DNA from: Thermodesulfobacteriota bacterium
Lineage (GTDB): Bacteria; Desulfobacterota; WTBG01; JAGOGO01
Direction: 5' to 3'
DNA length: 32,000 nt
NCBI GenBank assembly: GCA_026625185.1
Contig: CP113000.1
Span: forward strand, 2,982,651 to 3,014,650
Part shown: positions 1 through 32,000 of the stretch, one piece after another
Layout: every line of letters starts with the position of its first letter
How positions within the stretch are numbered: the first letter of the stretch is position 1
Translations under genes and position numbers: made by a program
Notes under the pieces: generated by a model
What the model saw: only the letters and a program-made list of their open reading frames with translations
Told to the model about the DNA's origin: nothing
Database searches by the model: none

Positions 1-38
1 TGCATATTTATCTATTTTTATCATTTTCTTTAAAAAAA

Positions 39-725
39 TCAACTCTTCTTATTACGCTCATCATCAAAAGGCCGAATATAAAGAGGGGTCACATTGTTGA
101 TCGCAAGAGTATTTCCCTCTTTCAGTTCTTCAAGTCCTAGACAAGCGATGGTAGCCGCCCGGGGATGCCTTAAATGGGGAGGGGCAAATAAGGCTTTTGA
201 GCCAAGAAATTCCTTTATGAGAGACTCATAAACCTGGCTTCCATCTCCAAGAAATATAACCCTTTCGTTGATTTTTTGCAGGAGTTTTTGGGGAGCAATG
301 GCCAAGTCGGTGGTTATTTTTTGGAGTTCAAATGACGCATTCCAACGATAAAGTGCCGCAAATACTTCTTTTTTCTTTGCATCTAACATTGGACAAACCA
401 AAGTCTCTGCACAAGGATAATGATGCGCTAAACCATCGAGGGTTGATATCCCCACTACTGGTTTTGCACTGGCTAAAGAAAGTCCCTTTATGGTACTAAT
501 GCCGATCCTTAACCCGGTAAAAGACCCTGGACCTATAGAAACAACTAAACCGTCAATGCGGGAAAAAAGAATATCACTATTTTTTAATAATTGGTCAATA
601 ATGGGAAGAAGACGTTCCGAATGGTTGAGACTCACATTGAGAGTACACTCGCCAATTACTCCTTCATCATTTACTATCGCAACACTTCCAACTCCGGTAG
701 CGGTTTCAATTCCTAAGACTATCAT
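39..725 (-). CDS. tsaB: tRNA N6-threonylcarbamoyladenosine (t6A) biosynthesis protein TsaB (YeaZ family)
   Basis: 228-aa ORF. The N-terminus MIVLGIETATGVGSVAIV and the later SIGPGSFTGLRIGISTIKGL are typical of TsaB/YeaZ. It lies at the end of the rseP cluster. Confidence 0.9.
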   Translation of the reverse strand: MIVLGIETATGVGSVAIVNDEGVIGECTLNVSLNHSERLLPIIDQLLKNSDILFSRIDGLVVSIGPGSFTGLRIGISTIKGLSLASAKPVVGISTLDGLAHHYPCAETLVCPMLDAKKKEVFAALYRWNASFELQKITTDLAIAPQKLLQKINERVIFLGDGSQVYESLIKEFLGSKALFAPPHLRHPRAATIACLGLEELKEGNTLAINNVTPLYIRPFDDERNKKS

Positions 726-779
726 AAAAGCTCTATCCCTCCTTACTGACCACGGACTAATTGTCTTACGTTTTTTTGT

Positions 780-2141
780 CTATTTCCAAGGGAAAAAGTC
801 TTTAATGTTGCCGGGAAGAACCCGCATTACGTCGTTATACGTTACCGTTACCATTAAAAAAATAAGGATCGCCAACCCAACTTGTTGTGCTATCTCCATC
901 TTTTTAACCTCGATGGGTTTTCCTTTAATAAGTTCAAAAAATAAAAATAAAATGAAACCACCATCTAACACCGGAATAGGAAATAGGTTTATTATCCCTA
1001 AACTTAATGACAAAAAGGCCATAAACGAAAGGAAGTCCGTAAGGCCGGATTGAGCGGCCTGGCCGCTAAGCTTGGCGATCATAATCGGGCCTCCGAGAGC
1101 CTTAACCGAAAGATTAAAAGTGATCAAATCCTTGAGCATCTTTAGCGTGGACCACGCCATCTCGCCGGTTCTTTGCGCTCCTTTTTTGAGCGACTCAAAA
1201 AACCCGTATTGCTCATTGATGGTTTTTATAAGCGGCATGACGCCAATGAACGGTCTTTTTTCACCGGATATCTCCTGAATCTCCGGCTTTATTAAAAAAA
1301 ACAGCTTTTTATCATTCCTTTGAATTTCAAACTCAATCTCCTTTTCTTTATTATTTTTGATCAGTTGGGGAACTTGATTCCAGTGAAAAATAGGAGTGTT
1401 AGCAATTGAAAGTATTCTATCCCCTGGTTTTAAACCAGCTTTTTCCGCCGGAAACTGAGGAGTGAGGCTTCCAATGATCGGATCAAAAGAGCATTCCCAG
1501 CCCACATATCCTGCGCCAAAGTCCTTATTGGTCAAGGGGGTTAATACGCTTCCCCTCATTGTTCCGTCGCGTAAAAATGAAACCCGCAGATCCTTTTCCG
1601 GATGAGTCAAGATAGTATTTTGCAACTCTTCCCAGTTTTTGATCGTTGCACCATCAATGCTTTTAATAAGGTCTCCTACCTCAAAGCCAGACTTAGCTGC
1701 CGGTGACCCTTCCTCAATCCATCCAATAGTCGGAGCATCTTTCAGGTATTGTGGAACCTGAACCCCGATCATAAAAACAAGAGGGAAAAGCAAAAAAGCA
1801 AGGATTATGTTCATCACTGGACCGGCAACTACAATTTTAAACCGGTCGCCTACTTTTCGGGAAGTAAATTCCGATGGATCATTTTTTAATTCTTCCCCGG
1901 GGTTTTCACCTTTGAGCTTTACATACCCCCCAAGCGGGAGAAGAGAAATGAGATACTCGGTTCCATCGTTTCTTCTCTTAAACCCAACAATCTTTGGCCC
2001 AAATCCTAATGAAAATTTTTCTACTTTGACACCAATCCATTTAGCCACCATAAAATGACCAAATTCATGGATAAAAACGAGTACCCCGATAAGAATGAGG
2101 AATGATATAATCGTGGAAATCATCTGTCTTACCTCATGCAA
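780..2141 (-). CDS. rseP: RIP site-2 zinc metalloprotease RseP (M50 family, PDZ domains)
   Basis: HEFGHF (HExxH) sits in the first TM helix, with central PDZ-like repeats and a C-terminal NLFPIPVLDGG motif. The true start may be the second Met at 2123. The gene ends on TAG (780-782). Confidence 0.92.
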   Translation of the reverse strand: MHEVRQMISTIISFLILIGVLVFIHEFGHFMVAKWIGVKVEKFSLGFGPKIVGFKRRNDGTEYLISLLPLGGYVKLKGENPGEELKNDPSEFTSRKVGDRFKIVVAGPVMNIILAFLLFPLVFMIGVQVPQYLKDAPTIGWIEEGSPAAKSGFEVGDLIKSIDGATIKNWEELQNTILTHPEKDLRVSFLRDGTMRGSVLTPLTNKDFGAGYVGWECSFDPIIGSLTPQFPAEKAGLKPGDRILSIANTPIFHWNQVPQLIKNNKEKEIEFEIQRNDKKLFFLIKPEIQEISGEKRPFIGVMPLIKTINEQYGFFESLKKGAQRTGEMAWSTLKMLKDLITFNLSVKALGGPIMIAKLSGQAAQSGLTDFLSFMAFLSLSLGIINLFPIPVLDGGFILFLFFELIKGKPIEVKKMEIAQQVGLAILIFLMVTVTYNDVMRVLPGNIKDFFPWK

Positions 2142-2217
2142 AATTTTTATTCATTTGATCTATATTTCAATGTGTTTGTTTTTTTACTTTTACTTTACAC
2201 CTGTCTTTTGGTTATGG

Positions 2218-3393
2218 TCAACTGGGTTTATTTTTTTTTAAAGCCTCAACTATTTTATTGGCTGTTTGTCGAGCCCACGCATCAACCTCTATGGCATCCT
2301 CAATATCTCTGATGTTCCGAGGATTATGCCTATCCATGCTTTTTTTAATCACCAGAGAGATTTCTGAAAAAGAAACTTGTTTTTTGAGGAAGGCCTCTAC
2401 TGCGACTTCATTGGCCCCGTTCAACACAGCACCCAGCGACTCTTCTTCCTGAAGAGACTGGTAAGCTAATCGTAACGCTGGAAATCGCTCAACGTCCGGT
2501 TCAAAAAAGGTTAATTGACCCAGGTTCGCCAAGTTGAGGGATGCCAGGTCGTTTTTTAGCCGCTCCGGATACGCTAAGGCATACGAGATCGGGAGTCGCA
2601 TATCCGGCAAAGACATCTGTGCGAGAGTCGAACCATCACAATATTCAACCATGCTGTGAATAATGCTCTGAGGATGAATTACCACCTGGATACATTCTGG
2701 GGGAAGGTTAAAAAGCCAGCGGGCTTCTATGACCTCCAACCCTTTATTCATCAGGGTGGCCGAATCAATGGTTATTTTTTTCCCCATTTTCCACACCGGA
2801 TGTTTCAACGCTTCTTCTGGCGTAATGTTCTTTAACTGTTTTTTGTCATGGTTTAAGAAGGGGCCTCCTGAGGCGGTAAGAATTAATCGACTAACGTCTT
2901 CTTTCCTTTGTCCTTGAAGCACTTGAAAAATAGCGCTATGTTCACTATCGATGGGAATTATTTCAACCCCATAAGACCGGGCTGCCTCCATCACGAGTTT
3001 TCCCGCCACCACCAAGGTTTCTTTATTGGCCAAAGCAAGTCTCTTACCCGATCGAATAGCAGCCATAGTGGGAATCAGCCCCACAGAACCGACCATTGCC
3101 GAAACGACCAGATCAGCTTCGGAATATGTTGCTACCTCAATCATCCCTGCCTGGTCAACCAGGATCGGCAAATTAATATGAGGAGTAAGAAGATCTTTAA
3201 GCTTATATGCTAAGGCCGGACTGGAAACCGCAACCACCTCCGGTTTATACATCTTAATTTGCTCCGATAAGGTGGCCACATTGCTACCCGCTGCCAGCCC
3301 GACAACTTTATAACGCTCGGGAAAAGCCGCAATGATTTTTAAAGTATTCGTACCGATAAACCCGGTTGATCCCAATATAGAGATCTTTTTCAT
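2218..3393 (-). CDS. dxr: 1-deoxy-D-xylulose 5-phosphate reductoisomerase
   Basis: 391 aa. N-terminal NADPH-binding ILGSTGFIGTNTL, plus LANKETLV and the IDSEHSAIFQ motif. There is a 4-bp overlap with the cdsA stop. Confidence 0.95.
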   Translation of the reverse strand: MKKISILGSTGFIGTNTLKIIAAFPERYKVVGLAAGSNVATLSEQIKMYKPEVVAVSSPALAYKLKDLLTPHINLPILVDQAGMIEVATYSEADLVVSAMVGSVGLIPTMAAIRSGKRLALANKETLVVAGKLVMEAARSYGVEIIPIDSEHSAIFQVLQGQRKEDVSRLILTASGGPFLNHDKKQLKNITPEEALKHPVWKMGKKITIDSATLMNKGLEVIEARWLFNLPPECIQVVIHPQSIIHSMVEYCDGSTLAQMSLPDMRLPISYALAYPERLKNDLASLNLANLGQLTFFEPDVERFPALRLAYQSLQEEESLGAVLNGANEVAVEAFLKKQVSFSEISLVIKKSMDRHNPRNIRDIEDAIEVDAWARQTANKIVEALKKNKPS

Positions 3394-4205
3394 AAAAGCC
3401 TTTCCTGGAAGATAATAGCGTAATAAAGGAAGGGAGCAGAAAAAAAGAGGCTATCTAACCGATCCAAAACTCCTCCATGCCCGGGAAGACACTTTCCTGA
3501 GTCCTTAACCTTAGCTTCTCTTTTAAGAACTGATTCCCAAAGGTCTCCCAACTGACCCAATATTCCGGCAATACCTGCGAGAAATATAATCACCAGAAAA
3601 GAAGATGCGGGAAAAAAGAAAAAGGCAAATACCAAACCGCCCAAAATACTTCCGATCAACCCCAAAATCGCTCCTTCTTGGGTCTTACCCGGGCTTATTT
3701 CCGGAGAAAGTTTGTGTTCACCAAATAATTTCCCCCCGTAGAAAGCAAAAGTATCCCCACTGAAAATTATTGTAAGGAGAAAAAAAAACAAAGGTCGGCC
3801 TTGGTCTAAACCCCGTAACCAAATTAAATGGGAGAGTAAAAAAACAATCACAAAGATACCGATTAAATGCTTTTTTAAATCCGATTGTTGAGTTGCTGAG
3901 TTTTTAAAGGTAACTATCTTAAACAGACAAAAAGAAAAACCTAATCCCGCAATGCAAGCGAACAAACCGGGCTTCTCAAAATAAAGAAATGCTCCGGATA
4001 AAATAATCCCCAAAACCACCCCAACAAGGCGTGAGTTTTTTGAAATAGAGACTAAATCATAAAATTCTTTAAGCGCAAAAAGATTAACCAGGAGAATAAA
4101 AACAAAAAAAATCGGCCTTGAACTATAGCCGACAAACAGAAAAATAATTGCAAGTCCGATCAGACCAGTCAGCAGTCTATCCCGGTGGTCTTTTGAAATT
4201 CCCAT
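3390..4205 (-). CDS. cdsA: phosphatidate cytidylyltransferase (CDP-diglyceride synthase)
   Basis: 271-aa polytopic membrane protein. The C-terminal KREAKVKDSGKCLPGHGGVLDRLDS matches the CdsA signature. Syntenic with uppS and dxr. Confidence 0.9.
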   Translation of the reverse strand: MGISKDHRDRLLTGLIGLAIIFLFVGYSSRPIFFVFILLVNLFALKEFYDLVSISKNSRLVGVVLGIILSGAFLYFEKPGLFACIAGLGFSFCLFKIVTFKNSATQQSDLKKHLIGIFVIVFLLSHLIWLRGLDQGRPLFFFLLTIIFSGDTFAFYGGKLFGEHKLSPEISPGKTQEGAILGLIGSILGGLVFAFFFFPASSFLVIIFLAGIAGILGQLGDLWESVLKREAKVKDSGKCLPGHGGVLDRLDSLFFSAPFLYYAIIFQERLL

Positions 4206-4210
4206 AGGTT

Positions 4211-4951
4211 TTATCCGATCGTGCCTAACTGTTCGCTTATCCGACCAAATCGCCTTTCACGGCTCTGATAATGTATCAAGGCTTGAACCATATCCTCCCT
4301 TTTAAAATCAGGCCAAAGAATTTCGGTAACATAAATTTCAGTATATGCCATCTGCCAGAGAAGAAAATTACTCAATCGCATTTCCCCACTGGTGCGAATT
4401 AAAAGGTCAGGATCAGGGAGATCCTTGGTAAACAAATAGCTTGAAAAAACTTTTTCCGTAATGCCGTCTTCCTTTAAACTGCCTTGTTTTACAGCTTGCA
4501 CTATTTTTTTTACGGCTCGGATAATTTCATCCCTTCCCCCATAACTCAAAGCCAAATTTACGATCATTCCTTTACAGTTTTTAGTCTGTTCTACAGTTTG
4601 ATTTATTATCCTAGCTAACGATGGGGGCATATCGTCGATATTCCCAATCGTCTTCAAGCAAATATTATTTTTCAAAAGTTCTTTTGACTCTTTAACAATA
4701 TACTTTTTAAGCAGATTCATGAGTGCTTGGACTTCTTTTTTCGGCCGTCTCCAGTTTTCAATCGAAAATGCGTAAAGGGTAAGCACTTTAATCCCTGTTT
4801 CCCCACAAAATTTAACGATCTCACGAGCGGATTCAATCCCTTTTTCATGGCCAACAATCCGTTCTAAGTTTCTATTTTTGGCCCACCGGCCATTCCCATC
4901 CATTATGACGGCAATATGCTGAGGAAGTTTTTCTTTATCTAAATTTTTCAT
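4211..4951 (-). CDS. uppS: di-trans,poly-cis-undecaprenyl-diphosphate synthase
   Basis: 246 aa. HIAVIMDGNGRWA, TLYAFSIENWRRP and IRTSGEMRLSNFLLWQ are classic cis-prenyltransferase motifs. Confidence 0.95.
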   Translation of the reverse strand: MKNLDKEKLPQHIAVIMDGNGRWAKNRNLERIVGHEKGIESAREIVKFCGETGIKVLTLYAFSIENWRRPKKEVQALMNLLKKYIVKESKELLKNNICLKTIGNIDDMPPSLARIINQTVEQTKNCKGMIVNLALSYGGRDEIIRAVKKIVQAVKQGSLKEDGITEKVFSSYLFTKDLPDPDLLIRTSGEMRLSNFLLWQMAYTEIYVTEILWPDFKREDMVQALIHYQSRERRFGRISEQLGTIG

Positions 4952-5210
4952 TATAAAATTATAGCAGGGATATGCACTGCCCTATGTCCAAAATTTCAAG
5001 AAAACTGCCATCCCGTAAAGTAAACTCAATCAATTCCTCAGGTTCTGGGCTCGAAAAGCATAATTCCTTTAACATCAAAGAAAGCATGAGGTTTCAATAA
5101 AAAAACATCTAAAGGGGATAAAGAAAATGCGGAAGAAAATATTTTTTTATCAATGTTTAAATTAAAAATCTTATTAAGGTGGGCTTTCGCACGATAACGC
5201 TTTCCCTTCC

Positions 5211-5768
5211 CTATATTGCCATTAATTCTTTTTCCTTTTCAATAAAAAGCGCTTCTGCTTTTTCAATATATTCGTCAGTAATTTGTTGGACCTGGTCGTG
5301 ATCGGCAAAATATTCATCTTCTGAAATTTCTTTATCTTTTTTAAAATCTTTGAGCTTCTCGTTAATATCCCTCCGGATGTTTCTTAAGGTAACTTTAGCT
5401 TTCTCGGCTACCTTTCCGATAACTTTAACAAGCTCCTTTCTCCTTTCCTCAGTGAGCGATGGTATTGGTATCCGGATAATTTTTCCGTCCGTCGCAGGTG
5501 TGAGACCTAAATCAGACCTTAGGATAGCTTTCTCAATATCGCCAATGATCTTGGTATCCCACGGTTGGATAGTTATCAAACGACTATCCGGAATCGCGAG
5601 AGTTGAAACTTGGTTGAGCGGCACAACCGAACCATAATAATTAACTTTTATTCCTTCGAGTAATGACAGGGATGCTCTTCCCGTCCTCACTCGACCAAAT
5701 TCATGCTTGGTGTTTTCGAGAGCTTTTTCCATTTCCTCCCGCATTTTTTTTTCTAATTCTTTATTCAT
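5211..5768 (-). CDS. frr: ribosome recycling factor
   Basis: The ORF track extends to 5900, but that extension overlaps pyrH in another frame. Met45 (ATG at 5768) gives MNKELEKKMREEMEKALE..., a normal 185-aa Frr, starting 5 nt after the pyrH stop. Confidence 0.93.
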   Translation of the reverse strand: MNKELEKKMREEMEKALENTKHEFGRVRTGRASLSLLEGIKVNYYGSVVPLNQVSTLAIPDSRLITIQPWDTKIIGDIEKAILRSDLGLTPATDGKIIRIPIPSLTEERRKELVKVIGKVAEKAKVTLRNIRRDINEKLKDFKKDKEISEDEYFADHDQVQQITDEYIEKAEALFIEKEKELMAI

Positions 5769-5772
5769 CGTA

Positions 5773-6489
5773 TTACCCCTCAATAATGGTTCCCACCTGG
5801 TTGCCCAATAAAACCCGTTTAATATTATTGGGAACAGTGAGATTAAAGATAAATACCGGAAGATGGTTATCCATACAAAGGGAAATGGCGGTTGAATCAA
5901 TTACCTTGCAGTTTTTATTGAGATACTCTAAATACGTGAGCCGGTCAAACTTTACTGCCTCCTTATTTAAAAGCGGATCAGAGTCATAAACTCCGTCAAC
6001 CTTGGTAGCTTTGAGTATCGCCTCAGCACCAATCTCCATTGCCCGCAAAGCAGCTGCCGTGTCACTCGAAAAATAAGGATTACCTGTCCCACCGGCAAAA
6101 ATAACTACTCGTTTTTTTTCCAAATGGCGAATCGCGCGCCGTCTTATGTAAGGCTCGGCGACCTGATGCATCTCAATCGCGGAAAGAACTCGGGTGGGAA
6201 TATTTCGGTTTTCAAAGGCATTTTGAAGCGCCAGGCTGTTGATAACCGTAGCTAACATCCCCATATAATCGCCCGAAGCGCGATCTAATCCTTCAGCTGT
6301 CCCCAATACTCCTCGAAAGATATTTCCCCCTCCAATCACTAAGGCCAACTGTATACCAAGTTCATAGATATCACGAATCTCTTCAGAGATTTTACTAATG
6401 GCCTTGGTATCAATACCAAAGCCTTTCTCTCCGGCCAGTACTTCTCCGCTTAATTTGATGAGCACTCTACGAAAAACAGTATCAGCCAT
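5773..6489 (-). CDS. pyrH: UMP kinase
   Basis: 238 aa. [17 protein letters not shown] and [20 protein letters not shown] motifs. Confidence 0.95.
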
Positions 6490-6505
6490 GGGATTCTTCT
6501 AACCT

Positions 6506-7108
6506 TTATTCCGTAGTTTCCCCGAGTTGATATCGGCAAAATCTACGGATGATAATATTTTCCCCTAACTTCCCAATATGGGAATCAAGCAATTCCTTGA
6601 TCGTAACTTCCGGTTCCCTCACATAGCTCTGTTCCATTAAACAGACCTCAGAAAAAAATTTCTCTATTTTACCCCCAATAATCTTATCAAGAATTTTTTC
6701 GGGTTTTCCTTCACGAAGGGCTTGATTACGGTAAATCTCTTTTTCTTTCTCAAGTACGGCTAAGGGAACATCCTCTCGACTAAGATAAAAAGGATTGGAA
6801 GCGGCAATTTGCATTGAAAGATTTTTTACCAGTTGTTTAAAGTCTTCAGTCCGAGCCACAAAGTCAGTTTCACAATTTACCTCAACCAATACTCCGATCT
6901 TCCCGCCAGGATGAATATACGCACTCACCAGCCCATCTTTGGCGCTCCGGGTTGCTTTCTTTTGGGAGGTTTTCAGTCCTTTTTCCCGGAGGAGGTCAAT
7001 CGCTTTATCAAAATTTCCCTGTGCTTCTTCGAGAGCTTTTTTACAGTCCATGATTGGCGCAAGAGTCCTTTCACGGAGCTCTTTTACCGTCTTCGCATCA
7101 ATTTCCAT
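6506..7108 (-). CDS. tsf: translation elongation factor Ts (short ~200-aa form)
   Basis: N-terminal UBA-like VKELRERTLAPIMDCKKALEEAQGNFDKAIDLLREKG, with rpsB immediately upstream. Confidence 0.94.
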   Translation of the reverse strand: MEIDAKTVKELRERTLAPIMDCKKALEEAQGNFDKAIDLLREKGLKTSQKKATRSAKDGLVSAYIHPGGKIGVLVEVNCETDFVARTEDFKQLVKNLSMQIAASNPFYLSREDVPLAVLEKEKEIYRNQALREGKPEKILDKIIGGKIEKFFSEVCLMEQSYVREPEVTIKELLDSHIGKLGENIIIRRFCRYQLGETTE

Positions 7109-7148
7109 TCACAACCTCCAAGGTTTTAGATTTTTTCCTTTATCAATA

Positions 7149-7937
7149 TTACTCAGCCATACTGGGTGTTAATTTCTCCCCTGAAGGTTTGTTTTCTTCG
7201 GAAAAACTTTCTGGAGGAGCACCGTCGGTCTTTTGCAGCAGTTTTTCTTCTTTTCGCTTCTTGCCCTCAATACAGGCATCAGCTATTTTTGAAGCAAATA
7301 ACCGAATCGCGCGAATAGCATCATCATTGCCCGGAATAACATAATCTACATCATCGGGATCGCAATTCGTATCAACCAAACCAAGTGAGGGAATACCTAA
7401 TTTTTTTGTTTCCGCGACCGCGATTTTTTCTTTTCGGCTGTCAACAATAAAAACCGCTCCCGGCAGACTATTCATGTTTTTAATCCCACCTAACCTTTTA
7501 AAAATTTTTTCTTTTTCCTTTTTCATTTTCAAAATTTCTTTTTTAGGGACTTCAGATACTTCTTCTCTTCCCTCCACAATCGTATCAAGAGTTTTTAAAT
7601 GTTCAACACTCTTTCTGATTGTCTGAAAATTAGTCAACATCCCGCCTAACCAGCGATAATCAACATAAAACATAGCGCAGCGTTCTGCTTCTTCCCGAAT
7701 GGTATCTTGGGCTTGCCTTTTTGTTCCTACAAATAACATTGATCCGCCATTGGCAACAACATCCACCACAAAGTTATACGCGACCTTAAAAAGGGTTAAT
7801 GTTTTTTGGAGATCAATGATATGAATTCCATTCCGGGCACCAAAAATAAAAGGCTTCATTTTCGGATTCCACCGTCTGGTCTGATGGCCGAAATGGACTC
7901 CAGCTTCCAATAGTTCTTTCATGGTTACTACTGCCAC
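7149..7937 (-). CDS. rpsB: 30S ribosomal protein S2
   Basis: The conserved core is (M)[30 protein letters not shown] at 7937 is preceded by a perfect AGGAGG (7944-7949) at 6-nt spacing. The ATG at 7982 in the ORF track adds 15 non-conserved residues. Confidence 0.93.
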
Positions 7938-8428
7938 ACTACACCTCCTGTGTTTTAATGGTTGTGCCGCCGCCTTATTCATCCCCAGTCTGGATTTATG
8001 GATTCATAAACACCCCAGCCTGAGTCCTAAGGCGTGAGAAATATATTTAAAATTTTAATTATTATAAACGCTTTTTGAAAAAAAACAAGTCTTGATTTTA
8101 AATCTCTTTACAAAATAGGTGGTTAGCATTTTCCATCACGGTTCAAAGAATTTTTTTTAATAACATGGTCAAAAATAATTTGCAAGGAAAATTACAGCGA
8201 TTTTTTTCTGCAATAATCTTTTTCTCTTCTATCTTTTTTTATTCTTAACTTCTGTTTTGTCAGTGTATCGTTGGGTAAAAATCCTTTTAACACGCTTTTT
8301 TTGTTGACTTTTCTCCTCCAGAGGTTAAAAAAAATAAAAAAATATCAACCCAAAAAAGATAAGTAACAAAAAGGAACAGGTTTTCTTTGATGGAAAGAAT
8401 TTTTAAGACTAATGAGAATATAAAATAG

Positions 8429-8470
8429 GGCCAACTCGCCGGATATAAAGGCGATAGGCCTTTTTTATTT
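8429..8470 (+). terminator. Rho-independent-terminator-like hairpin plus T tract; first block of repeat module copy 1
   Basis: GGCCAACTCGCC-GGATATAA-GGCGATAGGCC is followed by TTTTTTATTTT. A collinear covarying counterpart lies at 25103-25140. Confidence 0.55.
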
Positions 8471-8760
8471 TCAAAAACTAGTCCCCTCTCGAATAGGGGT
8501 GGCGCGAAGCGCCGGGGTGTGTTAAATCCATTCTTGAGAGGGGTGTCACAAAGTGACGGGGTGTGTAAGAATGGGGTTTGCGTTTTTAAGAAATATGATA
8601 GTGGTGTTATATTGATCCATACAAGACACCGGTATAAATTAAATATACTATATTAACAATCTGTTAGGTAGTATTCCTAAAGTTGTTTTTAGGTTTCTTA
8701 TATTGCAAAACTTCTATTTTGCGTCTTATACGGATCAATATAATCATTGTTGCCTTGTAA
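8429..8760 (+). repeat. Composite repeat module, copy 1 (hairpin/T tract, two GGGGT-hairpin-GGGGTGTGTAA units, 19-nt TTATATTGATCCRTAYAAG motifs)
   Basis: Blocks are collinear with 25103-25340. Motif copies lie at 8607-8625 (+), 8725-8743 (inverted) and 8696-8704 (partial). TATATTAACAAT..GTTAGG lies at 8649-8668. Confidence 0.8.
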
Positions 8761-8776
8761 GATGGATTGACCATTG

Positions 8777-8814
8777 TTGACATATGAAGCCTATACACGT
8801 ATATTATACGTATA
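8777..8814 (+). promoter_or_regulatory. sigma70-like promoter with overlapping operator-like palindrome for the antitoxin/mazF pair
   Basis: TTGACA (8777-8782), a 17-nt spacer and TATATT (8800-8805). The palindrome ACGTATA-T-TATACGT overlaps the -10. AGGAGG lies 6 nt before the ATG at 8826. Confidence 0.6.
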
Positions 8815-8825
8815 GGAGGTGTGCT

Positions 8826-9056
8826 ATGCAAAAAAAGTTGACCATTACTATCGACGAAGAGGTTTATGAGGGGCTTTATAAGAATATTGGCCCTCGGAAA
8901 ATCAGCAGGTATATTCAAGAAGTTGTCCGTCCGCTTGTCATTCGCCCAAACCTTGATTCAGCTTACGCCGAAATGGCAAAAGATAAAAGACGGGAAAAGG
9001 AAACGGAAGAATGGGCTGAGATAACCTTTTTGGATGTGGCACATGAAACGCTCTGA
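8826..9056 (+). CDS. type II antitoxin, ribbon-helix-helix type, partner of MazF/PemK
   Basis: 76 aa starting MQKKLTITIDEEVYEGL (RHH beta-strand pattern), with an acidic C-terminus. Strong SD. It overlaps the downstream mazF start. The ORF-track start at 8784 lacks an SD. Confidence 0.75.
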   Translation: MQKKLTITIDEEVYEGLYKNIGPRKISRYIQEVVRPLVIRPNLDSAYAEMAKDKRREKETEEWAEITFLDVAHETL

Positions 9057-9366
9057 GGTGTGGTGGGTTAATTTTGATCCCTCAGTCCGAGGAGAAATCC
9101 GGAAGAAGCGTCCTGCCGTGATTATTAGTAATGACTCCTCAAACAAGTTCCTTAATATAGTTCAGGTTGTTCCTCTAACCGGCAAAACAGAACGCCTCTA
9201 TCCCAGCGAGGCCTTGGTGGTTTTTGAAGGAAAAGAAAGTAAAGCAATGGCGGATCAATTAGCCACCGTCAGCAAGATGCGACTCTTTAAACGGGCAGGA
9301 ATTCTTTCAGCCAAAGACATGCAACGAATTGAAGAGGCTGTTAAAATACAACTCGATATTGCCTAA
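9043..9366 (+). CDS. mazF: MazF/PemK-family mRNA interferase toxin
   Basis: MKRSEVWWVNFDPSVRGEIRKKRPAVIISND...VVPLT is the MazF/PemK signature. The start could be 9034 or 9043, and either overlaps the antitoxin stop. Confidence 0.88.
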   Translation: MKRSEVWWVNFDPSVRGEIRKKRPAVIISNDSSNKFLNIVQVVPLTGKTERLYPSEALVVFEGKESKAMADQLATVSKMRLFKRAGILSAKDMQRIEEAVKIQLDIA

Positions 9367-9369
9367 AAC

Positions 9370-9462
9370 GGCCAACAGGACGCGGCAAAACGGCGTGCCG
9401 CGTTCGCTTAGCTCGTCGATGGCGCGAAGGCTCCGAGCTCGATGTGAAAATTCCTGTTGACA
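9370..9462 (+). other. attC-like imperfect palindrome following mazF
   Basis: Outer inverted repeat CAACAGG (9374-9380) / CCTGTTG (9453-9459). AAC and GTT sit at the boundary positions (GGCCAAC ... GTTGACA). Internal stems are ACGCGGCA/TGCCGCGT and AGCTCG/CGAGCT. It starts 4 nt after the mazF stop and is locally G+C-rich. Confidence 0.4.
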
Positions 9463-9485
9463 GTAACGGTCGCCAAAGTTATACT
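9457..9485 (+). promoter_or_regulatory. sigma70-like promoter for phd-relE
   Basis: TTGACA (9457-9462), a 17-nt spacer and TATACT (9480-9485). AGGAG lies 7 nt before the ATG at 9515. Confidence 0.6.
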
Positions 9486-9514
9486 AAAGGGTAACTTTTT
9501 AAAAGGAGATAGAT

Positions 9515-9790
9515 ATGCGTTTTGCGGGCATAAAAGAACTAAAACAAGAAACCATGGACCTTATAAAAGAATCTAAACAGAATGATATTTTCATCACCTC
9601 CTACGGAAAGCCGGTAGCCGTCCTCCACCATATTACTGAAGATGATCTTGCCGATTATCTGATTGAAAATGATCCGGAGTTTAAAAGCCGGATCGAGGAA
9701 GCGTTTGCCGACTACACCGCCAAAGGCGGTATAACCGCAGAGACCATGATAAAGAAATTAAAAAAACGCAGTGGAACCAAAAAAGTTTAA
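9515..9790 (+). CDS. Phd/YefM-family type II antitoxin
   Basis: 91 aa. IKELKQETMDLIKESKQNDIFITSYGKPVAVL is the Phd/YefM N-terminal fold pattern. It overlaps the downstream toxin gene by 20 nt. Confidence 0.85.
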   Translation: MRFAGIKELKQETMDLIKESKQNDIFITSYGKPVAVLHHITEDDLADYLIENDPEFKSRIEEAFADYTAKGGITAETMIKKLKKRSGTKKV

Positions 9791-10064
9791 CATTGTCTTT
9801 GCCGGTTCTGCCCAGCGGGACTTAGAGCGCTTCGAGGCTGAGACTGCTTTACAGGTGGTGAAGGATATTAAATCCCACTTGGAAACCTCCCCCCTCGGAT
9901 TTAGGAAAACCAGGATAAAAAAATTAACCGGCTTCTCCCCGCCTCTTTACCGCCTTCGAAGCGGTGACTTTCGCGCGTATTATCGCATCCTCGCTCATAA
10001 GGTTATTATTCTAACGATCACCCATAAAAAAGACAGCGAAAAATTTTTAAAAAAGGTGAAATGA
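9771..10064 (+). CDS. relE: RelE/ParE-family type II toxin
   Basis: 97 aa with a GTG start. YRLRSGDFRAYYRI...VIILTITHKKD is the RelE/ParE C-terminal signature. Confidence 0.85.
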   Translation: MEPKKFNIVFAGSAQRDLERFEAETALQVVKDIKSHLETSPLGFRKTRIKKLTGFSPPLYRLRSGDFRAYYRILAHKVIILTITHKKDSEKFLKKVK

Positions 10065-10083
10065 CCTCTTTTCTCTAATTGTA

Positions 10084-10214
10084 GAGACTGTGTCGTAATC
10101 CAAAAATTGTGGGTAGCCGCAGCCTTTAGGCTGCGTAACATATTGAAATTACATATCCGAGAAGCGCAAGCTAAAAGCTTGCGGCTACCAAAGGGTTTAT
10201 TATTTCACAGTCTC
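10084..10214. repeat. 131-bp compound palindrome (MITE-like or long attC-like element)
   Basis: Terminal inverted repeats GAGACTGTG-nnn-TAAT (10084-10099) and ATTA-nnn-CACAGTCTC (10199-10214). Inside are two inverted subunits, GTAGCCGCAGCCTTTAGGCTGCG and CGCAAGCTAAAAGCTTGCGGCTAC, each itself a hairpin. Confidence 0.7.
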
Positions 10215-10791
10215 ATGGCCTCACTTATGGATGGCGCTGGTTTGCGTTTAATGGAATGCCTGCGGCTCCGGGTGCAGGATGTTGACTTTGGACGAAACGA
10301 GATTACCGTCCGGGACGGGAAAGGTTTTCAGGACCGAGTGACGATCCTGCCTGAATCACTCAAAAAACCCCTTCAGGATTACCTGCGAAAGGTTAAGGCG
10401 ATTCACGAAAAGGATTTGTCCGCTGGTTTGGGGCGCGTGCAAATGCCCTACGCGCTTGATCGCAAGTACCCGCACGCCCCGCTGGCAGTTGGTATTTCCC
10501 CAGGAAAAGAGGTGGAAAAACACTAAAACAGGGCAGGAAGGGCGTCACCATGTTCATGAAACCATTCTGCAAAGAGCAGTGAGGGAAGCAGTCAAAAAAG
10601 CTGATATCGTTAAGCACATTGGTTGTCACACTTTCCGCCATTCATTTGCGACTCATCTTCTGGAAAACGGTTATGACATACTAACAATTCAGAAATTATT
10701 GGGACACAAAGAAGATAGCACAACAATGATTTATACACACGTTTTGAGCAAAGGCGGGCATGGGGTTCGGAGTCCAATTGACGAGCTTTAA
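10212..10791 (+). pseudogene. intI: integron integrase (IntI, tyrosine recombinase) remnant: 5'-truncated and frameshifted
   Basis: LMASLMDGAGLRLMECLRLRVQDVDFGRNEITVRDGKG is followed by the IntI-specific insertion [10 protein letters not shown] / RWQLVFP, then [19 protein letters not shown] and [14 protein letters not shown]. Roughly 130 N-terminal residues are missing. The frame changes near 10470-10485, within GCCCCGC. Confidence 0.85.
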
Positions 10792-10948
10792 CCGGCTTAT
10801 ACAGTCTGTATAAGACCGGAGCTATCAAAACAACAAAATGGTTTAACAATATAATATTATATGATATTTATAATTTATTAGAAAAAATCGAAAACGTCTT
10901 ATACAGAAAGCAACAGTCTGTGTTTGCTGTATTATACAGACTGTATAA
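10792..10948 (+). promoter_or_regulatory. palindrome-rich AT-rich spacer (attI-like or operator region)
   Basis: CCGG-CTTATACAGTCTGTATAAG-(A)CCGG at 10792-10819, half site CGTCTTATACAG at 10895-10906, and TTATACAGACTGTATAA at 10932-10948. Confidence 0.45.
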
Positions 10949-10989
10949 TCAGTGTTGGGCGTCTCGGAATAGGGTAAGGGAAACGAAAC

Positions 10990-11397
10990 ATGACAATAAT
11001 GGACATGATTTGGGTAGCAGTAGCGTCGCTGCTTCATCCGATAACGACAGAATCAACAACAGTGACACGTGGCCAGATTGAATCACAAGTGTTAGAGCTA
11101 TTTGGCACGTCAATTACACCAGTGATGATTGAGAAACACTTGGTCAGTTTCGAGGATCGACAAGCTGATAAAGCAAATCCACGACGCGGCGGCAGTCGAA
11201 ATCGCTACCTATTCCGGACAGAGAATGGGAGAACTCCATCGCGTCAAGGCAGGTTTCGTCTCTATAAACAGGCTGATTCAACACATGACGGATGGGAGAA
11301 AACTGGCCCTACGCATCCTGAGCCCAGTGCCATCGAGCCAGAATACCGACCGCTTATAGAATGGTACAAAGCTCAATATGCGGATGCAGTTGGTTAA
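10990..11397 (+). CDS. hypothetical protein (cassette-like ORF, function unknown)
   Basis: 135-aa ORF between the intI remnant and an attC site. No motif I can name with confidence. G+C is higher than in the flanks. Confidence 0.6.
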   Translation: MTIMDMIWVAVASLLHPITTESTTVTRGQIESQVLELFGTSITPVMIEKHLVSFEDRQADKANPRRGGSRNRYLFRTENGRTPSRQGRFRLYKQADSTHDGWEKTGPTHPEPSAIEPEYRPLIEWYKAQYADAVG

Positions 11398-11412
11398 TTC
11401 TTATGGATTTTA

Positions 11413-11496
11413 CGCCCAACAAACGCTTCGAGAGGGACGCTCCAACAGCCGGCTTCGCCGCCTGTTTCCGCGCCCCTCAAGCTTAACGTTGGCGCG
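11413..11496 (+). other. integron attC recombination site (VCR-like)
   Basis: R'' GCCCAAC (11414-11420, fits RYYYAAC) is followed by AAACGCTTCGAGAGGGAC. On the other arm, CCCCTCAAGC-TTAAC precedes R' GTTGGCG (11488-11494). The arms pair imperfectly with unpaired bases. The site starts 16 nt after the ORF stop. Confidence 0.75.
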
Positions 11497-11577
11497 GACA
11501 TTTCACACCGAACTATTGCATCTCCACGAAGAAAATGATTGTTGAAAAACAACCCGTGACAAACACGTTGTTTAACT

Positions 11578-11614
11578 AAAGGACACTCCAATTTTGTGAG
11601 TGTCCTTTTTTATT
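11578..11614 (+). terminator. Rho-independent terminator
   Basis: GGACACTC-CAATTTTGT-GAGTGTCC followed by TTTTTTATT. Confidence 0.8.
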
Positions 11615-11743
11615 CTGCGACCGTGTAGACGTAAAATAAAAAATAAGATAAAGTAACAATAAAATGGAGAAAATTTCATAAAAAATATTTAAAGATTCAG
11701 CTTTCTTAAGCGCAATCACACACTATTTTCCTGCACCGGTGCC

Positions 11744-12847
11744 ATGAAAAATTCAGACCAAAGCCTTCCCGGACTTTATATCCATGTTCCCTTTTGTAAA
11801 AGCAAATGTCCTTATTGTGATTTTTATTCAATAACCTCTTTATCATTAATCCCTGCCTGGCTGTCCGGAATTAAAAAAGAAGTTCTTATCTATAAAGATC
11901 GCTTTGGGTATTTTGATTCCCTTTACCTTGGCGGCGGCACACCCACGATCATCAGTGAACCGGATTTAATTCATTTAGTTGACTATCTTTTTACCCATTT
12001 TTATTTTTCTCCAGATTCAGAGATTTCTATCGAAGCCAATCCTGACGACATTACACAGGAAAAACTAAAATTATTACGCAACCTGGGAATAAATCGGATC
12101 AGCCTCGGTGCGCAGTCTTTTAATGATTACGACCTTCTTTATCTAAGCCGAAGGCATACGGTTTTGCAAACCAGGAGAGTTATAGAAATGATAAGGTCGG
12201 CGGGATTTACCAACCTAGGAATTGATCTTATGTATGGACTCAATGGCCAAACCGAAACCGATTGGTGCAAAACACTGGAAAGCGCGGTTGACTATAAACC
12301 AGAACACATTTCCTGCTATCAATTAACCATAAAAAAAGGAACACCATTTAAACAAAAAAAATTTAAACCCCTCAATGAATCAAAAGAGCGATCACTATTC
12401 ATGAGTACTTCTGCGTTGCTCGAGCAAGCGGGCTACCTTCATTATGAAGTTTCAAATTTTGCAAGAGAAGAAAAGTATATATGCCGCCACAATGCCAAGT
12501 ATTGGAACCATACACCTTATTTAGGGCTTGGTCCGTCAGCGCATTCTTTTTCCCCTAACCAACGCTGGTGGAATGTTAAATCCCTAAATAAATATTGTGA
12601 GTTACTCCAGAAAAATAGGCCACCTCGCGCAGGTACTGAATCGCTTACGGAAGAACAACTCCAGCTCGAATATCTTTGTTTAGGACTGAGGACCAGTGCG
12701 GGAATAGATCGCCGCTTTCTGAATAACCTATCCGCGTTAAAAGAGCTAACGGATGCAAAATTAGTGAGTATTAAAGGTGGGCGGGTAGTTCCAACCCGAG
12801 AGGGCTTCCTTTTTGCCGATAGTATCCCTCTTCTCCTTTCAGAATAA
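11744..12847 (+). CDS. hemW: radical SAM heme chaperone HemW (HemN-like, coproporphyrinogen oxidase family)
   Basis: GLYIHVPFCKSKCPYCDFYS (CxxxCxxC), then YLGGGTP and RISLGAQSF motifs. 367 aa. Confidence 0.9.
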   Translation: MKNSDQSLPGLYIHVPFCKSKCPYCDFYSITSLSLIPAWLSGIKKEVLIYKDRFGYFDSLYLGGGTPTIISEPDLIHLVDYLFTHFYFSPDSEISIEANPDDITQEKLKLLRNLGINRISLGAQSFNDYDLLYLSRRHTVLQTRRVIEMIRSAGFTNLGIDLMYGLNGQTETDWCKTLESAVDYKPEHISCYQLTIKKGTPFKQKKFKPLNESKERSLFMSTSALLEQAGYLHYEVSNFAREEKYICRHNAKYWNHTPYLGLGPSAHSFSPNQRWWNVKSLNKYCELLQKNRPPRAGTESLTEEQLQLEYLCLGLRTSAGIDRRFLNNLSALKELTDAKLVSIKGGRVVPTREGFLFADSIPLLLSE

Positions 12848-13002
12848 TCCCTACCCAACCGAAGTTTTTTTCTTTTCTTTGGCGTTTGCCTTGTTCCCAC
12901 GCTTAACATTTTCCAGAAGGGCATGAGGAGAAGAAGCGAAATAATCGCCAGCAGTTAAAAAGATGGAGACGGTGTCAGACCGATGGGTATATTGGAACCT
13001 GC

Positions 13003-14190
13003 TTATGATTTATATCCCGCATTGATCGTCACATACTCAGGGGAAAGATCAGTGGTTACAATGGAGGCGTCTTGCCTGCCTTGATTAAGGACCAGGGTTA
13101 TGGTAATATTTTTTTTCTTTATTTTTTCCTGAGCGCGTTTTTCATTCTGCGGTGCGACATTGACACCATTTTTTACCAGTGGAATTTTTCCCATGAAAAG
13201 ATCCACTTTTTCAAAGGATATGGGGAAAATGGTTTTCCCCGCAGCAGCGATGATCCGCCCCCAATTGACTTCTTCACCATAAAAAGCAGTCTTCACCAAA
13301 GGCGAGTAAGCAATACTCCGGGCAATGGTTTCTGCTTCTTTATGGGACGTGGCCTTTTTCACCTTTATTTCGATTACCTTTGTTACCCCTTCGCCATCAT
13401 TGACAATCTTTTGCGCCAATTCTTCCAGGACCTCAAAAAGCATAGTCTTTAATCCCGTGACTTCAGCGCTCTTTTTTGAGAAAGGTTGGTTCCCGGCCCG
13501 ACCATTAGCCAATAATAAAACCATGTCATTGGTGCTGGTATCTCCATCAATCGTGATTCGATTCAAAGACCTCATTATTCCTTCGTCCAATAAGGATTGC
13601 AATGTTCGCGGTAACACAGCGGCATTGGTAACAATAAAGACTAACATCGTCGCCAGCGATGGATTAATCATTCCCGCGCCTTTTGCAATCCCGCCGATGA
13701 TAATCTTTTCCCCGCCAATCATTTTTTTTCGTACCGCGATCTTTTTCACCGTATCCGTGGTCATAATCGCCTGAGCGAATTTCTCAACCTTTTCCTCAGC
13801 GAGGTCTTTACAAAGAACGGGTAATTGCGTTGACATTTTATTAACCGGCAAAAACTCTCCAATCACACCGGTTGAGGATACGGCAATCAAATCCGGGGAA
13901 ATTTTTAATATACGAGCAGTTTCTGCTGAGAGCCTTTTGGCATCCTCCATCCCCTTCTTCCCCGTACACGCATTTGCACAACCACTGTTAACCAGCACTG
14001 CCTGAATATATCCTTTTTTTATTCTTCGATGCGTTAAAAGAACCGGAGCCGCTTTTACCCAGTTTCGCGTGAAAACCCCCGCGGCAATTGCGGGGACTTC
14101 TGAGTAAAGTAATCCTATGTCCTTTTTCCCATACTTTTTTATTCCCCCTGAAATACCATTAAAGGAAAACCCAGGAATAACTATTTTCAT
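13003..14190 (-). CDS. argJ: bifunctional glutamate N-acetyltransferase / amino-acid acetyltransferase ArgJ
   Basis: The autoprocessing site PSLATMLVF is present, with KGAGMI and TIDGDTSTND motifs. Starting at Met21 (14190) avoids overlapping the secA stop at 14195. The ORF-track start is 14250. Confidence 0.92.
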   Translation of the reverse strand: MKIVIPGFSFNGISGGIKKYGKKDIGLLYSEVPAIAAGVFTRNWVKAAPVLLTHRRIKKGYIQAVLVNSGCANACTGKKGMEDAKRLSAETARILKISPDLIAVSSTGVIGEFLPVNKMSTQLPVLCKDLAEEKVEKFAQAIMTTDTVKKIAVRKKMIGGEKIIIGGIAKGAGMINPSLATMLVFIVTNAAVLPRTLQSLLDEGIMRSLNRITIDGDTSTNDMVLLLANGRAGNQPFSKKSAEVTGLKTMLFEVLEELAQKIVNDGEGVTKVIEIKVKKATSHKEAETIARSIAYSPLVKTAFYGEEVNWGRIIAAAGKTIFPISFEKVDLFMGKIPLVKNGVNVAPQNEKRAQEKIKKKNITITLVLNQGRQDASIVTTDLSPEYVTINAGYKS

Positions 14191-14194
14191 CGCG

Positions 14195-17008
14195 TTATAT
14201 TCCACAGCATTTTTTATATTTTTTCCCACTCCCGCAGGGACAGGGATCATTTCTTCCTACTTTCTTGCTCTCTCGCTTGACGGTTTTTGGTTTCGCCTCC
14301 CCTTCCCCCCGGCTTAAAACGAGCTGCGAGGAAGGAGCTGCCGTGGCAACAACGGGTTCGGGGGAAATGCGCACTCGAAAAAGCCTCGAGATAGTTTCTT
14401 CCTTGATCCTTTGGATCAGCTCCTGGAACATCTCAAATCCTTCCCTCTGGTATTCATTAAGAGGGTTTTTCTGCCCATAGCCTCGAAGTCCGATCCCTTC
14501 CTTAAGATGATCGAGATCGAGAAGATGTTCTTTCCAGAGGGTGTCAATAGCGTGAAGCGAACAAATTGATTCCAGGTAACGAAGGCCAGGTTCTCCGAAC
14601 TCTTTTTCCTTCTGTTGATAAATCTGTTGAATTTGATTAATGACCAAATCCAGGAGCTTTTCTTGGCTCAACGCTTCCATCTGCTGCCGGGTGAGAGAAA
14701 ATCGGATGGCAAACAGTCTGAAAATTTCGTCCTGTAGTCCCCGCAGATCCCATTCTGAAGGAGGAAGGTCAGGATGGATATACTTAGTGACTATTTCTTC
14801 GCAAAACTCTGCGCTCATCGCAATGATATCGTCGCGAAGGTTTTCACCCCGGAGAACGCGATTTCGCTGCTCATAGATTACTTCCCGCTGTTTATTCATC
14901 ACATCATCATATTCCAGAAGGTGCTTTCGAATATCAAAGTTATGCGCTTCTACTTTACCCTGGGCATTTTCGATCGCCCGCGTGATAAGGGGATGTTCAA
15001 TGGGTTCCCCTTCCTCCATCCCCAGTCTTTCCATAATGGATGCAATCCGCTCAGAACCAAAGATTCTCAGCAAATCATCCTCCAAGGAAAGATAAAATCG
15101 GGAAGAACCCGGATCACCCTGCCGACCACTCCGGCCGCGAAGCTGGCGATCAATCCGACGCGCCTCATGCCGTTCAGTTCCGATGATATGAAGACCACCG
15201 GCCTCGGTTACACCCTGACCAAGCTTAATATCAGTACCTCGGCCGGCCATATTCGTGGCAATGGTTACCACTCCAGGTTGACCGGCATTAGCAACAATCT
15301 CTGCCTCTTCTTTGTGCCGCTTGGCATTAAGCACTGAATGTTTTATCTTCTTCCCCAGCATCCGGCTTAAGGTCTCGGAAACTTCGACCGAGGTTGTCCC
15401 TACCAGAACCGGCCGATTTTGGTTTTTCATCTCCATAATTTCATCTATTACCGCCCGGTACTTCTCCGCTCTGGTCTTATAAATCATATCAGAATAATCA
15501 GTCCGCCGGACAGGTTCATTGGTGGGAATAACTAAAACATCAAGTTTATAGATCTTCAGAAATTCCGGTGCTTCGGTCTCCGCAGTTCCGGTCATTCCCG
15601 CTAATTTTTCATACATGCGAAAGTAGTTTTGGAGGGTGATGGTAGCAAAGGTCTGTGTTTCCCCTTCAATAGTCACCTCTTCCTTAGCTTCTAATGCTTG
15701 ATGCAACCCCTCACTGTACCTTCGACCGGGTAAAAGACGACCGGTAAATTCATCCACAATAAGTACCTTGCCATCGGAGACAACATAGTCTCCATCTTTC
15801 TCAAACAAGGAGTATGCACGGAGAAGCTGGTGGACATTCTGGATCTTTTCTCCTTTATCTGAAAACTCCTTTTCTAATGCGGCGCGGCGTTTATTTTTTT
15901 CCGCTTCGTTAAGATCCGGAACCTCATCTGCTTCACTTAAATCCGGAAGCACAAACATTTCCGGATCATTGGGAGAAAGATAATGTCTTCCTTTGTCGGT
16001 TAAATCGACCACATTATTCTTTTCTTCGATGGCGAAATAAAGTTCTTCATCCACTTCAGGAAGCTTCTTATCCCGAATACAATCCATTTCCACAGTTTCG
16101 ACCAGTTTTTTGTATTTGCCCTCTTTAAAGATTTTAAGAAGCCGCCTATTTTTGGGCGAAGCACGCTTGGCCTGGAGGAGTTTAATCCCACCTTCGTACT
16201 CTTTTCCTTCGTTAAGGAGATCTTCCGCTTCCTTGATCAATTTATTAACCAGCGTGGTTTGGGCATTTACCAAACGCTGCACCAAAGGCTTCATTTCAGC
16301 ATAACGGTTGGAAGAATGCTCCACCGGCCCTGAAATAATGAGCGGGGTTCGAGCTTCATCAATGAGGATACTATCTACCTCATCCACAATCGCATAATAG
16401 TGTTTTCTCTGAACCTGGTCTTCAAGACTATGCGCCATGTTATCCCGGAGATAGTCAAATCCGAACTCGGTGTTGGTCCCATAGGTGATATCAGCCTGAT
16501 AGGCCTTCCTTCGGCTCGTTGTTTCCAGGTCATGATAAATAACATCCACGGTGATTCCCAGATATTCGTAGATCTTCCCCATCCAATCCCGGTCACGTTT
16601 GGCTAAGTAATCATTAACGGTTATAATATGGACTCCCCGCCCGGTGAGTGCATTAAGGTAGGCCGGAAGTGTTGAAACCAGGGTTTTCCCTTCTCCGGTG
16701 GCCATTTCGGTAATTTTCCCCTGATGGAGCGCCACCCCACCGAGTATTTGAACATCATAGTGTCGCTCTCCCAATACTCTCAGGGCGGTTTCCCTTACTA
16801 CAGCATATGCCTCAACCAATAAATCATCGATGGATTCTCCGCGACCATACCGATCTTTAAACTCCCCGGTTTTAGCTTTCAACTGGGGTTCGGTTAATTT
16901 TTTGATTTCCGTTTCTAACGCGTTAATCCGTTCAAGAAGAGGCCCGATTTTTTTCAATTCCCGTTCATTCCGGCTTCCGAATATTTTTTGTCCTAACAGC
17001 TTAAGCAA
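14195..17008 (-). CDS. secA: preprotein translocase ATPase SecA
   Basis: 937 aa. Walker A MATGEGKT, a [23 protein letters not shown]-like box, and the C-terminal zinc finger [19 protein letters not shown]. Confidence 0.97.
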
Positions 17009-17234
17009 TTTTTCGAAGTCCTTTATTAAAAATTTTTTAAACCATCAGATAAAAAACTCAGACTTTTTATTTTTAATTTACCCTTTTTTTATCAAAAAAA
17101 AGGAAAAATGTGAATCGACTTTACGATATATTGATAGAAAAAGTCAAAGCAGTTAAAATCTTAGGCAATATTTCCCCATTCTTGAAACTGTATCACCAGA
17201 ATATAGATAGACCGGCAGAGGAACCTCCTTCTAT

Positions 17235-17268
17235 TTCATCCCGTTAGAAAATTTTCTAACGGGATGAA
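17235..17268. promoter_or_regulatory. perfect 34-bp palindrome in the divergent secA / methyltransferase intergenic region
   Basis: TTCATCCCGTTAGAAAA|TTTTCTAACGGGATGAA has 17-nt arms and no mismatch. A third half-site fragment, CTTCTAACG, lies at 17286-17294. Confidence 0.6.
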
Positions 17269-17389
17269 TGCCCAGTGTGAAAGCCTTCTAACGTGTTTTA
17301 CTTATTCAAAAACTTTGTCTATAAAGATTTAAAGGTTAGGTCTATAAAAAGCAATTTTTTTTAATTTCATTTTTCTTAAAGAGATCCTC

Positions 17390-18018
17390 ATGAAACTTAA
17401 CTGGGCAGAGCGATGGGTCGTTAATAATCCTATCCGGGTATTTCAGCAACGACTGGAACTTTTTTTCCAAAAAAGAAAATTAAGCTCAACCCCGGGGCTT
17501 TAATTTTGGAGATCGGATGCGGGAGAGGAGCGGGCGCTGTTCTTATTCTTAATAAATTTAGGCCTTCTCTTTTTTATGCGTTCGACGCAGATAGTGTCAT
17601 GATTTACAAAGCAAAAAAATATCTTTCCTTTAAACAAAAAAAGAGAATCATCCTCTCAATAGCGGATGTCGGACAAATACCGTATAAAGATCAGTTTTTC
17701 GATGCGGTTTTTATTTTTGGGTTTTTGCACCATATTACTCTTTGGCGGGGAGCTTTAACTGAAATTTCAAGGGTTTTAAAATCGGGCGGGGTGTTCGTGT
17801 TTGAAGAATTATATCCTTCGCTTTATCAAAACTTTATTACCAAACATATTCTCCTTCACCTCAAAGAAAATGGTTTTCACAGTGATGATCTTAAATGCGC
17901 TTTACATGAGGAGGGCCTTCTCCTTAAAACTTCCTGGGAAATAAGAAGTCTGGGAATCGTGGGAATTTCAGAAAAAAAAGGGTTAATGAATAACCCTGCA
18001 GTAAGCTGCAGGGTATAA
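17390..18018 (+). pseudogene. class I SAM-dependent methyltransferase, apparent frameshift near 17470-17500
   Basis: ATG at 17390 gives MKLNWAERWVVNNPIRVFQQRLE..., which stops at TAA 17501-17503. Another frame continues PGALILEIGCGRGAG (SAM motif I) through to 18018. The junction contains T7/A6/A4/C4G4 homopolymers. Alternatively a TTG start at 17506 gives a 170-aa protein. Confidence 0.65.
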
Positions 18019-18032
18019 AGTTGAATTTATTT

Positions 18033-18173
18033 CCCTCTTCTCCCTCGATGGGAGAGGACTAAGGTGAGGGTGATCAAAAAGCAGGCACTTTTTATTTTAG
18101 CCCCCTCATCCTGACCTTCTCCCACCAGGGGAGAAGGGATATGCAATTCCCCGCATCAAGATGCGGGGAATTG
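18033..18173. repeat. inverted pair of REP-like elements plus a perfect 13-bp-stem hairpin
   Basis: CCCTCTTCTCCCTCGATGGGAGAGGACTAAGGTGAGGGTGA (18033-18073) faces an inverted diverged copy at 18098-18137. CAATTCCCCGCAT-CAAG-ATGCGGGGAATTG lies at 18144-18173. Confidence 0.7.
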
Positions 18174-18254
18174 CCAGTTAAAAACTACTTTTTTTCTAAA
18201 GGGAACGTGAGCGTAGCTCCATACCAGCCGATAATAGTTACCCCAGGAATGACA

Positions 18255-18614
18255 CTAAACATCAGAAGCAGAAATAACCGCCGGATAGCAGCTTGCCCGA
18301 CTAAAAAGATTTGCCGCTTCTGGCGAAGCTTTGGTTTTATAAAGTCGGTACGCGGGCAAAAGGAGAAAATATAACCCTACCCAAAAAGCACCAAAAACAT
18401 AAGCAGTGCTGAGAGGGTTCGGAATAAACCAACACCGCAAAAAACTTGAGGGTGCCGTAGGAACCAATAAAAAAATGATGATTATCAGCGCGCCATGGAA
18501 GCCAAACCCAACCGGAATGTTCCTCGCCCGATCCTGAAGGTCTTCCTCCCCATCGGACCAATTACTGGCAAAATTTTGTCCGCCCATCTCCCGTAATGTT
18601 AGATATTCCCTCAA
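18255..18614 (-). CDS. small membrane protein of unknown function (3' end uncertain)
   Basis: 119 aa with two hydrophobic helices. Its start overlaps the upstream methyltransferase stop by 4 nt. Another frame continues with a further TM-like segment to a TAG at 18185-18187, next to the hairpin. Confidence 0.55.
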   Translation of the reverse strand: MREYLTLREMGGQNFASNWSDGEEDLQDRARNIPVGFGFHGALIIIIFLLVPTAPSSFLRCWFIPNPLSTAYVFGAFWVGLYFLLLPAYRLYKTKASPEAANLFSRASCYPAVISASDV

Positions 18615-19297
18615 CGAGAAAGCGCGGGTCCCGAATAATCTTTCACGTGAGAATTATAAATTATTATATCATTAAATTCTTCCGATTCATATATATCAGG
18701 AACGGTCTTCACCTTAAAACGGGCCACGGGCGTAAAAAGGTCCTCAGGAAATCGTTTTACGCGGGAATCCGCAAGAAGAATGAAACACTGCAAAGCCAAA
18801 GAACTGAGCCAGGATATATTTTTTTGATCATAACAAACATCTCCGGCGATGACCACATCAAAATCAAAGTCTTGATCGGAGAATATGATTTCTTCAAGAG
18901 TTGTTATAGTAACCTGATTTAAATCAGCGTTTGCCTGAATAGCTTTACGCGCCTCAGGATCAATGTCGCAAGCAACGACAGTGCAAGCGCCGGCTTTTGC
19001 CGCGGCGATTCCGGCAACCCCGGAGCCGGCGCCAAAATCAAGCACCTTCTTATCCTGCACCAACGCTCGGTTATCAAGAATAAAGCGGGCTAACGCCTGA
19101 CCGCTGGCCCAGCAAAACGCCCAATAAGGTGGAGAAGCGATATTAGCATTGAATTCAAACCGGGAAACCGGCTCTTTCGGGTAATCTTCCTCCAAAAGAA
19201 ATAGATTTATTTCCGAGCATAGGGGCAGAGGGCGAGCCACTATCTTGGTTTCTTTTAATACACTGTCGTTGCGAATCGCAAGCGCCGCATTTCTCAT
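18611..19297 (-). CDS. class I SAM-dependent methyltransferase (PrmA-related, COG3897-like)
   Basis: PPYWAFCWASGQALARFIL, then VLDFGAGSGVAGIAAAKAGA (motif I), ACDIDP and VVIAGDVCY. Confidence 0.8.
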   Translation of the reverse strand: MRNAALAIRNDSVLKETKIVARPLPLCSEINLFLLEEDYPKEPVSRFEFNANIASPPYWAFCWASGQALARFILDNRALVQDKKVLDFGAGSGVAGIAAAKAGACTVVACDIDPEARKAIQANADLNQVTITTLEEIIFSDQDFDFDVVIAGDVCYDQKNISWLSSLALQCFILLADSRVKRFPEDLFTPVARFKVKTVPDIYESEEFNDIIIYNSHVKDYSGPALSR

Positions 19298-19538
19298 AAA
19301 TCACCAATACAATTCAAAAAAATTTCTATTGCTCAGTGGTTATAGGGTTGGAACTATAAAACCCAATCATTTCAGAAGGTTTTTAAAACCCTAAGAAAAA
19401 AACCATTTTGACTTCTAAGCTTTTTCACCTATTCAGGCAAAAACGAGAAAATTTCACGAGAAATCTTTTAAAGCCACCGTAGTTAGAGTATAATTTTTAA
19501 ATATAAAAATAAACAAAAAGTTTAATCGCTTAAAATCA

Positions 19539-21092
19539 ATGCTTCTCCTTATCCATCCCCCACTCACAAAGCCGTGTGAACCTCCCCCAGGAATAGCCAA
19601 AATCAAGGGAGTGTTGAATCATTTTGGCGTTAAGGTTACACTGCTCGATGCTAATATCGAAGGCGTGCTTCACCTGTTTAAAACTTCGGTTGAATTAAAA
19701 GATACCTGGACGAAACGCGCTTCCAAAAATTTTTCTACCCATTTGGCTTCTCTTAAATCTTTTTCTACTTATCAAAATCTGGACCGTTATAAACGTGCGG
19801 TGAATGATTTGAATCACCTTGTGGAGGTCGTAGCTCATGCACAAGGTGCGCGCCTGAGCCTCACCAACTACCATGATGAGAAACTTTCTCCGGTAAAAAG
19901 CAAAGATTTAATTAAGGCAGCCCAGAACCCGGAAAAAAACCCTTTTTCCCCTTACTTTAAAAATCGGTTATTAAAAATTTTAGACCACCACCAACCATCC
20001 GCAGTGGGGTTTTCTTTAAATTATTTAAGTCAAGCTCTCTGCACCTTTGCTATGGTTGGTTGGTTAAGGCAGGAATGTCCCGGCCTAAAATTAATTCTCG
20101 GTGGTGGACTGGTAACCTCGTGGGTTAAAAAACCAGGGTGGAAAAATCCCTTTATGGGCTTAATCGATCACCTGGTAGCCGGGCCAGGTGAATACCCCTT
20201 GCTTTGCCTGCTGGGAATTACCAATCATAAAAATTCCTCTTCCTTACCCGATTATACACCATTACCATTAGGCGAATATCTTGCCCCTGGATTTATCCTT
20301 CCCTACAGCGCTTCCACCGGCTGTTACTGGAACAAATGTTCATTCTGTCCTGAAAGAGCGGAAGGCAATCCTTATGAGCCGGTTCCGGTTGAAAAGGTGT
20401 TAACCGACCTTCAGACCCTGGCCACCCAGACAAAACCCGTTTTAATCCATTTTCTGGATAACGCGCTCAGCCCCACGCTTCTGACCGCCCTTTATTCCCA
20501 TCCCCTACACGTCCCCTGGTATGGTTTTGCCCGAATAACACCACACCTCACTGATCCTGACTTTTGTCGTGCCTTAAAACAATCCGGGTGCGTGATGCTC
20601 AAGCTCGGGCTGGAATCCGGCGATCAGGAAGTGCTCGACTCCCTGAACAAAGGTATTAACCTCACGGAAGCCTCCCAGGCTTTAAAAACATTAAAAAGAG
20701 CGGGGATCGCAACCTATGTGTATTTGATTTTTGGAACCATCGCGGAAAACTACGCCTCCGCAAAAAAAACCCGTGATTTTGTGATAAAGCATTGCGATGA
20801 CATTGACTTCTTAAACCTGGCTATTTTCAACTTGCCGGTTTATGGGCCGGAGGTTGAAAAGGTAGAGGCAAAAAATTTCTATGACGGTGACCTTTCTCTT
20901 TATACTGATTTTCTGCACCCACAAGGCTGGAACCGAAATCAGGTTCGCGAATTTTTAGACAAAGAATTCACCCGTCATCCCGCGATTGCTTCAATCATTC
21001 GAAAAGACGCGCCTTTTTTTACTTCCAATCACGCTCCTTTTTTTGTTATAAAAAGTCAGCGCCCTGTGAACTCAAATTTTTCTTTGCCATAA
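19539..21092 (+). CDS. B12-binding-domain radical SAM protein
   Basis: The N-terminus LLLIHPPLTKPCEPPPGIAKIKGVL resembles a cobalamin-binding domain. The cluster motif is GCYWNKCSFC (C-x4-C-x2-C), followed by a GLESGD-type TIM barrel. 517 aa. Confidence 0.8.
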   Translation: MLLLIHPPLTKPCEPPPGIAKIKGVLNHFGVKVTLLDANIEGVLHLFKTSVELKDTWTKRASKNFSTHLASLKSFSTYQNLDRYKRAVNDLNHLVEVVAHAQGARLSLTNYHDEKLSPVKSKDLIKAAQNPEKNPFSPYFKNRLLKILDHHQPSAVGFSLNYLSQALCTFAMVGWLRQECPGLKLILGGGLVTSWVKKPGWKNPFMGLIDHLVAGPGEYPLLCLLGITNHKNSSSLPDYTPLPLGEYLAPGFILPYSASTGCYWNKCSFCPERAEGNPYEPVPVEKVLTDLQTLATQTKPVLIHFLDNALSPTLLTALYSHPLHVPWYGFARITPHLTDPDFCRALKQSGCVMLKLGLESGDQEVLDSLNKGINLTEASQALKTLKRAGIATYVYLIFGTIAENYASAKKTRDFVIKHCDDIDFLNLAIFNLPVYGPEVEKVEAKNFYDGDLSLYTDFLHPQGWNRNQVREFLDKEFTRHPAIASIIRKDAPFFTSNHAPFFVIKSQRPVNSNFSLP

Positions 21093-21113
21093 AAAGGTTA
21101 AAACAATTATTTA

Positions 21114-22880
21114 ATGAAAGCATTTCGGACGGTTTTTCCCTATCTGAGAAAACATATCTGGGTTTTGATTGCCGGGTTGTCTTCCCTGCTCATGGTGGAT
21201 CTTCTCCAGCTTCTTATTCCCCGCATTATCAAGGGAGTCGTTGATGACCTGACCCAAGGGACAATAACGAGCGGTGTTTTGCTGACATATGGATTCAAGG
21301 TAATCGGCCTGGCGATTTTTATTGCCGTTTTCCGATTTGTTTGGCGTTACTGCATTTTGGGGACCTCGCATCGAATTGAAAAAGCGTTGCGTCTCCGTCT
21401 TTTTTCTCACCTCCAAACCCTTCCCTTAAAATTTTTAAACCAATTCACTACGGGCGATATTATGGCCCACGCCACCAACGACCTCAATGCGATAAGAATG
21501 GCGCTGGGCATGGCGTTGGTCGCGATGGTTGACGGTATCCTTTTGAGTTTAATGGCAATGGGGTTTATGGCCCACATTAGCCTGAGCCTTACCTTATACG
21601 CGCTTATCCCCGGACCGTTTTTGGTTATTCTCACCAATCGGGTCGGGAAACAAGTGCATGATCGTTTTTTAAAAGTCCAGGAAAGCTTTTCACTGCTCAC
21701 CGAAAAAGTGCGGGAAAACTTTGCCGGCATCAGGGTTATTAAAGCCTACGTTCAAGAGCACGATCGGTTAAACAAGTTCAGCGCCGTCAGCAGTGCATTC
21801 GTTCAAAAAAATATCAACCTCGTCCGCATCTGGAGTTTCTTTTTCCCCTTGGTACTGGGACTAATCAACCTCAGCCTCGCCATCGTCCTTATCTTAGGTG
21901 GAAAGAAAACCATCCTGCTCACGATCACCCCCGGTGATTTTGTGGCCTTCATGAGCTACCTCGGAATTTTAACGTGGCCGATGATCGCCCTCGGGTGGGT
22001 TTTTAATCTCCTTGAGCAGGGAGCCGCGTCAATGAAACGGGTAAACACCTTGTTGGAAAACCCCGCTGAACCCTCTTGCTATCCACCTCCCGCTGCCCTA
22101 AAACGGCTGGAAGGGAAAATTGAATTTAACAACCTGTCGTTTTCCTTCAATGGCGGCCCTCCGGTTTTGAAAAATATTAACCTCACCATTAATCCCGGAG
22201 AGCGAGTTGCTCTTGTCGGCCGTGTCGGCTCCGGAAAAACCACGCTCCTCAATCTCCTCTTTCGGCTCTACGAAATAAAGGAAGGAAATATCCGGTTGGA
22301 TGGCGTTGATATCAAAACGATCCCTCTCGAAACCTTGCGCACCAATATCGGTTATGTCCCCCAGGACACTTTTCTTTTTTCTGACACGATTAAAGAAAAT
22401 ATCATTTATGGATCCCCGCACGGTTCAATTGAAACCATGATTGCGGTCTCCAAAGCCGCTGAAATTTATGGTGAGATTCTCACGTTTTCACATCAGTTTG
22501 AAACCCTGGTGGGAGAAAAAGGAGTGATCCTTTCCGGCGGCCAAAAGCAGCGGATCGCCATTGCCCGCGCTCTGGTAATGGATTCCCCACTCCTTATCTT
22601 TGATAACGCCCTTTCGTCCGTTGACACGGAAACGGAAGAAAAAATCATAACCAATTTTAAGCCGTTACTATCCCAAAGAACCACCATTATTGTTACCCAT
22701 CGGGTATCATCAATCAAAGACGCTGACTGCATTTACGTCATGGATGAGGGATCAATTAAGGAACAAGGCAATCACGAGTCCCTTATGGCACAGGGCGGAA
22801 TTTATGCGGAAATGTTCCGCCGGCAATTAATTGAAAGAGAACTTGAAACCGCACAGGAAACGGCCAATCATGAACCCTGA
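21114..22880 (+). CDS. ABC exporter, fused permease/ATPase half-transporter (MdlA/MsbA-like)
   Basis: Six-TM domain, Walker A GRVGSGKTT, signature LSGGQKQR, Walker B LLIFDNALS. The D-to-N change in Walker B suggests a degenerate site in a heterodimer. Confidence 0.9.
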   Translation: MKAFRTVFPYLRKHIWVLIAGLSSLLMVDLLQLLIPRIIKGVVDDLTQGTITSGVLLTYGFKVIGLAIFIAVFRFVWRYCILGTSHRIEKALRLRLFSHLQTLPLKFLNQFTTGDIMAHATNDLNAIRMALGMALVAMVDGILLSLMAMGFMAHISLSLTLYALIPGPFLVILTNRVGKQVHDRFLKVQESFSLLTEKVRENFAGIRVIKAYVQEHDRLNKFSAVSSAFVQKNINLVRIWSFFFPLVLGLINLSLAIVLILGGKKTILLTITPGDFVAFMSYLGILTWPMIALGWVFNLLEQGAASMKRVNTLLENPAEPSCYPPPAALKRLEGKIEFNNLSFSFNGGPPVLKNINLTINPGERVALVGRVGSGKTTLLNLLFRLYEIKEGNIRLDGVDIKTIPLETLRTNIGYVPQDTFLFSDTIKENIIYGSPHGSIETMIAVSKAAEIYGEILTFSHQFETLVGEKGVILSGGQKQRIAIARALVMDSPLLIFDNALSSVDTETEEKIITNFKPLLSQRTTIIVTHRVSSIKDADCIYVMDEGSIKEQGNHESLMAQGGIYAEMFRRQLIERELETAQETANHEP

Positions 22881-24966
22881 AGCCGACAAATTTTCAAAAG
22901 ACCAATTTGTCGAGACCATTGATATACGGCTTCTCTGGCGTTTAGCGCGTTACCTGAAGCCCTTTACGAAAAACTTGGTCATTGCCGGAATACTGGTCGG
23001 TATAATCACAGGGATCGAGCTTTTGCTGCCTTACTTAACCAAGGTAGCCATTGACACCTATATTCTCAACAGCGCCCGAAAGGTAGTGCTCCCACCCCAG
23101 GAACCCCTGGCACAAAAAACGATAACCAACTACCGGCCATTTCTTATGCCCACCCGCGATCGGGAAGTTTTTTTCGTGGCCGGAAAAGATATCGACCGGA
23201 TTGACAAAAGGGATATCGCGCTTCTTAAACAAAAGGGTTTTCTGAAAGAGACCCGCTATTATCCCGCTGATACGACGGTTGCCGAGCAACACCGGCTCCT
23301 ACAGCCTGGTCTTTCAACCGGCTCGCGCACGATGTTTATCCCCTACGATCATCTCCAAACCATTCCCAAAGATCAGCTTGCGCAGATACGGAAATCGGAT
23401 ATTACCGGGGTTATGTGGATTGGAATTATATTTATTTTTCTCCTCCTCATTGACTTTGTTTGTTCGTACTTTCAAATCTTCATCCTTGAATGTATCGGAC
23501 AAAAAGTAATGCACCATCTCCGCATCGAGCTTATGGCTCACCTGCAAGGTCTTTCCCTTCATTTTTTTGAACACACACCCGTGGGAAGGCTTGTTACCCG
23601 AGTCACCAACGATATAAGCAATCTCGAAGATTTGGTTTCCTCCATCCTCATCGATTTTTTAAAGGATATCATCCTCCTTTTTGGAATTATGGGAGTCATG
23701 CTTCTTTTAAACTGGAAATTGGCGCTCATCTGCTTTTCTCTGTTGCCCCTGGTTTTTGGACTCACGATTTTCTTCAGCATAAAAGCCCGCTCTGCCTATC
23801 GTGAAGTGCGGAGGTTGCTGGCGCAGATAAATTCTTACATCCAGGAAAATTTCTCCGGAATTTTAGTGATAAAAATTTTCAACCGTCACAAAGAAAATAT
23901 TAAACGCTTTGAAAACATCAACACCGCCTACTATGCCGCCAACATCAAGCAAATTGTGGTCTTTGGCCTTTTTATGCCGGGAGTCGAGCTTTTAAGCGCT
24001 TTAACCGTCGCCCTCCTCATCTGGCAAGGAGGAGGTCAAACGATCTCACAAGCGGTAAGCCTCGGCGTTTTGGTCGCGTTCCTTTATTATATTCAAAAGA
24101 TGTTTCAACCGATCCGGTTTTTCGCGGAAAAATATAATGTCCTTCAATCCGCATTAGCCTCAGCGGAACGGATTTTTACTCTGCTGGACGAAAAAGATGC
24201 GCAGCCGGATTCTCCCCATCCTCAAACGTTACCCGCGGTGCGGGGAAAAATCGAATTTAAAAACGTATTCTTCGCCTATAAGGAAAACGAACCGATTCTC
24301 AAAAATATCTCTTTTCACATCCGTGATGGTGAAACCGTGGCGGTTGTCGGCCCCACCGGAGCCGGAAAATCAACTCTGGTTAAATTATTGGCCCGCTTTT
24401 ATGACATCCAGGAAGGTGAAATCCTTGTGGATGGAGTAAATATTCAGTCACTGAAAAAAGATTTTCTCCGCTCAAATATCGGAGTGGTAATGCAGGATCC
24501 CTTTGTTTTCGCGGAAAGCATTAAATATAATATTTGCCTGGGAAATACCACGATTTCAGACCAGGAGGTGGAACAAATTTCCCAGGCCGTTAATGCTGAC
24601 CGGTTTGTTAATAAACTAAATAACAAATTTGATGAGGTCGTGGCAGAGGAAGGAAACAACCTCTCAACCGGCGAGCGTCAACTTCTTACCTTTGCCCGCG
24701 CTTTGGCCTTTAACCCCCCGATTCTGGTGCTTGATGAAGCGACCTCGAATATTGACCCCGAGACCGAACGACTCATTCAGGACGCGTTGGTCCGTTTAAC
24801 GAAGCAACGGACCTCCCTCATCATCGCCCACCGCCTCTCAACCATTCAACGGGCCGATAGAATATTAGTGCTCCATAAAGGCAAGATACGGGAAGAAGGC
24901 ACCCATGAAGAGCTGATCGCCAAAAAGGGAATCTACTATCGCCTCTATCAATTACAGTATCAATAA
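22870..24966 (+). CDS. ABC exporter, fused permease/ATPase half-transporter (MdlB-like partner)
   Basis: ATG at 22870 overlaps the upstream stop by 11 nt; the ORF-track TTG is at 22831. Walker A GPTGAGKST, signature LSTGERQ, Walker B ILVLDEATS. There is a ~110-aa insertion between TM1 and TM2. Confidence 0.9.
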   Translation: MNPEADKFSKDQFVETIDIRLLWRLARYLKPFTKNLVIAGILVGIITGIELLLPYLTKVAIDTYILNSARKVVLPPQEPLAQKTITNYRPFLMPTRDREVFFVAGKDIDRIDKRDIALLKQKGFLKETRYYPADTTVAEQHRLLQPGLSTGSRTMFIPYDHLQTIPKDQLAQIRKSDITGVMWIGIIFIFLLLIDFVCSYFQIFILECIGQKVMHHLRIELMAHLQGLSLHFFEHTPVGRLVTRVTNDISNLEDLVSSILIDFLKDIILLFGIMGVMLLLNWKLALICFSLLPLVFGLTIFFSIKARSAYREVRRLLAQINSYIQENFSGILVIKIFNRHKENIKRFENINTAYYAANIKQIVVFGLFMPGVELLSALTVALLIWQGGGQTISQAVSLGVLVAFLYYIQKMFQPIRFFAEKYNVLQSALASAERIFTLLDEKDAQPDSPHPQTLPAVRGKIEFKNVFFAYKENEPILKNISFHIRDGETVAVVGPTGAGKSTLVKLLARFYDIQEGEILVDGVNIQSLKKDFLRSNIGVVMQDPFVFAESIKYNICLGNTTISDQEVEQISQAVNADRFVNKLNNKFDEVVAEEGNNLSTGERQLLTFARALAFNPPILVLDEATSNIDPETERLIQDALVRLTKQRTSLIIAHRLSTIQRADRILVLHKGKIREEGTHEELIAKKGIYYRLYQLQYQ

Positions 24967-25102
24967 CTATTCAATTTTTTTTATCATATAAACAAGGTGA
25001 AGTATTTTCCCAAGAAATAAAAAACCCAACCCGGGAATTTAGGTTAAAAAAATGTTTTAAAATTTAAGGAAAAAATATTTAATTTACCGTACAAATAAGA
25101 AA

Positions 25103-25140
25103 GCCAAATCACCTGATTTGAAGGTGATGGCCTTTTTTGT
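25103..25140 (+). terminator. Rho-independent-terminator-like hairpin plus T tract; first block of repeat module copy 2
   Basis: GCCAAATCACC-TGATTTGA-AGGTGATGGCC followed by TTTTTTGTTTTG. It is collinear with 8429-8470, and the stem changes are compensatory. Confidence 0.55.
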
Positions 25141-25340
25141 TTTGTGCCGAGATCCGGGATGCATAAAAATTAATCCCCTCTTTGAGAGGGGTATCACCAC
25201 GTGAAGGGGTGTGTAAAGTTCCGGGGTATTATATTGATCCATATAAGAATATTTAAAATAGATTATATTAACAATAGTTAGGTTTCTTATACGGATTAGG
25301 CAACCAATTTGGGGCCTTATATTGATCCGTATAATAACTG
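25103..25340 (+). repeat. Composite repeat module, copy 2
   Basis: One CCCCTCT/AGAGGGG hairpin plus a GGGGT-ATCAC-CAC-GTGAA-GGGGTGTGTAAA unit (25175-25216). 19-nt motifs at 25229-25247 and 25316-25334, with a partial inverted copy at 25286-25296. TATATTAACAAT-AGTTAGG at 25264-25282. Confidence 0.8.
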
Positions 25341-25376
25341 TTCTACGTAACAAATATAAATTAAGACAATACAAAG

Positions 25377-26570
25377 ATGATCAATTACTCAGCTTTTATA
25401 AACGAATTCTCAGAACACTGCCCTTTCGAGGCGTTCTATGAAAAAGGCATTACTTCAGACGATATAAAAGCAGCCATACTCAAGACTTTTGAACCCTATT
25501 TTGAAAACCAGGAACGACTAAAAGAATATTCCATGCTATGGCTAATCGGTGGTTGGGTTAACTTTTCCAAATTTAAGACAAATCAATGGCACTTTGATAA
25601 ATTTGAAAAATGCCTGGCTTTTCTGAATCAGGCGAAGAAACAAAATGTGCCGTGCTGTAACATTGTTGCCGAGTGGCTTCCAGAATTTAACAGAGGTCTT
25701 TCAAAATTCTGGAGCTTCAGAAAATTGTCTAAGGATTTGGAAGAATTAGATAACGAAGAGTTCTTAGAAGAGAGTTTAAAGCTGATTGGTCAAATTACAG
25801 AAGGCATAACGAAAGCATACCTCAGATGCCTGCTGCATATAAGCAGAGTTTCAAGGGGGCAGCAGGTTAGCAAACAGACGATTATAAATCTTGATTTGGG
25901 CATTGTTGTTGATGAATTAATCAGAAACACCAGTTTTCCCGAATTGTTTTCGCCCCCACCGTGGAACATTAAATTAAGCCAGTGGCGAAATATTGCATAT
26001 CATCATAATGCAAAACTCGAAAACGATAATTTTCTTTGCTGGTAGGGGAAAGATCCGAATATAAGGACATGCACGCTTAGCCGAAATGAACTACTTGAGG
26101 CAGTGCGGTCCATTTTCAACATCTATAACGTCTTTCTAAATGTTGAACTAGTTTATGTCTTTGACAACTTGCCTGAATACCAAGCTGCACTCACTGCCGC
26201 TGGGATAGCAGACACTAGTTTACGAGAGGAAGCAAGTATTCTCGACCTTTTCGCTGGCATAAATTCTCAAGGCTTCAAAATTATCGACTTTTCTAAAGAT
26301 GACACTGGCTGCAAATTGACAGTTCAAGATATGACTGACGGAGATATCAAGAGGCGCGCAATTCATTCGTCACAGTTTCTATATTCGTTGTGGTTCTATA
26401 CTCAATCGCCACAACTGAGTGTTGAGTACAGACTGAAAAATGGACAATCCTATCTAATTTCCAGGACAAATAAAGACGTTTGTGAAAAGATTGGTAATAA
26501 CGAACGCGGTATAGAGTATCTTGCGGAAAAAGTCGAATTCAAATTTATAAATAATGATACAAAAACGTAG
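25377..26570 (+). pseudogene. 397-codon reading frame with a HEPN-like Rx4H motif, interrupted by one in-frame TAG (26043-26045)
   Basis: The ORFs at 25377..26045 and 26103..26570 share one frame (26103-25377=726). Only the TAG separates them, and the second ORF has no ATG or SD. RNIAYH lies at codons 204-209 (25986-26003). Confidence 0.6.
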
Positions 26571-26650
26571 AACAATCAAATCCACTGGACAGCGAATAGC
26601 CGCTTTTTTGAATTCAATAGCCGGTTGCCGCTGCCAGTGATTTGTTCCGT
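26567..26650 (+). other. attC-like 84-bp imperfect palindrome overlapping the ORF stop codon
   Basis: GTAGAAC (26567-26573) faces GTTCCGT (26644-26650). Pairing blocks are AACAA/TTGTT, ATC/GAT, CACTGG/CCAGTG and CAGCG/CGCTG, with unpaired bases. Same length as the attC at 11413-11496. Confidence 0.45.
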
Positions 26651-26922
26651 TACGAGAAAATAAAATTGTTGATTTTCAATAACGTTCCAAGCTATTCATT
26701 CGATCATAAAAAATGATTAACTACCACAATGATTCTATTAAACGATAGGTTCAAAGCAAATACCTTGGAGGGAAAAACATGGAAGAAATTAACGCCTTCA
26801 TTAAGTTTGCGAATGAAAATAAATCGCGCTGCTAAAAAAAGCTAAAAAATCCATTAAACTTCTCGAGGCAATCAGACAGCGAGAAGTTGTAACCCAACTG
26901 TATTTCAGGTCGGAGCATACTT

Positions 26923-27414
26923 ATGACAAATAACGATATTTTGCGCCGTATCCGCTTCACCTTCGACTTTAACGACTCGAAAATGATCGCTCTCTTTGGA
27001 CTGGCTGATTATCAGGTAACTCGGTCGCAGATCACCGATTGGTTAAAAAAAGAGGATGATCCAGCGTATCAAAAATGCAGCGACACGCAGCTGGCAATTT
27101 TTCTCAATGGCTTAATTATCAACCGACGGGGCAAAAAAGAAGGACCACAACCCGAACCGGAGAAGCGTTTAACGAACAACACCATTTTCATGAAATTAAA
27201 AATCGCATTAAACCTGAAATCCGAAGATGTATTGGAGATTATGGACCTGGCTAATTTCCACATGAGCAAACCCGAATTAAGCGCGTTTTTTCGCAGGCCG
27301 GATCATAAACACTACCGTGACTGTAACGATCAAATTTTACGTAATTTTCTAAAAGGCATACAGCTAAAATATCGCGCCCCCATTCAAATGAAAGAAGCAC
27401 CCAAAAAGAAGTAG
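26923..27414 (+). CDS. DUF1456-family protein (YehS-like)
   Basis: 163 aa made of two repeats of the NDILRRIRF / IFMKLKIALNL type. Overall resemblance to E. coli YehS, judged from memory. Confidence 0.7.
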   Translation: MTNNDILRRIRFTFDFNDSKMIALFGLADYQVTRSQITDWLKKEDDPAYQKCSDTQLAIFLNGLIINRRGKKEGPQPEPEKRLTNNTIFMKLKIALNLKSEDVLEIMDLANFHMSKPELSAFFRRPDHKHYRDCNDQILRNFLKGIQLKYRAPIQMKEAPKKK

Positions 27415-27467
27415 TTGATAACCGACGTCAGACAAAAATACCGAACCATACTCCTCGTGAGTTTAAG

Positions 27468-28301
27468 ATGATAGAAATTGGGCGATTCAATACATTAAAA
27501 ATTTTAAAGCAAACAAGCTCTGGTTTGTCTTTAGGAGATAAATCCGGTGAAGAGGTGCTTCTCCCCGATAAATATTGCCCAGAGAGTTTTAAGATAAAAG
27601 ATAAACTTGAGGTTTTTGTTTATCGCGACAATGAGGGGCAAAAAATAGCCACGAACTTAACCCCCAAGCTACATTTACATGAATTCGCTTTATTACAGGT
27701 TACCGCAATTACCGATGTTGGAGCATTTTTGGATTGGGGGATGGGAAAGGACCTTTTTGTTCCCTTCAAGGAACAAAAACAAAGAATGAAAAAAGGAAGG
27801 TGGTATATCGTTTATCTGGATCTGGACACAAAAACAGAGAGACTTTATGCCAGTAGCAGGATTGAAAAACATCTGAGCAATGACCAATTAACGATAAAGG
27901 AAAAACAAGAAGTTTCGTTGCTGGTAGTGCGAAAAACAGATCTTGGCTATACGGTAATCGTAAACAACCGGCACAATGGAATACTCTATAATAACGAAAT
28001 ATTCAGAGAGCTCGACATTGGAGAAAAATTAAACGGGTTTGTGAAGAAAATTCGTGAAGACAATAAAATTGATATTTCGCTTCAAGCAAGCGGGTACAAA
28101 AATGTTATTGATAAAAACATTGAGATGATTTATCGCGCCTTAGTAGAAAACAAGGGATTTTTGGAATTTACCGATAAAAGCTCTCCTAATGAAATATATT
28201 TAAAGTTCGGCATGAGCAAAAAGGCGTTTAAAAAAACAATAGGAGCTTTATTAAAACAAAAAAAAATAACAATCGAGCCCAATGGGATTAAATTGATTTA
28301 A
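27468..28301 (+). CDS. cvfB: S1-like RNA-binding protein, CvfB/YitL family
   Basis: 277 aa. GAFLDWGMGKDLFVPFKEQ and repeated S1-like segments, with a C-terminal winged-helix-like tail. Confidence 0.75.
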   Translation: MIEIGRFNTLKILKQTSSGLSLGDKSGEEVLLPDKYCPESFKIKDKLEVFVYRDNEGQKIATNLTPKLHLHEFALLQVTAITDVGAFLDWGMGKDLFVPFKEQKQRMKKGRWYIVYLDLDTKTERLYASSRIEKHLSNDQLTIKEKQEVSLLVVRKTDLGYTVIVNNRHNGILYNNEIFRELDIGEKLNGFVKKIREDNKIDISLQASGYKNVIDKNIEMIYRALVENKGFLEFTDKSSPNEIYLKFGMSKKAFKKTIGALLKQKKITIEPNGIKLI

Positions 28302-28446
28302 AGGAATATACGTTTCGGCCATCTTCGAATAGCTTCTCAAAAACTGTTTGCAATCAGCCGCCAGAAGTAGGAAAATAACCAACCAAAAATGTTTCAGGTC
28401 TGGAAGACGCACGACGCGCAGCGCATGGTAAGACCCGAGAGAAAAT

Positions 28447-30360
28447 ATGGGACTACTCCTTATCAATGATGTTTCACTGAGTTTCGGCGGCCCACCGCTT
28501 TTGGATGGGGTTACGCTCCAGATCGAGGCCGGAGAACGGATCGGCCTCCTGGGTCGTAACGGCTCAGGCAAATCCACCCTCATGAAAATGCTGGTTGGTC
28601 AAATAACGCCGGATTCCGGCGAAATTATCCGTTATGGCGAGGTGAAGATCGCACTCTTGCCGCAAGAGGTCCCCGATGACCTGCCGGGCACGGTCTATGA
28701 CGTGATCGCCACGGGTGGACGGGAACACGTGGAGCTCCTCAGTGAATACCATAACCTTGCACTGCAAATTGCCGGAGCCAGCGATAATGGCTTCATCAAA
28801 AAGCTCGAAGCCGTCCAGCACCGGATCGAGGCAGCCGGGGCCTGGGATTACCACCAACGGGTTGAAAGGGCAATCGCACGGGCCGAACTGGATGAAAATG
28901 CCCAATTCCGGGGTTTGTCAGCCGGCATGAAACGCCGGGTTTTTCTGGCCCGGGCACTGGTAAATGACCCGGACCTCCTGCTGCTCGACGAGCCCACCAA
29001 CCACCTTGATGTCAGCACCATCCTCTGGCTTGAGGACTTCCTGCTGAAGTTTGAAAAGACGCTCATGTTCGTGACCCATGACCGGGCCTTTCTCCAGCGT
29101 TTGGCAACCCGGATCGTGGAAATCGACCGGGGCCGTCTGCTCTCCTTCGCCTGTACCTACCGGACCTACCTTGAACGGAGGCAGGCCTTGCTGGAGGCGG
29201 AAGAGAAGCAGTGGCATGATTTTGATAAGAAATTATCCAAAGAGGAAACCTGGGTCAGGCAAGGGGTCAAGGCGCGTCGCACCCGCAACGAAGGCCGGGT
29301 CCGGGCGTTGATTCAGATTCGCCGGGAGCGGGCCCGCCGGCAGGAGCAGGCGGGCGTCTCCCGACTGAAGATCCAGGAAGCGGAACGGAGCGGGCGGATG
29401 GTTGTGGAGGCAAAGGCAGTCTCATTCGCGTGGAGTGATACAAAGATCGTTGATAAATTCTCCACCACTATCCTTCGCGGCGATAAGGTGGGTGTTATCG
29501 GGCCAAACGGCTCCGGCAAAACCACCCTGCTCAAGATCCTCCTCAATGCCCTACCGCCCCAACAAGGAACCGTCCGACTGGGTAACAATATCAGCATCGC
29601 TTACTTTGATCAGCTCCGCGCGCAGCTCGATGTAAATAAAACCCTCCGGGAGAATATCGGCGGGGGCAACGACACGGTCACCATTGGCGGGAACCCGCGG
29701 AATGTGGTAGGGTATCTTCAGGATTTTCTTTTTTCACCGGAGCGGATTATGTCTCCCGCCAGTTCTCTCTCCGGCGGTGAGCGCAATCGCCTGCTTCTGG
29801 CGAAACTCTTCGCCATTCCATCGAATGTGCTGGTCCTCGATGAGCCTACCAATGACCTTGATGCGGAAACGCTGGAATTGCTCGAAGACCGGCTCATAAA
29901 TTTTAAGGGTACGATTCTACTGGTCAGTCACGACCGCGAATTACTCAATAATGTGGTCACCTCGACCATTGTCTTTGAGGATGATGGACGGTTAGAGGAG
30001 TATGTCGGCGGCTACGACGATTGGCTGAGACAGCGGAATATGACCGTGGAACCCGTGAAGTCGACCCCTCCAAAAAATCCGAAACAAAAGAAGGAAAAAT
30101 CCCCGAAGGAGAAGACGAAACTCTCCTTTAAAGAGACCCGGGAGCTTGAAACCCTGCCATTGATCATCGAAACCTTGGAGGAAGAGAAAAAGCGCCTAAC
30201 CGAAACCCTCAATTCCTCTGAATTCTATGCCAGCCGCGATCTGGGCAAGATAAATGCGGCTAACGATCGGTTAGGCGCCCTGGAAAAGGAGCTTGATGAA
30301 GCCTATTACCGCTGGGATGAGCTTGAAAACATGGCTGCCAAATTCAGGGACAATCCTTAA
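28447..30360 (+). CDS. uup: ABC-F family ATPase Uup
   Basis: Two ABC cassettes (GRNGSGKST / LSAGMKRR / LLLLDEPTNHLD and GPNGSGKTT / LSGGERNR / VLVLDEPTNDLD). Lysine-rich linker and C-terminal coiled coil. No TM domain. Confidence 0.9.
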   Translation: MGLLLINDVSLSFGGPPLLDGVTLQIEAGERIGLLGRNGSGKSTLMKMLVGQITPDSGEIIRYGEVKIALLPQEVPDDLPGTVYDVIATGGREHVELLSEYHNLALQIAGASDNGFIKKLEAVQHRIEAAGAWDYHQRVERAIARAELDENAQFRGLSAGMKRRVFLARALVNDPDLLLLDEPTNHLDVSTILWLEDFLLKFEKTLMFVTHDRAFLQRLATRIVEIDRGRLLSFACTYRTYLERRQALLEAEEKQWHDFDKKLSKEETWVRQGVKARRTRNEGRVRALIQIRRERARRQEQAGVSRLKIQEAERSGRMVVEAKAVSFAWSDTKIVDKFSTTILRGDKVGVIGPNGSGKTTLLKILLNALPPQQGTVRLGNNISIAYFDQLRAQLDVNKTLRENIGGGNDTVTIGGNPRNVVGYLQDFLFSPERIMSPASSLSGGERNRLLLAKLFAIPSNVLVLDEPTNDLDAETLELLEDRLINFKGTILLVSHDRELLNNVVTSTIVFEDDGRLEEYVGGYDDWLRQRNMTVEPVKSTPPKNPKQKKEKSPKEKTKLSFKETRELETLPLIIETLEEEKKRLTETLNSSEFYASRDLGKINAANDRLGALEKELDEAYYRWDELENMAAKFRDNP

Positions 30361-30425
30361 GTGACATTGCGACCTCACCGGATATGAACGGCGGAACGCG
30401 AAAACCAAAAAAAAAGCGAATCATA

Positions 30426-31997
30426 ATGACTAAAACATCCAAACCAATCGAAATTGACTTCAATCCCGAATTCCAGCGGGCGCTCGCGCTGATGGAAGAC
30501 ACAGCCCAAAACCTGCTGATTACCGGCCGCGCGGGCACGGGCAAATCTACACTCCTTAATTATTTTCGCGATCATACGAAGAAAAAAGTAGTCGTGCTGG
30601 CTCCAACCGGCGTAGCGGCAATCAATGTTGCCGGCCAGACGATTCATTCTTTCTTTCATTTTAAACCCAGTGTTACCCTGGCATCGATCAAAAAGAAAAA
30701 GAGCGCGGCAAAAGAAAAGACTACTCTTTATAAAAAGCTCACCACCATTATTATCGACGAAATTTCGATGGTGCGGGCTGATCTGCTGGATTGCGTTGAT
30801 AAATTTCTGCGGCTCAACGGCCCGAAGCAAAAAAAGCCTTTTGGCGGCGTGCAGATGATCTTCATCGGCGATCTCTATCAGCTCCCGCCCGTCGTTACCA
30901 GCCAGGAAAGGGAAATCTTCCGGACGCACTATCCCAACCCTTATTTTTTCAGCGCCAAGGTAGGGGAGACACTGGATTTGGAATTTATCGAGCTGGAAAA
31001 GGTGTATCGCCAGAAAGATGATGAGTTTATCCGGCTGCTCAATGCTATCCGCAACCGTACCGTAACGGATGCTGATCTGGCTCTCTTCAACCGCCGCTGT
31101 GACCCGGGTTTTTCTCCCCCTGCCGGTGATTTTTATCTTTCGCTCACCAGCACGAACGATCTGGCCGACACGATCAACGCAAAACGTCTGGCGGAGCTGC
31201 CGGGTAAAATCTGGAATGCCAGCGGCGTGATCGAAGGCGATTTCGGCAAGGAATATCTGCCGACCGCGGTTGATCTTAAACTGAATAAAGGCGCGCAAAT
31301 CATGCTTCTCAATAACGATTCCTACGGCCAGTGGATCAACGGCACGATTGGAGAGGTTAAAAAATTTGAAACGGATGATGAGGGAAACGAGGTGATTGTC
31401 GCCGAACTGGATAATGGTGAGAAGGCGCACATCACTCCCTATACCTGGAAAATATACCATTTCTTTCTGAAAAACGAGGAGCTGCGCTCCGAAGAAGTCG
31501 GCTCGTTCACGCAATATCCGATACGTTTGGCTTTTGCGGTGACCATCCATAAAAGTCAGGGAAAAACATTTGAAAAGGTTATCATTGATGTGGGACGCGG
31601 CACCTTCGCCCACGGGCAAATATACGTGGCCCTTTCCCGCTGTACCTCGTTGGAAAGCATTGTCCTGAAGCAACAATTAAAGAAAAGCCATATCCTGATG
31701 GATTGGCAGGTGGTCAAGTTTTTAACCGGCATGCAATACGCCCGGGCGGCAATTCATTTATCACGCGAAGATAAGCTTAACCTTATCAATGACGCCATTA
31801 AACAAAAGAAAAATCTCGACATTGTTTATCTCAAAGCAAAAGACGAAAAATCACGGCGTACGATACTGCCGCTGTTTATGGGCGACATGGAATACAACGG
31901 GACCCATTACCTGGGGCTGCAAGCCTATTGCCTGACGCGCCGGCAGAAACGTATTTTCAATGTCGATAGAATCCTCGAAATAAGCAGCTCAGCATAA
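30426..31997 (+). CDS. PIF1/RecD-like SF1B DNA helicase with C-terminal WYL-like domain
   Basis: Walker A GRAGTGKST, Walker B IIIDEISMV, FGGVQMIFIGDLYQLPPV and AVTIHKSQGKTF. The C-terminus is IVYLKAKDEKSRRTILPLFM...HYLGLQAYCLTRRQKRIFNVDRILEI. ATG at 30426 is preferred over 30384. Confidence 0.85.
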   Translation: MTKTSKPIEIDFNPEFQRALALMEDTAQNLLITGRAGTGKSTLLNYFRDHTKKKVVVLAPTGVAAINVAGQTIHSFFHFKPSVTLASIKKKKSAAKEKTTLYKKLTTIIIDEISMVRADLLDCVDKFLRLNGPKQKKPFGGVQMIFIGDLYQLPPVVTSQEREIFRTHYPNPYFFSAKVGETLDLEFIELEKVYRQKDDEFIRLLNAIRNRTVTDADLALFNRRCDPGFSPPAGDFYLSLTSTNDLADTINAKRLAELPGKIWNASGVIEGDFGKEYLPTAVDLKLNKGAQIMLLNNDSYGQWINGTIGEVKKFETDDEGNEVIVAELDNGEKAHITPYTWKIYHFFLKNEELRSEEVGSFTQYPIRLAFAVTIHKSQGKTFEKVIIDVGRGTFAHGQIYVALSRCTSLESIVLKQQLKKSHILMDWQVVKFLTGMQYARAAIHLSREDKLNLINDAIKQKKNLDIVYLKAKDEKSRRTILPLFMGDMEYNGTHYLGLQAYCLTRRQKRIFNVDRILEISSSA

Positions 31998-32000
31998 CGA

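Follow-up and report, generated by a model that had tools for sequence, protein, structure and literature searches.

Background

In class 1 integrons the recipient site attI1 lies beside the integrase gene intI, carries a GTTAGGC-type R box with a G|TT crossover, and receives canonical attC cassettes directly behind it. attI1 also carries the upstream direct repeats DR1 and DR2, and an integron has, by definition, one attI. A canonical attC site measures 57-141 nt and is an imperfect palindrome that folds as a hairpin, with L''/L' boxes and an R'' (RYYYAAC) that complements R' (GTTRRRY). In the sedentary chromosomal integrons of Vibrio cholerae, near-identical repeats (VCRs), which are hairpin attC sites with complementary R''/R', lie in one orientation between small, mostly unannotated ORFs. 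Integron cassettes that lack an ORF and have promoter activity or encode small RNAs are known from oral-metagenome and Xanthomonas studies.

attI sites have been described as poorly conserved, and integrons whose intI reads toward attI and the cassettes (the Treponema denticola type, or 'inverted integrase' group) have also been described (PMC3607928). attC sites without an integron integrase, recognised by the attC covariance model where no intI lies within 4 kb, form the CALIN and SALIN classes of IntegronFinder (PMC4889954). Delta-attI cassettes are rare and belong to clinical class 1 and class 2 integrons, and attI1-aadB-attI1 constructs were functional (PMC12901181).

The module compared here with these systems occurs twice in the window, i.e. 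the whole 32-kb stretch of DNA that was analysed; related loci are designated by L numbers. The modules are probably (probability approximately 0.8) orphan, that is integrase-less, multi-copy attI-type integron platforms. This reading is based on family membership, on the adjacency of intI in relatives, on breakpoints at G|TT, on the complementarity of cassette heads and R'', and on a dead intI in the window.

Results and discussion

Composition of the two modules

The ordered blocks listed in the first-pass annotation all aligned between copy 1 and copy 2 (Table 1), including the hairpin with its T tract, the GGGGT-hairpin units in the numbers claimed, and TATATTAACAAT..GTTAGGT, and the module motifs were far above chance expectation. 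The 19-nt motif gave six matches with ≤3 mismatches against 0.01 expected by chance, which represent four distinct sites because two near-palindromic copy-2 sites match the other strand too, and GGGGTGTGTAA gave four matches with ≤1 mismatch against 0.34 expected. Recurrence of the 19-nt motif in both copies was thereby borne out; its division into direct and inverted copies applies just to the 6-8 nt centre, because the motif itself is palindromic (TTATAT-N6-ATATAA). The left edge of copy 1 was placed at approximately 8285, beyond the start noted earlier, and the hairpin forms the 3' terminus of a repeat of ~170 nt.

Table 1. Features of the two modules and of the intI locus in the window
Feature	Position	Strand	Basis or details
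T element, full copy (copy 1)	8285..8478	+	nhmmer and 28-sequence alignment; hairpin with T tract 8429-8466 (terminator hairpin 8429-8460, T tract 8461-8466)
Two tandem 44-nt U units (copy 1)	8479..8569 (8479-8526, 8522-8569)	+	sequence, compensatory changes in hairpin 2
A site (copy 1)	8607..8627	+	distal inverted copy of GTCTTATAYGG within palindrome TTATATTGATCCATACAAGAC
Inner simple-site-like palindrome (copy 1)	8650..8670	+	TATATTAACAAT-CT-GTTAGGT (TAACA/TGTTA)
B and C (copy 1)	8693..8751	+	B 8693-8722; C 8725-8751
Cargo (copy 1)	8826..10064	+	Pfam, folding; 76-aa ORF 8826-9056, MazF 9034-9366, attC-like hairpin 9362-9420, Phd-like antitoxin/ParE pair 9515-10064
Integron-integrase pseudogene intI	10215..10791	+	TIGR02249, tblastn
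Site of the same architecture, directly 3' of dead intI	10795..10956	+	read from sequence
Cassette behind intI-adjacent site	10990..11500	+	ORF 10990-11397, then canonical attC ~11412-11495
T element, 3' part (copy 2)	25095..25143	+	nhmmer match to model positions 94-143, copy alignment; hairpin with T tract 25103-25138 (hairpin 25103-25132, T tract 25133-25138)
One U unit (copy 2)	25170..25217	+	sequence
Attachment site (copy 2)	25229..25342	+	A 25229-25249; inner 25264-25283; B 25284-25301; C 25316-25342
Cassette (copy 2)	25340..26655	+	head/R'' complementarity, attC fold; ORFs 25377-26045 and 26103-26570; R'' 26565-26573; attC 26565-26655
19-nt motif sites	8607, 8725, 25229, 25317	+, -, +, +	pattern match

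The blocks termed T, U and attachment site were each also found separately, as stand-alone repeat families, T without other blocks in L096, L090, L107 and L186, and U in L242, L160 and L182. The module is a mosaic that recurs, assembled from three separable repeat families (T, U and an integron attachment site), which elsewhere are arranged as T-U-att (L026), U-att (L184) or T-att (L151, L196, L216 and L225). What had been called a dispersed portable module can be retained as a dispersed recombination platform and not as a single portable unit; no evidence was found of a composite of T, U and site moving in one piece.

It is possible, though on the whole improbable, that the composite is not a functional unit, and that T, U and the site, as unrelated short repeat families, gather in permissive intergenic spots, their order resulting from descent or insertion preference. 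Each block was found without the others, sites without T or U occur in other phyla, and copy number and spacing vary, with two U units in copy 1, one in copy 2 and none in the four T-att loci. However, the T/U/site order recurs in one orientation in copy 1, copy 2, L026 and L184 (U-att only in L184), T stands at a fixed distance of ~215 nt from the site in the four T-att loci, and T is always oriented as the cassettes are.

T and U elements

Approximately 65 copies of T were detected across related loci by nhmmer. In copy 1, a T-rich upstream stretch is followed by a -35 element (TTGACT, 8294-8299), a -10-like box (TAAAAA, ~8316-8321), a putative transcribed region of ~125 nt, and the terminator hairpin with its T tract. 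The TTGAC box was kept in 26 of the 28 aligned T sequences, and the terminator stem covaried in the same alignment, with a compensatory change between copy 1 and copy 2 (TCGCC/GGCGA versus TCACC/GGTGA). A conserved small ORF in T was considered and rejected, as reading frames and stop codons vary between copies. Rfam gave no matches at gathering thresholds for the whole window, and only chance-level matches for 8200-8900 at E values up to 10. The earlier idea of a promoter or ncRNA unit is plausible for the left-hand T unit only, and T may encode a small RNA or act as a regulated leader.

U is a REP-like double-hairpin repeat of 44 nt, in which hairpin 1 (CCCCTCT/AGAGGGG) is followed by a variable hairpin 2 and by GGGGTGTGT, the units ending in GGGGTGTGTAA. 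Hairpin 2 changes compensatorily between copies (GGCGC/GCGCC, GTCAC/GTGAC and TCAC/GTGA). On the minus strand, hairpin 1 and a T run resemble a terminator, so that T, as a plus-strand terminator, and U, as a minus-strand terminator, would together insulate the platform.

Anatomy of the attachment site

The right-hand half of the module (A, inner motif, B and C) has the sequence of an attI-type site and belongs to a clade of integrons whose intI reads toward the cassettes. Its core consists of the palindrome TTATAC-GGATCA-ATATAA, followed by ACATT-GTTAGGC. C of copy 1 reads CTTATAC-GGATCA-ATATAA-TCATT-GTT, with the presumed crossover G|TT at the G of position 8749, and C of copy 2 reads CTTATATTGATCCGTATAAT-AACT-GTT, with G|TT at 25340. 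The palindrome centre of C in copy 2 is flipped relative to the family, whereas B is not flipped. The family consensus of the R box is GTTAGGC; the boxes of copy 1 (GTTGCCT) and copy 2 (GTTCTAC) both deviate from GTTRRRY at RRR.

B is a degenerate direct repeat of C and was located 31-34 nt upstream of C in 36 of the 36 sites with a detected B. A was detected in 27 family members, 95-130 nt upstream of C (123-130 nt in 25 of the 27), and in single-stranded DNA the A and C of copy 1 pair as a 21-bp stem (z -7.0). The inner TATATTAACAAT motif, which was also found in copy 2 (as TATATTAACAAT-A-GTTAGGT), L096 and L184, may represent the relic of a junction. The palindrome sites were also considered as hairpin attC sites, which was rejected: the modules have no R'' complementary to R', pairing in the A/C stem of copy 1 is confined to the palindrome region, and the constant TTTTAAC of compact type-b sites does not match the variable heads.

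In the window, T and U occupy the position expected for intI. Copy 1 is separated from a 5'-truncated, dead intI by two toxin-antitoxin operons, no intI was found near copy 2, and no intact intI adjoins either copy. Instead of one attI per integron, the 32-kb window contains three sites of this architecture; given these and the arrays found elsewhere, some of the sites may be attC-like or attI-type inter-cassette sites, or relics.

Relatives of the site and their integrases

Syntrophales and seven or more other phyla yielded more than 140 relatives of the site. Members in genomes came from Syntrophales, Ignavibacteria, Zixibacteriota, Peptococcaceae, Phycisphaerae, Latescibacterota, Acidobacteriota and a MAG labelled Actinomycetes. 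The genome scan used the bare 18-nt palindrome, which was too unspecific, approximately 90 of its 114 matches being due to chance; flank analysis identified about two dozen of the 114 as true members, and nearly all of the 120 metagenome loci were members. The search patterns themselves account for part of the invariance of the palindrome in the family, and positions that these patterns left free were also conserved (TTTTGGGGTC upstream and ATTGTTAGGC downstream).

L164 contains a full intI that scored 487 bits against TIGR02249 (cut-off 265) and ends ~150 nt before the site. Other intI genes or remnants were found on the site-bearing loci L218, L237, L166, L170, L072, L179, L134 and L038; intI or its remnant adjoins the site in L218, L237 and L170, and the remnant in L166 lies ~1.7 kb away. 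At the level of the family, therefore, the site adjoins intI as an attI does (L164, L218 and L237), and the order in L218 is intI, A-B-C, an ORF, a canonical attC and the next ORF. The integrase calls rest on NCBIfam, and an IntI1 sequence served as a search probe only.

Where the upstream sites of two loci are identical, the sequences part exactly after ACATTGTT, i.e. after G|TT, as in the pairs L197/L250 (100% identity over 96 nt) and L196/L222, and the same cassette was found behind different sites (L196 versus L222, and L184 versus L225). The 9-mer beginning at G|TT had an exact reverse complement 0.4-1.7 kb downstream, at a typical attC start, in 20 of 145 sites, and 18 of these were genuine; the control gave two upstream matches in an equal search space, and 10-mers gave 11 matches downstream versus one upstream. 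Arrays of sites in the same orientation, 0.4-2.9 kb apart, were present in L025, L150, L186, L238 and other loci. The first-pass annotation had recognised no named element here; the right-hand half of the module is an integron attachment site, of a family whose members lie directly 3' of integrases that pass the TIGR02249 cut-off and are joined to canonical cassettes at G|TT.

An unrelated ORF starts ~10-30 nt behind almost every family site (the median start is 40 nt after the palindrome), which agrees with the association with accessory genes proposed earlier. The 67 ORFs behind family members are heterogeneous, with no Pfam family recurring more than twice, and rich in defence and toxin-antitoxin genes; they include Thoeris, TIR, Abi, restriction-enzyme and toxin-antitoxin genes and many unannotated ones. 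The description of the copies as recombination platforms heading accessory cargo holds.

Cassettes and the dead integrase in the window

Behind copy 1, a 76-aa ORF is followed by MazF, an attC-like hairpin and a Phd-like antitoxin/ParE pair. Of the RHH-antitoxin/mazF pair annotated here, MazF was confirmed by Pfam, and the 76-aa ORF taken for the RHH antitoxin had no Pfam match. The hairpin behind MazF is degenerate and folds weakly (z -0.45). The cargo of copy 1 yielded no R'' that would pair with the head GTTGCCTTG, and for this reason its cassette boundary is putative.

The cassette of copy 2 contains two ORFs, both without a family match. Its head GTTCTACGT is complementary at 9/9 positions to the R'' ACGTAGAAC at the start of a canonical attC, which folds into a hairpin with bulged bases (z -3.1), and inspection by eye found this one canonical attC and no intI at the locus. 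Complementarity and fold thus identify the cargo of copy 2 as a bona fide cassette. The arrangement was found again in a second sample (L256) via DUF1456 homologues. L257, with an 87%-identical DUF1456 protein, has other genes upstream and therefore offers no usable empty-site comparison, and an RpsB search for related strains returned the source contig alone. In the orthologous locus upstream of hemW (L184), U and the site were kept and the cassettes were different.

The first-pass annotation had overlooked the pseudogene of an integron integrase that lies 1.3 kb downstream of copy 1. It is 5'-truncated, with a frameshift near 10480-10500, its two frames match TIGR02249 positions 121-210 and 210-315, and it is 54-75% identical to the IntI of L164 (tblastn). 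The site directly 3' of it is arranged as A' CCGGCTTATACAGTCTGTATAAGACCGG, the TTTAACAAT motif, B' GTCTTATACAGAAAGC and C' TTATACAGACTGTATAAT-CAGT-GTT, with G|TT at 10954. The cassette head GTTGGGCGT at this site matches the complement of ACGCCCAAC at 11412 in 9/9 positions; the cassette ORF had no NCBIfam match, and the bottom-strand hairpin of its attC was predicted at -28.5 kcal/mol (z -4.6). The proposal that the two copies do not delimit a single island was upheld.

A tRNA scan and BLAST of 8285-8760 against plasmid and phage collections gave nothing useful, and a full-text literature search for the motif strings returned primer coincidences only. Sequence features spoke against type III toxin-antitoxin repeats, a CRISPR leader, a dif/Xer site, Fur/FNR/IHF boxes and IS200/605 or Tn7 ends, and these ideas were abandoned. 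A Tn7/Mu-like transposon end (5'-TGT with subterminal repeats) was also rejected, as no transposase lies inside the ends and the elements are short and intergenic.

Proposed mechanism

In the proposed mechanism, an integron integrase would be supplied in trans, the local one being dead and another being presumed to exist in the genome. The integrase would bind the simple site at the end of C, composed of the right palindrome half ATATAA(A) and ACATT-GTTAGGC, with B (direct repeat) and A (inverted, ~125 nt upstream) probably serving as accessory binding sites for a presumed binding protein. Recombination at G|TT between the site and a circular cassette, whose attC would be folded, would place the captured cassette directly behind the module, in which T and then U would take the place held by intI in complete integrons. 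Each copy would thus be a docking site for gene capture, from which the presence of unrelated accessory genes directly behind it follows.

Alternative explanations for the attachment site

The element might be mainly regulatory, the palindrome being the operator of a dimeric repressor over the -10 box, A and B auxiliary looping operators, and the whole a 'mobile promoter'. The 6-6-6 layout of the palindrome with TATAAT/TATAAA in its gene-proximal half, the conserved T-rich stretch and GGGG at the -35 position, start codons at 5'-UTR-like distances and the fixed A-to-C spacing of ~125 nt are all consistent with such a role. This explanation is nevertheless unlikely, as the -35 region is poor relative to the sigma-70 consensus, a promoter scan of copy 2 found none on the plus strand, a strong promoter is predicted downstream of the site for the toxin-antitoxin cargo of copy 1 itself (8777-8805), and the G|TT breakpoints, head/R'' complementarity and intI adjacency are left unexplained. 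By analogy with the Pc promoter, a regulatory role would be compatible with an integron attachment site as an added function.

Correia elements of Neisseria are the comparison for a second alternative, in which A to C would be a MITE, a non-autonomous transposon bounded by terminal inverted repeats, with an outward promoter, dispersed by a transposase and kept where it drives neighbouring genes. A and C of copy 1 are indeed 21-nt inverted repeats ~100 nt apart that could form the long hairpin described above, a TATAAT/TATAAA box in the outer half of C faces the downstream gene, and the element is multi-copy. We consider a MITE very improbable, however: target-site duplications are absent, the outermost ends are asymmetrical with symmetry limited to the inner GATCCGTATAAGAC, C occurs without A in most family members, and the copies face a downstream ORF at short distance with almost no exception. 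Furthermore, no transposase was found, the linked enzyme being an integron integrase, and the breakpoints at G|TT carry attC-bounded cassettes.

Least credible is an invertible promoter switch (inverton) that a tyrosine recombinase would flip to toggle the downstream gene, as suggested by inverted repeats flanking ~100 nt directly upstream of genes, by the inclusion of DNA invertases among tyrosine recombinases (with weak NCBIfam matches to invertases) and by the flipped palindrome centre in copy 2, because the spacing of B to C is constant, a second B-like match near A occurs in L026 only, no inverted interior was seen among the 27 sites with A or in loci with identical flanks, and the flip in copy 2 is limited to the palindrome centre.

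Comparison with described integrons

As attI-type sites, the family members resemble attI1 in their position beside intI, R box, crossover and directly inserted canonical attC cassettes, and their upstream direct-repeat copies resemble DR1 and DR2. They differ from attI1 in being built on an 18-bp palindrome not seen in attI1, in having an inverted distal site at a fixed ~125 nt, and in occurring several times per genome, in arrays and without an adjoining intI. Conservation of the family site is strong over eight or more phyla, in contrast to the poor conservation described for attI sites. The Treponema denticola type shares the placement of intI and cassettes on the same strand with the site just 3' of the intI stop, as found in L164, L218 and window positions 10215-10956; the attI sites of that type are little characterised, whereas the site described here is defined at base level and is common to integrases down to 48% identity.

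As in CALIN/SALIN and delta-attI cassettes, cassettes and recombination sites persist here without a neighbouring integrase, and the array cassettes of L238 and L186 are, like delta-attI cassettes, bounded by attI-like and not attC sites. CALIN are defined by attC, whereas the conserved element here is attI-like and stands at the head of the locus; in contrast to the rare delta-attI cassettes, it is high-copy and chromosomal. The family shares with VCRs a near-identical repeat in one orientation between small, mostly unannotated ORFs, but the palindrome sites have no R'' of the VCR kind, and the canonical attCs in the same loci form a separate, GC-rich type. T resembles ORF-less cassettes in being non-coding, with a predicted promoter and terminator, and in being embedded in cassette arrays; it differs as a single high-copy family located upstream of sites, for which bounding by att sites and expression are only putative.

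Conclusion

In conclusion, the docking-site identity of the modules would account for the unrelated accessory genes behind both copies in the window. The family provides a base-level attachment-site definition for poorly known integrons, in which intI is co-oriented with the cassettes, in many uncultured phyla, and indicates that attI-type sites can show strong conservation, occur in several copies and stand apart from the integrase. Because current integron finders look for intI and hairpin attC, such loci would escape them or be misclassified; the 30-nt block offers a simple probe for cassette cargo, including defence systems, in anaerobic metagenomes. T is a candidate for a new RNA family linked to gene-capture arrays.

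More tentatively, anaerobic sediment and digester bacteria, Syntrophales above all, might possess a distinct integron system, with a palindrome-based, double-stranded attI-type site that is cross-phylum, multi-copy and also inter-cassette, with platforms working in trans without a neighbouring integrase, and with the high-copy promoter-leader-terminator RNA unit T in front, which would gate captured genes as a small RNA or conditional terminator. If this is true, cassettes could move by recombination of attI-like with attI-like sites as well as of attI with attC.

Organization of the two module copies

The two copies of the module, at 8429–8760 (copy 1, continuing leftward to about 8285) and 25103–25340 (copy 2), aligned block by block, which bears out the first-pass annotation in its claim that both regions carry the same ordered blocks. 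The 19-nt motif, which is the palindrome TTATAT-N6-ATATAA itself, had six matches with at most three mismatches in the window, representing four distinct sites (chance expectation, 0.01), and GGGGTGTGTAA had four matches with at most one mismatch versus 0.34 expected by chance. A compensatory stem change separates the hairpin and T tract of copy 1 from those of copy 2. Both copies contained the palindrome followed by G|TT, the presumed crossover (C), a degenerate direct repeat of C (B), a distal inverted motif copy (A), and the inner palindrome TTAACAAT..GTTAGGT. In the C site of copy 2 (25316–25342), the 8-nt palindrome center is reversed (TTGATCCG in place of CGGATCAA) with the flanks in the family orientation, and despite the reversed center the G|TT of this site forms the junction with a canonical cassette.

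Copy 1 has the divergently transcribed rpsB on one side and two toxin-antitoxin operons on the other, one formed by an unannotated 76-aa ORF and MazF and the next of the Phd-like/ParE type. Copy 2 is flanked by an ABC transporter and by two ORFs without a family match. No match was found in Rfam or tRNA scans, no relative of the module in plasmid or phage collections, and no relevant paper for the motif strings in the searchable literature. The modules are, with a probability of about 80%, orphan platforms of the type of attI, the integron recipient site, preceded by an RNA-like repeat and REP-like units. A canonical cassette was demonstrably received by copy 2 and probably by copy 1.

The palindrome-type attachment site family

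A scan of the genome collection with the bare palindrome gave mostly chance matches, and extended flanks were common to about two dozen of them, with source labels of Syntrophales/Smithellaceae, Ignavibacteria, Zixibacteriota, Peptococcaceae, Phycisphaerae, Latescibacterota, Acidobacteriota and a MAG labelled Actinomycetes. A more specific scan yielded at least 120 metagenome loci, nearly all of them true members. The family consensus, in the orientation of the downstream gene, is ATTTTTGGGGTC-TTATACGGATCAATATAA-ACATTGTTAGGC; the palindrome and the following CA were preset by the search patterns, so that their conservation is partly built in, and TTTTGGGGT and TTGTTAGGC are conserved though the patterns left them free. 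A ribosome-binding site and start codon follow closely behind the palindrome (median 40 nt, mode 20–45 nt), and several subfamilies were distinguished by the sequence on the side of the block away from the downstream gene. Site A (GATCCGTATAAGAC) was located 95–130 nt upstream of C in 27 sites (123–130 nt in 25 of the 27), and site B was detected in 36 sites, 31–34 nt upstream of C.

Site C as a recombination junction

Near-identical sites with different downstream genes part exactly after ...ACATTGTT (related loci L197/L250 and L196/L222), with a 100% match over 96 nt before the divergence of L197 and L250. Conversely, L196 and L222 share a downstream cassette behind sites that differ, and so do L184 and L225. 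Because the bases from G|TT on (the head) derive from the attC of the cassette, they must complement the R'' box of that attC. This complementarity was 9/9 in copy 2 (head GTTCTACGT at 25340, R'' ACGTAGAAC at 26565), 9/9 at a further window site adjacent to an integron integrase gene (intI) remnant (GTTGGGCGT at 10954, ACGCCCAAC at 11412), 10/10 in L218 and 8/8 in L186. Among 145 non-redundant sites, 20 had a 9-mer complement 0.1–3.5 kb downstream and only two had one upstream, in search spaces of nearly equal size (281 kb versus 273 kb); 18 of the 20 downstream matches were genuine, each with a typical attC 5' end behind it, and with 10-mers the counts were 11 and 1. The attCs at 26563–26660 (z -3.1) and 11408–11500 (z -4.6) fold as bulged hairpins. 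On sequence comparison, the G|TT breakpoints together with the head/R'' complementarity indicate that C is a recombination junction. In copy 1, no R'' complementary to the head was found and the hairpin behind mazF is degenerate; the cassette boundary there is therefore putative only.

A looser search found same-orientation arrays of C blocks, 0.4–2.9 kb apart, in many loci. In L238 (700–3290), the only sequence between successive small ORFs, four or five in number, is a compact conserved element of about 75 nt. This element is made up of GGGGACGTCC, an AT-rich region, TTTTTAACAAC, GGGGTC, the palindrome and ACATTGTTAGGC, with the palindrome and GTTAGGC at its end. Canonical attCs are absent between these ORFs, which may be cassettes bounded by attI-type sites, as is known from mobile integrons (PMC12901181). 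Canonical attC and palindrome-type sites occur together in L186. The palindrome-type sites themselves lack an R'' matching their variable heads and are therefore not hairpin attCs.

Link to integron integrases

All ORFs of the family loci were probed with an IntI1 sequence, and the matches were confirmed with NCBIfam. Strong matches were obtained in L164, L218 and L237, and the probe also matched two adjacent reading frames of the window (10065–10788). The L164 protein scored 487 bits on TIGR02249, 'integron integrase' (cut-off 265). Window positions 10215–10523 and 10456–10791 cover TIGR02249 positions 121–210 and 210–315, respectively, which makes the window gene an intI that is truncated at its 5' end and frameshifted, a pseudogene that the first-pass annotation does not mention in its entry on the module. 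The palindrome center of the site 3' of this pseudogene differs from that of the module sites. Further intI genes or remnants were found by tblastn on the site-bearing loci L166 (a remnant about 1.7 kb from the site), L170, L072, L179, L134 and L038.

The order in L218 is intI stop, A-B-C (...AAACAATGTTAGCC), a 194-aa ORF, a canonical GC-rich attC (GGCTAAC...GTTAGGC) and the next ORF. The intI gene and the cassettes share one strand, an atypical arrangement that is known from Treponema integrons (PMC3607928).

Features of the window and of related loci (L numbers)
Feature	Position	Details
T, full copy	8285–8478	
T, 3' part	25095–25143	
U units, window	8479–8569; 25170–25217	
U units, related loci	L242 4530–4620; L184 269–308; L026 2213–2256; L160; L182; L096	
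intI pseudogene	10215–10791	about 120 N-terminal codons missing; frameshift near 10480–10500
Site 3' of dead intI	10795–10956	A', TTTAACAAT, B', C' = TTATACAGACTGTATAAT-CAGT-GTTGGGC; layout as in family
ORF behind that site	10990–11397	then canonical attC

Repeats T and U in the left half of the module

What was reported as a terminator-like hairpin at the head of the module is the 3' end of a repeat of about 170 nt (T). About 65 copies of T were found in Syntrophales-type loci (L196, L222, L203, L210, L186, L062, L107 and others), every copy in cassette orientation. A TTGAC -35 box is kept in 26 of 28 aligned copies, with a TAAAAA box 16–17 nt further on, followed by some 125 nt of A-rich sequence and an intrinsic terminator with covariation. 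The copies share no conserved ORF and have no Rfam match; single-sequence folds gave z of -0.9 to -3.3, with a few compensatory changes in a 5' helix. T is a candidate for a regulated leader or a small-RNA gene of a new kind, associated with cassette arrays.

U belongs to a small REP-like family of 44-nt units, sometimes in tandem, that consist of a CCCCTCT/AGAGGGG hairpin resembling a terminator when read on the minus strand, a second hairpin varying in a compensatory way, and GGGGTGTGT. Both T and U also occur away from attachment sites; the T-(U)-site order is nevertheless found again in L026, L184, L151, L196, L216 and L225. In the modules, T and U stand where complete integrons have intI.

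Small elements near the attachment sites

Window 10117–10195 holds an insert of nested hairpins, about 80 nt long (GGGTAGCCGCAGCCTTTAGGCTGC...GCAAGCTAAAAGCTTGCGGCTACC), within a segment that has the inverted repeat GAGACTGTG/CACAGTCTC at its sides; because the homologous segment of L184 (121–211) is without it, the insert may represent a mobile hairpin element of small size. Immediately behind att-site crossover points (L184 491–640, L145 after its attC, and, partially, window 9418–9432), and also behind the last attC before hemW (window 11481–11500, L184 1487–1510), the stretch G(A/T)TGGCGCGGACGCTTCGCGCC(GCAGCACGTTAGG) is found repeatedly. It may be the right half that attI originally had, or a tiny cassette lacking an ORF.

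Cargo and the orthologous locus

That accessory genes follow the module was also seen across the family: among 67 ORFs directly behind family sites, no Pfam family occurred more than twice, and they included ThsA/ThsB, TIR, Abi_C, a restriction enzyme, methyltransferases and many without a match. Such mixed cargo is the profile expected of integron cassettes.

Toxin-antitoxin pairs were frequent directly behind sites (window 8826–10064, L186 811–1364 in gene orientation, L137, L234 and L254), and comprised MazF paired with a small unannotated ORF, ParE paired with a Phd-like protein, and, by eye, BrnT/BrnA-, HicB- and VapB-like types. Toxin-antitoxin pairs are enriched in chromosomal integrons, and their frequency behind the sites agrees with this.

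L184 is the orthologous locus, with 83% amino-acid identity in hemW and 89% nucleotide identity to window 11542–11760. Upstream of hemW, L184 combines a U unit with a type-a site; intI is absent, and the cassettes differ from those of the window. A conserved platform with variable cargo is integron behavior.

Follow-up and report, generated by a model that had tools for sequence, protein, structure and literature searches.

What kind of element keeps its G-rich flanks constant while the short stem between them changes sequence and still pairs? The stretch of DNA analysed here, a window of 32,000 nucleotides within a single 3.30-Mb contig of a Thermodesulfobacteriota bacterium (44% G+C), carries three such units on its plus strand. 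The initial annotation had read them from the letters alone as conserved flanks around a covarying stem, and its placement of the three is borne out, with AGGGGT at 8495, 8539 and 25187 and GGGGTGTGT present in each. We find that the units are an old and widespread selfish DNA repeat of the BoxC, or 'triplex motif', kind, in a variant that carries an extra mini-hairpin. What is new is the hairpin-linker subfamily itself, with its strong covariation and its DNA-type loops.

Each unit follows the general order CCCCTCT, a loop, AGAGGGG, a single T, a 5-bp mini-hairpin (H2) and GGGGTGTGT. The intact unit 1 (8483-8522 in window positions), delimited by the unit scan, the DNA fold and the triplex-rule scan, comprises a pyrimidine (Y) arm CCCCTCT at 8483-8489, a loop at 8490-8492, a purine (R) arm ATAGGGG with one mismatch at 8493-8499, the T at 8500, the H2 GGCGC-GAA-GCGCC at 8501-8513, which contains GCGAAGC, and the third segment GGGGTGTGT at 8514-8522. 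Unit 2 (8527-8566) is a tandem copy 44 nt 3′ of unit 1 with a decayed Y arm (TCCATTCT, 8527-8534), followed by the R arm AGAGGGG (8537-8543), the T (8544), the H2 GTCAC-AAA-GTGAC (8545-8557) and the third segment GGGGTGTGT (8558-8566). In unit 3 (25175-25214) the Y arm CCCCTCT (25175-25181), a TTG loop, the R arm AGAGGGG (25185-25191) and the T (25192) precede a decayed H2, ATCAC-CAC-GTGAA with an A-A mismatch (25193-25205), and the third segment GGGGTGTGT (25206-25214); here Y arm, R arm and third segment give seven perfect triplets. The pairing of the C arm CCCCTCT with the first G tract in units 1 and 3 had been overlooked by the initial annotation. Allowing up to one mismatch, GGGGTGTGT occurs 9 times in the window against 3.5 expected, a number reached in none of 100 shuffles.

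The stems GGCGC/GCGCC and GTCAC/GTGAC differ at two pairs and both sides are changed in each, so the reported exchange of stem sequence with pairing kept holds good. Folded as single-stranded DNA with ViennaRNA, a model in which triplets are not represented, units 1 and 3 form two hairpins each (−9.9 kcal/mol, z −2.3, and −10.4 kcal/mol, z −3.4, respectively), and unit 2 retains H2 alone (z −0.25). An 8-bp inverted repeat, CCATTCTT / AAGAATGG, brackets unit 2 at 8529-8536 and 8567-8574 and forms an outer stem in the DNA fold of 8480-8580. TAAGAAT is also found 3′ of the unit at two other loci of this genome; this sequence and the inverted repeat around unit 2 may be due to chance or may represent an extended unit end. 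The initial annotation had proposed a search of Rfam, which returned no family: the whole window gave 0 matches at the gathering score, and a permissive search of 7980-8830 gave sub-threshold, chance-level matches at most, none of them credible.

The pattern CCCCTC-N2-8-AGGGGT-N11-15-GGGGTGTGT, searched in one genome per species, was found in at least 119 DNA stretches from many phyla, where about 10 chance matches would be expected by our own arithmetic estimate. Its hosts include Verrucomicrobiota, Bacteroidota, Pelosinus, Ignavibacteria, Nitrospinota, Cloacimonadota, Aminicenantes, anammox bacteria, Thermotogae and archaeal MAGs, among others. The genome of the window (G000) holds about ten H2-bearing copies at nine loci, several of them decayed; two congeners hold 10 (G003) and 4 (G002), a family-level relative (G006) holds 1, and a reversed control pattern gives 0-1 matches per genome.

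The 159 matches among those listed contain 83 distinct linkers, or 89 when the copies of the genus are added. Among the matches listed, almost all linkers are hairpins of 4-6 bp whose sequence is very varied, with stems such as GCCC/GGGC, GGCC/GGCC, GTCC/GGAC, GGTGC/GCACC, ACCGC/GCGGT and GCCAC/GTGGC, and also 9-bp stems that are AT-rich or GC-rich. With stem pairs numbered from the outside, pair 4 is Watson-Crick in 100% of the 89 linkers from the matches listed and the genus (CG 34, GC 31, AT 20, TA 4), against a mean of 41.5% and a maximum of 57% in shuffles. Pair 2 in the same 89 linkers is CG in 27, GC in 22 and TA in 14, with a recurrent G-A. The statistical test of covariation on an alignment of homologues, which the initial annotation had called for, bears out the pairing: in the 40 distinct 13-nt linkers among the matches listed, 93.5% of cells are paired compared with 78% after shuffling, a share reached in none of 500 shuffles, covariation scores 0.449 compared with 0.160, and both sides change in four of the five pairs, slid controls being 18-50% paired. 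At the family level these comparisons strongly confirm that the H2 stem is selected for pairing and not for its sequence, and in this the original reading is upheld. The genus alone has two stem types, GTCAC/GTGAC and GGCGC/GCGCC, plus broken variants, so covariation measured there would amount to one event only. In other phyla GGCGC/GCGCC is frequent among the matches listed, and the two H2 alleles of the window represent separate lineages of a family that has spread horizontally, not the product of a local compensatory event.

Two further features of this spread were observed. A 42.5-kb phage-like contig (IMG/VR UViG 3300028193_000001) carries four units on one strand, and two other UViGs also matched. 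The H2 stems of the phage-like contig co-vary as well (GTGGC/GCCAC, ACGGC/GCCGT, GCGGC/GCCGT), their loops are TTTA, TTCA or TTTG, and a TTTT run follows three of the four copies; the unit-bearing stretches of these UViGs are devoid of a DUF559 gene. The units of Verrucomicrobiota are mostly arranged as close doublets in which a minus copy precedes a plus copy (28 of 43 close pairs); the first hairpins are then neighbours and the third strands face outward, whereas the cassette ends described below face inward. These could be REPIN-like doublets or junctions between neighbouring cassettes.

The constant blocks around H2 obey a rule of their own. The rule used in our scan asks for three blocks on one strand: a pyrimidine arm, a purine arm that is its Watson-Crick complement, and a third segment that repeats the purine arm in mirror order, with G kept as G and A either kept or replaced by T. 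Unit 3 satisfies it in 7 of 7 triplets and unit 1 with one mismatch; unit 2, with its decayed Y arm, fails. GGGGTGT is the exact antiparallel G/T partner of AGAGGGG, that is, its mirror image with G to G and A to T. The G tracts are therefore not neutral flanks; they serve as purine arm and mirror-image third strand in a motif that follows the rule of the BoxC/PIT/TM, or class II intrastrand-triplex, repeats (Holder et al. 2015; PMC4666352). The same Y/R/mirror-R motif lies at 21 of 22 left flanks and 22 of 22 right flanks of the DUF559 loci of this class, and in about 1 of 22 shuffled flanks. Across the repeat types of these 22 loci the purine arm and the third segment change together, as in AAAGGGGGA with AGGGGGATT, GGGAGGGA with AGGGAGGG and AGGAGGGG with GGGGAGGT.

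BoxC/PIT/TM repeats have been known since the 1990s and are linked to genome instability; to our knowledge, neither a function nor a partner enzyme has been assigned to them. At the 22 DUF559 loci all other repeat lineages have a second loop of 2-5 nt, and H2 occurs in the CCCCTCT/AGAGGGG/GGGGTGT lineage only. Loop 2 of the window units measures 14 nt (the T plus the 13-nt hairpin), and it measures 12-16 nt in 163 of the 172 listed units. This exceeds the short loops (1-6 or 0-10 nt) looked for in BoxC/PIT/TM repeats, but the loop pairs with itself and leaves an unpaired connection of about 1 nt, and we therefore treat the H2 units as a variant and not as canonical members. The initial annotation had considered that the units might match a known repeat family with no structural conservation; the kind of repeat is indeed known, but its structure is conserved. 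Published searches for triplex motifs allowed loops of 1-6 nt (ITxF; PMC4666352) or 0-10 nt (Hoyne et al., as quoted in PMC4666352), and because of these limits they would miss the H2 units, a widespread subfamily.

A nuclease gene accompanies some of the units. In G002 and G006 a unit lies 3-5 nt 5′ of the start codon of a DUF559 gene (PF04480, a Vsr-like nuclease), and the 3′ end of the gene is itself an inverted unit, ACACACCCC-TGA-CCCCTCTCAAGAGGGG, translated as ...HTPDPSQEGN. Inverted units bracket the DUF559 gene at G002:C55, G002:C7, G003:C227, G003:C147 (a pseudogene) and G006:C93, and the same layout of unit, gene and inverted unit is found at loci of Bacteroidota and Verrucomicrobiota. 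The ends of a cassette often differ, either because a short linker at one end contrasts with H2 at the opposite end or because each end has its own H2 allele; at G002:C7 and G003:C227 the inverted right end has H2 and the left end a 5-nt linker, and one Chitinophaga cassette has a long AT-rich hairpin in its left linker. Elsewhere in G003 about 25 nt separate a unit from an inverted partial unit behind it, an arrangement that resembles an emptied cassette. Among the matches listed, 852 kb of unit-bearing loci from other genomes contain 7 DUF559 genes, 6 of which adjoin a unit in the cassette layout, and about 94% of the unit-bearing loci are free of a DUF559 gene.

In a maximum-likelihood tree the 8 DUF559 proteins beside GGGGTGTG-type units form one group, which spans this Thermodesulfobacteriota family, Verrucomicrobiota and Bacteroidota and is separate from DUF559 proteins that belong to the same class but adjoin other repeat types. 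The group is present in 82% of bootstrap trees and none of 500 label shuffles is as low; its support of 86/70 is moderate, and the loci were ascertained via the repeat itself. Taking all 8 labels, the tree shows 7 changes, which is the minimum, against 16.6 in shuffles. The DUF559 tree follows the repeat type and not the host, and nuclease and repeat travel together. Whether the nuclease acts on its repeat is a matter of inference from this association, and it may instead be a passenger.

In E. coli K-12 the DUF559 gene ycjD adjoins fabI, and a duplicated 3′ fragment of ycjD (GETVLENI...) lies downstream of it, followed by a canonical BoxC unit just upstream of fabI. The original BoxC report reportedly described the repeat beside envM/fabI. 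In the library searched we found no paper joining DUF559 with BoxC or triplex repeats.

The sole DUF559 gene of G000 (G000:C1:2145775-2146167) is a pseudogene interrupted by an in-frame TAA, and the repeats on either side of it belong to a different lineage of the triplex type, CTCCCCT/AGGGGAG with GGTGAGGGG. In a tblastn search its right-end peptide PHLNPLPSGERR matches more than 15 other places in the genome, and these matches suggest that the CTCCCCT/AGGGGAG lineage may have many solo copies there. Beside the units of the window, tblastn at E values up to 10 found no DUF559 remnants.

The immediate neighbourhood of the units contains two other repeats. A copy of a separate repeat family, which we call 'A', lies directly upstream of unit 1 on the same strand (8297-8471) and consists of a promoter-like TTGTTGACTT box, about 120 non-coding bases, and an intrinsic terminator made up of a hairpin (8429-8460) and a T run (8461-8466). 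A weaker A-like copy (25040-25138) precedes unit 3, its terminator GCCAAATCACC...GGTGATGGCC and the following T6 occupying 25103-25138 on the plus strand. Matches to A number at least 19 in G000 and about as many in the congeners; about 24 copies were collected, 23 of them aligned at the terminator. In the inner stem of the terminator, one pair is CG in 16, UG in 5 and UA in 3 of 24 copies in G000, and the next is GC in 11, GU in 7 and AU in 5. Covariation through G-U intermediates is typical of an RNA terminator. The claim that the upstream terminator covaries like the units is upheld by these copies, but the terminator belongs to a separate repeat family and is not part of the same structure. 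Small ORFs within A were dropped as candidates, their frames not being conserved among copies.

Downstream, and outside the unit, the 20-nt near-palindrome TTATATTGATCCrTAyAAGA is present twice in inverted orientation, at 8606-8626 and 8724-8744, and a second group lies at 25228-25248, 25287-25300 and 25318-25337. The near-palindrome TTATATTGATCCGTATAAGA (core TTATAnnGATCnnTATAA) has 55 matches in G000 when up to 4 substitutions are allowed, and looks like an operator or a cassette boundary. It is often found between an A terminator, 100-250 nt upstream, and small accessory genes. Direct arrays with a spacing of 350-1400 nt occur in G000 at 1.441 Mb and 2.199 Mb, and two other A copies have a related palindrome, CTTATACAGTCTGTATAAG, behind them.

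At each of the two window loci the units occupy the left edge of an accessory islet of about 3.5 kb. Units 1 and 2 are at the edge of islet 1 (8207-11767), which contains a MazF-family toxin with a small upstream ORF (mazEF-like), a phd/parE-like pair and a tyrosine-recombinase fragment (10107-10526), and which is replaced by about 165 unrelated bases in the congeners G001 and G002. Unit 3 is at the edge of islet 2 (24967-28438), with ORFs at 25377-26045 and 26103-26570 that have no Pfam match, a DUF1456 protein and a CvfB-like S1-domain protein; in place of this islet G003 has about 250 nt and G001 about 600 nt. The islet ends showed neither direct repeats nor att-like sites. At the four loci examined among congeners, a clean presence/absence site for a solo unit was not found; these loci lie in regions that have been replaced wholesale, so insertion boundaries and target duplications are not readable there. 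The position at islet edges fits the reported link of triplex motifs with rearranged loci, and causation is not implied. The copies in G000 are orphan relics at islet borders, lack a cognate nuclease and probably serve no host function.

The initial annotation had left open whether the folded molecule is RNA or single-stranded DNA, and several features favour the latter. The H2 loops among the matches listed are mostly GAA, GCA, GTA or GGA closed by C:G, and C-GNA-G occurs in 48 of 92 distinct linkers from the matches listed and the genus; in the window it is present in unit 1, as GCGAAGC, and not in units 2 and 3, whose loops are AAA and CAC. d(GNA) triloops form an exceptionally stable DNA mini-hairpin (PMC3201870), and d(GCGAAGC) melts at 76.5 °C compared with 39 °C for r(GCGAAAGC) (PMC13037366). 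Close inverted doublets account for 64 of the 172 listed units of other genomes and the ends of cassettes are inverted too, so that a transcript would carry one G-rich and one C-rich copy. On these grounds folded single-stranded DNA fits better than RNA, judging from the sequences, and the RNA half of the earlier proposal is disfavoured. The units might nevertheless act as structured RNA elements (a stabiliser, processing site, attenuator or small-RNA module), transcribed by read-through from A or as the leader of a downstream gene. Six of the nine unit loci in G000 do lie just 3′ of an A terminator on the same strand, which a DNA-repeat model does not predict; the pairing of the stem is conserved, as it would be in an RNA, and the one-stranded copies of the phage-like contig with their T runs point the same way. 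However, an upstream T run accompanies just 14 of the 172 listed units in other phyla, amounting to no association, and the window units come after a strong terminator and ahead of the next promoter. Together with the DNA-type loops, the inverted copies and the empty Rfam search, this makes the RNA account unlikely.

The recurrence of A, unit and palindrome in that order at four G000 loci, the islets absent from congeners and the recombinase fragment in islet 1 could also mean that the three repeats are one module, for example an insulator or a recombination site marking islet insertion. This we consider improbable, given that the parts are far commoner alone (A has about 24 copies, the palindrome 55 matches and the unit about ten copies), that A followed by the palindrome occurs without the unit and the unit in many phyla without A, and that the islet ends showed no direct repeats or att-like sites. 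If H2 were instead a palindromic operator, read as double-stranded GTCACnnnGTGAC by a dimeric DNA-binding protein, its symmetric changes would reflect two binding specificities, and the two stem types of the genus are what two operator classes would give. The dozens of stem sequences and lengths across phyla, the folding-specific bias towards GNA loops and the tolerance of G-T and G-A pairs indicate structure rather than sequence read-out and render an operator highly improbable. Least credible is the long-loop intramolecular G-quadruplex that had been offered as an alternative. Copy 1 does have five GGGG tracts on one strand within 82 nt, as had been noted, and Holder et al. concede that quadruplex formation by G-rich triplex motifs is possible in principle (PMC4666352). 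The five tracts, however, arise from the tandem duplication plus a GGGG at 8573-8576 that is outside the repeat; the conserved single unit has two, one of them complementary to its own CCCC, the linker is selected for a hairpin of its own, and NMR of TMECO favoured triplex over quadruplex (PMC4666352). A tRNA T-arm relic, a group II intron end, an integron attC site and an IS200/IS605 end were also considered and rejected, there being no matching genes or motifs nearby.

Starting from the three-block rule, the pairing of H2, the unit-gene-unit layout and the agreement of nuclease and repeat lineages observed here, we propose that the window units are probably non-autonomous, partly decayed copies of a pan-bacterial repeat of the BoxC/PIT/TM kind that acts as folded single-stranded DNA, with the DUF559 cassette as the autonomous form. 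The pyrimidine arm CCCCTCT and the purine arm AGAGGGG of one strand would form a hairpin, and the third segment GGGGTGT would lie antiparallel on the purine arm through G.G:C and T.A:T triplets. The second loop is replaced by a T and a mini-hairpin of 4-6 bp, usually GNA-capped, and H2 would thereby return the third segment to the base of the first hairpin. The autonomous form would be a small cassette of unit, DUF559 nuclease gene and inverted unit; the fold would form in cells, and its recognition or cleavage by the DUF559 nuclease would lead to the spread of cassettes and solo units. A wider proposal, which we offer only tentatively, is that the whole BoxC/TM class, as the hairpin-in-linker subfamily would reveal, might be selected for a folded single-stranded DNA shape, a hairpin plus a third strand braced by a highly stable mini-hairpin, which would be the substrate of a co-travelling DUF559 nuclease. 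DUF559 and TM would then make up a structure-guided mobile system comparable to Ssn/SRM and RAYT/REP, passed between phyla and present on at least one phage-like contig.

A freely co-varying second hairpin with DNA-specific GNA loops, placed exactly where the strand turns back, provides independent evidence of structure, and its position is hard to explain unless the folded single strand matters. For annotators, such units should be taken neither for riboswitch-like RNAs nor for G-quadruplex regulators, and they flag the borders of variable islets.

Among known systems, REP and REPIN elements with their RAYTs are similar in being short palindromic units dispersed in intergenic DNA, often as inverted doublets, and in framing one or a few enzyme genes. 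RAYTs are HUH Y1 transposases, REPs lack a mirror third segment, and the copy numbers of the H2 units are much lower. A DUF559 cassette has the unit on its left and an inverted copy on its right, the latter often translated as the tail of the protein, whereas the window has solo units only. The Ssn GIY-YIG nucleases with their NTS/SRM repeats (PMC11893778) likewise pair a small single-domain nuclease gene with flanking hairpin repeats, which are 20-50 nt long, have many solo copies and act as single-stranded DNA (Chenal et al. 2025; PMC11893778). The fold is GIY-YIG there and PD-(D/E)XK, Vsr-like, in DUF559; the SRM is a single hairpin with oriented flanks and no third mirror segment, and activity is proven for Ssn and not for DUF559.

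The DNA mini-hairpin d(GCGAAGC)/d(GNA) (PMC13037366, PMC3201870) is matched exactly by GCGAAGC in unit 1, but in the units the motif sits in a longer stem inside a repeat. The closest likeness is to BoxC/PIT/TM, which share the three one-strand blocks (a pyrimidine arm, a purine arm and its mirror copy, in which A may stand as A or T), the dispersed, mostly intergenic distribution in multiple copies on either strand, often as inverted pairs differing in loop 2, and the association with rearranged loci. For TMECO, Holder et al. 2015 demonstrated triplex folding in vitro and a link to rearranged loci, and an in-vivo footprint showed no clear protection (PMC4666352). The differing ends of the H2-unit cassettes recall the TMECO doublets, in which type A pairs with type B. 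In contrast to TMECO, with a loop 2 of 3 nt (TTA or CCG), the window lineage has a loop 2 of 12-16 nt with a hairpin of its own, and within BoxC/PIT/TM it is set apart by arms of just 6-7 nt and by its own sequence lineage, CCCCTCT/AGAGGGG/GGGGTGT.

Follow-up and report, generated by a model that had tools for sequence, protein, structure and literature searches.

The window analysed here, a stretch of 32,000 nucleotides from contig CP113000.1 of a Thermodesulfobacteriota bacterium, holds on its forward strand two open reading frames, 25377-26045 and 26103-26570, that lie in one shared frame. Joined, they form a frame of 397 codons whose sole internal stop is a TAG at 26043-26045, set in the sequence context TGC TGG TAG GGG. 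The proximal part (25377-26045) comprises 222 codons and this amber codon; it encodes an all-alpha N-terminal domain to just past the presumed catalytic motif and, going by the AlphaFold secondary structure, stops short of the last core helix. The distal in-frame part (26046-26570, same strand) comprises 174 codons and a TAG of its own (26568-26570), and encodes a predicted strand, the last core helix (residues 236-263) and an alpha/beta C-terminal domain (residues 284-390, pLDDT >90). The initial annotation had taken the two frames for one gene broken by a single TAG, and both the coordinates and the frame bear this out, the repaired protein having 397 aa. Its statement that the GTG opening the second frame has no usable Shine-Dalgarno sequence is likewise correct: a GAGG lies just 2 bases upstream of the GTG at 26103, which is poor spacing, and an in-frame ATG is absent nearby. 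This argues against a separate C-terminal product.

In the database, 71 proteins align with the repaired frame from one end to the other, the top one with 86% identity (E 8e-233), and the distal part is homologous along its entire length to full-length proteins. Nearly all of the 71 are uninterrupted and of 391-401 aa, covering 97-100% of the query, and members of one subgroup are longer, about 535-545 aa, owing to a C-terminal extension; in the family at large nearly all members have 385-401 aa (typically about 395). Homologues made up of two genes with their own starts would have spoken against a single gene, and what we find are single, uninterrupted proteins. Judged from the sequence, the gene is one, not two. 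The family is a large one: an exhaustive profile search returned 599 cluster representatives at E <1e-3, 299 of these at E <1e-30, the roughly 600 clusters being defined at 50% identity. Members come from Thermodesulfobacteriota, Nitrospirota, Bacteroidota and Bacillota, and from one archaeon and one temperate phage; none was found among 72,556 plasmids, and none of 38 related genome loci is from Vibrio. A sub-profile of residues 122-272 matched only nine proteins in the protein database, mostly shorter ones with the family's motif region, and none of the nine has a Pfam domain. Two peptides from a 90% cluster (P0238 and P0240), considered as further decayed copies, were rejected as unrelated low-complexity sequences.

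The gene is the single content of an integron cassette of 1304 bp (25341-26644, forward strand). Its left junction is GTTCTACGT at 25340-25348, where the crossover falls between G25340 and T25341. Read as its reverse complement, this 9-mer equals ACGTAGAAC at 26565-26573 at 9 of 9 positions, and each of the two is unique in the window. Complementarity of this kind would follow if the cassette's opening bases had once been part of the R' box of its own attC. The attC itself (26565-26650, forward strand) runs from the R'' box ACGTAGAAC, which overlaps the gene's own stop codon, to the R' box GTTCCGT at 26644-26650, and has the architecture of such sites: an R-box pair GAAC/GTTC, an unpaired spacer and an L-box stem with a bulged C and a bulged A in the 5' arm. 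On the bottom strand these bulges read G and T, which we take to be the canonical extrahelical base identities. Folded as DNA, the site has a z-score of -3.6, and none of 200 shuffled sequences folds equally well.

Comparison with the nearest homologues delimits the same unit. The DNA identity of 84.5% to L010 (a Thermodesulfovibrionales MAG) and L006 (a metagenome contig) is confined to a segment that begins at 25330/25340 and ends at 26548/26610, with unrelated flanks on both sides, and all three copies start aligning at GTTCTACGT. L006 carries the same pair of junction and R'' box as the window, and its attC stem shows compensatory changes (CACTGG/CCAGTG versus CAGCCG/CGGCTG) with both bulges kept. 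A more distant homologue, L004 (51% identical), has a different complementary pair, GTTATACGC upstream of the gene and GCGTATAAC just past its stop. The GC content of the cassette is 0.39 versus 0.47 in the upstream genes, and the cassette sits in an integrase-less cluster of two sites, CALIN-like, inserted among housekeeping genes (ABC exporters upstream; DUF1456, CvfB and ABC-F genes downstream). On these grounds the palindrome previously called attC-like is a real attC and the gene integron cassette cargo. The earlier proposal of mobile cargo was thus right and, if anything, understated, given a bona fide attC, a delimited cassette and an integrase remnant in the same window.

The cassette is preceded by the second copy of a non-coding repeat module (25148-25342, forward strand), which ends in the junction motif TATAATAACTGTT (25330-25342) and contains two TTATAY-N6-RTATAA palindromes, at 25229-25246 and 25317-25334. 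The first copy (8458-8752, forward strand) ends in TATAATCATTGTT and is followed by mazEF (8784-9366) and phd/parE (9515-10064) cassettes. The palindrome pattern was counted 4 times (0.25 expected). TATAAT-N3-TGTT, for which 0.1 occurrences would be expected in the window, is present there 3 times, always immediately 5' of a cassette, and the module hairpins have z-scores of -3.8 to -4.1. The two copies align over about 210 nt and their similarity stops exactly at the terminal TGTT, past which the cassettes differ, mazEF following copy 1 and the gene studied here following copy 2. Such an exact end in front of different cassettes favours a putative recombination site, either attI-like or the attC of a non-coding cassette; the same two features disfavour a REPIN, a MITE or a pair of transcription-factor operators.

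Further remains of an integron lie between the two module copies. A decayed integron integrase (10107-10791, forward strand), truncated at its 5' end and frameshifted into two open reading frames, matches the NCBIfam model TIGR02249 over positions 118-210 (E 7.5e-34) and 210-315 (E 3.5e-47), as well as Pfam Phage_integrase. This degenerate gene lies about 15 kb from the cassette. Adjoining it is an orf135 cassette (10954-11494, forward strand; orf135 itself at 10990-11397). The left junction of this cassette, GTTGGGCG, can pair with the R'' box of its attC. That attC (11413-11494) is of the canonical type, R'' being CGCCCAAC at 11413 and R' being GTTGGCG at 11488. The architecture of this site, an R-box pair, an unpaired spacer and bulges in the 5' arm, is that of the attC described above. 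The relatives fit the same picture: an integron-integrase fragment lies 330 bp from the homologue in L010, and L006 is an array of three cassettes.

As for the protein, HEPN domains are defined by an Rx4-6H motif whose arginine is followed by a polar residue (N, D or H), accompanied by a second conserved acidic residue on helix 2, often as Ex3[KR], and by a metal-independent RNase activity that relies on the R and H (PMC3710099). Their fold is a four-helix up-down bundle of two alpha-hairpins in which helix 3 ends with the motif; inserts occur between helices 2 and 3, and in Csx1 a beta-hairpin lies directly past the motif (PMC3710099). The initial annotation had read codons 204-209 as RNIAYH, and these are indeed found at 25986-26003 (forward strand): R204-N-I-A-Y-H209, placed where a short predicted helix (200-208) ends, its R followed by the polar N. 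Counted position by position in an alignment of 221 family members, R204 and H209 are each present in 220 of 220, and N205 in 219 of 220, the exception being D. A second HEPN hallmark, absent from that annotation, lies upstream, an Ex3K motif (E142-G-I-T-K146, 25800-25814, forward strand) on a long predicted helix (126-159); E142 is kept in 211 of 214 members, and position 146 is K or R in 156 of 214 and Q in 45. Further invariant or near-invariant positions are G175 (219 of 219) and W203. The only invariant residues of the family are E142 (with K146), G175 and R204-N205-x3-H209.

The AlphaFold2 model, built with the family alignment, has two domains (pLDDT 94.2, pTM 0.90), an all-alpha domain of residues 1-275 and an alpha/beta domain of residues 284-390, and modelling the N-terminal domain alone leaves its secondary structure unchanged. 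The predicted elements follow one another as helices 93-117 and 126-159, forming a first hairpin, an insert (160-199), the motif helix (200-208), then, past the motif, a predicted beta-hairpin (212-234) and helix 236-263. In the model this order matches the HEPN template (PMC3710099). The C-terminal domain has a conserved patch of its own, R327, H330, S332 and F334, in the segment RAIHSSQFLY.

Searches by profile and fold look different. Nothing beyond noise came from NCBIfam, PADLOC or Pfam, the last searched with the query and with each of the 66 aligned members, and PDB sequences gave no relevant match with either the full profile or a profile of the motif region. Foldseek returned nothing below E 0.03, whether PDB and BFVD were searched with the full model or PDB with the N-terminal domain, and its match to Csm6 (rank 46, E 3.2) is not significant. 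For the C-terminal domain, Foldseek matches to DHH-family and PD-(D/E)XK/Cas4-like folds recur and are weak and non-significant, and neither assignment was retained.

The protein could accordingly be a new all-alpha fold with another function, its conserved residues for instance binding a ligand or a nucleic acid or catalysing some other reaction, while the nonsense mutation and the cassette are read correctly. Such a protein is favoured by the failure of every profile, profile-profile and fold search to connect the family with a HEPN family, by the unusual shortness of the motif helix (9 residues) and by the C-terminal domain, with its own R327/H330/S332 patch and its weak nuclease- and DHH-like matches. 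It is known, however, that HEPN families share little outside their motifs and are mutually undetectable there, so negative profile searches are consistent with a HEPN domain (PMC3710099). In addition, both motifs, the polar residue after the arginine, the order and helix placement of these elements, the insert and the Csx1-like beta-hairpin all coincide, and the motif residues and G175 are the sole invariant ones. We regard a protein other than a HEPN RNase as unlikely, and the weight we still grant it comes from the negative fold searches. A HEPN-type catalytic domain, well supported by motif and predicted topology, is what the family probably has. The HEPN claim of the initial annotation stands, then, in so far as Rx4H is invariant and Ex3K accompanies it, and is left unconfirmed by profile and fold searches; the check proposed for it on the repaired protein gave this same divided outcome, a conserved R/H pair and no HEPN match.

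How real and how old the break is can be judged from the homologues and from other assemblies. The position of the amber codon (26043-26045) is a tyrosine in 182 of 221 homologues, Tyr223 in the repaired protein, and a stop in none of them. Both nearest homologues, L010 and L006, have TAC there, so the lesion is a single C to G transversion (TAC to TAG) at 26045. Measured against the same two homologues, dN/dS of the window gene is 0.09-0.10 overall and 0.067-0.093 downstream of the stop. Such low values past the stop imply that the distal part was under purifying selection for nearly all of the divergence and that the break is young. Of the origins first considered for the TAG, it is the recent nonsense mutation that the TAC of the relatives and the low dN/dS past the stop bear out.

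Sequencing error had been another, and as a random error it can be dismissed. At least nine contigs encode precisely this 222-aa product (its NCBI record is a hypothetical protein on a 3.3-Mb contig of a Thermodesulfobacteriota MAG), and the six contigs retrieved are 100% identical over 25140-26700 and share a common gene order. These come from four JGI metagenomes, from NCBI GCA_029216075.1 and from the Logan assembly of SRR21915714, and the same allele in six independent assemblies excludes a random error. An artefact of sequencing or assembly, with the gene intact in the organism, would have in its favour that the codon differs by just one base from the TAC found in the nearest homologues. 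There is no homopolymer at this site, and with the allele recurring across assemblies we consider an artefact barely conceivable. All TAG-bearing contigs, being identical, may belong to one clonal population and would then not confirm fixation independently.

The amber codon might instead be functional, a safety valve that works by low-level readthrough, whether natural, by suppressor tRNA or by pyrrolysine insertion, or by the joint action of the 222-aa product and a C-terminal product with its own start. The 174 distal codons are, after all, still fully open and conserved, the amber allele is the sole one seen in six assemblies of the organism, and no stop codon is used less often in the window than TAG (4 of 26 open reading frames, against 15 with TAA and 7 with TGA). 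An open distal frame, however, is equally expected of a very young pseudogene, and TAG is a normal, if minor, stop here, ending the rseP-like gene and the DUF1456 gene, in keeping with the earlier statement that TAG is a genuine stop in this genome. No tRNA gene was found in the window, and an Rfam search of the whole window gave no match. The absence of a stop at this site from all 221 homologues argues against programmed readthrough, and the earlier idea of a safety valve finds no support there. A further member of the family, L007, has been disrupted by a frameshift near residue 275; a lesion at a different place, together with the lack of stops at Tyr223 among homologues, points to sporadic decay rather than to a conserved recoding device. 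We find a functional amber codon very unlikely. Pyrrolysine decoding is known in some Deltaproteobacteria-type lineages. A conditional switch, in which rare readthrough (by natural near-cognate decoding, a suppressor tRNA or pyrrolysine) would hold a toxic HEPN-type effector at a sub-lethal or condition-limited level, likewise strikes us as very improbable. The copy in this window is best read as a very recent, lineage-fixed and disarmed allele of a HEPN-type effector cassette, a reading to which we assign a probability of roughly two in three.

What the intact family does is suggested by its surroundings. Homologues have as neighbours Eco57I-type restriction-modification genes, GmrSD, an AAA_15/AAA_21 ATPase, tyrosine recombinases and a group II intron. 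One member belongs to a temperate Terrisporobacter phage, where it occupies the integrase-proximal accessory region and comes straight after the integrase genes. Across 40 loci no partner gene is conserved at a fixed position, and no two of the contigs inspected have the same neighbours, which indicates a gene that works by itself rather than half of a toxin-antitoxin pair. As a precedent, Taranis and Esos are single-gene, HEPN-like integron cassettes that provide phage defence in Vibrio (bioRxiv 10.1101/2024.07.02.601686). From this genomic context and this precedent we infer a defence role of the intact family.

The likeness to Taranis (AbiJ-like) and Esos (HEPN-like only) of the V. cholerae chromosomal integron goes further: they too consist of one gene with a HEPN-type motif and no conserved partner, travel on integron cassettes, and are found outside integrons in mobile or defence contexts. 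For Esos the likeness is drawn from its description (bioRxiv 10.1101/2024.07.02.601686), not from its sequence. In contrast to them, the present family has no detectable similarity to Abi_C/AbiJ or to any PADLOC model and has its own conserved alpha/beta C-terminal domain, and the copy in this window is inactivated. Another HEPN-motif protein carried on integron cassettes is the 'Integron cassette HEPN' family of Gammaproteobacteria (PDB 3jrt), proposed as a stress or conflict RNase (Anantharaman et al. 2013). Its taxonomic range differs from that of our family, whose profiles match no PDB sequence, and 3jrt was absent among the best 50 matches of each Foldseek search.

Two better known systems share parts of the predicted design. 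Csx1 and Csm6, like the protein in our model, pair a HEPN catalytic domain with a distinct alpha/beta domain, which in their case is the controlling one, and Csx1 has a beta-hairpin directly past Rx4-6H, as predicted here; the domain order is reversed, however, the putative HEPN domain being N-terminal in our family, and the CARF signature and CRISPR neighbourhood are absent. RnlA and LsoA (RNase LS) are likewise multi-domain HEPN toxins, anti-phage in function, with catalytic E, R and H. They need the antitoxins RnlB and LsoB, whereas no partner is present here, and hhalign of the family against our own RnlA-family alignment gave a probability below 1%.

Taken together, intact members would act on their own as conflict effectors, be it in abortive infection, as toxins or in defence, with mobile cassettes and defence islands as their carriers. 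The intact protein would dimerise to form a composite HEPN RNase site and, once triggered, cleave RNA, with the C-terminal domain probably serving as a sensor or regulatory module that gates activation. In the present copy the TAC to TAG change at Tyr223 would end translation 14 residues past the catalytic H209. The truncated product of 222 aa retains both motifs, Ex3K and Rx4H. It loses the last core helix and the whole C-terminal domain and would for that reason almost certainly be inactive. Effector genes of this kind are presumably costly, and their occasional loss by point mutation would be expected.

The broken copy is thus an ordinary event, the silencing of a costly conflict gene by one base change. 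The family it belongs to is large, is covered by no Pfam, NCBIfam or PADLOC model, has no Foldseek neighbour, and combines an invariant HEPN-type signature with a conserved C-terminal domain, a new pairing of domains on genes that integrons mobilise beyond the usual Proteobacteria. Whether its intact members form a new, widespread single-protein defence system of HEPN-plus-sensor type, listed in no current catalogue, we judge tentatively, at a little short of an even chance; this is more likely than a conditional amber switch. Such a family would fit the recent view of chromosomal integrons as stores of compact anti-phage systems and would extend it to non-proteobacterial anaerobes. It is a candidate single-gene defence system, for which the natural amber allele may provide a ready-made negative control.

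A decayed integron integrase lies on the plus strand at 10107–10791, where two overlapping ORFs match TIGR02249, the NCBIfam integron-integrase profile, one covering profile positions 118–210 and the other 210–315. The remnant lacks the N-terminal ∼117 positions of this profile and carries a frameshift near 10456–10526. Its reading direction matches that of the cassette downstream, an 'inverted intI' layout. This cassette (10954–11494, plus strand) contains a 135-aa ORF (10990–11397), for which no match was found in Pfam or NCBIfam, and a canonical attC recombination site whose R'' box is CGCCCAAC (11413) and whose R' box is GTTGGCG (11488). At its left junction the cassette has GTTGGGCG, which is exactly complementary to this R'' box. 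On the other side of the remnant, between it and repeat module 1, two toxin-antitoxin pairs are encoded on the plus strand (8784–10064), MazE/MazF (8784–9056 and 9034–9366) and Phd/ParE (9515–9790 and 9771–10064). Each pair is followed by attC-like hairpins, and both look like toxin-antitoxin cassettes of the degenerate integron.

A TATAAT-N3-TGTT junction motif stands directly before a cassette at 8739–8751, 10944–10956 and 25330–25342, and these three occurrences in the window compare with 0.1 expected. In 3/3 cases a pair of 18–20-nt palindromes is present upstream of the motif, of the TTATAY-N6-RTATAA type for the first and the last (8607 and 8726; 25229 and 25317) and of the TTATACAGTCTGTATAA type for the middle one (10797 and 10929), with 68–112 AT-rich bases between the paired palindromes. 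The combination of palindrome pair and junction motif could represent attI-like sites; alternatively, it could be the attC that belongs to a non-coding cassette. The repeat modules also share a conserved double-hairpin element, tandem in module 1 (8478–8568) and single in module 2 (25170–25216), the module that directly precedes the cassette of the HEPN-like gene. It consists of CCCCTCT..AGAGGGG, then a hairpin of the GTCAC..GTGAC type and then GGGGTGTGTAA; it has a terminator-like score on the minus strand and no match in Rfam.

Further downstream, an apparently housekeeping ABC-F ATPase gene (28447–30360) contains a sharp compositional island, with a GC content of 57–61% (noted at 28400–29800) versus ∼37–47% around it and a window-wide value of 43%. 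It is followed by a plus-strand gene for a PIF1-like helicase with a fused C-terminal WYL domain (30384–31997). The helicase-WYL gene fully overlaps a minus-strand ORF of 433 aa (30375–31676), which is probably spurious.

Among other members of the HEPN-like family, P0016 (locus L007, 6001–7300; 67% identical) carries a frameshift near residue 275 that divides it in two, at an A/G-rich stretch encoding KKGG; this is an inactivation that arose independently, or else a sequencing error in a homopolymer. A full-length member, 30.7% identical, is encoded by the temperate Terrisporobacter phage TPDSL_ph1 (locus L054, 4938–6122), with genes for two integrases and an invertase directly upstream and a transcriptional regulator just downstream. 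Three shorter relatives of 204–265 aa (P0215–P0217) lack the first ∼110–150 residues and retain the RNIA[YC]H motif together with the beginning of the C-terminal alpha/beta domain; in P0215 and P0216 the Ex3K motif is retained as well. Since these shorter proteins keep the motif and the start of the C-terminal domain, the N-terminal five or six helices appear to be dispensable for the core.
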